From Candidatus Latescibacterota bacterium (lineage in GTDB: Bacteria > Latescibacterota > UBA2968), in assembly GCA_965198115.1 (NCBI GenBank), contig OZ240241.1, positions 8,128,001-8,192,000 on the forward strand: a stretch of DNA of 64,000 nt. The letters are read 5' to 3'. Positions 1 through 64,000 of this stretch are shown piece after piece. A program made the position numbers and the translations under genes. Position 1 is the first letter of the stretch; each line of letters starts with the position of its first letter. The notes below the pieces were generated by a model. The model was not told the DNA's origin, did no database searches, and saw nothing but the letters and a program-made list of their open reading frames with translations.

Positions 1-900
1 GTGTTGATCACATTCGCCAAGGCGCTGGCTCCGGTGTTGCCGTTCGTGACGGAAGAGATTTATCAAAATCTCGCACGGAAGACAGGCGACGATGGAGAGG
101 AAAGTGTCCATCTTTGCGCGATGCCTCAGGCCGACGAAAACCTTCGTGACGCCGAACTGGAGGCGCAGATGAACCTCGCGACACGCGCCGTCGTGCTCGG
201 GCGATCACTCAGGAGCAAACACGACCTGAAGGTGCGCCAGCCACTGCGCAAGCTGTATCTGCTGCCCCCCGACGAGCACAGTCGTGACGAGCTCGTGGAG
301 ATGCGCGATCTGATTGCCGATGAACTGAATATCAAAGAAATCGAGCTCGTCGAGGACGAGACCGAATTGAGCGACGTGTCTTACAAGCCCAATTTCAGGG
401 CCCTCGGCCCGAGGTTCGGCAAGCGGATGAAAGAAGTGGCCGGTCGTGTCCAGAAGCTGACGCAGGATGAGATGAAGACACTCCGTGACGGTGGCGAGTT
501 GGAAGTGGCAGGCGACCGGATTACGATCGACGACTTGGAGGTCCAGCGTTCGGAAAAGGACGAGCTGATCGTAGCGATCGAGAATAACCTGGGTGTGGGG
601 TTAGACGTCCATCTCGACGACGACCTCACCGAAGAGTGCACGGCACGCGAATTCGTGAACCGCGTCCAGAACATGAGGAGAGCGGCGGGGTTGAACGTTT
701 CGGACAGGATCGAAATAGGTGTTCGAGGCGATGCCCATTTGGAGTCCGCCGTCGATCGACATCGAGACTACATATCTGGTGAAACGTTGGCGACAACGCT
801 CCTCGTGGGCAACGATCCGGAAGCCTATTCGCTGATTCAGGAATGGCAGGTCAATGGTTATCAAGGAACGATTGGTATTCGTAAACAACGCGACAATTAG
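1..900 (+). CDS. ileS: Isoleucine--tRNA ligase, C-terminal part (5' end outside the window)
   Basis: LAPVLPFVTEEIYQNL, SVHL, KVRQPL, ELNIK and AREFVNRVQNMRR...LNVSDRI match the type-2 IleRS C-terminus; lspA lies downstream. Confidence 0.93.
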   Translation: MLITFAKALAPVLPFVTEEIYQNLARKTGDDGEESVHLCAMPQADENLRDAELEAQMNLATRAVVLGRSLRSKHDLKVRQPLRKLYLLPPDEHSRDELVEMRDLIADELNIKEIELVEDETELSDVSYKPNFRALGPRFGKRMKEVAGRVQKLTQDEMKTLRDGGELEVAGDRITIDDLEVQRSEKDELIVAIENNLGVGLDVHLDDDLTEECTAREFVNRVQNMRRAAGLNVSDRIEIGVRGDAHLESAVDRHRDYISGETLATTLLVGNDPEAYSLIQEWQVNGYQGTIGIRKQRDN

Positions 901-982
901 CGTCGGTGGACGAAGGTTCAGCTGACCCAACCCTATCCCTTGTTTCGAAACACGAGGCAGGGCGGCTTTGAGGAGGCGGAGG

Positions 983-1363
983 ATGAAGGCGGAAGATCAC
1001 GATTACTTCAAGCGGATGCTCAAGGAGAAGCGGGAGTCGATCATGCACGACCTGGGTCTGCTCGAGACCCATTCGATGAAAACGACATCCGCAGAGTCTT
1101 CGGGCGATCAGATTTATTCTGACCACATGCCTGATCTGGGCAGCGATGCGATGGAACGGGAAAAAGCGTTCATGTTCGCCTCCCGAGACGGGGTCTATCT
1201 GGGACAGCTCGAAGAAGCGCTGCAACGTTTGGAAAAAGGTACCTACGGGATCTGCCGTGTGTGCCGTGTGGACATTCCGCGTGCTTGACTCGAAGCTGTT
1301 CCGACGACCAAGATCTGTGTCTCCTGCAAAGAGAAGGAACATTCGGAAGAAAAGCGCGCATAG
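983..1363 (+). CDS. DksA/TraR-family C4 zinc-finger protein, interrupted by an in-frame TGA at 1286-1288
   Basis: AGGAGG RBS; HMPDLGSDAMERE coiled-coil tip; GTYGICRVC..IPRA*LEAVPTTKICVSCK continues in the same frame to TAG at 1363. Confidence 0.85.
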
Positions 1364-1371
1364 GGGGTTGG

Positions 1372-1872
1372 TTGCAACGACTCTGGATTTCGGGAATCGC
1401 CCTGTTCCTGGACCAACTGTCGAAGTGGCTGGTGACCGTTCACCTCGAGCCACGGACCTCGGTTCCGGTGCTGGGCGATTTTTTCAAGCTCACCTACATC
1501 CACAACCCGGGAGCGATCTTCGGCATCCGTTTCGGCGGCATCTGGGTTCACGTGATCATTTCTGCCGTGGCGCTGGGCGTGGTTTCGAAGATGTTGTGGA
1601 GCTCGCCGGGGGAGGACCGCGCCGGATCGGTTGGACTGTCGCTCGTCCTCGGAGGGGCTGTGGGGAATCTGTTCGATCGGCTCGAAGTCTTCGTCGCGAC
1701 GGGCGGCGCGGTCGTCGACTTTCTGGACTTCGGGATCGGTTCGCTGAGATGGTATATCTTCAACATTGCCGATGCCTGTGTGACGACGGGTGTGGGTCTT
1801 CTCCTTCTCTCCTACTATGGCACAACACGAGCCGAACGAACCGTGGACGATGGAGGTTCCGGCAACCTTTGA
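1372..1872 (+). CDS. lspA: Lipoprotein signal peptidase II
   Basis: DQLSK, NPGAIFG, GGAVGNLFDR, VVDFL and FNIAD motifs; TTG start at 1372 inferred. Confidence 0.93.
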   Translation: MQRLWISGIALFLDQLSKWLVTVHLEPRTSVPVLGDFFKLTYIHNPGAIFGIRFGGIWVHVIISAVALGVVSKMLWSSPGEDRAGSVGLSLVLGGAVGNLFDRLEVFVATGGAVVDFLDFGIGSLRWYIFNIADACVTTGVGLLLLSYYGTTRAERTVDDGGSGNL

Positions 1873-2797
1873 GGGGGCCCGGCTCGATCAATTCGTAGCC
1901 GAGCACTGCGACAGCCTGTCGCGTTCCTCCGTCCAGCGTCTGATTGCGGCTCAGTCCGTGCGAGTCAACGATCGATCCCGGCGTTCGAGCCACCGGCTGC
2001 GTGCGGGTGATGAGGTCCAGGTGACGCTGCCCGCGCCCACGCCGTCGGATATCGTTGCCGAGCCGCGTTCCCTTGACATCGTTTATGAGGACGAGCACTT
2101 CCTCCTCGTCAACAAGCCGGCAGGCATGTCGACGCACCCGTCTTCGACTGAATACACGGGCACGCTCGTGAACGCGCTCCTGGCTCATTGCGAGCTGTCG
2201 ACAATCGGACGACCGCTGAGACCCGGTGTCGTTCATCGACTCGACAAGTCCACGACCGGTCTTCTCGTCGTGGCGAAAGACGATACGACCCACCACGCAC
2301 TTTCCGCACGACTGGCGGATCGCAACATCCAGCGTGGGTACGACGCGCTCTGTTGGGGGCATCCCGGGGAGGATGAAAGCGGGGAGATCGACGCGCCGAT
2401 CGGGCGCCATCGGCGGGATCGGACGAAAATGGCCGTCGACCGAGAGGGTCGGGAAGCGATGACACGCTACCGCGTGTGTGCGCGCTACGATTTTCTGTCG
2501 CGACTGGAGCTACAACTCCAGACCGGACGCACGCATCAGATTCGTGTACATTTGGAGCACATTGGCCACGCTGTGTTCGGAGACCCCGTTTATGGCGGTC
2601 GAGAGAAGCGGCTGAAGGGGATTACACCGATGTTTCGCGCCGACGCCGGGCAGCTGTTGAAGCTGACCGATCGGCAGATGCTTCACGCCGCGAGGCTGGA
2701 ATTCGACCATCCACATACGGGAAAGACGATGATGTTCGAGGCGGAGCTGCCGGAGGACTTTCAGACGGTAGTGGAGAAGCTCGAAGCAGGAGGGTGA
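1817..2797 (+). CDS. rluD: RluA-family 23S rRNA pseudouridine synthase (RluD-like)
   Basis: S4 domain, VNKPAG, HRLDKSTTG catalytic motif, TGRTHQIRVH. Confidence 0.9.
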   Translation: MAQHEPNEPWTMEVPATFEGARLDQFVAEHCDSLSRSSVQRLIAAQSVRVNDRSRRSSHRLRAGDEVQVTLPAPTPSDIVAEPRSLDIVYEDEHFLLVNKPAGMSTHPSSTEYTGTLVNALLAHCELSTIGRPLRPGVVHRLDKSTTGLLVVAKDDTTHHALSARLADRNIQRGYDALCWGHPGEDESGEIDAPIGRHRRDRTKMAVDREGREAMTRYRVCARYDFLSRLELQLQTGRTHQIRVHLEHIGHAVFGDPVYGGREKRLKGITPMFRADAGQLLKLTDRQMLHAARLEFDHPHTGKTMMFEAELPEDFQTVVEKLEAGG

Positions 2798-2862
2798 AGC
2801 GTGGCCGGCCGATGACGAAGCGTGTTCAGTGTTCAGGAAAAACGGCGACGGTTATAAAATAG

Positions 2863-2897
2863 AAGGGGCCCGCTACGTTGTGCGAGGGCCCCTTTTT
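2863..2897. terminator. Probable bidirectional intrinsic terminator between convergent rluD and the ParB-like gene
   Basis: AAGGGGCCC...GGGCCCCTTTTT inverted repeat. Confidence 0.7.
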
Positions 2898-2919
2898 CTA
2901 TTGTGACGGTGATTTGGAT

Positions 2920-3537
2920 TCAAATGTGGGGGGCTTCGCCGTTCTGGATTCGGTCGACCATGGATTCGACGTCCTCGATGGGCGGGTCGTTTTCCCGGAT
3001 ATACCGGAAGAGACGGGTTTTGTCACTGTCGTACTCGAGTCGGGATAGAGCCAGGGCACGTCGTTCGTCGATTTCGCCCGTTCGAACGGCCTCCCGAATC
3101 GGGGGTGGTAGCCGATTGAACCGGCGTGCTATGGCGGCCTCCTCTTCCTTCAGTCCAAACCGTGTCGCCAGTTCCTCGTTGGGAAGATGGAACACGTCGG
3201 CACGGCGGAGGAAGTCGACTTCGTCGGCGATGTTGACGCTGTGCGTCTGGAGGTTGGACTGGAAGGCCAGCTCACGGGCGCGTTCCTCGGAGACACGGCG
3301 AACGATGGCGGGAATGGTTGGCATGCCGAGTCGCAGGCACGCCTCGACGCGACGCTGGCCGATGACGAGTTCGTAACGACCGTTCTCGACGGGTCGAACG
3401 ACGATCGGGTCGATCACGCCGTAGCGCTCGATGGACTTGATGAGTGTCGTCAGGTTTTCGGAATCGAGCCTCTGCCGGATCGTCAACTTTCGCGTGTCGA
3501 TGTGTGCGGTCGGGATTTCAAGCAGAGCGTCGGGCAC
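2920..3537 (-). CDS. Divergent ParB/Srx-fold protein (N-terminal CTPase-like domain, degenerate HTH, no C-terminal dimerisation domain)
   Basis: SIERYGVIDPIVVR, YELVIGQRRVEAC (GxRR), LPPPIREAVRTGEI..RRALAL; GAGGAG RBS before GTG. Confidence 0.8.
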   Translation of the reverse strand: MPDALLEIPTAHIDTRKLTIRQRLDSENLTTLIKSIERYGVIDPIVVRPVENGRYELVIGQRRVEACLRLGMPTIPAIVRRVSEERARELAFQSNLQTHSVNIADEVDFLRRADVFHLPNEELATRFGLKEEEAAIARRFNRLPPPIREAVRTGEIDERRALALSRLEYDSDKTRLFRYIRENDPPIEDVESMVDRIQNGEAPHI

Positions 3538-3576
3538 CGATCGGGCTCCTCATCGTTCTGACAGTCGTTGTCAAAG

Positions 3577-3614
3577 AAGAAAGCCCAAAGCCCGCGGGGA
3601 GCTTTGGACCTTTT
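3577..3614 (-). terminator. Possible terminator or processing hairpin between the mamK-like and ParB-like genes
   Basis: Minus strand AAAGGTCCAAAGC-loop-GCTTTGGGCTTT followed by CTTCTTT. Confidence 0.45.
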
Positions 3615-3645
3615 CCTACAGTGGTTGGCGATGATATCGACGAGA

Positions 3646-4737
3646 TCAGGCGGACGTCCATTCCGATTCTGGCATGTCCTGGGCGAGTCGAAGCGCACCG
3701 AGGGCGCCAGCGTAGACGGGATCGTCGACAACCGTCACCCGCGCTGGCCCGAACTCGGCGAGATCGGATTCGATGACGACGGGGAGGCCGCGAATCTGGC
3801 TGCCCCCACCGGCGAGGACGATGTTGTTTCGGAGCTCATCCTGGAATTCGGGTTCGAACGTGGTGATGAGCTCGCGGATCGACGCGAGTGTGTCGGGTAG
3901 AACATCCTCGCACGCCGCTTTGAGCTCTTCGGCGATGTTGTAGAGGACGGCCTTGCCTTCCACCTGAAACTCCACGCTGATCCCTTCGGTGATGGGCGAG
4001 ACGAAGGCGTAACGCTCTTTGATCGACCTGGCCTGGTTTAACGAGATGGGGGAGTCCTTGACCTTTTCCTGGAGCAAGCCGTGGAATTTGTCGTCGATGA
4101 AGCTTCCGGCCTTGTATAGGGTGCGCTGGTCCTCGTCTTCAGGGATCGTGCCGTGCATGCGACAAAGGTCGAGCGTTCCGGCGCCGATGTCGACAACGAG
4201 AGCGTTGTTGTAGAGCCCGAGTCCATAGGCGACTAGGAAGGGTTCGGAGACGACCATGACGGAGTCGACGAGATCCTGGATCACGTCGATGATGGCCTGT
4301 TTGTCGTTCTCGCTCGCGAGCGCGGGGGCGCCGACGACCGCACGGACAGCCTGATTCGGTCGAATTTCGGCCAGTTCGACGACGTGGCGAACCAATTCGC
4401 GTACGGCCTCGACCTCCCGATTGTCGCCTGCCATCGCACCCGGCTGGGGCCGATACCGGAGCACGCCCTTTTCCAAAGGGTAGAACAGATCGAGGGCCAT
4501 CCGGTTGCGGATGCACTCCTCTCCGTAGACGATCGGTTTCTGCAGGAACTTGTAAGCGATCAGATCCTTGGGCCATCCAACGACGCTGGGAACGGTTCGT
4601 GTGACATCGGTGCTGGTCGCAACGGAGCTGTTGGCCGTTCCCAGATCGATGACCATGTAGAGCACATCCTGTGCTGGCGCCGGGGTCTCCTGAATGCGTT
4701 CCGAAGACGCGCGCTCCTGTCCGGTCTCCTCCGGCAT
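3646..4737 (-). CDS. mamK: Actin-like ATPase, MamK subfamily
   Basis: Actin motifs IDLGTANS, VDIGAGTLD and LAGGGSQI; MamK-type segments SVVGWPKD, LDLFYPLEKGV, SEPFLVAYGL and HGTIPEDEDQRTLYKAG; GAGGAG RBS before ATG at 4737. Confidence 0.8.
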   Translation of the reverse strand: MPEETGQERASSERIQETPAPAQDVLYMVIDLGTANSSVATSTDVTRTVPSVVGWPKDLIAYKFLQKPIVYGEECIRNRMALDLFYPLEKGVLRYRPQPGAMAGDNREVEAVRELVRHVVELAEIRPNQAVRAVVGAPALASENDKQAIIDVIQDLVDSVMVVSEPFLVAYGLGLYNNALVVDIGAGTLDLCRMHGTIPEDEDQRTLYKAGSFIDDKFHGLLQEKVKDSPISLNQARSIKERYAFVSPITEGISVEFQVEGKAVLYNIAEELKAACEDVLPDTLASIRELITTFEPEFQDELRNNIVLAGGGSQIRGLPVVIESDLAEFGPARVTVVDDPVYAGALGALRLAQDMPESEWTSA

Positions 4738-4753
4738 GTTCGACAACTCCTCT

Positions 4754-5104
4754 TCAGTGAGACTGCAATTCGATGGTGATCGGGGCCGTGTCGGTCTCGT
4801 CGTCGGCTGACTCTTCCGAGCTCGAGGGTGTTTCGGGGGGAGGCGTGACGGGTAGACTGGCCTCTTTGACGAACGTTTCTACGATTTGTGTTCGGCGGAT
4901 TCGAAAGCGATCGGCGATGCCACCGGGAATGGCGTGTGGCTCGCTCCTGGGTTCAATCAGCCCGATCCGTGGTGTGGGGGCCACATCCGGTGGGTCGGGG
5001 GGGATCGGGGCGGGCCCATCCGTCCCATCGGGTTCACCTTCGACTCGGCGGCGCCCCTCGACTGCTTCGTTCAATACTTGGTCTGTGAGTGATCGGATGG
5101 ACAC
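4754..5104 (-). CDS. Small Pro/acidic-rich, probably disordered protein (116 aa) directly upstream of the mamK-like gene
   Basis: GTG lies 1 nt after the TPR gene stop; MSIRSLTDQVLNEAVEG...PAPIPPDPPDVAPTP...PPPETPSSSEESADDETD; fills the gap to the mamK RBS exactly. Confidence 0.6.
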   Translation of the reverse strand: MSIRSLTDQVLNEAVEGRRRVEGEPDGTDGPAPIPPDPPDVAPTPRIGLIEPRSEPHAIPGGIADRFRIRRTQIVETFVKEASLPVTPPPETPSSSEESADDETDTAPITIELQSH

Positions 5105-5105
5105 G

Positions 5106-5991
5106 TTAGATCGACTTTTTGAAGAACTCGATCGCTTTGTTGTGCTCGCCCTTGTGTTCGTAGGCGAGCCCGAGACTCTGGTGGATGCCGGGGTGAGCAG
5201 GGTCGAGTTCGACGACGCGGTTGAACGACGTGATGGCGTCGTCGAAACTTCCGCGGGTGTTGTGAACACTCCCGAGTCGGAAATGTGTTTCCGCGTTTTC
5301 GGGTTCTTCGTTCGTTGCCTCGGTCAGACAGCGAACCGCCTCTCCGTAGTTCTCGGTCCGTGTGTAGACTTCGGCCAGTTTGTAGTAGGCCGGGAGGAAG
5401 TGCGAATCGATAGCCATGGCGCTTCGGAGCGCTTCGATGGCTTCTTCGAAAATCGCCGTTGTTGTCGGAGGCGACTCCGAGCTTGTAGCAAGCCGAAGCC
5501 GTACGGTTCAGGTCGACGAGCTTTTGGAAAGAAGCGATGGCCTGCGGATAGTCGCCCTTGTTCTTGTAATTGACCCCGAGATGATCGTGGATCTGCGCCA
5601 GATCCTCACGACCCAATCCAAAGATGTCCTCGAAGAAGGATACGGTCCGATCGGACAGCTGCTTGGCGTAGAGCAGGAAGGTGTAACATGTGCTTTCGAA
5701 GGCGTCGAGCCTCCGTTCGATCCGGTCGAGTCGCGCGAGGACGTCGTCGTCGCCGGGCGAATCGTCGGAGCCTTCGAGGTCCCACTCCTGCGGGAGGCGT
5801 TCTCCGGTGATCTGCGGTGTTGAACTCACGCTGCGTGGTCCTCCGGCGGCCGAGGGGTCGACCTTCCCCACGTATTCGTTGAGAATCTGCTCCTGACGGC
5901 CGCGCTTTCGCTGGCTTCGGGCGATGGCAGGTGTGTCGGGAACAAGGGAGCTTGAACCGACGGCATTCTGGTCTGAGTCTCGGTCGGTCAC
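5106..5991 (-). CDS. MamA-like TPR protein (~294 aa) with a +1 frameshift at the A4 run, 5449-5452
   Basis: Removing one base joins ORFs 5071..5991 and 5106..5417 into ...NNGDFEEAIEALRSAMAID..., giving five TPR units; the YAKQLSDRTVSFFEDIF helix and HFRLG...FDDAITSF...AYEHKGEHNKAIEFFKKS tail resemble MamA. Confidence 0.65.
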
Positions 5992-6985
5992 GATTCGTCC
6001 TTGGTGACCGCGACACGGCGGTCGTAAGACAGGGAACCCGATCGGACAGATATGTGTGACGCCTTGCGATAATTCTCCGCCCGGCTTAAGCTATTCGCAA
6101 AATAGGCAGAATCGTTTCAATACGGTTAACAGTGGAGACCGTTCCCTAATGAGTTGAGGGTCACCTAAGATCTGGCGGCCATGCGACATAGTGCCATAGG
6201 AGTACTTACAAGGCGCAACGGCCAAAAGCGGTTGTCGGACCTACGCCTGATGTCCCTTTCTTTACGCGAACGCGTTTGGCACATTCCGGGGGATCGGGAC
6301 GCGAAACGCTCTCGATCTCCGACGGGTCCGCCATCGGCAGCACCGCCAGGGAGACGGCCGATTTTCTACCCCGCTTCGCCATTTTCGGGAAGCAGCTTCA
6401 AAGCCGCCTTGTCGACAGACGCAAGCTCTTGTTTTTGCACTGGTTTAAGTGTTTCCGACACCTGAAACCCCCCCTTTCGTCGACAACGGCCGCGATGCGC
6501 CCCCCGGAACGAAAATTAGGACGTTTTAGTAGAAGAAACGGTCCACTTACCGGTGTCCAAAAAAAGAGAGCTGACCGTTTCCACCCCCCCTACCCCCCTA
6601 GTGCGGGCCTCGGGCCAGCGATGCGCCCAGGGCCAACACCGCGCACCCCCTATGCCCGCTGGGACCTGGCCTGGCCACGTCTTGAGCCTAATCGGTCGAA
6701 ACGCGCTATTTTCGCGGTTCGAGAGCCTACTTCTCGCGCGTGTGGGAAAATGAAAAGGGCGCGGTCTACATCGGGACGCCCAGAGAGTTCATCCTCCCTT
6801 ATCTCCGGTCGTCAGTTCTTGGTGCGTGAGAATGCGAATAGCGTTGTCTGGGCGGGAATTTATCGTAAGCCGTAACAAGATATGGGCGGGGTCGTTCGGG
6901 GCCCTTAGGATCGGGCCCGATGGTGCAGGGGGAGGTGTTGGGGGAGCGCCCTGGCGTGAGCCGTAGAGGGCGCAAAATCACGACG

Positions 6986-7015
6986 AATATATGGGCATCC
7001 CAACAGCCAAGTCAA
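6986..7015 (-). promoter_or_regulatory. Sigma70-type promoter facing into the 1.1 kb intergenic region
   Basis: TTGACT-N18-TATATT on the minus strand. Confidence 0.5.
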
Positions 7016-7062
7016 GCGCTATTTTCAGGTATTACAAGGACATTTGGGCATGTTGGAGCACG

Positions 7063-7101
7063 GAAAAGGGGTGTCGAATTCGTTCGCATTTCGACACCCC
7101 T
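7063..7101 (-). terminator. Intrinsic terminator of the ferredoxin gene
   Basis: AGGGGTGTCGAA...TTCGACACCCC followed by a T-run on the minus strand, ~20 nt after the stop. Confidence 0.75.
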
Positions 7102-7121
7102 CAGACGGGTTCGCGTTTAAA

Positions 7122-7853
7122 TTAGAGACTGTTCGCGGGTAGCCCGTAGGCCTCCTCGACCTGGTCTGTGTCGACCATCTCGATGGCCTCCCAAGGACAG
7201 ATTTTGACGCATTGGACGCAGCCGATACAATCGGCGAGACGTACCTCGCAAAATGTCCCGATGCCGTCGAGGCCGGCTTCGTTCACGTCCACCTCTTCGA
7301 TGCAGTCGGTCGGGCACACTTCGATGCAGGCATTGCAGCCCGTACAATAGTCGGGGTTGATGATGGCGATGATCTTGGGGCGTCGCTTCTTCTCCGTCAT
7401 TCCCGACCGCGATTCGAGCCAGAGGTAGTCGTGATAACCGATCCGTCCGTAGTCGGAGAATCGCTCGGGCCAGTAGGCGCCCGTTCGCGGGGCGAATATG
7501 AATTCCCCTTCGGTGTGGGCGTGACTCAAACGATAGCGATCGGCGGTGATCAATTGGTCGGGATCGTCGTCGTAGACGAAGCTGATAAGGTCGTAGCGAA
7601 CGGAGACGATGCGGGCGGCCCTGTCTCGCCACTTGAAGTGGGTACCCGGCAGAAATTCGAGCACGGGCATGGCCTGGCGCTCTTCCTCGACTGCCTCGGT
7701 CGTCGCCGGTCCAGCCTGTGCGGTTGCTGCCGCCGGAGAGGCGTCGGCGCTGGCCCCACCTTCCCGGTTGGCCTTTCGAACGGCATCGGCCTTGGCTTTT
7801 GCCCGCTCCACACGATCGGTAATGCCATCGAACTGTGACAGGTCTACGTTCAA
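7122..7853 (-). CDS. 2[4Fe-4S] ferredoxin with an N-terminal DRVERAKAK motif and an unknown middle domain
   Basis: CTGCNACIEVCP and CIGCVQCVKICP; upstream TTGACA-N17-TATCTT at 7902-7930 (minus strand). Confidence 0.85.
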   Translation of the reverse strand: MNVDLSQFDGITDRVERAKAKADAVRKANREGGASADASPAAATAQAGPATTEAVEEERQAMPVLEFLPGTHFKWRDRAARIVSVRYDLISFVYDDDPDQLITADRYRLSHAHTEGEFIFAPRTGAYWPERFSDYGRIGYHDYLWLESRSGMTEKKRRPKIIAIINPDYCTGCNACIEVCPTDCIEEVDVNEAGLDGIGTFCEVRLADCIGCVQCVKICPWEAIEMVDTDQVEEAYGLPANSL

Positions 7854-8064
7854 AACTTCTCTCCACCAGCGTTTTAAACACGCACCGACGAAACCGTGTC
7901 CAAGATAGGGCCAACCCCTTCGCGTGTCAAGGTCACCCTCCCCGACCGAAGACGCTGAAACCCGCGATCTACAAGCGTTTTCGCCCCCAGGATTCTTGAC
8001 TCCCCAGTAGCCGGTGCCTATATTTCGGTCGCTTCAGATGGCCTCACGCCCCGGGAGAATTCGG

Positions 8065-8988
8065 TTGTCGGATGAAGATCAGGATCGGTCCGAGGAAGCC
8101 ACGCAGGCTGCTTCCGACGAGGGTGTGGCCAAATCACCCAACCTGATTTCCCAATTCGTCATCTTCCCCCTTGCCGTCGTCATCGTCGGGGTCTCCATCT
8201 ACCTTTTTTTGGGGATCCTGACCTCCGAAGATCGTAGCGCCCGCGACTACCTGGACACGATCAAACGGGGGGGCATCAACAGCCGCTGGCAGGCCGCCTA
8301 CGAGCTCGTCAAGGTCCTTGCGGCGGAGCGTCGCGAGGGTAGCCTCGATCCCCGGTTTGCCGACGAAATCGTGCGTGTTTTCGAAGATTCCCGCCACGAC
8401 GATCCTCGTGTTCGGCGGTATCTTGCACGGGCGATGGAAATGGTGGACCATCCGAAGGTTGTCGCGGCACTGATTGCCGCGCTCGACGATGCCGACGAGG
8501 AGACCCGACTGTTTGCGATTCATTCCTTGGGATCCTTGGGTGCCGGAGTGGCGATCGACGATCTTCTGCCGTTTGCGAAGAGCCAGGATGCGGGTTTCCG
8601 GAAGGCGACCGTTTACGCCCTCGGGAACATGCGGGACGACAGGGTGGAATCGGTTCTGATGGCGGCCCTGCACGACGCCACACCGGATGTGAGGTGGAAC
8701 GCGGCCCTGCAACTGTCGCGTCGTGGTCGGAATCCGGGCGCGGCGGCTCTGTACGAGATGATGGATCGGCCGTTTTTAACGCGTCTCGTCATGACCGAAG
8801 AGCAGCGTGTGACCCTGATCGTCTACGCCATCCGGGCGACCTCGGCCCTCAGGGAAGAGACCCTACGGGGGCACATCGACACCCTTCGCGAAAGTGACGA
8901 AAGCCTTAAAGTCCGTCAGGCCGCGATCGAGGCTTTGGCGGACTGGGGACGGCCGGAGGTTGGCGCGCCGGTCAGGATCGGAAATTAG
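8065..8988 (+). CDS. Membrane-anchored HEAT/PBS-lyase repeat protein
   Basis: One N-terminal TM helix, then repeats such as DPRVRRYLARAM, DEETRLFAIHSLG and DVRWNAALQL; promoter TTGACT-N17-TATATT at 7996-8024; start could instead be ATG at 8038. Confidence 0.8.
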   Translation: MSDEDQDRSEEATQAASDEGVAKSPNLISQFVIFPLAVVIVGVSIYLFLGILTSEDRSARDYLDTIKRGGINSRWQAAYELVKVLAAERREGSLDPRFADEIVRVFEDSRHDDPRVRRYLARAMEMVDHPKVVAALIAALDDADEETRLFAIHSLGSLGAGVAIDDLLPFAKSQDAGFRKATVYALGNMRDDRVESVLMAALHDATPDVRWNAALQLSRRGRNPGAAALYEMMDRPFLTRLVMTEEQRVTLIVYAIRATSALREETLRGHIDTLRESDESLKVRQAAIEALADWGRPEVGAPVRIGN

Positions 8989-8989
8989 C

Positions 8990-9018
8990 TTGACACGATC
9001 CCGGACGTTCAATATATT
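8990..9018 (+). promoter_or_regulatory. Sigma70-type promoter, likely for the respiratory operon
   Basis: TTGACA-N17-TATATT. Confidence 0.65.
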
Positions 9019-9173
9019 GGCGAGCCAGTGGTATAGAATTGAATCAAGTCCTATGTTTTCAATGACTTCCGACGAATTCGAACCGAGCCCGGGAGGGGTG
9101 GTTCGCCACTTCTCTCCGCAGGTCGAGGCACCCCCGCCTCCACCCCAGGTTCTGCTCTCCGCCCGACCACTAA

Positions 9174-10435
9174 GTGCATGGTTTAATAAATATTATTACG
9201 TATGTCTTGAACATTATTTGTAGCTTATGTTCTCCTTCAAAAGGAGGAGAACAATGCCAAGACGTTCGCCTTATGTGGTGCTACTGTCTGAGAAGGAACG
9301 GGTCGACCTCGAGCGAATGGCTGGACAATATACGTTACCGTATTATCAAGTGATCCGATCGAAAATCGTGCTTCTCGCCGCCGAGGGATTATCCAACAAG
9401 ATTATCGCCCAACGGTTGGATGTCCCGCGTCCGATCGTAAGCAAATGGCGTAAGCGCTTTTTCGAAGAGCGTCTTTCGGGACTCGAAGATAGATCTCGTC
9501 CCGGGCGCCCGCCCGGTTTTCCCCCCTCAGGTGGTCGTTCAGATCAAGGCGCTGGCGTGTGAACTACCGAGCGAGAGCGGGATACCGCTCTCGCGGTTCA
9601 GCTGTTCCGAGATTGCCGCCGAGGCAGTGCAAAGGGGCTTCGTTGCCAAGATCAGCGGCGCCACTGTCTGGCGCTGGTTGAACGAGGACGCGATTCGTCC
9701 TTGGTATCATCGCTCCTGGATTTTCCCACGGGACCCGGACTTCCAAACCAAAGCAGGTAGAGTCCTTGATCTGTATCACCGCCAATGGCAAGGAAAGCCT
9801 TTAGGGCCGAGGGAATATGTACTTTCTGCCGACGAAAAGACCAGTATTCAAGCACGAGCTCGCAAGCACGTTACCCTACCGCCAGCCTCGAACAGAGCGG
9901 CACGCGTTGAAACACGAATACGAGCGGAAAGGAGCCCTGGCCTATCTGGCTGCTCTCGACGTGCACAATGGTCGAATCTTCGGTCTCTGTGAGTCTTCTT
10001 CGGGTATCGAGCCCTTCAACCGGCTCCTGAGCCTGATCATGAGCCGGAAACCCTATTGCTCGGCAAAGAAAGTCTACCTCATCGTGGATAATGGCTCCTC
10101 GCACCGAGGGCAAACATGCATCGACCGTATCCAGGGGAAGTGGCCAAACATCCACCCCGTTCACCTTCCGATCCACGCAAGCTGGCTCAATCAGATCGAG
10201 ATCTACTTCTCGATCCTCAAACGCAAGGCTCTGACACCTATCGAATTTGCATCGCTCGAAGAGCTTGAGGCAAGAATCCTCGGTTTTCAGGAACGCTACG
10301 GACGTATCGCCACACCCTTCAAATGGAAGTTTACACGAACAGATCTCGCGGAGATGATCGACAAACTCAGGTTCTACGATACGCCCTTGGCAAAGTCTGC
10401 TTATAATACGTCACCGTATTTGAGAACAGGAGTAC
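9174..10435 (+). mobile_element. IS630-family insertion sequence; transposase from 9254, split by frameshifts at ~9520 (TTTTCCCCCC) and ~9911
   Basis: HTH followed by DDE motifs (ADEKTSIQA, IVDNGSSH, HASWLNQIEIYF); imperfect terminal inverted repeats; TAA duplicated at 9171-9173 and 10436-10438. Confidence 0.88.
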
Positions 10436-10516
10436 TAAGCCAGATTTCACGCAAGCCAGAAGCCAACCAGATTTCTCCCGTGCGTCCTGGCGTGTCGCAG
10501 ATCCGGAGACAGACGT

Positions 10517-11515
10517 ATGTCTGAAGAAATCGATCTTTCGCAGTTCGATGACATTCCCGATCGCGTGGAACGGGCGAAGGCCAAGGCTGAGGCCATTCGA
10601 AAGATGCGAGAAGGTGACGACAGCGAAGCGCCCGCCCCAGAGCCTGCGCCGGCACAGGAGCCAGCGGCCGAGGCCGAGAGCCCCGAACCCGCTGAAGAAC
10701 CCGCGCCCGTAGCGAGCGCGTCAGAAGGAGGCGAGGGCGAGGTCGACCTGACCGAGTTCGACCATATCACCGATCGCGTCGAACGTGCCAAGGCCAAGGT
10801 GGAAGCGATGCGCAAAGCCGGTGGCGGCGGTGGCGTGGCTGCTTCGGGCGCGGCTCCGGCCAAGAAGGCACCCGCCAAGAAAGCCGCGAGCGCGGCCGAC
10901 AGGGCAGCAGCGGCTCGAGCTCTGACGGAAAAGGGTGACGGCCCGGGACAAGTGATCGTTCAGACGACACCCGCACCCCCCGACATCCGTCCGGGTCCCG
11001 AACGCATCGTTCCGATTGCGTCGGGCGGCATGACGACGCGACGCGGTTTTTTCTCCTGGTTGACGCTTGCGTGGGTGTCATTCGCGGCAGCCTCGACGGC
11101 CGCGCTGGCCGCGACGGGTCGGTTCCTTTTCCCAAACGTCCTGTTCGAGCCGCCACAATCCTTCAAGATCGGGTTTCCCGAAAACTACGATCTGGGTGTT
11201 GACGAACGATGGAAGGATAAGTTTTCGGTTTGGATCGTGAAGGAAACGGAACAGATGTATGCCCTGATTTCGGTCTGTACGCACCTGGGGTGCACTCCAA
11301 ATTGGCTCGCCGGCGATCAAAAGTTCAAATGCCCTTGCCACGGGAGCGGTTTTTTCAGTACGGGCATCAACTTCGAAGGTCCGGCCCCGCGTCCCCTTGA
11401 ACGTGCGCGAATCGTACTGTCCGAAGACGGACAAATCCTGATCGACAAGAACTCGAAGTACCAGTGGGAAAAGGGACAGTGGGAAAATCCTGAGTCCTTC
11501 CTCAAGTTGATCTGA
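10517..11515 (+). CDS. petC: Rieske [2Fe-2S] subunit of a cytochrome bc/b6f-type complex with a long N-terminal extension
   Basis: CTHLGC and CPCHGS boxes; Tat motif TRRGFF plus a TM helix after ~170 aa of extension. Confidence 0.92.
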   Translation: MSEEIDLSQFDDIPDRVERAKAKAEAIRKMREGDDSEAPAPEPAPAQEPAAEAESPEPAEEPAPVASASEGGEGEVDLTEFDHITDRVERAKAKVEAMRKAGGGGGVAASGAAPAKKAPAKKAASAADRAAAARALTEKGDGPGQVIVQTTPAPPDIRPGPERIVPIASGGMTTRRGFFSWLTLAWVSFAAASTAALAATGRFLFPNVLFEPPQSFKIGFPENYDLGVDERWKDKFSVWIVKETEQMYALISVCTHLGCTPNWLAGDQKFKCPCHGSGFFSTGINFEGPAPRPLERARIVLSEDGQILIDKNSKYQWEKGQWENPESFLKLI

Positions 11516-11540
11516 TTCATTCACTCGCTCCGGAGCACAC

Positions 11541-12326
11541 ATGCCGAAGACTTCCGATCTGATGGACCAGGTCAAACGGACCCAGATCTGGCGATCGCTT
11601 TTCAGACACGATATTCCGAGAGACGAACGGGGACGGGCGCAGGTCGTCCTGACGAACGTCTTCCTCCATCTGCACCCTGTGCGAACACCCAAATCGGGTA
11701 TTCGTGTGCGCTATACGTGGTGTATGGGGGGGCTCACGTTTTTCATCTTCATGGTCGAAACGGTGACGGGCATCCTGCTGATGTTCTACTACCGGCCCAC
11801 CCTCGAGTACGCGTATACCGATATCATCGATCTGGGCGAACAGGTTCCGCTGGGCATTATGCGCGAGATCCATCGCTGGGGTGCCCACCTGATGATCATC
11901 ACGGTCTGGCTGCACATGCTTCGAGTGTTTATGACCGGATCCTACAAACCGCCGCGAGAGTTCAATTGGGCGATCGGCGTCATCCTGCTCCTGCTCACGC
12001 TGTTGCTCAGCTTTACGGGTTACTTGCTGCCGTGGGATCAGTTGGCTATCTGGGCGATCACCGTGGGTTCGAACATGGCGAGGGCCACACCGTTCCTGGG
12101 ACACGAGGGCCCGGGTGCCGCTTTCCTGAAGGTTGGCGAAGTGGGCCTGGTTCACGCGGGGGACGATGCCCGGTTCGGGCTGCTCGCGGGACGATTCGTC
12201 GGGGAGGGGGCGCTGCTTCGATTCTACGTGTTGCACTGCCTTGCGATTCCGTTCATCGCGACCATCCTGATGGCCGTTCACTTCTGGCGTGTTCGTAAAG
12301 ATGGGGGCATCTCCGGGCCGATGTAG
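11541..12326 (+). CDS. petB: Cytochrome b N-terminal (b6-like) subunit
   Basis: IHRWGAH..WLHMLRVF, YKPPREFNW, TGYLLPWDQ; WCMGG carries the heme-ci-type Cys. Confidence 0.92.
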   Translation: MPKTSDLMDQVKRTQIWRSLFRHDIPRDERGRAQVVLTNVFLHLHPVRTPKSGIRVRYTWCMGGLTFFIFMVETVTGILLMFYYRPTLEYAYTDIIDLGEQVPLGIMREIHRWGAHLMIITVWLHMLRVFMTGSYKPPREFNWAIGVILLLLTLLLSFTGYLLPWDQLAIWAITVGSNMARATPFLGHEGPGAAFLKVGEVGLVHAGDDARFGLLAGRFVGEGALLRFYVLHCLAIPFIATILMAVHFWRVRKDGGISGPM

Positions 12327-12347
12327 ACCTGGCGATTTTGGAGGGAT

Positions 12348-13424
12348 ATGGAAGCCTTTAAGTCTCTAATCAATTGGTTAGCTGCGCCGGAAAAACTGCT
12401 GGGCATGGCCACGGTCTTCGTGTTGGTGGGTCTTCGAACACGTCAGCTCTGGACAAACATGGCTGGCCTGATCGGGCTGATAGCCTTCACCGTTTTCTTT
12501 ATTTTCAGCTTCCAGGATCCGAACTTCCGAATCATCGTCACGAAGCCTGACAACGTCCCGATCGTCCTGCTGTTTCTATTCGTGGGTTTCTTCATGTGGC
12601 TGAGCATGAAGCAGGCGCACGAGAACGACGAGCGAATCGCGGCTGGTGGGGAGCCGATCGAAAAGACCGAATACGAAGAGAAGGTCCTGACCTGGCCCCA
12701 CCTGGTTTACACCGAGCTCATCTGCCTGACGTTGATGACGGTCGCACTCATCCTCTGGTCGATTCTGATTCACGCCCCGCTCGAAGAACCGGCGAATCCC
12801 GCCAAGACGCCCAACCCGTCCAAAGCGCCGTGGTATTTTCTGGGACTGCAGGAGATGCTCGTCTACTACGATCCGTGGATCGCCGGCGTGGTGCTTCCGA
12901 CGCTCGTGATCGTCGGGCTCATGGCGATACCTTATATCGACCGCAACACGAAGGGTGGGGGCTACTACACCTTCAAAGAGCGCCCTTTTGCCATCACGGT
13001 GTTCCTGTTCGGGTTCGTGGTGTTGTGGGTGGCGCTGATCGTGATCGGGACCTTCCTGCGCGGCCCCAACTGGAACTTCTTCGGGCCCTACGAGTATTGG
13101 GATGCTCACAAGCTCGAAGCACTCGTGAACGTCAATCTGTCGGAGTTCATCTTCGTCAAGTGGATGGGAACGGGGTTGCCTCAGTTCTGGCTATTCAGGG
13201 AGGTCTGGGGGCTCATTCTCGTGGCTCTCTACTTCCTGCTACCACCGCCGATCCTGGCCAGAACGCTTTTCAAAGACTTTTACAAACAGCTCGGGATCGA
13301 ACGCTACAGCCTTCTGGTTCTGTTCTTTCTCTGCATGGTGGCGTTGCCCGTGAAGATGTTGCTTCGGTGGACCTTCAACCTCAAGTACATCGTCGCCATT
13401 CCCGAATACTTCTTCAACATCTAA
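12348..13424 (+). CDS. petD: Cytochrome b C-terminal / subunit IV-like membrane protein
   Basis: APLEEPANPAKTPNPSKAPWYF (PEWY-equivalent), PYIDR, multiple TM helices. Confidence 0.85.
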   Translation: MEAFKSLINWLAAPEKLLGMATVFVLVGLRTRQLWTNMAGLIGLIAFTVFFIFSFQDPNFRIIVTKPDNVPIVLLFLFVGFFMWLSMKQAHENDERIAAGGEPIEKTEYEEKVLTWPHLVYTELICLTLMTVALILWSILIHAPLEEPANPAKTPNPSKAPWYFLGLQEMLVYYDPWIAGVVLPTLVIVGLMAIPYIDRNTKGGGYYTFKERPFAITVFLFGFVVLWVALIVIGTFLRGPNWNFFGPYEYWDAHKLEALVNVNLSEFIFVKWMGTGLPQFWLFREVWGLILVALYFLLPPPILARTLFKDFYKQLGIERYSLLVLFFLCMVALPVKMLLRWTFNLKYIVAIPEYFFNI

Positions 13425-13455
13425 CCTCATCCGCCCGCGTCCTGGAGTCATTTAG

Positions 13456-16400
13456 ATGAACGGTGAGAAGCAAGGCTTTGTCGACTTTGTCTACAACCTC
13501 GACAAGCTGAACATGATCTTTGCACTGTCGAGCGTCGCACTCGCGATCTCGACGGTCTGGATGGTGTGGGCGGACTACGATCGCGAATGGAAGGACGTTC
13601 AGCGTGCGGCGATGGCACTGGAGCAGCACAAGGTCGAATCCGACATCGCCGCCGAAGCAGCTGCGATCGATCAGGATCATCTGGAAGGTATCGAATCGCG
13701 TCTCAAGGAGGTCGAGGCGTCGATCGCGGGCAAGGGCGATGCGCTCACGGTCGTTCAGGACACTCTAGAGATCTTGAGAGGTGAGCATTACATCGCCGAT
13801 CAGAATTTCAAGTTCGAAAAGGCCGAGTACGACGTCGTGAAGTACGAGTACGAGGAGGCCGCCCACCACCACCACGTTGAGGAAGCCGCCGAGAAGAAGG
13901 CGGCGATGGAAGAGATGGAACGGCGGATGGCGGGCTTTCGTCTGGTGCTCGAGGCGGCCGAGGTGCGCCGAGAAGAGCAGCGCGCTAACCTGGCCGAAAT
14001 CGAGAAGGAGAAAATTGCCCTCGAGGCGGAGAAGAACGCGCTGTTTAAGGACACAGGACTTCTGGAGCGACGATTAGCGAACCTCGAACCTTCGTTCCAG
14101 AACCAGTTCCGCAACGCGCCCCTGGTCGACTTCATCGATCCCACCGTCAAAGTCCGACAGATCGTTTTGGGCAACCTGAAGAACGACATCAACTTCATTA
14201 CGGTGCCGAAGGTCGATCGATGCAACAGTTGCCACGTGAACATCGACCGCGAGGGTTTCGAGATCGATTGGGAGACGGCGACGTTCAAGGATGAGGTGCT
14301 GGCCGGCTATGTGGCCGACAACTACGACGAAGATGAACGGATCGGTATGACGAAGGTCCTAGCCTCCCATCCGAATCTGGATCTGTTCATGACGAGCGGG
14401 TCACCCCATCCGATGGAAGGCGTGGGCTGCACGTCGTGCCACCAGGGACGGGATCGAGGCATCACGTTCGTCAACACCGCGCATACGCCGAGCGATGCCG
14501 AGGAGGAAGAGCGATGGCATCGACTCTATGGATGGCACAAGATGCACCACTGGGACTTCCCGATGTACCCGACGCAGTATGTCGAACAGTCGTGCACTAC
14601 GTGTCATCAAGGCGTGGTAGACGTGCCTAAAGCCGTCAACCTGAACCGTGGGATCCACCTTATCAAGACGCTCGGCTGCCACGGGTGCCACAAAATCGAG
14701 GGCTATACCGACCTTCGTAAGGTGGGCCCGGATCTGACCCGTGTCGCGAGCAAGATCAAGCCCGACTGGACACACAAGTGGATTCGCGATCCAAAGGGAT
14801 TCCGTTCGACGACAAAGATGCCCAAGATCTTCGATCTTGAGAACGTGAGCTCGCCCCAAGACCGTGCGCGCAACACCGCCGGGATCGACGCTATTACCAC
14901 CTATCTGTTCGACAAGTCCGAGAAAATAGACTACCCCGAACCCTCGACGAGGGGTGACACCGCCCGAGGCGAAAAGCTGGTCTCTCAAGTGGGCTGCCGG
15001 GCGTGCCACGTGGTCGGCGCGGGCGATGACGCTGGTCAGAACTACGGCCTACGCAACTTCGGTCCGAATCTCAACGATGTGGGCAGCAAGCTCGAAGCCG
15101 GTTGGCTCTTTACCTGGGTCAAAGACCCCACTCAGTACTTCCCCGAAACACTGATGCCCAACCTGCGGTTGACGGACCAGGAGGCAGCCGACATTACGGC
15201 TTACCTCCTGACTCTGCGGAACGTGGACTTCGAGAACCGGCGTCCCGCCGAGGTTGACAAGACGGTACGTGACGACCTGGCGCTCGACTTTCTGAAGGGC
15301 CGGATGCCGGTCAGAGCAGCGGAAGCCGAACTCGCGGGGATGTCTGATCACGATCGGGATGTCTTCCTCGGCGAGCGCATGATTTCGAAGCAGGGCTGCT
15401 ACGGTTGCCACCTTATCGACGGGTTCGAGGGTGTTACGCCCATCGGCACGGAGCTGACACTCGAGGGCAGCAAGGACGTGGCCAAACTCGACTTCGCCCT
15501 GAACCCCACGGAGATCCCTCACACCCGCCACGACTGGTTCTTCACGAAGCTCAAGCAGCCCCGTCTGTTCGATGAAGGCAAGGTCAAGTCGTTCCAGGAC
15601 AAGCTGCGCATGCCGGACTTCGGTCTGAGCGACGAGGATGCGCATTCCCTGACACTTGCCCTCCTGAGCTACAGCAAAAACTTCGTGGAATCGTCGGCAA
15701 TGAGGCACCTGTCGGCAGCAGAGGCGGAGATCGAGCGGGGTCGTAAGCACGTTTATGAACGGAACTGCCGAGGCTGTCACGTCGTTGAAAATGAAGGTGG
15801 TGCCATTCAGGATGTTTTGGCCAGGACGTATGTGACCGAGCTTGTGAGTGCGGCCGAGGCGGTGGGCTTCACGCCGCCGAATCTGAATGGGGAGGGACGG
15901 AAGGTCAAGCCCGAATGGTTGTTCGCCTTCCTTCGGAACGTGTCTCCGATCCGACCGTGGCTGGATGTTCGTATGCCGACGTTCGGGTTCAACGACGAGG
16001 AGTCGGTCGACATCACAACCTACTTCTCACGAGCGGACGAGCAGCCGTTCCCCTATCGAACGTTTGTCGAGATGCAGTTGACGTCTCGTGAGATGCAGGG
16101 AGCTGAGCTCATGTTCACCCCAGACGTCTACAATTGCTGGACGTGCCACCAACAGGGCGACATTCAGCCCAAAGGCGACCCGGCCAGCTGGGCACCCGAT
16201 CTGACGATGGCGCGGGAGCGTCTCAAGGCAGATTGGATTCGAGACTGGCTGATGGACCCGCAGCAGATTCAGCCCGGTACGAAGATGCCGACGTTCTTCG
16301 GTGATGCGCAGACCTATCTGCCCGAAAACATGGCCGCGTATTTGCCACTGCCCGAGGGCGTGGAGCCCGAGTATGGGGTGCTTCAGCTTCCGACCGATAT

Positions 16401-16470
16401 CGTGATCGACGCGCTTACGAACTACGTCGTTCACGGATTGCACCAGAACGTGAGGGTCAGTCAACGCTGA
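13456..16470 (+). CDS. Membrane-anchored octaheme cytochrome c with a long coiled coil
   Basis: Eight CxxCH motifs: CNSCH, CTSCH, CTTCH, CHGCH, CRACH, CYGCH, CRGCH, CWTCH. Confidence 0.9.
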   Translation: MNGEKQGFVDFVYNLDKLNMIFALSSVALAISTVWMVWADYDREWKDVQRAAMALEQHKVESDIAAEAAAIDQDHLEGIESRLKEVEASIAGKGDALTVVQDTLEILRGEHYIADQNFKFEKAEYDVVKYEYEEAAHHHHVEEAAEKKAAMEEMERRMAGFRLVLEAAEVRREEQRANLAEIEKEKIALEAEKNALFKDTGLLERRLANLEPSFQNQFRNAPLVDFIDPTVKVRQIVLGNLKNDINFITVPKVDRCNSCHVNIDREGFEIDWETATFKDEVLAGYVADNYDEDERIGMTKVLASHPNLDLFMTSGSPHPMEGVGCTSCHQGRDRGITFVNTAHTPSDAEEEERWHRLYGWHKMHHWDFPMYPTQYVEQSCTTCHQGVVDVPKAVNLNRGIHLIKTLGCHGCHKIEGYTDLRKVGPDLTRVASKIKPDWTHKWIRDPKGFRSTTKMPKIFDLENVSSPQDRARNTAGIDAITTYLFDKSEKIDYPEPSTRGDTARGEKLVSQVGCRACHVVGAGDDAGQNYGLRNFGPNLNDVGSKLEAGWLFTWVKDPTQYFPETLMPNLRLTDQEAADITAYLLTLRNVDFENRRPAEVDKTVRDDLALDFLKGRMPVRAAEAELAGMSDHDRDVFLGERMISKQGCYGCHLIDGFEGVTPIGTELTLEGSKDVAKLDFALNPTEIPHTRHDWFFTKLKQPRLFDEGKVKSFQDKLRMPDFGLSDEDAHSLTLALLSYSKNFVESSAMRHLSAAEAEIERGRKHVYERNCRGCHVVENEGGAIQDVLARTYVTELVSAAEAVGFTPPNLNGEGRKVKPEWLFAFLRNVSPIRPWLDVRMPTFGFNDEESVDITTYFSRADEQPFPYRTFVEMQLTSREMQGAELMFTPDVYNCWTCHQQGDIQPKGDPASWAPDLTMARERLKADWIRDWLMDPQQIQPGTKMPTFFGDAQTYLPENMAAYLPLPEGVEPEYGVLQLPTDIVIDALTNYVVHGLHQNVRVSQR

Positions 16471-16526
16471 TCTGCAGCGACACACCGACACGGTTCAACC
16501 CGGCGGGGTTGAAAGGAGATAGGAAG

Positions 16527-17255
16527 ATGTTTAAAAATGGGATGAAAGTGATGTGGGTTTTTGTTTTAGGCCTCGTGGTGACGGTCGAAGCGACGGCCGG
16601 CGGCAGTGTGGCGGGCAAGGCGACCTTCACGGATGGGCCCCAGAAGCGTCGCGTGATCAAGATGGCGGCCGATCCGGTCTGCGCATCGAAACACACCGAT
16701 GTCGTCAGGAGCGAAGCCCTGCTCGTCGGGGCCGGCAACGGAATGCAGAACGTGTTCGTTTACGTCAGCAAGGGGCTCGAAGGGAAGTCCTTCCCTGTGC
16801 CCGCCGAAGCGGCCGTACTCGATCAGAAGGGATGTCTCTACGTGCCCCGCGTGATGGGTGTGATGGCAGGACAGAAAATCAAAGTCCTCAACAATGACGG
16901 CACGCTTCACAACGTTCATCCCAAGCCTAAGGTCAACACAGAGTTCAACCTGGCCATGCCCAAGTTTTTGAAGGTCAAGGAAGTCAGCCTCGACCAGCCC
17001 GAGGTGATGATTCCCGTCAAGTGCGATGTTCACCCCTGGATGTCGGGTTCGATCGGTGTCCTTACCCATCCGTTCCACAGTGTGACGGGCGAAGCCGGGT
17101 CCTACAGCCTCGACGACGTACCGGCTGGTAGCTATACCTTGACGGCTTGGCACGAGATATTCGGTACCAAGTCACAGGACGTTACTGTCACAGATGGTGG
17201 GGCAGCCTCGGTAGACTTTTCGTTTTCGCTTGCAGATCTGAAGAGGGGCAAGTAA
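16527..17255 (+). CDS. Exported cupredoxin-like / carboxypeptidase-regulatory-like domain protein
   Basis: Signal peptide; HNVH and CDVHPWM candidate copper-ligand motifs. Confidence 0.75.
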   Translation: MFKNGMKVMWVFVLGLVVTVEATAGGSVAGKATFTDGPQKRRVIKMAADPVCASKHTDVVRSEALLVGAGNGMQNVFVYVSKGLEGKSFPVPAEAAVLDQKGCLYVPRVMGVMAGQKIKVLNNDGTLHNVHPKPKVNTEFNLAMPKFLKVKEVSLDQPEVMIPVKCDVHPWMSGSIGVLTHPFHSVTGEAGSYSLDDVPAGSYTLTAWHEIFGTKSQDVTVTDGGAASVDFSFSLADLKRGK

Positions 17256-17333
17256 ATAGGGATCTACGAGAGGAGTCGCGAAGTCAGGCTCCTCTCTTTT
17301 AGTCTCGCAGAGCTTTCCTAGGGAGGGGCTCGC

Positions 17334-18101
17334 ATGCAAGAAAAGGTCTACGGTTATTGGCTCCCACTCAACGTCTCCGCCCGCGGAGAGGCGATCGACC
17401 AGCTGATCAACGTTACTCACGTTTTCATGCTGGTGCTGTTCGTGGGGTGGGGCATTTTCTTTGTCTATTGCCTGATTCGGTATCGTCAGGGCGCGAATCC
17501 CAACGCGACCTACGATCCGATCAAAGCCAAGCCCTCGAAGTATATAGAGATTTTCATCATTGTCTTCGAGACGGTCCTTCTCGTCGGGCTTTCCATGCCC
17601 GTCTGGTCCCAGTTCAAGTCGGACCTTCCCGCCGAATCCGAGGCCGTCCACATTCGCGTGCTGGGCGAGCAGTTCGCCTGGAACATCCACTACGCCGGGC
17701 AAGACGGTGTCTTTGGGCGAACGGGTCCCCAGTTCATCACGCCCGAGAACCTGCTGGGTCTGGATCCGGACGATCCCAGCGGCAAGGACGATTTCAACTC
17801 CCTCAACAACCTGCACGTGCCCGTCAACAAGCCGATCCTGATCAAGCTGACCACGAAGGACGTGATCCACAGTTTCAAGGTTCCGGTTTTGCGTCTGACC
17901 CAGGACGCCATTCCGGGTCAGGAGATTCCATTCTGGTTCGAGGCGACTCGAACGGGCGATTTCGATATCGCCTGTGCGCAGCTGTGCGGGCTCGGACATT
18001 TTCGCATGCGGGGACGACTGCATATCCAAACACAAGCCGACTACGAAGCCTGGCTTGTAGATCAGGAACCCGAAGAAGATGATGGCGGCTTCGCTTTTTA
18101 A
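17334..18101 (+). CDS. coxB: Cytochrome c oxidase subunit II
   Basis: DVIHSF and CAQLCGLGHFRM CuA motif; two TM helices. Confidence 0.93.
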   Translation: MQEKVYGYWLPLNVSARGEAIDQLINVTHVFMLVLFVGWGIFFVYCLIRYRQGANPNATYDPIKAKPSKYIEIFIIVFETVLLVGLSMPVWSQFKSDLPAESEAVHIRVLGEQFAWNIHYAGQDGVFGRTGPQFITPENLLGLDPDDPSGKDDFNSLNNLHVPVNKPILIKLTTKDVIHSFKVPVLRLTQDAIPGQEIPFWFEATRTGDFDIACAQLCGLGHFRMRGRLHIQTQADYEAWLVDQEPEEDDGGFAF

Positions 18102-18113
18102 GGAGAACTTCTG

Positions 18114-19868
18114 ATGAGTGTCGCACACGATAGTCACTCAGAGGCACACGGGCATCACGAGGAGTTGTCCTTCATCTGGAAGTACGTCTTCTCGGCCGAC
18201 CACAAGGTGATCGGCATCCAGTATGCGCTGACTGCGATGGTCTTCCTGCTATCCGGCTTTTCCATGATGATGATGATGCGCTGGCAGCTGGCGTATCCGG
18301 GAGAGCCGCTCCCGCTGATCGGCACGCTCTTCAGCGAGGCGAACATGCCCGGGGGGATCATGGTGCCCGAGTTCTACAACCAGCTCGGGGCCATGCACGG
18401 GACGATCATGGTTTTCATGGGGGTCGTTCCTCTGGCGATCGGCGGGTTCGGGAACTACGTGCTCCCCCTCCAGATCGGGGCACCCGACATGTCGTTTCCG
18501 AGGATCAACATGCTCAGCTACTGGGTCTTCCTGCCCGGCGGCCTGATCATGCTCGCCAGCTTTTTCGCCGAGGGTGGCGCCGCGCAGTCCGGGTGGACAT
18601 CCTACTCGCCTCTCGCCAACATTGCGCCACCGGGACAGACGTGGTGGCTCATCGGCATGATTTTCCTGATCACGTCCTCCTTGTTGGGTGCGCTCAATTT
18701 TATCGTGACGACGGTGCAACTTCGCGCCGAAGGGCTTTCGTTTTTCCGTCTGCCTTTTTTCGTGTGGGCCCAGTTCGTAACGGCCTTCCTGCTCCTGCTG
18801 GCCTTTCCACCTCTGGAGGCGGCAGGGATTCTGCAGTTGATGGACCGTGTAGGGGGAACGAGCTTCTTTCTGCCAGCTGGCCTGGTGATCACGGGGCAGC
18901 CTCTCGAGGTGGCCGGGGGTGGCAGCCCTCTGCTGTGGCAGCATCTGTTCTGGTTTCTCGCACATCCCGAAGTTTACGTGTTGATTCTGCCAGGCATGGG
19001 GATCGTGTCCGAGATCGTTGCCAACAACACACGGCGACCGCTCTGGGGGTATCGCACACTCGTCTATTCTATCGTATTCCTGGGCTTTACGTCGTTCATC
19101 GTGTGGGCTCACCACATGTTCATGACGGGGATGGGCACGGCAATGAGCACGTTCTTCCAGGCAACGACGATGATCATCTCGATTCCTTCGGTGATCATCC
19201 TGACGGCCCTGGCGCTTTCGTTCCACGGTGGGTCGATCCGGTTCAACACGCCCATGCTTTTCGCCCTGACGTTCATCCCGATGTTCGCGATCGGGGGGCT
19301 GACGGGTCTGCCCCTCGGGCTGACGACATCGGACCTTCACCTTCACGACACCTACTACGTGATCGGACACTTCCACTACGTCGTAGCCCCGGGCACTATT
19401 TTCGCCCTGCTCGCAGGCATTTATTTCTGGTTCCCGAAGGCAACGGGGCGCTATATGAGTGAGGGACTAGGCAAGATTCACTTCTGGCTCTCGCTCATTG
19501 GGATGAACGTGGTCTTTATGCCCATGCTGTTCATCGGGATGGCCGGCGTTTCCCGCAGACTCTACGACCAGACACAGTATGCTTACGGCGCCCAGGTCCA
19601 GGACCTGACGACTTTTGGATCCTACGGAGCGTGGCTTCTGGGCGTGGCTCAAATCTTCTTCATTGTCAACCTGATCGTGAGTATGAAGAGCGGTAAGAAG
19701 GTCGAGTCCGACAATCCGTGGAAGGCTACGACGCTCGAATGGGCTACGCCGACGCCTCCGCCCCACGGAAACTTTACGGAAGTGCCCAAGGTCTATCGGG
19801 ACCCTTATGAGTACAGCGTACCCGGCGCCAGTAGCGATTTCACGCCCCAAAACGTAGAGGAGGGCTGA
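18114..19868 (+). CDS. coxA: Cytochrome c oxidase subunit I (A1 type)
   Basis: DHKVIG, MHGTIM, HPEVY, VWAHHM and GHFHYV. Confidence 0.95.
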   Translation: MSVAHDSHSEAHGHHEELSFIWKYVFSADHKVIGIQYALTAMVFLLSGFSMMMMMRWQLAYPGEPLPLIGTLFSEANMPGGIMVPEFYNQLGAMHGTIMVFMGVVPLAIGGFGNYVLPLQIGAPDMSFPRINMLSYWVFLPGGLIMLASFFAEGGAAQSGWTSYSPLANIAPPGQTWWLIGMIFLITSSLLGALNFIVTTVQLRAEGLSFFRLPFFVWAQFVTAFLLLLAFPPLEAAGILQLMDRVGGTSFFLPAGLVITGQPLEVAGGGSPLLWQHLFWFLAHPEVYVLILPGMGIVSEIVANNTRRPLWGYRTLVYSIVFLGFTSFIVWAHHMFMTGMGTAMSTFFQATTMIISIPSVIILTALALSFHGGSIRFNTPMLFALTFIPMFAIGGLTGLPLGLTTSDLHLHDTYYVIGHFHYVVAPGTIFALLAGIYFWFPKATGRYMSEGLGKIHFWLSLIGMNVVFMPMLFIGMAGVSRRLYDQTQYAYGAQVQDLTTFGSYGAWLLGVAQIFFIVNLIVSMKSGKKVESDNPWKATTLEWATPTPPPHGNFTEVPKVYRDPYEYSVPGASSDFTPQNVEEG

Positions 19869-19871
19869 GCG

Positions 19872-20462
19872 ATGGAGATTCCGCACGACGTCAAGCCCCA
19901 TCCGGTAACCGGGGTTTACAACGCCAAGCTCGGCATCTGGCTCTTTTTGGCTTCGGAGGTGATGTTGTTCGGCGCGCTGTTCTCTTCTTACGTTCTCCTG
20001 CGTGTGGGCGCTGATTCGTGGCCGCACGGTTATGACTTGCTGAACGTGCCGCTGGCGACGCTGAACACGGCTGTCCTGATCGCCTCGTCGGTGACCGTGG
20101 TGATGGCGTGGGCGTCTTTGAAGCTGAACGAGCTGGGCAAGGCGAAGATGTATCTGTGGTTGACGGTGGCACTCGCGGCCGTCTTCCTGATCGTCAAGTT
20201 CTTCGAATACGGCGCGAAGTTCGAGCACCACATTACGCCGGCGACGGACAATTTCTACGCGACCTACTTCACGATCACCGGGCTTCACGGGCTCCACGTG
20301 CTTGGTGGGGTTATCGCCTTCCTGATCCTCATTTTCAGGGGTGATGGGATGTGGAAAGACGACTCGGAACACTACACGAATCGCGTCGAATGCTGCGGTC
20401 TCTACTGGCATTTCGTCGATCTGGTCTGGATCTTCCTTTTCCCGACGCTCTACTTGCTGTGA
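19872..20462 (+). CDS. coxC: Cytochrome c oxidase subunit III
   Basis: FLASEVMLF, TGLHGLHV, YWHFVDLVW. Confidence 0.93.
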   Translation: MEIPHDVKPHPVTGVYNAKLGIWLFLASEVMLFGALFSSYVLLRVGADSWPHGYDLLNVPLATLNTAVLIASSVTVVMAWASLKLNELGKAKMYLWLTVALAAVFLIVKFFEYGAKFEHHITPATDNFYATYFTITGLHGLHVLGGVIAFLILIFRGDGMWKDDSEHYTNRVECCGLYWHFVDLVWIFLFPTLYLL

Positions 20463-20470
20463 GGTCATAG

Positions 20471-20773
20471 ATGGCTGAAAGCGCTGAAGAAATCAGACAC
20501 CACGTCTCGGTCTACCTTAAGGTGTTTCTTGCCCTGTTCGTTTTGACGGGCGTGACGGTCGCTGCCTCGTACATGCACCTGGACTCGATCGCGATGACGG
20601 TGACGATCGCCCTGTTCATCGCGTCGATCAAGGGGGCTCTGGTCGCGTGCTACTTCATGCACCTGATCGATGAGCGGTCGATCATCTACTGGATCCTGCT
20701 GCTCACGCTCGCTTTCTTCATCTTCCTCATGTTCGTGCCGTTGCTGACGAACGTGAACTCCGTCGGGGTCTGA
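20471..20773 (+). CDS. coxD: Cytochrome c oxidase subunit IV family protein
   Basis: Three TM helices; KGALVACYFMHL. Confidence 0.85.
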   Translation: MAESAEEIRHHVSVYLKVFLALFVLTGVTVAASYMHLDSIAMTVTIALFIASIKGALVACYFMHLIDERSIIYWILLLTLAFFIFLMFVPLLTNVNSVGV

Positions 20774-20775
20774 CG

Positions 20776-20982
20776 GTGGGGCTCAAAGCCTTTCACATTG
20801 CCTTCGTCTCCGTCGCCAGTCTGTTTTCGCTCGGGTTCGGTCTCTGGACGATGCAGATGTTCCTGGACTGGGGCGACGGAATGATGCTGGCCCTCTGTCT
20901 GTTTTCGTTCGGATGCTTTGCCGCCTTGATTGCTTACGGAATCTGGTTCTATCGCAAGGTCAAGGGCTGGAGCTACCTCTGA
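20776..20982 (+). CDS. Small two-TM membrane protein in the oxidase operon
   Basis: MGLKAFHIAFV..., tightly packed in the operon. Confidence 0.65.
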   Translation: MGLKAFHIAFVSVASLFSLGFGLWTMQMFLDWGDGMMLALCLFSFGCFAALIAYGIWFYRKVKGWSYL

Positions 20983-21254
20983 TGAACCGCTGGCTGGTAC
21001 GGGTTTCAGCGTTCTGCGTCTGTCTGGTCTCGGCGACCGAGGTCTACGCCTGCGCGGTCTGTTACGGCGATCCGGACTCGGCCATGGTCAAAGGGGCCGA
21101 GGCCGGCATTCTCGTTCTGTTGGGCGTGATCGGTACGCTACTGCTGTCGATCATAGGGATGATCGTGTTCTGGGCCCGCCGGGCGAAACGGTTGTCCGAG
21201 ACCGAGAATGCCCTGCCCTTCCCCGCGACGGGACGTCCCCTCACGTCGCCGTAA
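20982..21254 (+). CDS. Small membrane protein with an ACAVC (CxxC) motif
   Basis: TGATG overlap; signal-like N-terminus, CAVCYG, one TM helix. Confidence 0.65.
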   Translation: MNRWLVRVSAFCVCLVSATEVYACAVCYGDPDSAMVKGAEAGILVLLGVIGTLLLSIIGMIVFWARRAKRLSETENALPFPATGRPLTSP

Positions 21255-22250
21255 ATGTTCCGTCCCGGGTTGCACCGATTCGCGTGGTTCACGGCGGTTA
21301 GCACCTTTGTCCTGATCGTCGCGGGGGGCCTCGTCACGAGCACGGGTTCCGGTCTGGCCGTTCCCGATTGGCCGCTTTCGTATGGAAGTCTGATGCCGCC
21401 CATGGTGGGCGGCATTTTCTATGAGCACGGCCACCGGATGATCGCGAGTTTCGTCGGATTCCTGACGATCGCTCTTACGGTCTGGACGTGGCGTGTCGAA
21501 GTTCCTACCTGGGTGCGCCGGCTGTCGCTCGCTGCGCTCGTCGCCGTCGTCCTACAGGGCCTGCTCGGCGGTCTGACCGTGATCTACCTGCTTCCGACAC
21601 CGGTCTCGGTGTTGCACGCCTGCCTGGCACAGACGTTCTTCTGTATGACGATCGTGCTCGCCCTGGCACTCGGCCGCGAAGGCCGTCGTCCCACGCTGGA
21701 GGAGTCGACGGCGCTCGAACAGGCCCGGACGCCGGCACTCGTGCTGTTCGGCGTGGTCTACGTCCAGCTGATCATTGGGGCGCTCGTACGACACACCGAA
21801 TCGGGACTTGCGATTCCTGACTTCCCACTCGTCTTTGGACACGTCTTTCCGCCGTTTTCGGAGCTGACGACGGACCCGAACGCGCCTTTCCCGGTCGCGC
21901 TCGAGGTGGTCAAACAGCGGGTGCTGACCCACTACCTCCATCGCGTGTGGGCCGTCGTGGTTGCCGGCGTCGTCTTCTGGTTCGCCGTGCGGTTGATTCG
22001 CACGGCCTCACAGATTGGCGAGCTCGTGCAACTCGGGATTTCGTCGGTCGTACTGGTCATCGTGCAGATACTTTTAGGCGCCTCGATCGTATGGAGCCAG
22101 AAGGGGGTCGCCGTCACGACGGCCCACGTGGCCGTCGGTGCTACGATTCTGGCGACGTCCGTAGCGATCGTGGCCAAGAGCCGAAGCTGGACTCCGCTCT
22201 ACACATCGATGGGTGTGACGATGGTTGGAGAACCTGCTCGTGAAGCCTGA
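21255..22250 (+). CDS. ctaA: Heme A synthase (CtaA/Cox15)
   Basis: GSGLAVPDWP, EHGHR, LHR and AHV histidines. Confidence 0.88.
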   Translation: MFRPGLHRFAWFTAVSTFVLIVAGGLVTSTGSGLAVPDWPLSYGSLMPPMVGGIFYEHGHRMIASFVGFLTIALTVWTWRVEVPTWVRRLSLAALVAVVLQGLLGGLTVIYLLPTPVSVLHACLAQTFFCMTIVLALALGREGRRPTLEESTALEQARTPALVLFGVVYVQLIIGALVRHTESGLAIPDFPLVFGHVFPPFSELTTDPNAPFPVALEVVKQRVLTHYLHRVWAVVVAGVVFWFAVRLIRTASQIGELVQLGISSVVLVIVQILLGASIVWSQKGVAVTTAHVAVGATILATSVAIVAKSRSWTPLYTSMGVTMVGEPAREA

Positions 22251-23136
22251 TGCCGATGTTGGCGTGTTGCGTGCGTCGGGATCTTTGCTGAAGGACATTG
22301 CCGACCTGACGAAAGCGCGGATCGGCGTGTTCGTCGTGATCAGCACGCTCGTCGGTTTCGTCGCCGGTGCCGAAGGTGCTATCGATGTCCTCAGGCTCAT
22401 CCATACGCTCCTGGCGACGTTTCTAGTGGCGGCCGGGGCTTCGGCCCTGAACCAATATCTCGAATGCGACTTCGACGCACGTATGCAGAGGACGGCCGAT
22501 CGCCCACTGCCCGCCGGACGACTGCATCCTGATCAAGTCTATCTCTGCGGGCTCCTGATGCTGGGAGGTGGCATCGTCTATCTCGTGGGGTGGGTGAACT
22601 GGTTGACGGCCGGCATGGCCGCGCTGACAGGTGTTGTGTATCTGTTGCTCTACACACCGCTCAAACGGCACACGACACACAATACACTCGTTGGAGCCGT
22701 TGCGGGTGCGCTGCCCCCCGTCGGCGGATGGACCGCAGCTCGCGGCGATGTGGGGGTCGAGGCCCTCGTTCTGTTCGCCATCGTGTTCGTCTGGCAGTTT
22801 CCGCACTTCTACGCGATTGCGTGGATGTATCGCGACGATTACGCTGAGGGCGGCTACCGGATGTTATCCGTCGAAGATGAGAGTGGAGATCGCACAGCGT
22901 TCCAGATCGTCGTCTACAGCTTTCTTCTGTTGCCGCTCGGACTTCTCCCCACGTTGATGGGTATGGCGGGACCCGGCTACTTTTACGCTGCCTTCGCGCT
23001 GGGGGGCGTGTTGATCGGAGCCAGTCTTTCCTTCTTCAAAACGCGGTCCCACTCGCACGCCCGTCGTCTGATGCATACGACGCTGGTCTACTTGCCCGTA
23101 CTATGGGTGGTGATGATCGTCGATCGGCTGCCGTGA
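22240..23136 (+). CDS. ctaB: Protoheme IX farnesyltransferase (heme O synthase)
   Basis: NQYLECDFDARMQRTADRPLPAG, YTPLKR, WQFPHF. Confidence 0.92.
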   Translation: MKPDADVGVLRASGSLLKDIADLTKARIGVFVVISTLVGFVAGAEGAIDVLRLIHTLLATFLVAAGASALNQYLECDFDARMQRTADRPLPAGRLHPDQVYLCGLLMLGGGIVYLVGWVNWLTAGMAALTGVVYLLLYTPLKRHTTHNTLVGAVAGALPPVGGWTAARGDVGVEALVLFAIVFVWQFPHFYAIAWMYRDDYAEGGYRMLSVEDESGDRTAFQIVVYSFLLLPLGLLPTLMGMAGPGYFYAAFALGGVLIGASLSFFKTRSHSHARRLMHTTLVYLPVLWVVMIVDRLP

Positions 23137-23212
23137 GCCGCTTTTTCCGTGCGACCTTCCGAGGTGATGGGCGGTTCGCCCGTCACCTTTTCTTTTTTTG
23201 AACGAGACAACG

Positions 23213-24151
23213 ATGTCCGATGCCATTCTGACTGAGCATCTCAGCTACGCCTACGGGGACAGGCAGGCGCTGAACGACGTTCGCTTTTCGGTACGCGAGG
23301 GTGAGATCTATGGATTGCTCGGCCCGAACGGTGGTGGAAAGACGACGCTGTTCCGGATTCTGTCCACCCACCTGCGTCCCCAGTCCGGTCGGGTGCACGT
23401 TTTGGGCCACGACGTGATCCGGGAGGCTCACGCGGTACGTCGGCGGTGTGGAGTGGTGTTCCAGCATCCCGGTTTGGATCCGAAGCTTCGAGTCGTGGAG
23501 AACTTGAGACACCACGGCTGGCTTTACGGGCTGTCGGGAAGACGGTTGGAGGCACGCATCGACGCGCTTCTCTCAGCCTTCGGGCTCGGAGATCGCGGGC
23601 GGGACCTCGTCGAGTCCCTTTCGGGGGGGCTTCAGCGGCGTGTCGAGCTCGCCAAGTCGTTGATCCACGAACCCGACCTGCTCGTGTTCGACGAGCCCTC
23701 GACCGGTCTGGATCCGGGGGCTCGACTGACCTTTTGGGAAGATCTCGAACGTCTCCGGTCGGAATCCGGTGTGACCGTCGTGCTCACGACGCACTTTCTG
23801 GAAGAGGCGGACCGGTGTGATCGCATCGGGCTGATGTCCGAGGGGAACCTTGTGACGGAGGGGGCACCGGACGACCTGAGAACGCGTGTCGGTGAGGACG
23901 TCCTGTCGATCCGGGCGAGACGTGATCCGGCATCATTCTGTAAGGAGATCGAGGAGAGGCTAGGTCTGCGAGGCACCGTCGCAGGGGGCGTCGTGCGGGT
24001 CTCGGGTTCGGGATGCGTGGAACACGTCCCAGACATTTACCGCCGGTATTCGGATCAGATCAAATCTCTGACCGTGGGTAGGCCCACACTGGAGGATGTG
24101 TTCATTTCAGAGACGGGTCGCGTGTTTCGGGTGGAGGACGACGATGGCTGA
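23213..24151 (+). CDS. ABC transporter ATP-binding protein (DrrA-like)
   Basis: GPNGGGKTT, LSGG, DEPSTGLD. Confidence 0.9.
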   Translation: MSDAILTEHLSYAYGDRQALNDVRFSVREGEIYGLLGPNGGGKTTLFRILSTHLRPQSGRVHVLGHDVIREAHAVRRRCGVVFQHPGLDPKLRVVENLRHHGWLYGLSGRRLEARIDALLSAFGLGDRGRDLVESLSGGLQRRVELAKSLIHEPDLLVFDEPSTGLDPGARLTFWEDLERLRSESGVTVVLTTHFLEEADRCDRIGLMSEGNLVTEGAPDDLRTRVGEDVLSIRARRDPASFCKEIEERLGLRGTVAGGVVRVSGSGCVEHVPDIYRRYSDQIKSLTVGRPTLEDVFISETGRVFRVEDDDG

Positions 24152-24923
24152 TGCGGCACGTTTCTTTCTGCCATCCTACTCGCTCTGGCGACGGGAGCTT
24201 ATCCGTTTCGTTCGGGATCGGAGCCGACTCTACGGGTCGATCCTTCAGCCTGCGCTTTTGTGGATTCTGATGGGCTCGGGTCTGAGGGGGTCCTTCACGC
24301 CCGCCGATGGCGGGGATTACCTGGCCTTCATCTACCCCGGGGCGCTGATGTTGATTCTGTTGTTCACCGCGATCTTTTCGACGATCTCGGTCGTGGAAGA
24401 TCGGCGAGAGGGATTCCTGCAGGGCGTGTTGGTGTCGCCCATCAAACCTAGCAGCGTTGCCCTGGGCAAGATCGGGGGTGGCGCGACGTTGGCAGTCGGT
24501 GAGGGTTTGATCTTCCTGGTTATCGCGCCCTTCGTGGGTGTGGGTATGACCGGATGGATTCTAGTTCAGACACTGGGTGTGCTGATCGTCGTCGCAGTGG
24601 CCCTGACCGGACTCGGATTCCGAATCGCGTGGGGGATGACGTCGACCGCGGGGTTTCACGCGGTGATGAATTTGCTGCTGATGCCGATGTGGTTGCTGTC
24701 GGGCGCCTTCTTTCCGTTGACCGGGGTTCCCGTGTGGCTGGAATGGGTGATGCGTCTCAACCCGATGACGTATGCGATGGCGACGTTGCGTGCGGCCGTG
24801 GGGATGGGGCTTCCGCTGTCGGACGGGCTTCCCGAGCTGAGCGTGTGCGCGGCCCTGACCGTCGGGTTCGCCCTGACGACCGTGATCTGGTCGGCGCTGG
24901 AAGTGAGGAGACTCCGACCCTGA
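24144..24923 (+). CDS. ABC-2 type permease
   Basis: Six TM helices; LSGAFFP...NPMTY. Confidence 0.88.
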   Translation: MADAARFFLPSYSLWRRELIRFVRDRSRLYGSILQPALLWILMGSGLRGSFTPADGGDYLAFIYPGALMLILLFTAIFSTISVVEDRREGFLQGVLVSPIKPSSVALGKIGGGATLAVGEGLIFLVIAPFVGVGMTGWILVQTLGVLIVVAVALTGLGFRIAWGMTSTAGFHAVMNLLLMPMWLLSGAFFPLTGVPVWLEWVMRLNPMTYAMATLRAAVGMGLPLSDGLPELSVCAALTVGFALTTVIWSALEVRRLRP

Positions 24924-25543
24924 GCTCTCGCGACCCCAGACGTACGCTCTACGCTCTCTTCGGTCTGGCTCTGGTGCTGTTCATAGTGGTGACCGGCGTG
25001 CTCTTTCATTACGAAGTGACGCGTATTCGATCGGAGAAGGCGGAGCGCGCGGACTCGAGTCGAGAGATTCCCGACTTCCGTCTCGTCGACCAGCACGGCC
25101 AGATCTTTCGACGACGCGACCTGGCCGGTCGTGTCTGGATCTTCGGACTCGTCTCGGCCAGTGCGGACGACAGGGACGGCGCGGTAGTCGGAGGTCTGAG
25201 CGATGTTATCGAGCGTGTCGCTGACATCGCCGATGTGGGTGCGGTCCTGATCAGCGTCACTCCCGAGAAGGACGAGGGGGTCCTCGGGCCATTCGTTTCG
25301 ACACTGCCGGTTCCGGAAAAGTGGGTGGCGCTGACGGGCGAGCGTGCCCGTGTCGCGGACCTGGTCCGTGTCGGGTTGGGAGGACGTGTGAGCAGAGAGG
25401 GCAGTGCGGTGCGGATCGAGCGGAGTAGCCAGGTTGCTGTGGTCGATCGGAGGGGGCGTCTGCGGGCCTCGCTCGACGCGAACGACGGGAACTTTAATGA
25501 GCAGGCGCTGACGGCTGTCAAGCACGCTCTGGCGGAGCGATGA
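24920..25543 (+). CDS. SCO/SenC-like protein lacking the copper ligands (start uncertain)
   Basis: TM helix, then PDFRLVDQHG, LAGRVWI, ISVTPEKD, LTG and VVDRRGRLR; no CxxxC. Confidence 0.7.
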   Translation: MSSRDPRRTLYALFGLALVLFIVVTGVLFHYEVTRIRSEKAERADSSREIPDFRLVDQHGQIFRRRDLAGRVWIFGLVSASADDRDGAVVGGLSDVIERVADIADVGAVLISVTPEKDEGVLGPFVSTLPVPEKWVALTGERARVADLVRVGLGGRVSREGSAVRIERSSQVAVVDRRGRLRASLDANDGNFNEQALTAVKHALAER

Positions 25544-26925
25544 TCAGCTCTGGAGACCGTATTTGTCGAGCCGGTATCGCAGCGTGCCTCGGGTCAGTCC
25601 GAGCAGTTTGGCCGCTCGAACCTGGTTGCCGCCCGTCTGACTGAGTGCCTGCTGAATGAGATCCTTGTTGAGGTCGTCGAGGACGACACCTTCGGGCGGG
25701 AGCTGAAATGGCGACGCGTTGTCGTTGCCACTTCCTTCGGACGGTGCGGACGCCGTCTGCCTGAGGAAGCTGAGGTGTTCGAGCCGTAGCGTGTCGTCCT
25801 CCTCCAGCAGCGCGATGCGTTCGACGGCGTTCCTGAGTTCTCTGACGTTGCCCTTCCACGGGTAGTCGAGCATACGCCGCTCTGCTTCGGGCTCGATCTT
25901 GTTCATCGGGTTGAGTGACCCTGCCGAGAATTCCCTCAGAAACCGATGTATGAGGGGGACGATGTCGTCGGGCCGATCTCTGAGCGGCGGGATGTAGATC
26001 GGTGCGACGTTGAGTCGATAGAACAGGTCTTCGCGGAACTCGCCCTGCTCGGTTACCTCGCGGAGGTTTCGGTTCGTGGCTGCCACGATGGCAGGTCGAC
26101 AGAGACGCTCTTGTTGCCCCCCAGACGATAGAACGATCGCTCTTCGAGCACGCGAAGCAGTTTGATCTGGTTCTCGGGGTCGAGTTCTCCGACTTCGTCG
26201 AGGAAGAGTGTCCCGCGATCGGCCGCTTCGAACTTGCCGATCCTGGATTGCGCCGCTCCGGTGAAGGCCCCCTTTTCGTTTCCGAAGAGCTCTGACTCGA
26301 CGAGGTCCTTGGGTATCGCCCCACAGTTGATGGCGATGAAGGGGCCCTCGGCTTTGGGGCCTTTGTAATGGATCATTTGGGCAATGTGTTCCTTGCCCGT
26401 GCCGCTTTCGCCCTCGATCAGGACGGTCGTGGTATCGCTTTCTGCGATCTTTTGGGACACGCGGATGACGCGTTTGAAGGCGGCGCTTTCCGCGACGATG
26501 TTGTCGATGTCGATCCGTTCGCGCTGAGCGGTGCGCAACACGCTCACCTCGCGCTTGAGACGAACGGTTTCGACGGTCTCTGCGATCAAGAGCTGCAGCT
26601 CTTCGGTGTTGAACGGTTTGGTGATGTAATTCCGGGCCCCGGCTTTCATGGCGGCGACAGCTGTTTCGATGCTTCCTTGCGCAGTGATCATGATGGCATC
26701 GGCCTGAGGCGCATCCTTCTTGATCCTGCGAAGCACTTCTATGCCGTCGATGCCGGGGAGACCGATGTCGAGGAGAATCAGGTCGGGATCCTCCTTTTGT
26801 GCGATCTCGACGGCTTCTTCACCGTTTATCGCGAGCAGAACATCGTACGACTCGGCGGTCAGGACCTTTTCGAGCATGGTCCGGATCGACTGATCGTCGT
26901 CGACGCAGAGGATTTTGGGGGTCAT
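25544..26925 (-). CDS. NtrC/AtoC-family sigma54 response regulator; 1-nt deletion frameshift near 26091
   Basis: Receiver domain, GESGTGKE, GAFTGA and FLDEV in one frame; AATNRNL, FREDLFYRL and a Fis HTH in the other. Confidence 0.88.
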
Positions 26926-27033
26926 GAACGGTGCTGTGAGGTCTTCGGGGTGGTCAACGAATGAGGAGGAAGGATCCGGAACGCATCCGGCGTTTCGAAC
27001 GTTAGCGAAGGAGAATTAAGGTTTGGGCTTCTA

Positions 27034-28200
27034 GTGTCACGTCCCAGGAATAACTAGAAAAATATTCGATTCTGTCGTATGGTTCCTCAAGCACTCATTC
27101 TTGGGAGGAACCGATGGCTAGAGGTCGTCCGTTACAGCCACTGAACATCAGTGATGAGGTCCACGATCAACTCGAGTCATTGTCTCGTTCGCGTAGCATG
27201 TCTCACGCTTTGGTGCGTCGCGCGAAGATCGTCTTGATGAGCGATTGCGGTCTGACCAATCAGGAGATCGCGGAACGAGTCGGGTTGTCCGGAGCGTCTG
27301 TCGGCAAGTGGCGTCGTCGCTTCTGCGAGCAAGGCTTGATGGGACTGTATGACGAATTGCGTCCTGGAGGGCCACGGTCGGTCAGCGACGAAGAGATCTC
27401 CTCCCTCATCTACAAGACGCTCAAGAAGCAACCGAAGGGTGCCACCCACTGGGACCTGTCGTTCGATGGCCGACGAGACGGGGCTCTCCAAGTCCTCGGT
27501 TCAACGTGTATGGAAAGCTTTTGGACTGCAACCGCATCGACAGAAGCACTTCAAACTGTCGAACGATCCCTTCTTCGTCGAGAAAGTCAGGGATATCGTC
27601 GGTCTATACCTGAACCCACCGGACAACGCGATGGTGCTCTGTGTAGACGAGAAGAGCCAGATTCAAGCACTCGAACGGACACAACCGATTCTTCCTTTGG
27701 GTCTCGGATACGTCGAGGGCGTCACTCACAGCTATATCCGGAACGGCACGACCACCCTCTTTGCAGCGCTCAACATCGCATCCGGCAAAGTTCTGACTCA
27801 GTGCAAGCCCAGACACCGCAACAAAGAGTTCCTTCAGTTCCTCAAGCACATCGACAAGAACGTCCCAAAGGATCTCGACATCCATCTGGTCGTCGATAAT
27901 TACGGCACGCACAAGCACCCGAACGTCAAGCGTTGGCTCGCCTCACGGAAACGATATCACGTGCACTACACACCAACATATGCCTCCTGGCTGAACCAGG
28001 TAGAGATCTGGTTCGGTATCATCACCCAAAGAGCCATTCGACGAGGCACCTTCAGAAGCGTCAAGGACCTGATCGCCTGCATCAAGAAATTCACTGATCA
28101 CTACAACGAGAATTCTACACCCTTCGTCTGGACCGCCACGGCAGATTCAATCCTCGAGAAAGTCCATAAACTTTTGAAGCTTATACGCGGGACGTGACAC
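27034..28200 (+). mobile_element. IS630-family insertion sequence; transposase 27114-28197 with a +1 frameshift near 27452
   Basis: 12-bp perfect TIR GTGTCACGTCCC; TA duplication in CTAG context; VDEKSQIQAL, DNYGTH, SWLNQVE. Confidence 0.92.
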
Positions 28201-28299
28201 TAGAGTGTCAAGCCCTTTCTCCCCGTGGGTGCGTTGACATATTCTTCGCAAAGCACTATATTACACGGGTTTACGACGCTCCTAAATCCCATATCCGCC

Positions 28300-29109
28300 A
28301 TGAATGATCGACTCCAAAGTGTCCTCGTGAAGCCTATGCGGCTGCCGGTCCTGCTCGTCCTGATCGGCTGTAGTCTCCTCGACCGGCAGGGGGCCCCGGA
28401 AATCATGGATGTCGTCAAGAATCCTCGAGTCGAGGAGACGATCGCGACGATTGATACGCTCCGGAATCGGGTCCTCGATCAGAACCTCCAGATGGATCGC
28501 CTGGGTCGGGGACAGGCTGTCGACCTCACCTTGTTCACGCACGATCCGGACAACGACGAGCTGGACTACCGGTGGACGGTTCGAAGGATTGACGCGGACC
28601 CGGCGGACACGACCGTTTCGAGTGGGCTTTTCGAAACCAGCGACAACGATACGCTCGTGAACCTGTTCCAGGACTCTGTGACGGTGACCTGGGTCGCCCC
28701 GGCCGATCTCGGAGAGTTTGAGCTGAAGGTCGAGGTCAGTGATGGCATCTCCGGGGAGGTCGTCACGAGCACCGTGCGACTCCGGGTCACGCAGGGTCCC
28801 CCAGTCGCATCGGCGGGTGCCGATGTCCTGGTCGCCTACGGCGACGAACTGAAGGTCGAGCTTGACGGCGTGGGGAGCGTCGATCCCGATGGCGATCCCT
28901 TGAGCTACGTGTGGGTGCAGATCGCCGGCCCGTTGCTTTCGCTCGAGGCTAGGGTGACTGCCACGCCGTCGATGGTTCGCCCGCCTCCGGCCGACTATGT
29001 CTTCGTTCTCGTCGTTCGGGACGATGGGCTCCGCCCGGAGATGGCTCTGGAGAGTATGCCCGATACGGTTCGGGTACGGATTTCGGACCGATTGGGACGC
29101 AGCGGATGA
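28300..29109 (+). CDS. Putative lipoprotein with Ig-like/PKD domains
   Basis: LIGC lipobox, DPDNDELDYRW, LDGVGSVDPDGDPLSYVW; promoter TTGACA-N17-TATATT at 28234-28262. Confidence 0.7.
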   Translation: MNDRLQSVLVKPMRLPVLLVLIGCSLLDRQGAPEIMDVVKNPRVEETIATIDTLRNRVLDQNLQMDRLGRGQAVDLTLFTHDPDNDELDYRWTVRRIDADPADTTVSSGLFETSDNDTLVNLFQDSVTVTWVAPADLGEFELKVEVSDGISGEVVTSTVRLRVTQGPPVASAGADVLVAYGDELKVELDGVGSVDPDGDPLSYVWVQIAGPLLSLEARVTATPSMVRPPPADYVFVLVVRDDGLRPEMALESMPDTVRVRISDRLGRSG

Positions 29110-29148
29110 CCGGTTTGGGAGCCCCGGGCTGAGGACGCCCACGTCGTC

Positions 29149-30375
29149 GTGACGGTTTTTACACGAAATGCCCTCCTTCTGACGGCTGAAAAGGCCAGTC
29201 ACCTCACGGGGGCCCTGATCGCGATGGTGTTGGTCGCCCGCAAACTGGGACCCGATATCCTGGCGGACTACGGTTTCGTGATCTCCGTCACGGCCTTTTT
29301 CCTTCCTCTGATCGACGTCGGTCTGAACACCCGTGTGATCAAGGCTTCGGCGGCACGAACAGACCGTGCCAAATCGGCGTTCGAGGAGGCCGTGGGTTAC
29401 CGGCTCGCCGTGTCCCCGGCTTCACTCGCCCTGATGGTCGGAGTCGGTCTGGTGTGGGGACGAACCCCCGACGTCGATCTGGCGGTTCTGCTCGTCGGAT
29501 TGTCGACGGTGGCCATGAGTCTGGGCGATACGGCGAACGCCGTCTTCAAGGGACTTCAGCGAGCGGGTTACAGCTTTCTGTTGATCGGTGGTCTCAACGT
29601 CGTCCTGCTCTGCACCCTGTTCATCACGCTGGAAAGAGGTGGGGGGCTTGCGGCCGTCGGGGCGTGTTACCTCGTCGCACGTCTGGTCTATGCCGTTGCC
29701 GCCTTCGGGCTCGCTCACCAGCGTGCGGGTGTTTCGCTGCCGAAGGCACGTCCGTCGTTCACCCTGTCGGTTGTGATCGACGGGCTGTTCCATCTACCCG
29801 CGCCCTACTTTCTGGGAAACGCACTCGCCGTCGCCTATACCGCGACGTATGTGATTCTGGGGGAGGGGACCGCGGGTCCCTACTACGTGGGATATCGAGC
29901 GGCAGCGGCGGTGTTCATCCTCGTGAGCGCCGGGTTCGAGGCCGTGCTGGCTGCTGCATCGGCCGAGCGTTCAGACGGCCCCGCTCTGCGTCAGAGCGTC
30001 GGAACGACCTTTGCCCTGCTGGCGATCGGCGGAGCCGTGGCTCTCTACGCGATCGCACCCGTCGCGCCGACTTTCTTCGGTGAGGCGTTCGAGGAGAGCG
30101 TGGTCGCCGTTCGCGTGCTGGCCTGGTCCGTGCCTCCGTTCGCCTTCGTCGGGCTCGCCTACACACTCCTGATCGCTCACGATCAGCAGCGCCGGGCTAC
30201 GTATCTTATGCTCGTGCTCCTTTTTATGACCACCTTGACGTCGGTGGCCGCCGCCTACACGATGGGACCGCTGACGACGGCGGCGATACCGGCGCTTTCG
30301 ACCGTGATCCTGTCGGTCGTGTTCTGGACACAACTGCATCGGCTTCGTCGCGCCGGGAGCGGGGTCACGTCGTGA
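29149..30375 (+). CDS. Wzx-like oligosaccharide flippase (MOP superfamily)
   Basis: ~12 TM helices; ARKLGPD..YGF and DVGLN pattern. Confidence 0.75.
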   Translation: MTVFTRNALLLTAEKASHLTGALIAMVLVARKLGPDILADYGFVISVTAFFLPLIDVGLNTRVIKASAARTDRAKSAFEEAVGYRLAVSPASLALMVGVGLVWGRTPDVDLAVLLVGLSTVAMSLGDTANAVFKGLQRAGYSFLLIGGLNVVLLCTLFITLERGGGLAAVGACYLVARLVYAVAAFGLAHQRAGVSLPKARPSFTLSVVIDGLFHLPAPYFLGNALAVAYTATYVILGEGTAGPYYVGYRAAAAVFILVSAGFEAVLAAASAERSDGPALRQSVGTTFALLAIGGAVALYAIAPVAPTFFGEAFEESVVAVRVLAWSVPPFAFVGLAYTLLIAHDQQRRATYLMLVLLFMTTLTSVAAAYTMGPLTTAAIPALSTVILSVVFWTQLHRLRRAGSGVTS

Positions 30376-31220
30376 ATCGTCTGGACGCCACACAGGTCTC
30401 CGAGCCCGCCGGGCCTCTCATCCCGACGGACACCGCCCTCGTGCTGTCGTGGGCGCTTCCCCTGCTCGGTGTGGGCGTGGCCGTCTTCTACGCCTACGCC
30501 AATGCGCCCAACCCGGTCGATCGGGCATTTTTAGCGATGGCCTACGTCCCTCTGGGGTTGATCGCAGGCGACTTCTGGGCGGCGGGTCTGGCACTCCTGC
30601 GGCGGAGGGTCGACACGCCGCTGCGGGTCCCCCTGACGACACCGCTGGTCCTCGGGGGGCTCCATCTGGGGCTCGGGGCGGCAGTGCTCAGGCTGGTGCG
30701 GTTCGACACGCTCTACGAGTACGTTCCCGTAGACGGGATGGGTGGCACCTACGAGATTCGTCTGCTGATCGCGGTGCCCGTCGTCGCTGCGGCGGGTCTT
30801 GCTCTGGTCGTGGCGCTGCTCGAGGGCCGTTTGGTTCGTTGGGTACTCATTTCCGAGCGAACCGCCAAGCCTCGATTCGATCCCGGTTCGGTGCAGCCGG
30901 CAGAAGACCGTGAGCTCGGTCCGGAAAACGTCTACGAGGCGCAGGCGTTGCTCAACAACCTGGGTTACGAGTTCGGCGCGATCGACGGCGTCCTGACGGC
31001 GGACACGTCGTCGGCCCTGGAGCGCTTTCAAAGAGCCGCGGACATCGAAGTGAGCGGAAGGGTGACGGCGCTGACGATGATCGAACTGAGGAACCAGTGG
31101 AAGGCGGCCGAGGAGTCGCCCCGTCGCGCCTCGATGTGGGCCATGGCACGCCACGTCGGGCGCCGACTCGCGCACCCGCTGAGTCAGGCGACGAAGGGAA
31201 TCAGACGGTCGTCGAAATGA
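30372..31220 (+). CDS. Membrane protein with a C-terminal peptidoglycan-binding domain
   Basis: Four TM helices, then AQALLNNLGY..IDG..T..ALERFQ. Confidence 0.7.
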   Translation: MNRLDATQVSEPAGPLIPTDTALVLSWALPLLGVGVAVFYAYANAPNPVDRAFLAMAYVPLGLIAGDFWAAGLALLRRRVDTPLRVPLTTPLVLGGLHLGLGAAVLRLVRFDTLYEYVPVDGMGGTYEIRLLIAVPVVAAAGLALVVALLEGRLVRWVLISERTAKPRFDPGSVQPAEDRELGPENVYEAQALLNNLGYEFGAIDGVLTADTSSALERFQRAADIEVSGRVTALTMIELRNQWKAAEESPRRASMWAMARHVGRRLAHPLSQATKGIRRSSK

Positions 31221-31253
31221 GAGGCGGCGCGAACCTGTGAAATCGAGAACCGA

Positions 31254-32033
31254 CTACCGAGAGGGCGTCGGTTTTTTTCTGGCCGTGCGCGGTACGTTGA
31301 GGGGGAGCTGATGCGGTGCGATCCCCGTGTTGGGTCGTGTGCGTGTGTGGTGAATGTGGATATGATTACCATCCTGCTCGATCGAAATCCGTTTTGGAAG
31401 ATAGAGGTCCCCGTATCGCTTGTAGTCCGAAACGCGACGGCGTGAGATCAGTGCGCCAAAACGATCGAGCAGCGCATCGTCGAGGAGACCGAGCACCGTT
31501 CTGTCGATCGTGATTCGACGGACACCGATGGGGGAGGCGAAGGCCAGACGATACGTGTTTTCGGTCGCGGAAAAGGAAGTCAGGTGGGCCAGATCTTCAT
31601 GTTTCAGATCCGGTAGGCCGAGGAGAGCTTGGGGCACGTCGTAGTAGCCGAGTTCCATGCCGGTGATGCTTCGCAGAACCGAGTTGGCGCGACCTCTGAG
31701 GAATTCGTTCTCGCGTGGGAGGTAGACGTCGATCGAGTCCCGGTAGAACAGGGCTGACAGCAGGCCGGTGCCGACAGGACCGGTGACTTCGAGGCGGAGG
31801 CTGTCGGGGGACCGGTAGAAGATGACGCCCTGCGCACGTTGGCGGACCCCATCGATCTGAATCGATATGGCAGCGCGAGACTCCGCATCGTGGACACGGG
31901 TGCGGATCTTCTGAACCTGCTGTATGAGTTCGTCGGGTGAGGTGATGTGGGGAGGAGGGGGCCGGCTCGGAGTGGCGCAGGCCGCGAGCGACCACGCGGC
32001 GGCGACAGTCCAGGTCAGGATACGTCGATCCAT
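31254..32033 (-). CDS. LolA/LolB-fold (DUF4292-like) lipoprotein
   Basis: LAAC lipobox; PDSLRLEVTGPVG. Confidence 0.6.
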   Translation of the reverse strand: MDRRILTWTVAAAWSLAACATPSRPPPPHITSPDELIQQVQKIRTRVHDAESRAAISIQIDGVRQRAQGVIFYRSPDSLRLEVTGPVGTGLLSALFYRDSIDVYLPRENEFLRGRANSVLRSITGMELGYYDVPQALLGLPDLKHEDLAHLTSFSATENTYRLAFASPIGVRRITIDRTVLGLLDDALLDRFGALISRRRVSDYKRYGDLYLPKRISIEQDGNHIHIHHTRTRPNTGIAPHQLPLNVPRTARKKPTPSR

Positions 32034-32037
32034 ACGG

Positions 32038-33984
32038 TCAGGGGGTGTCGCGCTCGGTTTGCGGGGCTTCGAGCTCCCCCAGTTTTTTGACGAGGGCCTC
32101 GTTGTCCGGGTCGTAGCTTCGGGCCCTGGACCAGTGGGCGCGGGCCCGATCCTTCTGTTCGAGGGCGGCCTCGACGTCCCCGGCGTGTTCGTGGATCACG
32201 GCGAGGTTCTCGTGCATGCTGTCCAGATGCCGTGGATCGGTATCGGCGAGGTTCTGCAGCGCATCTTCCTCGACGTGGATGGCCTTCTGCAAGTATTCCC
32301 GCGCACGTTCGAGTACGCCCATCTGGTAGTAGACCCATCCCATGCTGTCGAGGTAGGCGCCGTTTTCCGGATCCTTTTCCAGGGCCCGTTGGATGAATTG
32401 CTGTGCCTCTCCCAATCGGATCCCGCGTTCGGCGAACATATAACCCAGGTAGTTGAGGGCTTCGTCGTGATCCGGGTTGATGGCGATCAACCGCTCGAAC
32501 AGCCGGACCGCGGTCTGAAATCGATCGGCCCGCTCGTTGGCACGCGCCAACCCGTAGAGTGTTCGCATCAGGAGCGACGCGTTGGACTCGACCTTCGGCA
32601 ACAGAGTCTCGAAAGCCCGGGTCGCACCATCCCAGTCCTGGTCTCGCATGAGCGTCTGGGCTCGTTCGAACGCGAACCCGGTGTGATCGGGTTCCCGGTC
32701 GAGTGCGGCCTGAAACACTCCTCTGGCTTTGTCATTCTGTCCGATCGCGGAGTAAGCGTTGCCCAGCGTGAAGACGATCTGGCTTCGCGTTTCGGTCGAA
32801 TCTTCCGTCGCGGCCAGGATCGATTCGAGCACCCCGATGGCGGGTTGAAACTCCCTGTCGAGGATCAGGGCGTGGGCGTAACCGAGGCTGTACTCGGGAC
32901 TCCCGTCGATGGATGACGCGCGCTTAAAGGCCTCGCGGGCGTTCTTCCCTTGATTCAAGTTGAGATGAAGCTCGCCGACCTTCGCGTGGAGGTCCGCACG
33001 ACCCGGGAACAGCCCGGCGAGATGGTCGAGGAGGGCGAGGGCCTGGTTGTAGAGCGCAGAACCCTGTCTGACATCTTTTGAGCCGCGACCGAAGGAGCGG
33101 AAGACGTCAGCCAATCCTTCGGCGAACGGCGCGTCGAACGGCGACTCGGCCAGCAGAGCCTGAAAGGCGTTGGGTCGGAGGTAGATGCTCACGATCTGTC
33201 GCCAGACCTTCCCCGCCTGCTCGCCAGAGACCCGAGTGACGCCGCGTCGATAGGCACGTGCCGCACCGAGGGTGTCGCCTCGCGAGCCGACGACCCCGCC
33301 GAGCTGAATCCAGGCTTCTCCCAAGTGGGGTTGCCGGCGCAGAACGTCCCTGAGCAGGGCCTCGGCCTTTGCGGGGTGTCCATTGCGACGGTAGTTTTGT
33401 GCGGCGATCAGACGTCCCCGATCGTCGAGATCGGGTAGGACGACGATTCGATCGAGGACGGCGATCACGCCCTCGCGGTTCTGACGCTGGGTGTGAATGC
33501 GAAGGCTCGTATCTAGGGCGCGGATCGGGTTCGGGGACCGCACCGCGATTTCGTCGAGCTCCGCCAGGGCGCGGAGGGTGTCGCGGGTCCCTGCGAGCAG
33601 GGCATTGTAGAGCGTCCATCGATTGTCGAGGTTGCCCGGGTTGAGGTGCGCAGCCTGATGCGCGGGTGCGAGCGCCTCCGCGTGTCTGTTGAGCGCGGCT
33701 AGGTTCCGCGCGAGCAGCCGGTAGAGGGTGGCAGACGTCGAGTCGATCTGGACCGCGCGGGTCAGTGCGGCGGCTGCCCTGGCGTGGTCGCCACGCAGTT
33801 CCGCCCCCTTGGCCGCGACAAAGTAGGAAAAAGCCAAAGGGTCGGGGGACGGGGGTCCTGTACGCAAATCCACCCTCGCGGGGGGAGCCGACGCGCACCC
33901 CACGAGGGCGATGATCAGACCGATCCTCCGGAGATGGGGCCGCCCGGCTACAGCGCGCCTGGCAGCTTCTTCTTCAGGTTCCAT
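32038..33984 (-). CDS. Large TPR lipoprotein
   Basis: LVGC lipobox; ALNYLGYMFAERG and NGAYLDSMGWVYY TPR tail. Confidence 0.8.
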   Translation of the reverse strand: MEPEEEAARRAVAGRPHLRRIGLIIALVGCASAPPARVDLRTGPPSPDPLAFSYFVAAKGAELRGDHARAAAALTRAVQIDSTSATLYRLLARNLAALNRHAEALAPAHQAAHLNPGNLDNRWTLYNALLAGTRDTLRALAELDEIAVRSPNPIRALDTSLRIHTQRQNREGVIAVLDRIVVLPDLDDRGRLIAAQNYRRNGHPAKAEALLRDVLRRQPHLGEAWIQLGGVVGSRGDTLGAARAYRRGVTRVSGEQAGKVWRQIVSIYLRPNAFQALLAESPFDAPFAEGLADVFRSFGRGSKDVRQGSALYNQALALLDHLAGLFPGRADLHAKVGELHLNLNQGKNAREAFKRASSIDGSPEYSLGYAHALILDREFQPAIGVLESILAATEDSTETRSQIVFTLGNAYSAIGQNDKARGVFQAALDREPDHTGFAFERAQTLMRDQDWDGATRAFETLLPKVESNASLLMRTLYGLARANERADRFQTAVRLFERLIAINPDHDEALNYLGYMFAERGIRLGEAQQFIQRALEKDPENGAYLDSMGWVYYQMGVLERAREYLQKAIHVEEDALQNLADTDPRHLDSMHENLAVIHEHAGDVEAALEQKDRARAHWSRARSYDPDNEALVKKLGELEAPQTERDTP

Positions 33985-35174
33985 TTCAACTCCAGAGGGT
34001 GGAAGGTGTTGTCTTCGGGTTTAACGATGAGCTTCAGGTGCTTGAGGTCGGCCCGGACGATCGGCTGGCCTTGAAAGTCGTGCCCGGGAAAGTAGAGTTT
34101 GAGGAGCTTCTCCTGCCCGGCATATCGTATGCGGGAAGGCAACTCGAGATATCGCGTTTCCGTGTATCCCGGTATTCCTGTGTATCGGCCGAACACATCC
34201 GTCACTTGCATGCTTCGCCCCGGCAGGTCGATTTCCAGGGCTTCGAGCTTGTAGTGCGAGGTCTCTTCGACCTGGAGAGGCTCATAGGCGATTCCGTTGC
34301 TGTCTTCGATGTAGATGATGTATCGATCCGTCTGCAGGTGATAGTCGCTGCCGGGTGTGCTCATTTTAAGGCGCACGAGAACCGCGTCGGACAGACGGTT
34401 CGACGCGGCGAAGTCCCTCCACGCCGACTGTTTGCTGGAGAAGGTATGCGGGTAGTGCTCGAAGAGCAGGTCGAACTCCTCGTGCAGCAGTTCGGGCACG
34501 GCGACGGTGGCCGACAGGAGTAGCGGGGATTGCACAGCCAGACGCTTGATCGTCGGAGATGTGGTCTCGAATTGCATGTCGGGACGCTCGGCCAGACCCG
34601 GTTCGGCTCGAACGGGATTCTGCACGTAGTTGCGGATCGTCCAGGAGTGTAGCAGTTGCTTGTAGGTCAGTGGCGTGTCCTGCCATTCAGGATCGGGAAG
34701 GGCGATCTTGTAGGCGTCGGTCTGCTCTCTCGCGTGTGGGTTTAAGGGGGAGTTGTTGATTCGATAGAAGGGTGTGTCAACGATCGTATAGTCGAGCAAG
34801 TCTTGTCTGGATTTAAGGATCTTCGTGAGACGTTTCTCCTGGCGATCGTTGAGAATGACACGTACGGAATCGAGGAGGGCGTCGACTTGCCGGCGTGTGC
34901 CTTTTTCGAGCTGGTGAAGCTGCTTGAGGGTTGGTGTAAAGCCCAGCCAGAGACGACCTTCGTGGGTACGTCTGCCGTATTCCCACTGGTACGCACCGAT
35001 GACAGACCGCAAGCTGTCGACGAGTGGGGCGAGCGCTTCCGCCTGAGTCTCCGATGCGCCAAGATGCTTTCTATAGCGAGCGTGTTCGAGCAGGTCTTCG
35101 GGCGCCGCCGCCAATGCCTCGCCGGCCAGGCCGATGAGGCAGGTAAGAACCGCGTATCCGAACGTTTGCTTCAT
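33948..35174 (-). CDS. Exported hypothetical protein
   Basis: Signal peptide ending ALA; long ORF co-oriented with its neighbours. Confidence 0.6.
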   Translation of the reverse strand: MKQTFGYAVLTCLIGLAGEALAAAPEDLLEHARYRKHLGASETQAEALAPLVDSLRSVIGAYQWEYGRRTHEGRLWLGFTPTLKQLHQLEKGTRRQVDALLDSVRVILNDRQEKRLTKILKSRQDLLDYTIVDTPFYRINNSPLNPHAREQTDAYKIALPDPEWQDTPLTYKQLLHSWTIRNYVQNPVRAEPGLAERPDMQFETTSPTIKRLAVQSPLLLSATVAVPELLHEEFDLLFEHYPHTFSSKQSAWRDFAASNRLSDAVLVRLKMSTPGSDYHLQTDRYIIYIEDSNGIAYEPLQVEETSHYKLEALEIDLPGRSMQVTDVFGRYTGIPGYTETRYLELPSRIRYAGQEKLLKLYFPGHDFQGQPIVRADLKHLKLIVKPEDNTFHPLELKWNLKKKLPGAL

Positions 35175-35247
35175 GGCTGATGTCCCGGGTGAAGTGGATG
35201 GTCGGCAGACGATCCTTGGACGTTTCAACCGGAGATTGGTTCGGGGC

Positions 35248-36639
35248 TCAACGTTCGAGCATCAGCTTGTGGACGTTCTCTTCTACCGGGATCGGGTAGT
35301 TGCGGTTGAAACACGCGCTGCAGTAACGCCCTTTTCCGTTCGGCGCACAGGACAGCATTCCCCCGAGCGACAGGTAGCCGAGACTGTCGACGCCCAGGTG
35401 CTCGCGTATTTCCTCGACCGTCTTTTCGTTCGCGATCAATTCGTCGTGGGTCTGGAAGTCGATACCGTAAAAGCACGGCGAGACGATGGGCGGGCTGCTG
35501 ACCCGCACGTGAATCTGGCGGGCGCCCGCTTCGCGAATCATCCTCGCTAGGTGCCTGAGCGTGGTTCCACGTACGATGGAGTCCTCGATCAGGACGACAC
35601 TCTTGCCCCTCAGAACTCCCCGTACAGGGTTGAACTTCAATCGAACCCTGGCCGCCCGATAGTCCTGCCCCGGCGTGATGAACGTGCGTCCGACGTAGTG
35701 ACTCCTGATCAGTCCGATCTCGAAGCGTAGATTCGCCTGGTCGGCGTAGCCGAGGGCGGCGGTGTTGCTCGAGTCGGGGACAGGGACGACGATGTCTGCA
35801 TCGGCCGGCTGTTCGATGGCCAGTTGCTTTCCGAGTTTGCGTCGCGTCTTGTCGACGGTGTCGCCGAAGATGATGCTGTCGGGGCGCGAGAAGTAGACGA
35901 ACTCGAAAATGCAGTGCGCGTGGCGGTCCGACTCGAGGGGAAAATACGTGCGCAGGCCATTTTCGTCGATGATGACGAGTTCGCCGGGTTCGATGTCGCG
36001 GATATACCTCGCAGAAATGATGTCGAGGGCGCAAGACTCGGATGCGACCACCCACGCATCGCCGAGCTGGCCCAGACAGAGCGGCCGAAACCCGTGCGGG
36101 TCGCGGGCGGCGATGAGGTGTCTTTCGGTGGCCAGCACGAGGGAGAACGCCCCGCGGATCTGCTGCAGGGCGTCGGTCACCCGGTCGACCACCGACTCCG
36201 CCTGCGATCGAGCGATGAGGTGGAGGATGATCTCGCTGTCGGACGCTGTGCGGAAGATGGCGCCTTCGTCCTGCATATGGCCCCGCAATTCGTTGGTGTT
36301 CACGAGGTTGCCGTTGTGTCCGACGGCGAAATATCCGCGGCACTCGGCGGTGAAGGGCTGCGCGTTCTTGAGGCTGTCGAGCCCCGTCGTCGAGTAGCGG
36401 TTGTGACCGATGGCGAGATGCCCCTTGAGTCTCGTGATCGTTTCAGGTTTTCCGAACACGTCGGCGACGTGTCCCATCCCGGTGTGAACCCGAATTCTTT
36501 CCCCGTCCCCCGTCGCGATCCCGCAGCTTTCCTCACCCCGATGCTGCAGCGCGTTCAGCCCGAGCGTCGTGAGCTGAGCAGCCTCGGAGTGCCCATAGAT
36601 GCCGAAGACCCCGCAATAGTGCTTGACCTGAGGATCCAT
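35248..36639 (-). CDS. purF: Amidophosphoribosyltransferase
   Basis: Propeptide then CGVFG, QHRG, HNGN, DSIVRGTT, Fe-S cysteines. Confidence 0.96.
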   Translation of the reverse strand: MDPQVKHYCGVFGIYGHSEAAQLTTLGLNALQHRGEESCGIATGDGERIRVHTGMGHVADVFGKPETITRLKGHLAIGHNRYSTTGLDSLKNAQPFTAECRGYFAVGHNGNLVNTNELRGHMQDEGAIFRTASDSEIILHLIARSQAESVVDRVTDALQQIRGAFSLVLATERHLIAARDPHGFRPLCLGQLGDAWVVASESCALDIISARYIRDIEPGELVIIDENGLRTYFPLESDRHAHCIFEFVYFSRPDSIIFGDTVDKTRRKLGKQLAIEQPADADIVVPVPDSSNTAALGYADQANLRFEIGLIRSHYVGRTFITPGQDYRAARVRLKFNPVRGVLRGKSVVLIEDSIVRGTTLRHLARMIREAGARQIHVRVSSPPIVSPCFYGIDFQTHDELIANEKTVEEIREHLGVDSLGYLSLGGMLSCAPNGKGRYCSACFNRNYPIPVEENVHKLMLER

Positions 36640-36693
36640 CTGTTGGCGTTTCCTTTCGCTAATGGTTATGCGCCTGCGGGGAACCGGGCACGG

Positions 36694-38850
36694 TCAACGT
36701 CGACGGGCCCTGCGCGGCCTTCGTCTTCGACGTTCTTCGTCGTGTGATGGGTCGCTGAGCAAAAAATCGAGCTGGCGTTGCCTTCGATCGGCGCGCACGA
36801 CGGTCACTTTTACACGATCGCCTAGGGAGAATACACGACCGGTTCGTTCTCCGACGAGGGCGGCACGGCGCGGGTCGTGTTGATAGTAGTCGTCCTCGAG
36901 CGTTCGCACGTGAACCAGACCGTCGGTCAGCGTGTCGTCGAGCTGTACGAAGAACCCGAGGGGGCGCACACCGATGATCGTTCCCTCGAAGACATCGCCG
37001 ATTCGGGTTTCGTAGTAGTGGATCTGTTTGACCTTGATCGATTCCCGCTCGGCCCCCTGGGCGTTGATTTCGCGCTCGGTGGCCAGATCCCCGATTCCGG
37101 GCAGTCGCTCGTTCAGCTGAACGACGCGGTCGTCCGTCTGGCCCGACCAGAGCCGTTCGCGGAGGATGCGGTGCGTGAGGAGGTCGGGGTAGCGACGGAT
37201 CGGGGAGGTGAAGTGTGTGTAGCAGGAGCTGGCCAGCCCGAAGTGTCCGTCGTTCCTGGGGCTGTAGATGGCCTTCTTCATAGAACGAAGCAGACGTTCG
37301 TTCAGGACCGTCGCCTCCTTCCTGCCCGCGATTGATCCGAGAAAGGTCTGGATGGCACGGGCGTCGGCCGCTTCTGGAAATCGGTGACCGAACGCGGATG
37401 CGATCGTCGAGAATTCCTCGAGTTTCTGCCGGTCGGGCGATTCGTGGACGCGATACAGGCTCGGCGTCTCCAGGCCCGACAGTCTCCGGGCGACCGTTTC
37501 GTTGGCAAGGAGCATGAACTCTTCGATCAGTCTGTGGCTGTCGAGCCTCGGGCGTGGCGCGATCCGGATCGGCACGCCTCGTTCATCCAGTCCGACCTCG
37601 GGCTCGGGCAAGTCGAGGTCGATCGAGCCGCGCTCGACGCGTAGTTGCGTCAGCCGGGCCCGAATCCGCGCGAGTATCCGAATGTCGTCCGCAAAGGGCT
37701 CGACATCGGGTTCGGGGGTGCGCGCAATCGCAGTTTGTGCCTGCTCGTAGCTAACACGCGCGCGACTGCGAATGACCGTTTGCTCGATTCGGGTGTCCGT
37801 CAGATTCCCTTCGCTTGTGAACGTGGCAAGCACGCTCAGCGTCAGCCGGTCTTCGCCGGGGAGGAGGGAACAGATCCCGCTGGAGAGCGTCTCGGGCAGC
37901 ATGGGAATGACGCGATCGACCAGGTAGACGCTCGTCCCTCGCGATAGGGCTTCGTGGTCGAGCGGCGTGCCCTCGACCACGAAGTGGCTGACGTCGGCAA
38001 TGTGAATGCCTACGATGTGTCGATCGTGTTCGACCTGTTCTAGGGAGAGCGCGTCGTCGTGATCGCGCGCGTCGGCCGGGTCGATCGTGAAGCTGTGCAG
38101 ATGGCGAAGGTCGAGACGGCCCTCGAGATCGGCCTTCGTGATCTCCTGGACGCGTCGGGCGACGTCAACGACGTGGGGAGGAAACTGCAGAGGAAGCTGG
38201 CGAGCGTGGACGATCGTGAGAATGTCCACGTCGGGATCGTCGGGTCGCCCGAGGACGTGAGTGACGTGTCCGATCGGTCGCGTGTCGCCGGGTTCCCAGT
38301 CATCCAGCCGGATTGCCACGATGTCGCCATCGGCCGCTGACTGAGATACTTCGTCGTTGGAAACTGAAATCGCGGGGGGAAATCGGGGATCGTCGGGTTC
38401 GACGAAACAATGCGTGCCGCGCTTACGTAGCTGACCCGACAGGACGCGGGCGGCGCGTTCGACGACGCGAACGACCTCACCTTCGGGCTGGGTCTGCGTG
38501 CCGCCGCGCAACGTCACCCGGGCGAGCACGCGATCGCCGTGGAGCGCGTTCCCGAGCGCGGTGCTTCGAAGAAAAATGTCGGGTCCCGGCTCGTCGGGCG
38601 AGAGAAATCCGAAGCCGCCTGATGTGACGCTCAGTCGTCCGAGTGCGAGGTTTTTGTTGTGCGTTCCCGCCAGACGCCCGTTTCGCAGCTTGACGAGCGT
38701 GCCCTCCCGCTCAAGGTCTTTGACGAGACGGCGGAAGGTCCGGTAATGGGTCTGAGAAACCCCCATATACCGGGCCATTTCCCTGACCTTCATGGGCTTC
38801 CTGCCCTCTTCCTGGAGAAACTCCAGGATGTGCTCGCGAGACGGCTTCAT
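36694..38850 (-). CDS. rnr: Ribonuclease R
   Basis: HTH, cold-shock domains, TIDPADARDHDDA, HFTSPIRRYPDL, S1 domain, basic tail. Confidence 0.94.
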   Translation of the reverse strand: MKPSREHILEFLQEEGRKPMKVREMARYMGVSQTHYRTFRRLVKDLEREGTLVKLRNGRLAGTHNKNLALGRLSVTSGGFGFLSPDEPGPDIFLRSTALGNALHGDRVLARVTLRGGTQTQPEGEVVRVVERAARVLSGQLRKRGTHCFVEPDDPRFPPAISVSNDEVSQSAADGDIVAIRLDDWEPGDTRPIGHVTHVLGRPDDPDVDILTIVHARQLPLQFPPHVVDVARRVQEITKADLEGRLDLRHLHSFTIDPADARDHDDALSLEQVEHDRHIVGIHIADVSHFVVEGTPLDHEALSRGTSVYLVDRVIPMLPETLSSGICSLLPGEDRLTLSVLATFTSEGNLTDTRIEQTVIRSRARVSYEQAQTAIARTPEPDVEPFADDIRILARIRARLTQLRVERGSIDLDLPEPEVGLDERGVPIRIAPRPRLDSHRLIEEFMLLANETVARRLSGLETPSLYRVHESPDRQKLEEFSTIASAFGHRFPEAADARAIQTFLGSIAGRKEATVLNERLLRSMKKAIYSPRNDGHFGLASSCYTHFTSPIRRYPDLLTHRILRERLWSGQTDDRVVQLNERLPGIGDLATEREINAQGAERESIKVKQIHYYETRIGDVFEGTIIGVRPLGFFVQLDDTLTDGLVHVRTLEDDYYQHDPRRAALVGERTGRVFSLGDRVKVTVVRADRRQRQLDFLLSDPSHDEERRRRRPRRARRR

Positions 38851-38993
38851 GGTCGGGAATGCGTCTTGACCGGGACAGGGCGGGCGGCTAACTTCACGCC
38901 GCTGGTCAGACCGGGACAAATATAGGGCTGCGACAGGGGATCGCAAAGTCGTTCCCTCGCGCCCGTTGCTCACACTCTACGTTGGAGGCGGCT

Positions 38994-39455
38994 ATGCGGT
39001 TCTTTGTGATCATCGCCCTGATCGTTGCCCGATGGATTTCTTCCCCGGCCGAAGTTGCCGCGCACTGCGAGATTCCGTGCGGTATCTATGGAGACGACGC
39101 CCGGTTCACGGCGATTCTGGAGGATCTGACGACGATCGAGAAGTCGATGAACCAGATCAACACGTTGTCAGCCGAGCCGGGCAAGAACACCAATCAGCTC
39201 GTACGCTGGGTCAACAATAAAGAGACGCACGCAGACCACATCCGAGAGGTGGTCGCTCAGTACTTTCTGGCCCAGCGGATCAAGGCACCGGCCGAAGGGG
39301 ATGCAGAGGGAGAGAAGGCCTATCACGAGAAGCTGTCGCTGCTTCACCAGATGATCCAGACAGCGATGAAGTGCAAGCAGACGACCGACGTGGCGAACGC
39401 GAAGAAGCTGCAGGATCTGACACACGCCTTTCAGTCGTTGTATCAGGGAGGGTGA
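38994..39455 (+). CDS. sodN: Nickel superoxide dismutase with an N-terminal signal peptide
   Basis: Ni-hook HCEIPCGIY follows VAA; GGAGG RBS. Confidence 0.92.
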   Translation: MRFFVIIALIVARWISSPAEVAAHCEIPCGIYGDDARFTAILEDLTTIEKSMNQINTLSAEPGKNTNQLVRWVNNKETHADHIREVVAQYFLAQRIKAPAEGDAEGEKAYHEKLSLLHQMIQTAMKCKQTTDVANAKKLQDLTHAFQSLYQGG

Positions 39456-39686
39456 AGACTACTCACAACGCCCAGAGCGTCGGGCGGTCCGTCGACCGAG
39501 GAGCTTCGGTGTCCGGGTGTCTGTCGCTGCGTAGGATGCTTTATTTTATAGCGCAGACGTGGATGTGGTTGGAAAAGTGGCCCCGGGGCCACTTTTTGGC
39601 GTCAGGATGGGGCCATCTTGAAGAGACCATTCCTGGGTCAGTTTTCACTTGCGACGGGGCCCTGCGACGTATATATTTTGGCGCTG

Positions 39687-39713
39687 TTAGCACTCGAACT
39701 TCCCGAGTGCTAA
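39687..39713. promoter_or_regulatory. CIRCE element (HrcA operator)
   Basis: Perfect TTAGCACTC-N9-GAGTGCTAA upstream of groES; TTGCGA-N17-TATATT promoter at 39649-39677. Confidence 0.96.
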
Positions 39714-39761
39714 CGAGAATACGTCCGTATTATTAATTGTTTTATTAGGAGGTTAGGTCCT

Positions 39762-41695
<1,934 letters not shown>

Positions 41696-41719
41696 GCGAT
41701 CGGATTATCCGACGGCAGC

Positions 41720-41766
41720 AAAAAGGAAGCGGCCGTTCCCCTCGTGGGAACGGCCGCTTCCTTTTT
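41720..41766. terminator. Bidirectional intrinsic terminator
   Basis: AAAAAGGAAGCGGCCGTTCCC-loop-GGGAACGGCCGCTTCCTTTTT. Confidence 0.88.
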
Positions 41767-41786
41767 ATAACCCCGAGGCCGTCGGC

Positions 41787-42986
41787 TCAGCCGGCTGTGA
41801 GTTCCTCCGGGACTTCGGAGAGATTCACACCCGAGCAGAACGCGACATAGTCGATCAGTTCCGTAATCTCCGGGTCGTCTCCGCAGACGGGGCAGTTTTT
41901 ATCGCGCCGAATGTTGAACTTTTTGAACGACATCTGCAAAGCGTCGTACATCAGCAGCTTTCCGATGAGCGGATCACCCTGTCCGAGGATCAGCTTGACG
42001 ACTTCGGTGGCCTGAATCAGACCGATCGTTCCGGGGAGTACGCCCAGTACGCCGGCCTCTGCGCAGGACGGTGCCATCTCGGCGGGTGGCGGCTCAGGGT
42101 AGAGGCATCGGTAGCACGGCCCGTCGGAATCGCAGGGGAAGACGGTGACCTGGCCGTCGAATCGGAAGATGCTGCCGTCGACGATCGGCTTTCGCGTGAA
42201 CACGCAGGCGTCGTTGATGAGGTAGCGCGTCGGAAAGTTGTCGCACCCGTTCACGACGATGTCGTAGGGCTCGATGATCTCCATCACGTTGTCCGACGTG
42301 AGATACACCTGGTGGGGGATCACGTTGCACGCCGGGTTCAGATCTTTGAGCTTCTCGTAGGCCGATACGGCTTTGGGACGGCCGACGTCGGACGTGCCGT
42401 GCAAAATCTGCCGCTGGAGGTTCGTCACGTCGACGACGTCCGCGTCGAGAATCCCTACGGTGCCCACACCCGCCGCCGCGAGGTAGAAAGCGGACGGGCT
42501 TCCCAGCCCACCGGCTCCGATCAGGAGGACCTTGGCATCGAGCAGTTTTCCCTGTCCACGTTCCCCCACCTCGGGAACGAGCAAGTGACGGGCATAGCGG
42601 AACTGTTCGGCTTTGCTGAGCGCCCGGTCACGGTCGCCCGCGTAGCCGGCGGCGACCCACGCATCGTATCCACCGTCGACGTAGGCGACACTCTCGTAGC
42701 CCATCACCGACAGGTCACGTGCCGCGAGCGGCGCCTGCCCGTCGTGACCATACACGAGGATAGAGGCGTTACGGTCGTTTACGACACCCTCGATCTGTAG
42801 CTCGAGGAATCCGCGTGGAATGTTCTGCGCACCGGGAATGTAGCCATCGGCGAAGTCTTCGCGCTCCCGGACGTCGATCAACACGGTCTGGCTGCCGTTG
42901 TTGAGGCGGCTGTGTGCCTCGTCGACGGTGATGGAGTCGACCTGCGTCTTGACCTCTTCTAAAAGGTCTGCGAATGCTGAGCTCAT
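41787..42986 (-). CDS. moeB: MoeZ/MoeB sulfur-carrier adenylyltransferase with an N-terminal rhodanese domain
   Basis: IDVRE rhodanese, RYARH, GAGGLG, NLQRQ, CYRC and CPVC. Confidence 0.88.
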   Translation of the reverse strand: MSSAFADLLEEVKTQVDSITVDEAHSRLNNGSQTVLIDVREREDFADGYIPGAQNIPRGFLELQIEGVVNDRNASILVYGHDGQAPLAARDLSVMGYESVAYVDGGYDAWVAAGYAGDRDRALSKAEQFRYARHLLVPEVGERGQGKLLDAKVLLIGAGGLGSPSAFYLAAAGVGTVGILDADVVDVTNLQRQILHGTSDVGRPKAVSAYEKLKDLNPACNVIPHQVYLTSDNVMEIIEPYDIVVNGCDNFPTRYLINDACVFTRKPIVDGSIFRFDGQVTVFPCDSDGPCYRCLYPEPPPAEMAPSCAEAGVLGVLPGTIGLIQATEVVKLILGQGDPLIGKLLMYDALQMSFKKFNIRRDKNCPVCGDDPEITELIDYVAFCSGVNLSEVPEELTAG

Positions 42987-43078
42987 GAGTCGTTCCTCGG
43001 GGTGGTCTTCGTGTTGGGTCCGAATCCGACTGAAACCCAAAGATAGGGGAATCGATCGACGCCTACAACCCCGTGCAC

Positions 43079-43897
43079 TCACTCGATTGTGATCTCGGGT
43101 CCCTCGTCTACGAGGTCGTCTATCGTGGCTTCGATCTGTTCTGCGATCGCGTCGAACGCTCCGGCGGTCGCCGCATCGTCGAGGACGATGGGCCGTCCGT
43201 TGTCGCCGCCCTCGCGAATCGCCTGGACGATAGGTAGACGGCCGAGCAAGGGGATGTTGAAATGGGCGGCGATCCGCTCGCCGCCGCCGTCTCCGAAAAG
43301 CCCGACGCGGTCGTCGCAATCGGGACATTCAAAATAGCTCATGTTCTCGACGACGCCGATTAGCGGGACATCGACCTTCAAAAGCATCTCACCCCCGCGG
43401 ACGGTATCTTCGAGCGCGACCGTCTGCGGGGTCGTCACGACGACAGCGCCCGACACGGCGAGGCTCTGGGCTAGGGTGAGCTGTGCGTCGCCCGTGCCCG
43501 GTGGCAGGTCGATGACGAGGTAATCCAGCTCGCCCCAGTGCACGTCGACGATGAATTGCTGGATCATGCGCCCCACGATGGGACCGCGCCAGATGATGGG
43601 GGTATCCTCCCCAGCGATCAGACCGATGGACATGAACCGAAGCCCGTGATTTTCGCAAGGGAGGATACGGCCTTCGCGCGTGACCGGTTCGTCGGAGACG
43701 CCCATCATCATATGCATGCTGGGCCCGTGGATGTCGGCGTCCATCAAGCCTACGTCGTGTTCGCGCCGGGCGAGCGTCACGGCCAGGTTCGCCGCGACAG
43801 TGGACTTGCCGACGCCTCCCTTACAGCTGGAGACGGCGATGACGTGACGGACACCCGGAAGAGGCTTGGGTTGCGGGGGCTGCGCCGGTGGCTGCAT
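43079..43897 (-). CDS. mrp: Mrp/ApbC (NBP35) Fe-S carrier ATPase
   Basis: KGGVGKST, DLPPGTGD, ENMS..CPDC. Confidence 0.92.
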   Translation of the reverse strand: MQPPAQPPQPKPLPGVRHVIAVSSCKGGVGKSTVAANLAVTLARREHDVGLMDADIHGPSMHMMMGVSDEPVTREGRILPCENHGLRFMSIGLIAGEDTPIIWRGPIVGRMIQQFIVDVHWGELDYLVIDLPPGTGDAQLTLAQSLAVSGAVVVTTPQTVALEDTVRGGEMLLKVDVPLIGVVENMSYFECPDCDDRVGLFGDGGGERIAAHFNIPLLGRLPIVQAIREGGDNGRPIVLDDAATAGAFDAIAEQIEATIDDLVDEGPEITIE

Positions 43898-44010
43898 TTC
43901 CTGATCCCTCTGGTGTTTTTTGCACGCTTTCTGCGGTTGGTTTGGACGCAGTGATGGCTTTTTGGGGACTGAACACGGACAGCTGGGCGGGTTCAGAGCC
44001 CGCTCGTGTG

Positions 44011-45180
44011 TCAGACGACAGACTTGCCGCTTGCGATTTGACGCAACCGATCGACTTCTTCGCTCACACGGCCGACGACGTAATCGACCTCTTCCTGGGT
44101 GTTGAAGCGCCCCAGCCCGAATCGAATGCTGCTTTGCGCGAGGTCTTTGGATAGCCCCATCGCACGCAGCACGTATGAGGGTTCGAGGCTGGCGGACGTG
44201 CACGCCGAGCCCGAGGAGAGGGCAATCTCCCGAAGGCCCATCAGGAGACCCTCACCGTCGACGGCTTCGAAGCTGACGTTCAGGTTGCCCGGCAGTCGCT
44301 TCTCGAGGTGTCCGTTCGGGTGGATGCCCTCGATACGCCCGGTGAGCTGGTCGTGCAAGTCCGTTCGCAGGGCCAACAGCTGTGACGCTTCCTCGGCCAG
44401 CTCGTTCCGGGCGATCCTTGAGGCTTCTCCCAACCCCACGATGCCAGGGACGTTCATCGTTCCGGAACGGAGACCGCGCTCGTGGCCACCGCCATCCATC
44501 TGTGCGATCAGCCGAGGTCGCGGGCGGTTGCGGACGTAGAGTGCCCCTGCTCCTTTGGGTCCGTGAAACTTGTGTGCCGACAACGACAAGAGATCGATCT
44601 GGGCGTCGTTCACGTCGATCGGGATTTTGCCGATGGCCTGGGCAGCGTCGGTGTGGAAGGTGATGCCGCGTTCTCTGCAAAAGTGCCCGATTTCGGAAAA
44701 CGGTTGGACGACGCCCACTTCGTTGTTGGCCACCATGATGGTGATGAGGATCGTGTCGGGTCGGCAGGCCTCTTTCAGTCTGTCGAGGTTGATCAGACCG
44801 TTGGCGTCGACGGGCAGGATGGTGATTTCGAATTCCTGTCGCCGCAGTGCGTCGCAAGAATCGAGCGTGGCGTGGTGTTCGGTGGCCTGGGTGATGATGT
44901 GCCGGCCGCGATCGCGGTTGGCGTGGGCAACGCCCTTGATCGCGAGGTTGCTCGACTCTGTGGCGCCGCTGGTGAAAATGATCTCTTTGGGGGTTGCGTT
45001 CAAGATGGCGGCGACCTGCTCACGGGCGTCCTCGACGGCCGATTCGGCCGTCCATCCGAAGTCGTGCGTGCGACTGGCCGCGTTGCCGTAGGTGTCGGCG
45101 AAGTAGGGGAGCATCACGTCGAGGACGCGGGGATCGACCCGCGTCGTGGCGTGGTTGTCCATGTAGATCGGCAAGTCCAT
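44011..45180 (-). CDS. iscS: Cysteine desulfurase
   Basis: YMDNHATT, SAHKFHGPKG, SSGSACTS; promoter TTGACG-N17-TATATT at 45190-45218 (minus strand). Confidence 0.93.
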   Translation of the reverse strand: MDLPIYMDNHATTRVDPRVLDVMLPYFADTYGNAASRTHDFGWTAESAVEDAREQVAAILNATPKEIIFTSGATESSNLAIKGVAHANRDRGRHIITQATEHHATLDSCDALRRQEFEITILPVDANGLINLDRLKEACRPDTILITIMVANNEVGVVQPFSEIGHFCRERGITFHTDAAQAIGKIPIDVNDAQIDLLSLSAHKFHGPKGAGALYVRNRPRPRLIAQMDGGGHERGLRSGTMNVPGIVGLGEASRIARNELAEEASQLLALRTDLHDQLTGRIEGIHPNGHLEKRLPGNLNVSFEAVDGEGLLMGLREIALSSGSACTSASLEPSYVLRAMGLSKDLAQSSIRFGLGRFNTQEEVDYVVGRVSEEVDRLRQIASGKSVV

Positions 45181-45229
45181 ATGGCGACGAATATACTGGA
45201 GGCCCCATGGGGCGTCAAGCGGGCGGTAA

Positions 45230-46517
45230 GGGTTTGCCACGAAATAAGTGCTGCACTTTTCAAGGTAATGATCTTACGCTCGGAGTGTGGACGTCGAAAC
45301 TCTCCGAACGAAGTATGAAGCCTTGGCTCCGGTGCTGACGGAACGCACGCGTCGTCTGTGGGCCGCCACGGAAGCCGAAGCGTTGGGTCACGGTGGGATC
45401 GCGATTGTGGCTCTGGCGACAGGAATGTCCAGAGAGCGGATCTTTCGTGGCATTCAGGAGTTGAGGTCGGACGAACCTTTGGACCCGGCTCGCATCCGGC
45501 GTCCAGGCGGCGGTCGTAAGCGGAAGGCCGACACGGACCCGACGCTGTGGCAGGACCTGAATGATCTGGTCGAGCCAACGACTGCGGGGTCGCCTGACGA
45601 CAATCCTCTGAGATGGACATCGAAGAGCACTCGCAAACTGGCCGCCGAGTTGCAAGCGATGGGGCATTCGGTGAGCCCCAGGATCGTTGCCAATCTCCTG
45701 CACGAACACGATTACACGCTGCAGGCGAATCGGAAGACAAGGGAGGGATCTGCACACCCGGATCGGGACGCTCAGTTCGTTTACCTCGATGATCGGATTA
45801 GCCAGCAGCAGCAGCAGGGCCTTCCCGTTATCTCGGTGGACACCAAGAAGAAAGAGTTGATCGGCGACTTCAAGAATCCTGGCCGAGAATGGCGACCCAA
45901 GGGAGACCCGGAGCGTGTGAAGGTACACGATTTCATAGTGCCTGCTCAGGGCAAGGCGATCCCTTATGGAGTGTATGATCTGAGCCGTGATGAAGGCTGG
46001 GTAAGTGTCGGTATCGATCACGACACGGCCAGCTTCGCCGTGAATGCGATCCGAAGTTGGTGGAAGAACATGGGACGGCCCGCCTACGGCACTTCGACGC
46101 ATCTGCTAATCACGGCGGACGCAGGCGGCAGCAACGGCGCCAAGACGCGGCTGTGGAAGTGGGAGCTGCAGCGCTTTGCGAATCGCACTGGCCTGACGAT
46201 CACCGTATGCCACTACCCTCCTGGCACTAGTAAGTGGAACAAGATCGAACATCGCCTGTTCTCCTTCATCGCTATGAACTGGCAAGGCAAGCCCCTGGTC
46301 AGCCTGGCTGCAACCGTGAATCTCATTGCCGGAACGACCACTCAAGCCGGTCTCCGAGTACGAGATCGACAAGCGACCCTACCCTAACGGGGTCAAGGTG
46401 ACCGATGAACAGATGACCCAAATCGATCTCACTCCGCACGATTTCCACGGCGACTGGAACTACACGATCCGGCCAATGGCTCAACATTGAGATCGACCGT
46501 TTATTTATTCCGAACCC
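45230..46517 (+). mobile_element. ISAzo13-family insertion sequence; transposase 45287-46490 with a frameshift near 46361
   Basis: ISVDTKKKE, ITADAGGSN, PPGTSKWNKIEHRLFS, FHGDWNYTI; GGGT...ACCC ends; TAA duplicated at 45227-45229 and 46518-46520. Confidence 0.9.
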
Positions 46518-46539
46518 TAAACGACTGATTGATCGTGGG

Positions 46540-47469
46540 TTATCGTTCGTTCCCGCGACCCAGAAGAGCCTCCACGAAGCGATCGGGATCGAACGGCTGC
46601 AGGTCGTCCTCACGCTCGCCGAGCCCCACTAGACGAACGGGCACATCCAGTTCTTCCGCGACGGCGATGACGACCCCGCCCTTGGCTGTTCCGTCGAGCT
46701 TGGCCAGGACGACTCCGGTCAGGACGACGTCGCGGTGGAATGCCCGGGCCTGCTCGACGGCGTTCTGTCCCGTCGTGGCGTCCAGGACCAGCAGCGTTTC
46801 GTGTGGTGCGCCCTCGACGGCTCGGGACAGGACGCGGTGGATTTTTTTGAGTTCTTCCATGAGGTGGACCTTGGTGTGCAGCCGGCCTGCGGTGTCGATC
46901 AATACGACGTCGACCCGTCGAGCCACGGCGGCCTCCATCGCATCGTAGGCGACAGACGCCGCGTCGGCGCCGGCCTGATGTCGAACGATGTCGGCACCCG
47001 TCCTCCGGGCCCAGACTTCGAGCTGATCGATCGCGGCTGCACGGAACGTGTCACACGCGGCGATCAGAACGCGTTTTCCGTCGTCGGCGAAGCGCTTTGA
47101 GAGTTTGCCGATCGTCGTCGTTTTGCCGGCACCGTTGACGCCCACGATGAGGATGACGGTCGGGTTGTGGGACAGGTCGATCGGGGCGGGTGAGGTCAGG
47201 GTGCCGCTCAGTTCGGTGGCGAGGACGTCGAACACCCCTCCTTCGAGATCCTCTGCGTCGCCGGTCCCGTAGCGCTCGCGGAGACGGTCGATGAGGCGCA
47301 GAGATGTCTCGACCCCGATGTCGGCCTGGATCAGGATCTCTTCGATCTCCTCGAGGGTGTCTTCATCGAGCCTGGGTTTGCCCTCGACGATCTCTCTGAT
47401 GCGCTCGACGACCGACTCACGCGTCTTCGCCAGCCCCTCTCTGAACTTGCTCAGAATCCCCCCAAGCAT
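46540..47469 (-). CDS. ftsY: SRP receptor FtsY
   Basis: GVNGAGKTT, DTFRAAA, DTAGR, KLDGTAKGG. Confidence 0.96.
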   Translation of the reverse strand: MLGGILSKFREGLAKTRESVVERIREIVEGKPRLDEDTLEEIEEILIQADIGVETSLRLIDRLRERYGTGDAEDLEGGVFDVLATELSGTLTSPAPIDLSHNPTVILIVGVNGAGKTTTIGKLSKRFADDGKRVLIAACDTFRAAAIDQLEVWARRTGADIVRHQAGADAASVAYDAMEAAVARRVDVVLIDTAGRLHTKVHLMEELKKIHRVLSRAVEGAPHETLLVLDATTGQNAVEQARAFHRDVVLTGVVLAKLDGTAKGGVVIAVAEELDVPVRLVGLGEREDDLQPFDPDRFVEALLGRGNER

Positions 47470-47598
47470 CGTCTCTCCTTCGGTCCTCGTCGTGGCGTTG
47501 CGCGCAGGTGCGAAACGGAGAAGGCCGACCCATTCAGGTCGGCCTGTGTGCTGTTGCGATCGGGAGTCGTACTTCCCGAGTCGGGATCGGGCGGAATC

Positions 47599-48480
47599 CT
47601 ATTCCAGGAGTTCGAGAATTCGATTGAGGTCATCCATCGAATAGAACTCGATCTCGATCCGACCCACCTTGCCCTTTTGATTGATGTGAACGGCTGTTCC
47701 GAGGTGCCGGCGTAGCTTTTCCTCGGCATCGGCGACGAGCGGATCCATCGGCGGTCTACGCGTTGTCGGTTTGGACGGGGCCGGGCCTTGCCGCGCTTCT
47801 TTGACGAGGGCCTCCACGCGACGGACGGACAGCCCCTTGGCGACGATGTCTCGACAGAGAAGGATGCGCGCATCGTCGTCGTCCAGCCCGAGCAGCGCGC
47901 GCGCGTGGCCTGCGGAAATCTCGCCCGACTCGAGTGCGTCACGGACGATGTCGGGAAGCGAGAGGAGGCGAAGCGTGTTCGTGATGGTCGAACGGTCCTT
48001 CGAGACGCGCTCGGCGACCTCTTCCTGAGTGAGGAAACATTCTTCGATCAGACTGCGATAGGCGCGGGCCTCCTCGACGGGGTTGAGATCCTCTCGCTGG
48101 ATGTTCTCGATGAGCGAGAGCTCCATCATCTCTTCGTCGGAGTTGACGTCCACGACGATCGCCGAAATGGTTTCGAGTCCCACAATTCGGCTGGCGCGCA
48201 GGCGCCGTTCTCCGGCGATCAGCTGATAGCCGGACCCCCATCGCCGGATGTTGATCGGCTGAAGCAGTCCCTTTTTCCGAATCGAGTCGGCCAGTTCCTC
48301 GACAGAGTCGTCGTCGAACCGCTCCCGAGGCTGATGGGGGTTGGGTTCTATCGAGTCGATCGATATCTGGAGGATGGACTGGCCGTCTGGCGGCGAGTCC
48401 GAACCGTTTCCGCCAGTGGCCTCGTCGGCGCCCGGTATCAGCGCGCCGAGACCCTTGCCGAGGGCCTGTCGCTTAGCCAT
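47599..48480 (-). CDS. parB: Chromosome partition protein ParB/Spo0J
   Basis: LGKGLGALI, GERRLRA, ENIQREDL, HTH, C-terminal dimerisation domain. Confidence 0.95.
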   Translation of the reverse strand: MAKRQALGKGLGALIPGADEATGGNGSDSPPDGQSILQISIDSIEPNPHQPRERFDDDSVEELADSIRKKGLLQPINIRRWGSGYQLIAGERRLRASRIVGLETISAIVVDVNSDEEMMELSLIENIQREDLNPVEEARAYRSLIEECFLTQEEVAERVSKDRSTITNTLRLLSLPDIVRDALESGEISAGHARALLGLDDDDARILLCRDIVAKGLSVRRVEALVKEARQGPAPSKPTTRRPPMDPLVADAEEKLRRHLGTAVHINQKGKVGRIEIEFYSMDDLNRILELLE

Positions 48481-49234
48481 GCTCGAGTACCTCCCCGGCC
48501 AGACTGATGTAGTTCTGTGCGCCCGCGGACATGATGTCGTAGAGGATCACGGGCTTTCCAAAGCTGGGGGCCTCGCCCAGTTTGACGTTGCGCCCGATGA
48601 CCGTTTTATAGACGCGCTCGCCAAAGTGATTGCGCGCCTCGTCGGCGACCTGCCGTGACAGGTTGAGCCGACCGTCGAACATCGTAAGCAGGACGCCTTC
48701 GACCTGGAGCTTGGGATTGAGGTGCTTCTGTACGAGACCGAGTGTGTTCATGAGCTTGCTCAGCCCTTCGAGGGCGTAGTATTCGCACTGGATGGGAATC
48801 AGGACCGAGTCGGCCGCCGTGAGGGCGTTGAGGGTGAGCAGACCCAGAGACGGAGGGCAATCGATGATGATGTAGTCGTAGGCGTCACGCGCCGCTTCGA
48901 GGGCCTCTTCGAGCTTTCGGTCTCGAGAGATGGCACCGACCATCTCGACTTCGGCACCCGTGAGGCGAATGTGAGAGGGCGCCAAACAGAGGAAGGGGAC
49001 TTCCGTTTCCTGGACGATGTCGGTGAGTGGCTGATCCTGCACGAGCACTTCGTAGATGCAGGGGCTGCTCTCGTCGAGGACGGTTCCGTAGCCGCTGGTC
49101 GCGTTGGCCTGTGGGTCCATGTCGATCAGCAGCGTCTTCTTTTCTGCGACAGCGACACAGGCGGCGAGGTTGACGGACGTGGTCGTCTTGCCGACGCCGC
49201 CCTTCTGGTTGGCGACTGCGATGATTCGGGCCAT
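48473..49234 (-). CDS. parA: Chromosome partition ATPase ParA/Soj
   Basis: KGGVGKTT, DPQANAT, DCPPSLG. Confidence 0.96.
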   Translation of the reverse strand: MARIIAVANQKGGVGKTTTSVNLAACVAVAEKKTLLIDMDPQANATSGYGTVLDESSPCIYEVLVQDQPLTDIVQETEVPFLCLAPSHIRLTGAEVEMVGAISRDRKLEEALEAARDAYDYIIIDCPPSLGLLTLNALTAADSVLIPIQCEYYALEGLSKLMNTLGLVQKHLNPKLQVEGVLLTMFDGRLNLSRQVADEARNHFGERVYKTVIGRNVKLGEAPSFGKPVILYDIMSAGAQNYISLAGEVLEHG

Positions 49235-49523
49235 GTGGGTGCTCTTGTGGCGGGTGAGACGACGGGGAACGGCAGTAGCAGGGGAAGACGGCTGGAGAGC
49301 CAGAAGGAAATGTCCCGGGGAAGGACTTTCAGAATATAGGCGATGGCCACATACTGCGCAAGCACGGAGGGGTTACACAAGATATTGGGTTTGGCTGAGT
49401 CAGACCCTACGGACGCTATGCGATGAACCCGCACAGGAAGAGAGCGGGGGATCGGGAGCGTATGTGGGCGGGTGACATTGAGATCGCCTGCTCTCCCGCT
49501 CTCCCGCTCGCACGCTCCTGGTT

Positions 49524-49995
49524 CTACTCCTCCCCATCGTAATAGTTCAGACCTTCCGAGCGAATCAGCCGACGATCGGACGAGCCACTTCTGACTGTCG
49601 GGATAGTGACAGGACTCACCGATCGGGTTGTCGGCCACGACGAACAGGACCAGGTCCTCCACACCATTGTTCGTGAGCTGATGCGGTTGGTCGGGTGGGA
49701 ACAGGAATGCGTCACCCCGGCCGATGGCGGTCGTTCCGTCTTCGTGTCGGACGAGGCCACTGCCGGACAGGACGTGATAGAACTCCCATTGGGCGCTGTG
49801 AGAGTGGTAGGGGTAGGGGCTCTTGCCCGGGGGAATGCGACAGATCTCCACGTCGAATGGATGGCGCTCGGCGATGTCCGTCGAGTCCCGGACGCGTCCG
49901 AGTGCCTCCGAAATCTGCCTGCCGGCGCCCTCGAACGTCCCCTTGGGAGAGGTCCACGACAACTCCTCGACGTCGTCCGCGTTGACTTTTAGCAC
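49524..49995 (-). CDS. Cupin-domain protein, frameshifted near 49575
   Basis: PYHSHSAQWEFY...HQLTN, YPDSQK; the C-terminal YYDGEE is in another frame; GAGGA RBS before GTG. Confidence 0.75.
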
Positions 49996-50101
49996 GATGG
50001 TCCTCGTTGCGTGATGTCCCGTTGAGACGCGGGATGAAATGGAAGCGCAAAGCCCCCCGGCGGTCGGCCGGAGGGCTTCGCAATACGCTCGAGCGTCGAT
50101 G

Positions 50102-52768
50102 CTACGCCAGCGCGGCCTGGGCCGCGGCCAGCCGGGCGATCGGCACGCGGTAGGGCGAGCAGGAGACGTAGTCCATGCCGACGTTGTGGCAGAAGTGCAC
50201 CGAGTCGGGGTCCCCGCCGTGTTCGCCGCAGATGCCGACCTTGAGTGCTTTGCGACTCTTCCGGCCACGCTGCGTTCCGACTTCGACGAGCTGACCGACG
50301 CCGGCCTGGTCGAGCGATTGGAACGGATCCTGAGGGAGAATGCCCTTGTCGATGTACTCGGCGAGGAACGCACCGGCATCGTCACGCGAGTAGCCAAAGG
50401 TCATCTGGGTCAGGTCGTTCGTTCCGAAGCTGAAGAACTCGGCGGACCGAGCGATCTCGTCGGCGACGAGGGCGGCGCGTGGAATCTCGATCATCGTGCC
50501 CACGAGGTACTTGAAGGTCGTTTTCTTTTCTTTCATGACTTCTTTGGCAACCCGATCCGTCATCTCGCGAAGGTCGGTGAATTCGCGAATCGTGCCGACA
50601 AGCGGGATCATCACTTCGGGCAACGCGTCGACGCGCTTTTTTCGAACGTTGGCGACGGCTTCGAAAATAGCACGGGCCTGCATCTCGTAGATTTCGGGAT
50701 AGGTGATACCGAGACGACAGCCTCGATGGCCGAGCATGGGGTTGAATTCCCTGAGGGCCTCGACTTTGTCGCGGATGACCCGCGGGGTCACTTTCATCTG
50801 CTTGGCCATTTCGGTCTGCGCGTCTTTGTCGTGGGGCAGGAACTCGTGCAGAGGTGGATCGAGCAGCCGGATGGTGACGGGCAGGCCCTTCATGGCTCTG
50901 AAGATGCCCTCGAAGTCGCCGCGCTGGATAGGCAGGAGCTTGCCGAGGGCGCGACGCCGGCCGGTTTCATCGTCGGCGAGAATCATTTCCCGCACCCATC
51001 GGATGCGATCGCCTTCGAAGAACATGTGTTCCGTACGGCAGAGGCCGATGCCCTGGGCGCCGAACTTCCGCGCGACGGCGGAATCGTGCGGCGTGTCGGC
51101 GTTCGTGCGGACGTCGAGCTTGCGGACGTCGTCCGCCCACTTCATCAGTGTGGCGAAGTTTCCCGAAAGCTTCGGTTCCTGCGTCGGAACCTGGCCGAGC
51201 ATGACTTCACCCGAACTTCCGTCGAGCGAAATCCAGTCCCCTGCCTTGACGGTCGTTCCACTGACGGAGAACACTTCCTTACGGTAGTCGATCGACAGGT
51301 CGCCGCATCCCGCGACACAGCACTTGCCCATGCCACGGGCCACGACGGCCGCGTGACTGGTCATCCCACCGCGCGCGGTGAGGATGCCCTGGGCGGCGTT
51401 CATGCCGCCAATGTCCTCGGGCGAAGTCTCCAGGCGAACGAGGATGACCTTCTCGTCCTTGGCAGCCTGGGTTTCCGCATCCTCCGCACTGAAGACGACA
51501 TGACCGGTTGCCGCACCGGGCGAAGCTGGGAGCCCCTTCGTCAGAACCCTCTTCTGGGCGCGGGGATCGAAGGTCGGGTGCAGAAGCTGGTCGAGCTGGG
51601 CGGGGTCGATCCGCTCGATGGCTTCGTTCTTGGTGATGAGCCGCTCCTTGACCATGTCCGTCGCGATCTTGAGGGCCGCTGCCGCCGTGCGCTTGCCCGT
51701 GCGTGTCTGCAGCATCCAGAGTCGGCCTTCCTGCACGGTGAATTCGATGTCCTGCATGTCGCGGTAGTGTTTTTCGAGCGTCTTGTAGATCCGGGTGAGC
51801 GTCTTATACGCCCCGGGCAGCCGTCGGGACATTCTGGCGACCGGTTCGGGCGTCCTCACACCGGCGACGACGTCTTCGCCCTGGGCGTTTATGAGATACT
51901 CGCCGTAGAACTTTCGCTCGCCCGTCGAAGGATTCCGTGTGAAGGCGACGCCGGTGGCGCAGTCGTTGCCCATGTTTCCGTAAACCATAGACTGGACGTT
52001 GACCGCCGTGCCCCACTCGTGGGGAATGCTGTTGATGTTTCGGTAGATGATGGCGCGAGCCCCGTTCCAGGAGCCGAAGACGGCGCTGATGCCGCCCCAC
52101 AGCTGTTCCATCGGGTCTTCGGGAAAAGCCCGTCCTGCCCGCCGCTTGACGATGGCTTTAAAATCGGCCGTCAGCTTCTTGAGGTCGTTGGTGGTGAGTT
52201 CGGTGTCGAGGGTGACGCCCCGTCGCTCTTTAATGCGGTCGATAGCGACCTCGAACGGGTCGTGCTCCTTGCCTTCGGCGGCGACTCCCATGACGACATC
52301 GCCGTAGGTCTGTATGAATCGTCTGTAGGCGTCCCAAACGAACCGCTCGTTTCCCGATTTCGCGATCAGTCCTTCTGCGATCTCGTCGTTCAACCCCAAG
52401 TTCAAAACCGTTTCCATCATGCCGGGCATGGAGACGCGCGCCCCGGATCGAACGGACAGTAGAAGCGGGTTGTCGGGGTTCCCGAACTCGCCGCCCATTA
52501 CTTTCTCGATCTTTTTGATGTTGGTCGCGACCTGTGAACGGAGTTCGCGGGGATAGTTCTCCCCGTGGTCGTAATAGTAGGTGCAGACTTCGGTCGTGAT
52601 CGTGAAACCGGCGGGCACCGGGAGTCCGATGGTCGCCATCTCGCCGAGGTTTGCGCCCTTCCCGCCGAGCAGATTCCGCATCTGCCCCTTGCCGTCTGCC
52701 TTACCGTCGCCAAAAAAGTAGACGAGCTTCTTACGCGACGGCCTGGAAGCTTTTTTGGCCTTAGCCAT
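50102..52768 (-). CDS. ppdK: Pyruvate, phosphate dikinase
   Basis: [15 protein letters not shown] phospho-His motif, CRTEHM, GTNDLTQ. Confidence 0.97.
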
Positions 52769-52928
52769 GTGTTCCTCCTGTGACTCACCAACATCCCGCA
52801 CCCGGAACCCGAAACACGAGCACTCTACACGGCGATGCGAAGTCAAAGTCGTGATTTTTGGTTGCTTACAGACCGCCAAATATATGGGGGGGACGTAGCT
52901 GGATCAAGCCGGATATAGGCGAGAACGC

Positions 52929-54140
52929 CTACTGAACCGAGGTCGACTCGGTCGAATCGCTGGAGGTGTGGACGACTTTCTGGTCGGTCTCGACGGAGCC
53001 GTCGACGACCGGTTGGGTTGGTGATTCGGGGGGGCTGGCCGGCGTCTCCTTCTTCCGTCCGGCTTCGACCGCGCTGCGGTTTTCCATACCGAGGAGGGTC
53101 TTGAGGATGCTCCGCTGCCCCACGATGACGCGGAGGTCGGCGGTGGAACCGTATCGGAGGGGAATCGGCGTTTCTTTGATGGCGACGTGGATTTCGAACG
53201 TGCGCGCGCCACCGTCGTTGGCCGCGTATCCGGATATGACCGAAACTTCCCCGATTCCGACGAAGTCTTCCCGGTCCGTGAACAGGTTGCTCAGGATTTC
53301 GACGGGGTTGCCAACCTGAACCTTCCACGCACTCGTTTCGCCGATCCACGCCTCGATGATGGGCTCGCGTCCTTCGCCCGCGATGATCAGGACGATGGCA
53401 CCCTGGTTGGCGAGCATACCGGGATGCAGATCGCGTCGGATGACGACACCATCTGTCGTCGCGCGTAGCGTCGTCAGGTTCGTGGCTTCGTGCGTCGCCG
53501 CCAGATGCTGGCGAGATCTACCCAAACTCGCTTCCGCCTGGCGTACCTCTGCGCCTGCCTGCTCGATTTCGGCATCGGAGGGACCACGACGGACGAGGTT
53601 GAAATTTTCGGAGGCGACCTTCAGATTCGCCCGGGCAAGTTCGTGATTGGTCTGGGCCCGTTCCATCTCCTCCTGGCTCCAGAGCCGCTCGCCCAGGTAG
53701 AGGTGCTGGGCTCGTTTGAGATCTTGCGCGCGTGCCACGAGGCTGATCTCGGCCTGCTCCAGACGCGACTCCGCGATGCGCAATTCCTCCGGCGTCGGTT
53801 GTTCACGAAGGATGGCCAGCCTCCCCTGCACGACGGCCAGGTTCGCCTCGGCCCCCTTGACTTCTTTCTCGGCGCTGGCAACGGCACTCCGAAGGTCGCC
53901 ATCGTAGAGTTGTGCCACGACCTGTCCGACCGACACGGTGTCTCCAGGAACGACGAGCACACGATCGACGACGCGATTGAGCGGCGAATCGATGTAAATC
54001 TTGGCACCCGGCTCGACGATACCCTGAGCCATGACGACATCGTCGATGTCGATGAGAGAGAGGATGAGCGTTAGGACCGCAATCGGGCCGAAGGTCCAGC
54101 CGAGCCATCTGATGGCCCGCTGCTTGTTGCGTCTGCGCAT
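52929..54140 (-). CDS. HlyD/EmrA-family membrane fusion protein
   Basis: N-terminal TM helix, lipoyl-like halves (VVPGDTVSVGQ), long coiled coil. Confidence 0.8.
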   Translation of the reverse strand: MRRRNKQRAIRWLGWTFGPIAVLTLILSLIDIDDVVMAQGIVEPGAKIYIDSPLNRVVDRVLVVPGDTVSVGQVVAQLYDGDLRSAVASAEKEVKGAEANLAVVQGRLAILREQPTPEELRIAESRLEQAEISLVARAQDLKRAQHLYLGERLWSQEEMERAQTNHELARANLKVASENFNLVRRGPSDAEIEQAGAEVRQAEASLGRSRQHLAATHEATNLTTLRATTDGVVIRRDLHPGMLANQGAIVLIIAGEGREPIIEAWIGETSAWKVQVGNPVEILSNLFTDREDFVGIGEVSVISGYAANDGGARTFEIHVAIKETPIPLRYGSTADLRVIVGQRSILKTLLGMENRSAVEAGRKKETPASPPESPTQPVVDGSVETDQKVVHTSSDSTESTSVQ

Positions 54141-54205
54141 CACGGCGATTCAGGCCTTATTCTTGACACACGATCGGCGCTCTTCTATGTTATCGCTCCG
54201 GATGG

Positions 54206-54280
54206 GGGCCCGTAGCTCAGTGGTAGAGCAGCGGCCTTTTAAGCCGTTGGTCGAAGGTTCAAGTCCTTCCGGGCTCACCA
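54206..54280 (+). tRNA. tRNA-Lys (anticodon TTT)
   Basis: Full cloverleaf GGGCCCG...CT TTT AA...TTCAAGT...CGGGCTC ACCA; promoter TTGACA-N17-TATGTT at 54163-54191. Confidence 0.96.
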
Positions 54281-54303
54281 TTCCGGTTTCGCCGCCGATA
54301 TAA

Positions 54304-54328
54304 AATAAGGCCCTTCCCGGGCCTTATT
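54304..54328 (+). terminator. Hairpin after the tRNA
   Basis: AATAAGGCCC-TTCCC-GGGCCTTATT. Confidence 0.5.
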
Positions 54329-54556
54329 CTATTAGATAGGGTATCAAAGTCGGGCGAACCCTTCCATAAAAGTAGCCCCTAACTTCTTGAAAGTCAAGAA
54401 TTCATTGGCGAATTTTTATCAGTAAAGCTAATGATTGTCGTGGTCGATTCTTGCCTTTTTATCCGATTCGAGCCAGAGCGAGTCACGTCTTGACTTCCGA
54501 TATTCCAATTAATATATTTTGGGTCGGAATACTCAACAATAAGGTCAGGGTGCCTC

Positions 54557-55312
54557 TTGCCACAGCTTGACTTCGACAAACTCCGTTTAGATGCAAAAGA
54601 CCTCCAGAACGCGACGACAGAAGAGATTCTGAGATGGTCCTGGGATCGATTGGGTCCACGTCTCGCTCTGGGTACTGCGTTCGGTGCGACGGGGCTGGTC
54701 CTTTTGGACATTTCTCGACGTGTGCTTCCCGGCTTGCCCGTGTTCACAATCGATACCGGTTTTCTGTTTCCCGAGACCCTGGAGTTGATGACGAGGATTC
54801 AATCTCGATACGGAGTGGAGATCGAATCGATCACGCCGATCCAGACGGTCGAGGAGCAGGCCAGCGCGCACGGCGACGCGCTTTACGATCGGGATCCCGA
54901 CCAATGCTGCTATCTTCGCAAAGTCGAGCCGCTGCACCGGAAACTTCGTGAACTCGACGGGTGGATCGCCGGGTTGCGTCGGGACCAGGGGGGTGGGCGT
55001 AAGGAGACGGACGTCCTGACACCGTTTCCGACGCACGGTGACCGCCTGGTCGCCAAGATCAACCCCGTGGCGAAATGGACGCGCAAGCAAGTGTGGGACT
55101 ACATCCTCGAACACGATCTATCCTACAACCCACTCATGGACCAGGGATACCCCAGCATCGGCTGTTGGCCATGCACCGCATCGGTGTCGGCGGCGGGCGA
55201 CGAGAGGGCCGGGCGGTGGGTCGGCTCTACCAAGACCGAATGCGGTATCCACGCCATTCTACCTGCGGAAACTCTCGCACCCGAGGTCGATCCGGTTCAG
55301 GCAGCAGATTAG
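54557..55312 (+). CDS. cysH: APS/PAPS reductase, Fe-S type
   Basis: CC..RKVEPL, SIGCWPCT, ECGIH. Confidence 0.92.
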   Translation: MPQLDFDKLRLDAKDLQNATTEEILRWSWDRLGPRLALGTAFGATGLVLLDISRRVLPGLPVFTIDTGFLFPETLELMTRIQSRYGVEIESITPIQTVEEQASAHGDALYDRDPDQCCYLRKVEPLHRKLRELDGWIAGLRRDQGGGRKETDVLTPFPTHGDRLVAKINPVAKWTRKQVWDYILEHDLSYNPLMDQGYPSIGCWPCTASVSAAGDERAGRWVGSTKTECGIHAILPAETLAPEVDPVQAAD

Positions 55313-55359
55313 GAGATTCTTGACAGTGTAGGTCAGGAATTCATATACTCTTTTCACAC

Positions 55360-55388
55360 GAGGACCCTCTGCCGGGTCCCTTTTTTTA
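55360..55388 (+). terminator. Intrinsic terminator after cysH
   Basis: GGACCC-TCTGCC-GGGTCC, then C and a T-run. Confidence 0.65.
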
Positions 55389-55406
55389 GCTCGAGAGCCT
55401 CGAACA

Positions 55407-56333
55407 TTGACAGACGTCACACGCGCCGTCGGTTCGGGCATCCGCCCGTCGATCCTATCTGCCATCGGTCGAACGCCGCTCCTGCGAGTCGACCGGTTCA
55501 CACAACACCTCCCGGGCATAGAGATTTATGCCAAGATGGAAATGTTCAACCCGGGGGGGTCTGTGAAGGATCGACCGGCACTTCAGATGATCGAGGATGC
55601 GGAGGCTACGGGCGAGCTCACGGTCGATCGAACGATTCTGGATTCGACCTCTGGAAACACGGGCATCGCCTACGCGATGATCGGTGCTGTTAAAGGTTAC
55701 GGTGTCGAGCTCGTCATGCCTGAGAGTGTGAGTGTGGAACGGCGGCACGTGATTCAGGCCTACGGTGCCACGCTCGTGTTGAGTGACCCCTTGGAGGGTT
55801 CCGACGGCGCCATCCTGAAGTGTCGCGAAATCCTCGCCGCCGATCTGGATCGTTACTACAAGCCCGATCAGTACAACAACCCGTCCAACCCGAAAGCCCA
55901 TTACCTCCACACGGCGCCGGAAATCTGGGAGCAGACGGAAGGTCGAGTCACGCATTTCATCACGACGTTGGGAACGAGCGGTACCCTCGTGGGGACCGGC
56001 CGTCGTCTGAAAGAATTCAATCCAGACCTTCGAGTGATCGCGATCGAGCCGCCGGAGTTTCACGGAATCGAGGGGCTCAAGAACATGGATGTTTCGATCG
56101 TGCCCGGCATCTACGATAATTCAGTGTGGGACGAAAAGATTCAGGTCGAAACCGAGGTCGCCTATGACTTCGCGCGGCGGCTCACGCGAGAGATGGGTGT
56201 CATGGTCGGTCAGTCGTGCGGGGCTGCCATGGCGGGGGCCATACGAATCGCGGAAAATGAACCGGAAGGGGTTATCGTCACGATCTTTCCAGACAGCGGT
56301 GAAAAATACATGAGCACGCCCCTGTGGCAGTAG
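55407..56333 (+). CDS. cysM: PLP-dependent cysteine synthase (CysM-like)
   Basis: NPGGSVKDR, TSGNTG, GTSGT, IEGLKNM. Confidence 0.85.
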   Translation: MTDVTRAVGSGIRPSILSAIGRTPLLRVDRFTQHLPGIEIYAKMEMFNPGGSVKDRPALQMIEDAEATGELTVDRTILDSTSGNTGIAYAMIGAVKGYGVELVMPESVSVERRHVIQAYGATLVLSDPLEGSDGAILKCREILAADLDRYYKPDQYNNPSNPKAHYLHTAPEIWEQTEGRVTHFITTLGTSGTLVGTGRRLKEFNPDLRVIAIEPPEFHGIEGLKNMDVSIVPGIYDNSVWDEKIQVETEVAYDFARRLTREMGVMVGQSCGAAMAGAIRIAENEPEGVIVTIFPDSGEKYMSTPLWQ

Positions 56334-56794
56334 AGGTGGTCTGCGTGGGCGATCATATCTGGCGAGCGATCGACGCACACGCGGTGAAGGACTACCCCGA
56401 CGAGTGTTGTGGTGTCGTGACGGAAAACGCATCGGGGGCATCGGTCGCGCACGCGTGCGAGAACATCCAGAATCGACTTCACGAGCAGGACCCGGAGACG
56501 CATCCCCGAACGGCCCGAACGGCCTACCGGATAAACGATCTTCAAGTGGCGCGTATCCTGGACGACACGGAGAAGGCCGGTGGAAAGATGACCGCCATCT
56601 ATCATTCCCACATCGATTGCGATGCCTACTTTTCTGAAGAAGACCAGCTCGCGGCCACTTTCTTCGACGAACCCGCCTATCCGGGCGTTGCGTATCTCGT
56701 CGTGTCGGTTGTCGAGGGTGGGCTTCGGGGAAGGAAGGCTTTCGAGTGGGATGCGTCCGCCGGGCTCTATGTCGAGGTCGCGCTGTCAGCGTGA
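56324..56794 (+). CDS. mec: Mec+/JAMM metallopeptidase
   Basis: YPDECCG and YHSH...FSEED JAMM motif. Confidence 0.85.
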   Translation: MAVEVVCVGDHIWRAIDAHAVKDYPDECCGVVTENASGASVAHACENIQNRLHEQDPETHPRTARTAYRINDLQVARILDDTEKAGGKMTAIYHSHIDCDAYFSEEDQLAATFFDEPAYPGVAYLVVSVVEGGLRGRKAFEWDASAGLYVEVALSA

Positions 56795-57811
56795 CGGTTT
56801 GACGATTACGTCACCGCGCGCGGTCTCCCCCGCGGCGCGGCGAGGAATGGTTCACTGGATCTGTTCGATGTCTTAGTCGTCGGGTGCGGTCCGGCCGGAG
56901 CCACGGCTGCCCGTTGTGTCGCCGAAGCAGGCTTGTCGGTAATGATCATCGATCGTGCCGGCGTCGACGCAAGCTCGGTCGTCCAGCCGATTCGTGGCGT
57001 CAGGCTGACAGATCGAGAGGGACACCACGCGATCTCGTGTTCGGGGTGGATGATCGACCGGACACGGTTCGACAAGACACTCGCCATTCACGCGCTGGAA
57101 GCTGGGGCGGACCTCTGCAACGCATTCGTGCTGACCTGTGCGGGTGGCGAGGTCGTCGCCCGGAGAAACGGAACCGAGGCCCGCTTCCGGGGGCGAGTGA
57201 TCGTCGGTGCCGATGGCGCGCCCTCCGTCGTGACGCGAAATCATCGATCGGGCGATGTCCAATACCTCTCCGCGCTGCAGTACGAGGTCGGTCTGAATGG
57301 TGACGAAGACTGGGTCGAGCTGATCAACCCGCTGCCGGGGGGGTCGGGGTTCGGCTGGTTCGTGCCGAGCGGCCGGACGGCGCGGGTGGGTGTGGCCGTC
57401 GACCGATCTCGAGCGAAGGACCTGAAAGGGGCGGCGCGCGCGCTGCTCCGTCGATACGAGTCCGATCGCCGCGTTTTCCCGAACGCGATCCTGAGTGCTT
57501 CGGGTGGGTTGATTCCGGTCGCCCTGCGGAGTCTCAGGAGTGCGCGGGCATCCTGCCCGCCGGCGACGCGTGCGGGTTCGCCGGACCGTTAGGGGGGGGG
57601 CGGAATCGCCACGGCGGTCCTGTTGGGCGAACTCTCGGGACACGTGGCCGGGGCATCCGTCAGTGCGGGCGATGCAGGCTTGCTCGATGACTATCCCAAC
57701 GAGGCGCTCGAAAGGCTACCTGGAGCGGCTGAGGTGGGAGACGCCTTGTCGAACGTACGGGGCGGCCTGGAAATGCTCGGAGACTGGAACCCACCGGCAA
57801 GACCAGCCTGA
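56791..57811 (+). pseudogene. Geranylgeranyl-reductase/FixC-like FAD oxidoreductase with about three frameshifts (pseudogene or sequence errors)
   Basis: DVLVVGCGPAG, IDRTRFD, GADG; GDACGF and GGGIATA fall in shifted frames (G9 run at 57592-57600). Confidence 0.65.
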
Positions 57812-57831
57812 TCAATCCACTGGAGGGAACT

Positions 57832-58107
57832 ATGGCTGTAACCGTTCGCATCCCCACACCGCTTCGCAGGTTTACCAACGATCAGTCCGATGTAAAAATT
57901 GACGGCGGGACCGTTGGTGAGGTCGTCGACAACCTCGAAGCCGCACACGCGGGTATCAAGGAGAAGCTCGTCGACGAATCCGGTGACATACGCAGGTTCG
58001 TCAATGTCTACGTGAACGACGAAGACATTCGATTCCTCGACGGTGCCCTGACGGCCGTCAAGGATGGCGACAGCGTAACCATCGTTCCAGCGATCGCGGG
58101 AGGGTAG
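57832..58107 (+). CDS. CysO/MoaD/ThiS ubiquitin-like sulfur carrier
   Basis: VRIPTPLR...NDEDIRFL...PAIAGG with C-terminal GG. Confidence 0.9.
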   Translation: MAVTVRIPTPLRRFTNDQSDVKIDGGTVGEVVDNLEAAHAGIKEKLVDESGDIRRFVNVYVNDEDIRFLDGALTAVKDGDSVTIVPAIAGG

Positions 58108-58115
58108 AAGGTCAC

Positions 58116-58547
58116 GTGCACATTTCGGCCAAAACCGACTACGGACTTCGTGCGGTACTGGAGCTGTCGATTCACTTCGGTGAGGGGTGTATCCATAGTG
58201 GCGATATCGCGGCCGCACAGAACATTCCCGAGTCCTACCTGGTCCAACTCTTGAACCAGCTGCGGAAGGCGGGTGTGATTCGGAGCACCCGGGGTCCCAA
58301 GGGAGGGCACCAGCTCGTTCGGAGACCCGATGAAGTGACCGTCGGCGCTGTCACCGCCGCCCTCGAGGGGCCCGTCGATCTCGCGGGGAAGGGTGAGGAT
58401 CGCTCCCCTGCTTCACCTGCGGCCGCCGTTTTTCGTGAAGTATGGGACGATGTGGAGAACGCCATCGATGCCGTTCTGGCTGGAACGACGTTCGCCGACC
58501 TCGTACGCAGGGCGAACAGCAACGCCGCCATCACGTTCAGGATCTGA
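58116..58547 (+). CDS. Rrf2-family regulator (CymR-like, no Fe-S cysteine triad)
   Basis: DYGLRAVLEL, STRGPKGG, LEGP. Confidence 0.9.
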   Translation: MHISAKTDYGLRAVLELSIHFGEGCIHSGDIAAAQNIPESYLVQLLNQLRKAGVIRSTRGPKGGHQLVRRPDEVTVGAVTAALEGPVDLAGKGEDRSPASPAAAVFREVWDDVENAIDAVLAGTTFADLVRRANSNAAITFRI

Positions 58548-58550
58548 GTC

Positions 58551-59477
58551 ATGAGCGCAGCTCGCAAAGTCGACACGGTGCTCGAGCTGATCTGCTCGAC
58601 ACCCGTCGTGCGGCTGAACCGGCTCTCGCCCGACCGGGGGGCCGAGGTTTGGGGAAAGCTGGAATCGCTCAATCCTGGCGGAAGCCTGAAGGACCGGATT
58701 GCGCTTGCGATGATCGAGGATGCCGAGGCGCGAGGCGTGCTGAAGCCGGGCATGACGATCGTCGAGTCGACATCGGGGAACACCGGGATCGGTCTGGCCA
58801 TGGTGGCGGCGGTCAAGGGCTACAAGCTGATGATCACCATGCCCGAAGGAGTGAGTGAGGAGCGCCAGCAGCTGCTACGCGCCTACGGGGCCGAAGTCAT
58901 CCTGACGTCGGCGTTCGAGGGCATGCAAGGCACGATCGATCGGGCAGAAGCGCTCCGGGCCGAACTGGACAACGTCTTTTTGCCAAAACAGTTCGAGAAT
59001 CCTGCCAACCCGGCGTTCCATCGAAAGACGACGGCTCGAGAGATTCTTGAACAGATGGACGGTGTTCCCGATGTCTTCGTCGCCGGCGTCGGTACGGGAG
59101 GAACGATCACGGGTGTGGGCGAGGTTTTGAAGGAGGCTTCGGACGACGTAGAGGTCGTAGCGGTGGAGCCGGCCGATTCGGCCGTCCTCTCCGGGGGCGA
59201 GCCTGGGCCGACGGAAATCGACGGGTTGGGCGCCGGATTCGTGCCACCCGTCCTGAACAGGGACATCGTCGACCGTGTCGTCGCGGTTTCGAACGGAGAC
59301 GCCCGCCGGATGTCACGGCGGATGGCGAAAGAAGAGGGGATCCTGGCCGGGATCTCTTCGGGCGCCGCCGTGCACGTCGCCGTCGACATCGCTCGCAAGC
59401 GGCCAGCGGGCCAGCACGTCGTGGTCATCGTGTGCGACACCGGCGAGCGCTACCTCGGGAGCTTTCTCTTCGGTTGA
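58551..59477 (+). CDS. cysK: Cysteine synthase A
   Basis: NPGGSLKDR, GVGTGGT, IDGLGAGFVP, DTGERY. Confidence 0.9.
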   Translation: MSAARKVDTVLELICSTPVVRLNRLSPDRGAEVWGKLESLNPGGSLKDRIALAMIEDAEARGVLKPGMTIVESTSGNTGIGLAMVAAVKGYKLMITMPEGVSEERQQLLRAYGAEVILTSAFEGMQGTIDRAEALRAELDNVFLPKQFENPANPAFHRKTTAREILEQMDGVPDVFVAGVGTGGTITGVGEVLKEASDDVEVVAVEPADSAVLSGGEPGPTEIDGLGAGFVPPVLNRDIVDRVVAVSNGDARRMSRRMAKEEGILAGISSGAAVHVAVDIARKRPAGQHVVVIVCDTGERYLGSFLFG

Positions 59478-59498
59478 CACCACCGGCCACCGGCCACG

Positions 59499-59533
59499 AA
59501 AAAAGCCCATCATCGAGAAGATGACGGGCTTTT
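59499..59533. terminator. Bidirectional terminator between cysK and rpsT
   Basis: AAAAAAGCCC...GGGCTTTT. Confidence 0.65.
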
Positions 59534-59552
59534 AAGATTTTGGGACTCGCCT

Positions 59553-59810
59553 TTACGCTTCGAGCGTGCCGACGTGCATAGCCAAGCGAGACTTGTAGCG
59601 CGCACCGGTACGGTGGTGCAGCACGCCTTTTCTGACCGTACGGTCGATGACGGACATCGCCTCGGGCAGCAATGCCTCGGCCTCTTGCTTGTTCTCGATC
59701 GTTCGCAGCTTCTTGACGGTCGATCTGAAGAGGGTTCGCGCGGCCTTGTTGCGTTGGGCCACTTTCTGCGCCTGTCGATTTCTCTTTATGGACGATTTGA
59801 GTCTGGGCAA
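59553..59810 (-). CDS. rpsT: 30S ribosomal protein S20
   Basis: KSSIKR..RNKA..KGVLHHRTGARYKSRL; TTG start after AGGAGG. Confidence 0.9.
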   Translation of the reverse strand: MPRLKSSIKRNRQAQKVAQRNKAARTLFRSTVKKLRTIENKQEAEALLPEAMSVIDRTVRKGVLHHRTGARYKSRLAMHVGTLEA

Positions 59811-59967
59811 CGTAGAGCCTCCTGGATCCCATTTCTTCAGGCTCGAGAATATACCAGGGTGGCTAATGCCACACAAGCATTTTCATAAGAAATGATGCGA
59901 AGTCAAGATCGGTCCGCCCTCCGCCGATAGTCAGATAGGGCTTGGTCATCACGAAAGGACGATCTTG

Positions 59968-60093
59968 ATGGAATTCTGGATGATTCCCTTCATCGTCGTG
60001 AGTCTTCTGATTTTGTTCGTGCTCTCTCTCGTCGTGGTCGAATACCAGGAACAGCGCATCCGTCGATACGACGCTTCTCGTAGATTGCGTTAG
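59968..60093 (+). CDS. 41-aa single-TM small protein, not in the ORF track
   Basis: AAAGGA RBS; MEFWMIPFIVVSLLILFVLSLVVVEYQEQRIRRYDASRRLR. Confidence 0.5.
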   Translation: MEFWMIPFIVVSLLILFVLSLVVVEYQEQRIRRYDASRRLR

Positions 60094-62372
60094 TCCGCCC
60101 GCCCGGCCGCTCTGGCCTCTCGCTCCATATTCTTTTCGCACGCCCGGATTCTGCCTTCGGCGAATTCCTCGAATTCCTGATCACCGTCCCACAGATCCAG
60201 GAACGTCTCGAACAGTGACTTGGCTTCTTTCCAGCGTCTGAAACCATATCGGAGCACGCCCAGGCTGAAGTAAGCTCGAGGGAAGCGCGGGTCGACTTCG
60301 ATCGCCTTCCGATAGGCCCGCTCGGCGCCGATCGGGTCACCCACGATTTCGAGGGCCCGACCTGTGCCCCAGTGAGTGAGCGCCTCTCTCGGACTCAGTT
60401 CGGTCGCCGTCCTGTAATGGTGAAGGGCTGTGATGTAGTCCTCTCGTCGCACCAGGAGCTCGGCCAGGTTGTGATGTGCCTGAGCGAGATCTGGATCTGT
60501 TTCCAGGGCACGACGGTAAAAGACCTCCGCCGAATCCACCTCCCCGCGTGCTTTGAGGATGTTCGCCAGGTTGTTGTTGGCTCCTGCATCCCGGTCGTCT
60601 ACCGACAGTATCTTTCGATACTCTGCTTCGGCTCGTCGAACGTTCCCCGTGGCCCTGTAGAGAGCTCCAAGGTTGGTGCGCACGGTCTTTGCGTCGGGGT
60701 AGATGGACAGAGCCGCTTCGTACTGTGCGAGAGCTTCGTCGTGGCGGCCCGTTCTTTTGTAGATGATCCCGAAACCGTTGTGCGCTCGCCACGCATAGGG
60801 GGCTTGCTCCAGGGCTCTCAGGTAAGCCGACTCCGACTCTGCGTGTCGGCCTTGCTGCTCGAGGCTTCGTCCCAGAACGATCAGCGCGTGGGGGCGAAAC
60901 AGACCCGACGAAACCGCCAACCTGGCTTCCCGTTCCACGTTCCCCCATTTTGCCCCGTCTTCCTCCGCCAATGCGGCAAGAAAGTGACGGTCGAACCTGA
61001 TCTGGCGGTGAGTCGTTGCCGCGGCCCCCATGGCGAGTAGGAGAAGGATTCCCACCACAATGCTCGCGGGACCCCGCGACAAGGTTATCGTTCCCCCGCG
61101 TGCAGCCGCCACAGCGCCCCCGATCGCGAAGATAAATGAGATTGCCTGGGGCTGTTCCCTGGGAAAGCTGAAGAAGCCGTGTGTCGCGAATCCCGCGACG
61201 GTGACTGCCAGAAACGGAGCGAGCGCAGACCAGGCTTCGTCGTCTCGCATTCTGTAGAGTTCGACGAGGAGGAGAAGGGGAATGGCCGCGTAGATCAGCC
61301 CGGCCAGGATTCCGCTCTCGGCGGTCACCCAGAGATAGTCGTTGTGAGGTCGTTTGGGAGACGAGTCCGGGCGGAGCATGACGCCGTCGTCGTAAGCGGG
61401 GTAGATATGCTGCCAGCTCCCCAGACCAACCCCCGTCAGCAGGTTGTCCCAGATCAGGTCGGCTGTCCTTGCCCACATGGCGAGACGACCCCGATCGCCC
61501 GTCTCCGCTGTCAACGACTGGAGCGTCGCGACGACGTCCGCTTTCTTCTCGTCGAACCGCTGGAGCCCCGTGTCTTCGAATCGTTCGTCCAACGGAGCGA
61601 GGGCGGCCGTGAGTAGAACCGCACCACACAGCACGATCCGTTTGGCAGTCGAGCCCAGCTGGCCGGGCAGGTTGCGACGGTAGAGTGATGACCGGACGAC
61701 CAGTGCGCATCCGACGACAGCACCCATCGTCAAGCCGAGCCAGGCGCCACGAGTGCGCGTGTAGACGAGAAACACGACCGACAGAGCTGTAGCGAGAGCG
61801 GGGAGGACAGCCAGCCACGTCGAAGGGGTGGCAAGCGCGAGATAGAGCGTGGCGGGGATTGCGCAGATGAGAAACATGGCGGCGAAGTTTCTGAATCCGA
61901 AGGTCGCGCTCGGCAGCCCGTTTGACGGAAGTGCGATCGGGGACAGACCCTGGTACTCCAACACGCCGATCGTGGATGTGAGCAGGGCCGCGAACGTGAC
62001 GCCCCAGATCGCGACCGTGAATCCGCGAGCCGAATCGAGCGACGTCGCCGCAAGCGTTCCGAGTGAGAACAGGACGATCAGAAAGGCGGCCTCTCCGAGT
62101 GCGTGGTCGGTGTTGGGAGCGTGGAGCGCCGAAGCGAGCGCCAGTCCCGTATACGCAGCCAAGAGACCGGATAGGGTGTTGCGTGGCAGTTCGAGCTGTC
62201 GCTCCGATTGGACCCGCCACAAGAGATGGGCCAGGCCGAGTGTAGTCAGTACGGCGAGCAGCCACCGCTTCGGCAGCAGGGCGTATTCGTAGATTCCGGG
62301 AAGAAGGGCAAGAGGCACGAGCGCAAAAACGAGGGCAATCCAAATGGCCCCGACGGTGCGTTGTGTGGTCAT
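60090..62372 (-). CDS. O-antigen-ligase/Wzy_C-family membrane protein with C-terminal TPRs
   Basis: TFGFRN, TRTRGAWLG, GVGLGSW, PHNDYL, then several TPRs. Confidence 0.85.
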   Translation of the reverse strand: MTTQRTVGAIWIALVFALVPLALLPGIYEYALLPKRWLLAVLTTLGLAHLLWRVQSERQLELPRNTLSGLLAAYTGLALASALHAPNTDHALGEAAFLIVLFSLGTLAATSLDSARGFTVAIWGVTFAALLTSTIGVLEYQGLSPIALPSNGLPSATFGFRNFAAMFLICAIPATLYLALATPSTWLAVLPALATALSVVFLVYTRTRGAWLGLTMGAVVGCALVVRSSLYRRNLPGQLGSTAKRIVLCGAVLLTAALAPLDERFEDTGLQRFDEKKADVVATLQSLTAETGDRGRLAMWARTADLIWDNLLTGVGLGSWQHIYPAYDDGVMLRPDSSPKRPHNDYLWVTAESGILAGLIYAAIPLLLLVELYRMRDDEAWSALAPFLAVTVAGFATHGFFSFPREQPQAISFIFAIGGAVAAARGGTITLSRGPASIVVGILLLLAMGAAATTHRQIRFDRHFLAALAEEDGAKWGNVEREARLAVSSGLFRPHALIVLGRSLEQQGRHAESESAYLRALEQAPYAWRAHNGFGIIYKRTGRHDEALAQYEAALSIYPDAKTVRTNLGALYRATGNVRRAEAEYRKILSVDDRDAGANNNLANILKARGEVDSAEVFYRRALETDPDLAQAHHNLAELLVRREDYITALHHYRTATELSPREALTHWGTGRALEIVGDPIGAERAYRKAIEVDPRFPRAYFSLGVLRYGFRRWKEAKSLFETFLDLWDGDQEFEEFAEGRIRACEKNMEREARAAGRAD

Positions 62373-64000
62373 GGCTTGGCTACGGGCAGGGATTCGAGTC
62401 GGTCTTTTGCCACGTCGGCGTAGGTGGATGGACCAGGTGCACGGGCGAGAAAATTTCGGAAAGCCTGTTCCGCTTTATGACGTGCTCGAGTGCGGAAGTA
62501 GAGCTCACCCAGGACGAAATACACGTCGCTTCGACCGGGATCGAGCACCTTCGCTTGCTCCAGGACTTCGATGGCTGCCGCATCTCGCCCAGCCAGCGAG
62601 ATCGCGTTTCCGAGTCGAAATAGCAGATCGGGCGTGTCTGACTCCAGACGCCTGACTGTTTCGTAGGCGGCGACGGCATCCTCGAAGCGCCTCATTTGGA
62701 GATAGAGGCCTCCCAGATTGTAGTATAGATCCGGAGCAGCGTCTACCAATCGAAGCGCGGAGAGAAAGTGGGATTCGGCCTCCTCGTGCCGTCCACCGTT
62801 CTGAAGGGCGATCGCGTAGCCGTTCAGAATCTGGACATCGTGAGGACGTCTCAAGACAACCCATTCGTAAAACGATGCTGCGTCTTCGAAGTGACCGGTG
62901 GTGTTGAGCGCGTATCCGTAGAGGTGCATCGCCTCGGGATGGAAGCGCCCCGAACGCAGGGCACTCGCGGTGTGGGCAGCGACCGCATTCCAGTTTCCGC
63001 GTAGCTCCTCGCGTATGGCGTGCGCGACGTTTCGTTCGAATTCAAGAAGACGGTAGGTCATCAAAGGCAAAGTGGCGGCCACGACGATAGCGGCGTGCAG
63101 CCAACGAGGTCTGCGAATGGCTCGAGCGGGCTCTGCGCCGAGTGCGAGCGTGATGGCGATGACCAGCCAGAAGTAGAACAAGGGCGTGACGCGCTCCAAA
63201 GGGAAGCTGAAGCAGCTGTGGACCAGAATCGCGACAAGACTCCATACACACGCCAGCGTCAGCCAGGGCGTCGCGTGTTGTCGTCTTGCGAGCGCCTTCC
63301 AGGCAGCCCGCAACGTCAGACCGAGGATCGACAACCACAGGATGAGTCCGGGAATCCCGAGCTCGGACAGGATCAGAAGCGCGAGGTTGTGCGGGCGCTC
63401 CGGGGCGTTGGTGAAGGTGATCGTCTCGCCCTCGTCGTAGGGTGGGTAGGCGATCGCCCAGTTCCCCGCCCCCACACCGGCAACGGGTCGATCCAGAATC
63501 ATTCCCAGGGTGTTTTGCCAGACGGTGATGCGGCCGCGGTCGCCTCCTTTGTCCAGGACGGAGGTCAGTGCGTCGGTGACGCGGCTCTTTTTTTCGTCGA
63601 TGCTTTGCGGTCCTGTCTTTCCGAGCCCCGAAGGGAGCGAGGCGATCGCCGCGGCGATCAGACACGCGTACACCAGGCTCGTCATCCGCGTCCACAGGTG
63701 GCCGAGGAGGTCGCGTCGCGTAATCAGCAGGAGCGTGAGGACGATGAAGAGCCCCACGAGGCTTCCGAGCCAGGCGCCCCGCGTACGCGTCAGGATGATG
63801 AACCCGGCGATCAGACCTGCGCCGACAGCGGCGTATCTGCTGGTCCGTCGTTCGGTGTCGGCGATCAGAAAGCAGGCGAACGGTAACGTCTGGATCGCGA
63901 CCATGGCGGCGATGTTGCGGAATCCGAGCGTGGCACTCGGGAGACCGGCAGATGGCGCATCCAACGGTCGGTAGCCGAGGTGCTGTAGGATGCCAAGGGC
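62369..64000 (-). CDS. Second O-antigen-ligase-family TPR protein (5' end outside the window)
   Basis: TLGFRN, TRTRGAWLG, GVGAGNW, PHN, then TPRs; ATGA overlap with the paralog. Confidence 0.85.
   Translation of the reverse strand, partial: ALGILQHLGYRPLDAPSAGLPSATLGFRNIAAMVAIQTLPFACFLIADTERRTSRYAAVGAGLIAGFIILTRTRGAWLGSLVGLFIVLTLLLITRRDLLGHLWTRMTSLVYACLIAAAIASLPSGLGKTGPQSIDEKKSRVTDALTSVLDKGGDRGRITVWQNTLGMILDRPVAGVGAGNWAIAYPPYDEGETITFTNAPERPHNLALLILSELGIPGLILWLSILGLTLRAAWKALARRQHATPWLTLACVWSLVAILVHSCFSFPLERVTPLFYFWLVIAITLALGAEPARAIRRPRWLHAAIVVAATLPLMTYRLLEFERNVAHAIREELRGNWNAVAAHTASALRSGRFHPEAMHLYGYALNTTGHFEDAASFYEWVVLRRPHDVQILNGYAIALQNGGRHEEAESHFLSALRLVDAAPDLYYNLGGLYLQMRRFEDAVAAYETVRRLESDTPDLLFRLGNAISLAGRDAAAIEVLEQAKVLDPGRSDVYFVLGELYFRTRARHKAEQAFRNFLARAPGPSTYADVAKDRLESLPVAKP

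What the first reader, a model, noticed from the sequence alone, without database searches (positions are those of the whole stretch)
3646..5991. Stand-alone mamA-like / adaptor / mamK-like operon without biomineralisation genes
Seen: three tightly packed minus-strand genes encoding a TPR protein, a 116-aa Pro/acidic protein and an actin, lying between housekeeping genes and a respiratory cluster, with no integrase, tRNA or transposase at its borders. Knowledge (recalled, not searched): the actin segments SVVGWPKD, LDLFYPLEKGV, SEPFLVAYGL and GTIPEDEDQRTLYKAG are MamK-type rather than MreB-type. The TPR protein's pre-TPR helix and C-terminal repeats resemble MamA, the cytoplasmic coat of magnetosome vesicles. 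No mamB/M/E/O/Q/I/L/P or feoAB is present in these 64 kb. Inference: only the scaffold and positioning parts are kept, so this may be a filament-plus-coat system that positions a non-magnetic organelle or membrane domain, or else a split or relic magnetosome cluster.
Basis: partly seen in the sequence, partly recalled or inferred. Interest (0 to 1): 0.88.

Follow-up and report, generated by a model that had tools for sequence, protein, structure and literature searches.

The report
Magnetosome-free actin operon of swimming bacteria
A non-magnetic bacterium carries four linked genes (an actin related to the one that lines up magnetic organelles, a repeat-protein scaffold, a flexible linker and a ParB-type protein predicted to be catalytically dead) that in its relatives occur only where flagellar genes occur, so they likely form an internal positioning track tied to swimming, which this strain is losing along with its flagella.

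Summary
The unit has four genes, not three: a short ParB-fold gene follows the actin. The TPR gene is broken by a frameshift that sequencing-run contigs confirm. An 823-bp mobile element sits between promoter and first gene.

The actin is MamK-type (398.9 bits, cut-off 400; MreB 61) but branches apart from the magnetosome-cluster MamKs sampled. The complete genome shows no MamB/M, MamQ or MamP match. The TPR protein has MamA architecture but is not shown to be MamA.

In 132 genomes of the class (Latescibacterota-like), the four genes are kept or lost as a block and are under strong purifying selection. All 30 actin carriers have flagellar genes; none of 82 genomes without them carries the actin. 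The reverse fails: 20 flagellated genomes lack it. The ParB-like protein lacks a catalytic glutamate, the clamp domain and the usual DNA-recognition residues, so it resembles the adaptor PadC. This strain has also broken its flagellar genes.

Best reading: a non-magnetic actin positioning track tied to swimming, decaying here; the cargo is unproven. This scan noted the same operon on other genomes before.

The parts
6986..7015 (-). Sigma-70-like promoter of the operon (TTGACT-N18-TATATT)
   Evidence: 10 of 12 matches. The same pattern lies 182-274 nt before the TPR start in 7 of 10 related loci checked; here it is 1025 nt away because of the insertion. Function inferred.
6055..6877 (.). 823-bp mobile element with TGT...ACA ends and a 7-bp target-site duplication (6048-6054 and 6878-6884), inserted in the operon leader; strain-specific
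   Evidence: 9 other full-length copies at 90-99% identity plus interrupted copies, 34 hits in all. Read depth 140-305 against 5-9 for the operon. Absent from the matching site in G001.
5106..5991 (-). TPR protein with MamA-type architecture (disordered N-tail, conserved pre-TPR helix, TPR repeats); broken here by a frameshift at 5452-5449
   Evidence: The halves match the MamA model at 9-90 and 87-199; the C-terminal half is the best of 92 matches in the genome. Close relatives P0155 and P0162 (86-88% identical) are intact 294-aa proteins. The break is present in run contigs.
4754..5104 (-). 116-aa disordered Pro/acidic linker with three conserved short motifs (N-terminal helix, central IPGG motif, C-terminal ITIEL motif); sits directly upstream of the actin, as MamJ does
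   Evidence: Conserved at this position in 10 related loci aligned. No Pfam or atlas hit. The central motif recurs upstream of the actin in sister-clade loci L097 and L104.
3646..4737 (-). MamK-family actin-like ATPase, 363 aa, intact
   Evidence: NCBIfam MamK 398.9 bits (cut-off 400), BeeR 194.6, MreB 61. PDB 5LJW E 8.5e-86. Motifs DLGT31, EP165, DIGAGT183, GGGS310. dN/dS 0.025 against L057.
3580..3612 (-). 14-bp hairpin with a U-rich tail between actin and ParB-like gene; likely lowers ParB-like output relative to the actin
   Evidence: A long hairpin (-19 to -54 kcal/mol for the spacer) occurs here and in 7 of 9 related Latescibacterota loci, but not in the 2 sister-clade loci. Function inferred.
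2920..3537 (-). Short ParB-fold protein, 205 aa (ParB_N + HTH-like domain). It has no N-terminal ParA-binding motif and no C-terminal dimerisation domain; catalytic glutamates and recognition-helix residues are replaced
   Evidence: Found in 11 of 132 class genomes, always beside the actin and in addition to the canonical ParB.

Best explanation
The four genes likely encode an actin-based positioning track for non-magnetic cargo tied to flagellar swimming: the MamK-type actin would polymerise into a dynamic filament, the disordered linker would tether it, the MamA-like TPR protein would coat the cargo or membrane patch, and the short ParB protein is predicted to be a CTP-binding, non-hydrolysing adaptor of the PadC kind rather than a DNA clamp. 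Shown: gene content and order, block-wise presence or absence, purifying selection, no magnetosome-gene matches, nesting inside genomes with flagellar genes, loss of the catalytic and DNA-recognition residues of ParB, and decay in this strain. Inferred: filament formation, every binding step, and the cargo. The most likely cargo is the flagellar pole or base, or a membrane domain that must be placed for swimming; chemoreceptor arrays are unlikely because no CheW was found. In this strain the system is probably being switched off: the TPR gene is frameshifted, a mobile element splits the leader, and the flagellar genes are broken.
For: Actin identity. Separate from cluster MamKs: clade of 17 rows at 98% and cluster clade of 8 rows at 100%; same split; 42-47% identity to 14 cluster or cluster-like MamKs. 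No magnetosome genes. Block behaviour among 132 class genomes: the actin in 12 genomes of families f1-f3, the TPR in those 12 plus fragment G082, the short ParB in 11 of the 12 (the twelfth contig ends after the actin), and a clean deletion of all four genes in same-genus G001. Selection: dN/dS 0.005-0.055 against L057, 0.05-0.19 for TPR, actin and ParB against L018 (synonymous sites near saturation). Flagella: 50 of 132 genomes have flagellin or FlhA; all 30 actin carriers are among the 50 and none among the other 82. Within genus g31, the 3 carriers are exactly the 3 of 10 with a flagellar marker; in g8 the carrier has flagella and the non-carrier has none. Co-decay here: 5 of 7 flagellins broken, the hook-associated FlgL-like gene in three frames, FlhA not found, while only the TPR was split among 24 matched reading frames of L018. 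ParB: the glutamate of GERR is replaced in 23 of 23 sequences and that of ENLQR in 16 of 23 (some rows are near-duplicates). PMC8494293 (passages read) shows that E78Q or E111Q abolishes CTP hydrolysis and that PadC lacks both. Linker position: in MV-1 a barely similar gene directly upstream of mamK works as a MamJ-like adaptor (PMC10653835, section 7 read).
Against: 20 of the 50 flagellated genomes lack the actin. G001 keeps an intact FlhA and has deleted the operon, and genus g24 has 8 of 8 flagellated but 1 of 8 carriers, so the system is not needed for flagella. Kin are not independent, and both traits may be lost together simply in streamlined or sessile lineages. G082 has the TPR gene at a contig end and no flagellar marker (80% complete, 820 contigs). 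The operon is not next to flagellar genes; it lies between rluA and a ferredoxin, 39-45 kb from the canonical parB in the 5 genomes where both share a contig. The 18 carriers of family f4 gave no match to the TPR or short-ParB profiles; in the f4 loci displayed, a coiled-coil gene follows the actin instead, so the partners are exchangeable. The MamA assignment is unproven. No RNA or imaging data exist.
Confidence: 0.45

Rival explanations
1. It is a positioning track for some other cytoplasmic body (microcompartments, storage granules, a membrane domain for the neighbouring respiratory complex), and the link to flagella only reflects joint loss in lineages with relaxed selection.
For: MamK and MamA organise membrane vesicles, not motors (established knowledge; PMC7602337 passages). 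The operon sits beside a ferredoxin and a Rieske/cytochrome b/c cluster in the f1-f3 loci displayed. G001 lost the operon but kept FlhA.
Against: Microcompartment shell genes are present in carriers and non-carriers alike (5 of 5). The respiratory cluster stays when the operon is deleted (G001). No gas-vesicle match in 5 genomes, but that control was silent. None of 82 genomes without flagellar markers keeps the actin.
Confidence: 0.27
2. It is an accessory chromosome-organising scaffold: the actin filament and short ParB anchor the origin region or ParA, as the bactofilin-PadC scaffold does in Myxococcus.
For: ParB fold. The operon lies 39-45 kb from canonical parB in 5 genomes. In the sister clade the same actin, linker homologue and short ParB are followed by a ParA-receiver fusion and a protein with an LG-containing N-terminal motif (L097, L106). 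PadC recruits ParA to a cytoskeleton (PMC12704722 passages).
Against: The recognition helix is acidic in all 23 short ParBs, the clamp domain and ParA-binding motif are missing, and a canonical ParB is present. No ParA gene lies in the Latescibacterota operon. It does not explain the nesting within flagellated genomes.
Confidence: 0.2
3. It is a leftover or detached piece of a magnetosome cluster without an independent function.
For: A MamK-type actin and a MamA-architecture TPR occur together. Greigite-type clusters are reported from Latescibacterota (PMC7449369 and PMC7602337 passages). The operon is broken in this strain and the actin frame is interrupted in L021, L027 and L028. Some sister-clade loci have FeoB, DtxR-like, HtrA (MamE model 236 bits) or PDZ genes nearby (L096, L112, L114), so some of those organisms could be magnetotactic.
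Against: No MamB/M, MamQ, MamP, MamN or Mad28 match in the complete genome. No LemA-family gene in 8 of 8 other f1-f2 carriers. Strong purifying selection and retention across three families. The actin is outside the cluster MamK clade sampled. An origin from a magnetosome-associated module remains possible; present lack of function does not fit.
Confidence: 0.08

Closest known systems
MamK of magnetotactic bacteria (PDB 5LJW, 5JYG, 5LJV; NCBIfam NF040964) with MamJ-type adaptors
   Same: Full-length match, E 8.5e-86; 398.9 bits against a cut-off of 400, and 21 of 30 carriers pass it; nucleotide-binding motifs kept; a disordered acidic gene lies directly upstream.
   Different: Own clade apart from cluster MamKs; no magnetosome genes in the genome; followed by a ParB-fold gene; the linker has no detectable family match.
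MamA (PDB 3VTX, 3AS4/5, 3AS8; NCBIfam NF040959)
   Same: Pre-TPR helix plus TPR repeats covering model positions 9-199 of 204 in 9 of 9 intact orthologues tested; 3VTX is the best MamA chain in the PDB search, 84.7 bits.
   Different: 127-166 bits, below the cut-off of 200; an extra disordered N-tail of about 90 aa; designed and eukaryotic TPR proteins outscore MamA in the PDB search; tree unresolved; not in a magnetosome cluster.
PadC of Myxococcus xanthus (ParB-fold adaptor on the bactofilin scaffold; PDB 6RYK); also ParB and Noc
   Same: ParB fold with the GxRR arginines kept and the catalytic glutamate(s) missing; encoded with a cytoskeletal protein.
   Different: Closer in sequence and fold to Noc and ParB (29-34% identity) than to PadC (22%); keeps an HTH-like domain; no ParA-binding motif; its neighbour is an actin, not bactofilin.
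BeeR (Verrucomicrobiota actin, PDB 8R2N; PMC11929497, first of two parts read)
   Same: A MamK-related actin in non-magnetotactic bacteria with a disordered N-terminal extension and unknown function.
   Different: 194.6 bits against a cut-off of 530; our protein is much closer to MamK; no such operon is described in the part read.

Membership tests
MamK (magnetosome actin) | Actin fold with intact nucleotide-binding motifs | tested here: met
MamK (magnetosome actin) | Reaches the NCBIfam MamK subfamily cut-off (400 bits) | tested here: inconclusive
   398.9-399.3 bits here; 21 of 30 carriers pass
MamK (magnetosome actin) | Branches inside the clade of magnetosome-cluster MamKs | tested here: not met
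   Separate supported clades. The cluster MamKs came from metagenome loci with verified mamB/M/P neighbours. No named Proteobacterial MamK was in the tree; the AU test did not finish.
MamK (magnetosome actin) | Genome encodes core magnetosome genes (mamB, M, Q, P, E, O, I) | tested here: not met
   CDF, LemA, MamB and MamP searches and tblastn with cluster proteins gave nothing beyond generic HtrA, FeoB and HEAT hits. mamI and mamL were not tested with a named model; the magnetochrome search had a silent control.
MamK (magnetosome actin) | ATP-dependent double-stranded filament | not testable with these tools
   Needs purified protein
MamA | N-terminal helix followed by five TPR motifs | tested here: met
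   Model positions 9-199 of 204 covered in 9 of 9 intact orthologues; only 6 of 32 distant TPR proteins start at position 17 or earlier. Definition from PMC4482739 passages.
MamA | Reaches the NCBIfam MamA cut-off (200 bits) | tested here: not met
   127-166 bits; generic TPR proteins score 83-183
MamA | Groups with MamA rather than generic TPR proteins | tested here: inconclusive
   The 4 best single-domain hits among 52 distant proteins are MamA-sized and MamA-shaped but unnamed. The tree is unresolved. A profile of the pre-TPR helix alone does not detect them.
MamA | Encoded in a magnetosome cluster and coats the magnetosome membrane | tested here: not met
   No cluster in the genome; coating itself is not testable here
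Canonical ParB / Noc DNA clamps | Catalytic glutamates of GERR and ENLQR | tested here: not met
   First replaced in 23 of 23, second in 16 of 23 (residues defined in PMC8494293)
Canonical ParB / Noc DNA clamps | C-terminal dimerisation domain, ParA-binding motif and parS-recognition helix | tested here: not met
   200-224 aa; all three are present in the genome's canonical ParB and absent or replaced here
MamJ | Sequence similarity to the MamJ N- and C-terminal domains | not tested
   No MamJ sequence was at hand. No NCBIfam hit for the overlapping window frame and no Pfam hit for the 116-aa protein. Only position and composition agree.

The most novel reading that the evidence does not exclude
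This is a surviving form of the pre-magnetosome job of MamK and MamA: an actin track, a TPR coat, a disordered tether and a hydrolysis-dead ParB CTP switch that place the motility apparatus in flagellated, chemoreceptor-free bacteria, and that magnetotactic bacteria later recruited to line up magnetosomes.
Probability: 0.15. Interest if true: 0.9.

Novelty: new variant of a known kind. Interest (0 to 1): 0.62.

Why it matters
MamK is used as the marker gene for magnetotactic bacteria (PMC7449369), and MamA and MamK are counted as core magnetosome genes. Here 21 genomes pass the MamK cut-off with no sign of a magnetosome cluster, which is a warning for marker surveys. More importantly, the operon gives a small testable system for an open question: what these two proteins do without magnetosomes, and where the chain machinery came from. 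An actin paired with a predicted hydrolysis-dead ParB-fold protein was not described in any paper that my searches returned. The best material for experiments is an intact relative, since this strain's copy is decaying.

Tried and rejected
Complex prediction of actin with linker: no answer (score 0.12, mark 0.32), so no evidence either way.

Sequencing runs: no RNA holder listed.

The protein atlas gave no usable hit for the linker. Rfam gave no match in 2700-7200.

Frameshift as an assembly error: my first guess, rejected.

Split magnetosome cluster: rejected. The magnetochrome and gas-vesicle searches had silent controls and are inconclusive.

Chemoreceptor arrays as cargo: CheW not found in 5 of 5 genomes, 4 of them carriers, with the control ringing in 8 of 14. 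Microcompartments do not track the operon.

Horizontal island: rejected, since the flanks are the same in the f1-f2 relatives displayed and the mobile element is a later insertion.

The crude 'broken gene' flags mixed paralogues and were replaced. The Fisher tests are not used as probabilities because kin are not independent.

The likeness between the TPR N-tail motif and the sister clade's Lys-rich protein is only suggestive (scores 10-13, reached by 0.05-0.25% of 6000 background frames). The linker's N-terminal motif did not rank the sister-clade proteins among the top 28.

The AU test did not finish. No named MamA or MamJ sequence could be obtained for trees, and no structure of the TPR protein was obtained. 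A parS-like scan found only two relaxed matches, far from the operon.

Literature searches returned no description of this operon. Subscription papers are not covered and no supplements were read; the tables of PMC7449369 may list such non-cluster MamK sequences.
Full report
Setting. The window is part of a single 8.43-Mb contig rated 100% complete. The nearest titled loci are labelled Latescibacterota, Gemmatimonadetes/Gemmatimonas or simply 'bacterium', so the assignment to Latescibacterota is inferred. The titled loci overlap with some handle genomes and are not counted twice.

Observation. The three genes exist as described. The actin (4737-3646) scores 398.9 bits on the MamK model (cut-off 400), 194.6 on BeeR and 61 on MreB. 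It matches solved MamK at E 8.5e-86 and is the only MamK-like gene besides an ordinary MreB. The 116-aa gene is real: a protein with the same short motifs lies at the same place in 10 related loci. The TPR gene changes frame at a run of four T (5452-5449). Relatives at 86-88% identity read through as 294-aa proteins. Contigs of two runs of one sample match 2700-6083 without a mismatch or gap, so the break is in the reads.

Two things were missed. A 205-aa ParB-fold gene follows the actin. An 823-bp element with terminal TGT...ACA and a 7-bp target duplication sits 64 bp before the TPR start; the genome holds 9 more full-length copies. It separates the gene from a promoter-like sequence that is conserved in 7 of 10 relatives checked.

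No magnetosome cluster. The genome has no CDF transporter (control 14 of 14), no LemA/MamQ-family gene (control 6 of 14), and no MamB or MamP match. Proteins from metagenome loci with MamK beside cluster genes (mamB/M, mamP, mamQ, mamN or mamE models matched in L118, L125, L127, L134, L136) gave only generic HtrA, FeoB, DtxR and HEAT hits. Across the carriers, MamP matched 0 of 31 and the best CDF scored 141 bits on the MamB model, against 199-258 for four cluster-linked CDFs. The magnetochrome search had a silent control, and mamI and mamL were not tested with named models.

Distribution. Thirty of 168 phylum genomes carry the actin, all within one class of 132. Twelve genomes of families f1-f3 have the four-gene form. 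The TPR occurs in those 12 plus one fragment. The short ParB occurs in 11 of them, always beside the actin and in addition to canonical ParB. Same-genus G001 has deleted all four genes, leaving the first codons of the TPR gene. The 18 carriers of family f4 gave no match to the TPR or short-ParB profiles; in the f4 loci displayed, a coiled-coil gene of about 180 aa follows the actin. Against L057 the genes show dN/dS of 0.005-0.055 (dS near saturation), so the unit was under strong constraint until recently.

Trees. In a 114-row FastTree and a 43-row IQ-TREE mixture-model tree, the actin falls in a supported clade with the f4 type and with actins from other uncultured lineages (one source name is 'bacterium SM23_31'), apart from the cluster MamKs. 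Identity is 76-88% within the four-gene type, 57-63% to f4, 50-54% to the sister clade, 42-47% to cluster MamKs and 25% to MreB. No named Proteobacterial MamK was included and the AU test did not finish. In sister-clade loci L097, L104 and L106 the actin is again followed by a short ParB; L097 and L106 go on to a Lys/Glu-rich protein and a ParA, fused to a receiver domain in L097. L097 and L104 carry an upstream protein with the linker's central motif; these are the top non-family hits, reached by 0.02-0.05% of background frames. So linker, actin and short ParB are the older trio and the TPR protein is a lineage-specific partner. One caution: L096, L112 and L114 lie near FeoB, DtxR-like, HtrA or PDZ genes, so some sister-clade organisms may be magnetotactic. 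I claim absence of magnetosome genes only for the genomes searched.

Is the TPR protein MamA? Intact orthologues cover the MamA model from 9 to 199 of 204 (9 of 9) but score 127-166 against 200. Score alone does not discriminate, because generic TPR proteins reach 83-183. Coverage of the pre-TPR helix does: only 6 of 32 distant proteins share it. It is MamA-shaped; membership is not shown.

The ParB-fold protein. The model folds like Noc and ParB. The glutamate of GERR is replaced in 23 of 23 sequences and that of ENLQR in 16 of 23. The recognition helix carries acidic residues. The ParA-binding motif and C-terminal dimerisation domain seen in the genome's canonical ParB are missing. PMC8494293 (passages) reports that either substitution stops CTP hydrolysis while binding remains, and that PadC lacks both residues. 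PMC12704722 (passages) describes PadC as a CTP-binding adaptor on a cytoskeleton; the term MamK has 0 occurrences in its main text. I infer an adaptor, not a sliding clamp. A conserved hairpin between actin and ParB-like gene would keep it scarcer than the filament.

What is it for? Flagellin was found in 48 and FlhA in 45 of 132 genomes, 50 with either. All 30 actin carriers are among the 50; none is among the other 82. The pattern repeats inside genera g8 and g31. This genome is losing both traits: 5 of 7 flagellins are broken, the FlgL-like gene spans three frames and FlhA is not found, while neighbouring genes are intact (the flagellar breaks were not checked against reads). Against a direct role: 20 flagellated genomes lack the actin, G001 dropped the operon and kept FlhA, and joint loss under relaxed selection could give the same nesting. 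CheW was absent from 5 of 5 genomes tested, and microcompartments occur regardless of the operon. In Magnetospirillum, MamK is reported to bind an MCP-like protein (PMC7175107 passages), a precedent for a link to motility though not for this cargo.

Mechanism proposed. ATP-driven filament (inferred from family), tethered through short motifs of the linker (inferred from position; compare the MV-1 adaptor in PMC10653835, section 7), with a self-associating TPR scaffold marking the cargo surface (inferred from MamA) and a CTP-bound ParB-fold dimer as adaptor. Cargo tied to swimming: 0.45. Another organelle or membrane domain: 0.27. Chromosome scaffold: 0.20. Functionless relic: 0.08.

Novelty. 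MamK homologues in non-magnetotactic bacteria are known in general: PMC7449369 kept 227 of 2798 MamK-like hits after checking for other mam genes (passages), and BeeR is a distant example (first part read). Nine searches returned no paper on this operon; PMC12748827 and PMC7602337 were seen as passages only, and no supplements were read. Earlier notes of this scan describe the same four-gene set on other genomes; my four-gene reading was set down before I opened them. New here are the nesting within flagellated genomes, the residue-level case for a dead ParB, the sister-clade operon with ParA, and the read-supported decay. Verdict: new variant of a known kind, interest 0.62.

Noticed in passing
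window 9170-10439: An insertion sequence with a split transposase-like reading frame (IS630-like by recalled resemblance, not tested) and at least 54 near-full-length copies above 99% identity in those displayed; a recent expansion.
   Followed up: partly
window 6055-6877: Family of 823-bp elements with TGT...ACA ends and 6-7 bp target duplications and no clear transposase frame; some copies are interrupted or nested.
   Followed up: partly
G000:C1 flagellar loci (288-290 kb, 369-376 kb, 1094-1097 kb, 2509-2510 kb, 7550-7557 kb): Flagellar system in decay: 5 of 7 flagellins broken, FlgL-like gene in three frames, FlhA not found. Many flagellated genomes of this class carry 3-8 flagellin matches, yet CheW was found in none of 5 tested.
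   Followed up: partly
L029-L055 (family f4), e.g. L030:2557-3093: Second operon type: the same actin clade followed by a coiled-coil protein of about 180 aa with a hydrophobic N-terminal stretch and no family match.
   Followed up: partly
L097:482-7422, L104, L106, L107, L112: Sister-clade operon: response regulator, SH3/coiled-coil membrane protein, linker homologue, short coiled-coil protein, actin, short ParB, Lys/Glu-rich protein, ParA fused to a receiver domain (complete only in L097).
   Followed up: partly
L112:17641-20981; L096:1-1016; L114:2349-4478: HtrA, PDZ and CxxC-rich genes, FeoB and DtxR-like genes near sister-clade actins; may mark magnetotactic or iron-handling organisms.
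   Followed up: partly
window 7122-7853 and 10517-11515: The ferredoxin and the Rieske protein share a short N-terminal motif, present twice in the Rieske protein and conserved in relatives; possibly a docking or targeting peptide for the respiratory cluster.
   Followed up: no
P0185-P0218: A clade of MamK-related actins with N-terminal extensions of 150-880 aa (proteins up to 1232 aa), unnamed in the three looked up.
   Followed up: no
whole genome G000: No cation-diffusion-facilitator transporter at all in an 8.4-Mb genome, although all 14 control genomes have one.
   Followed up: no
L021, L027, L028; P0032, P0084, P0172: The operon is interrupted at different places in other genomes (actin frameshifts or an internal deletion, TPR-linker fusion); some may be assembly errors.
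   Followed up: no
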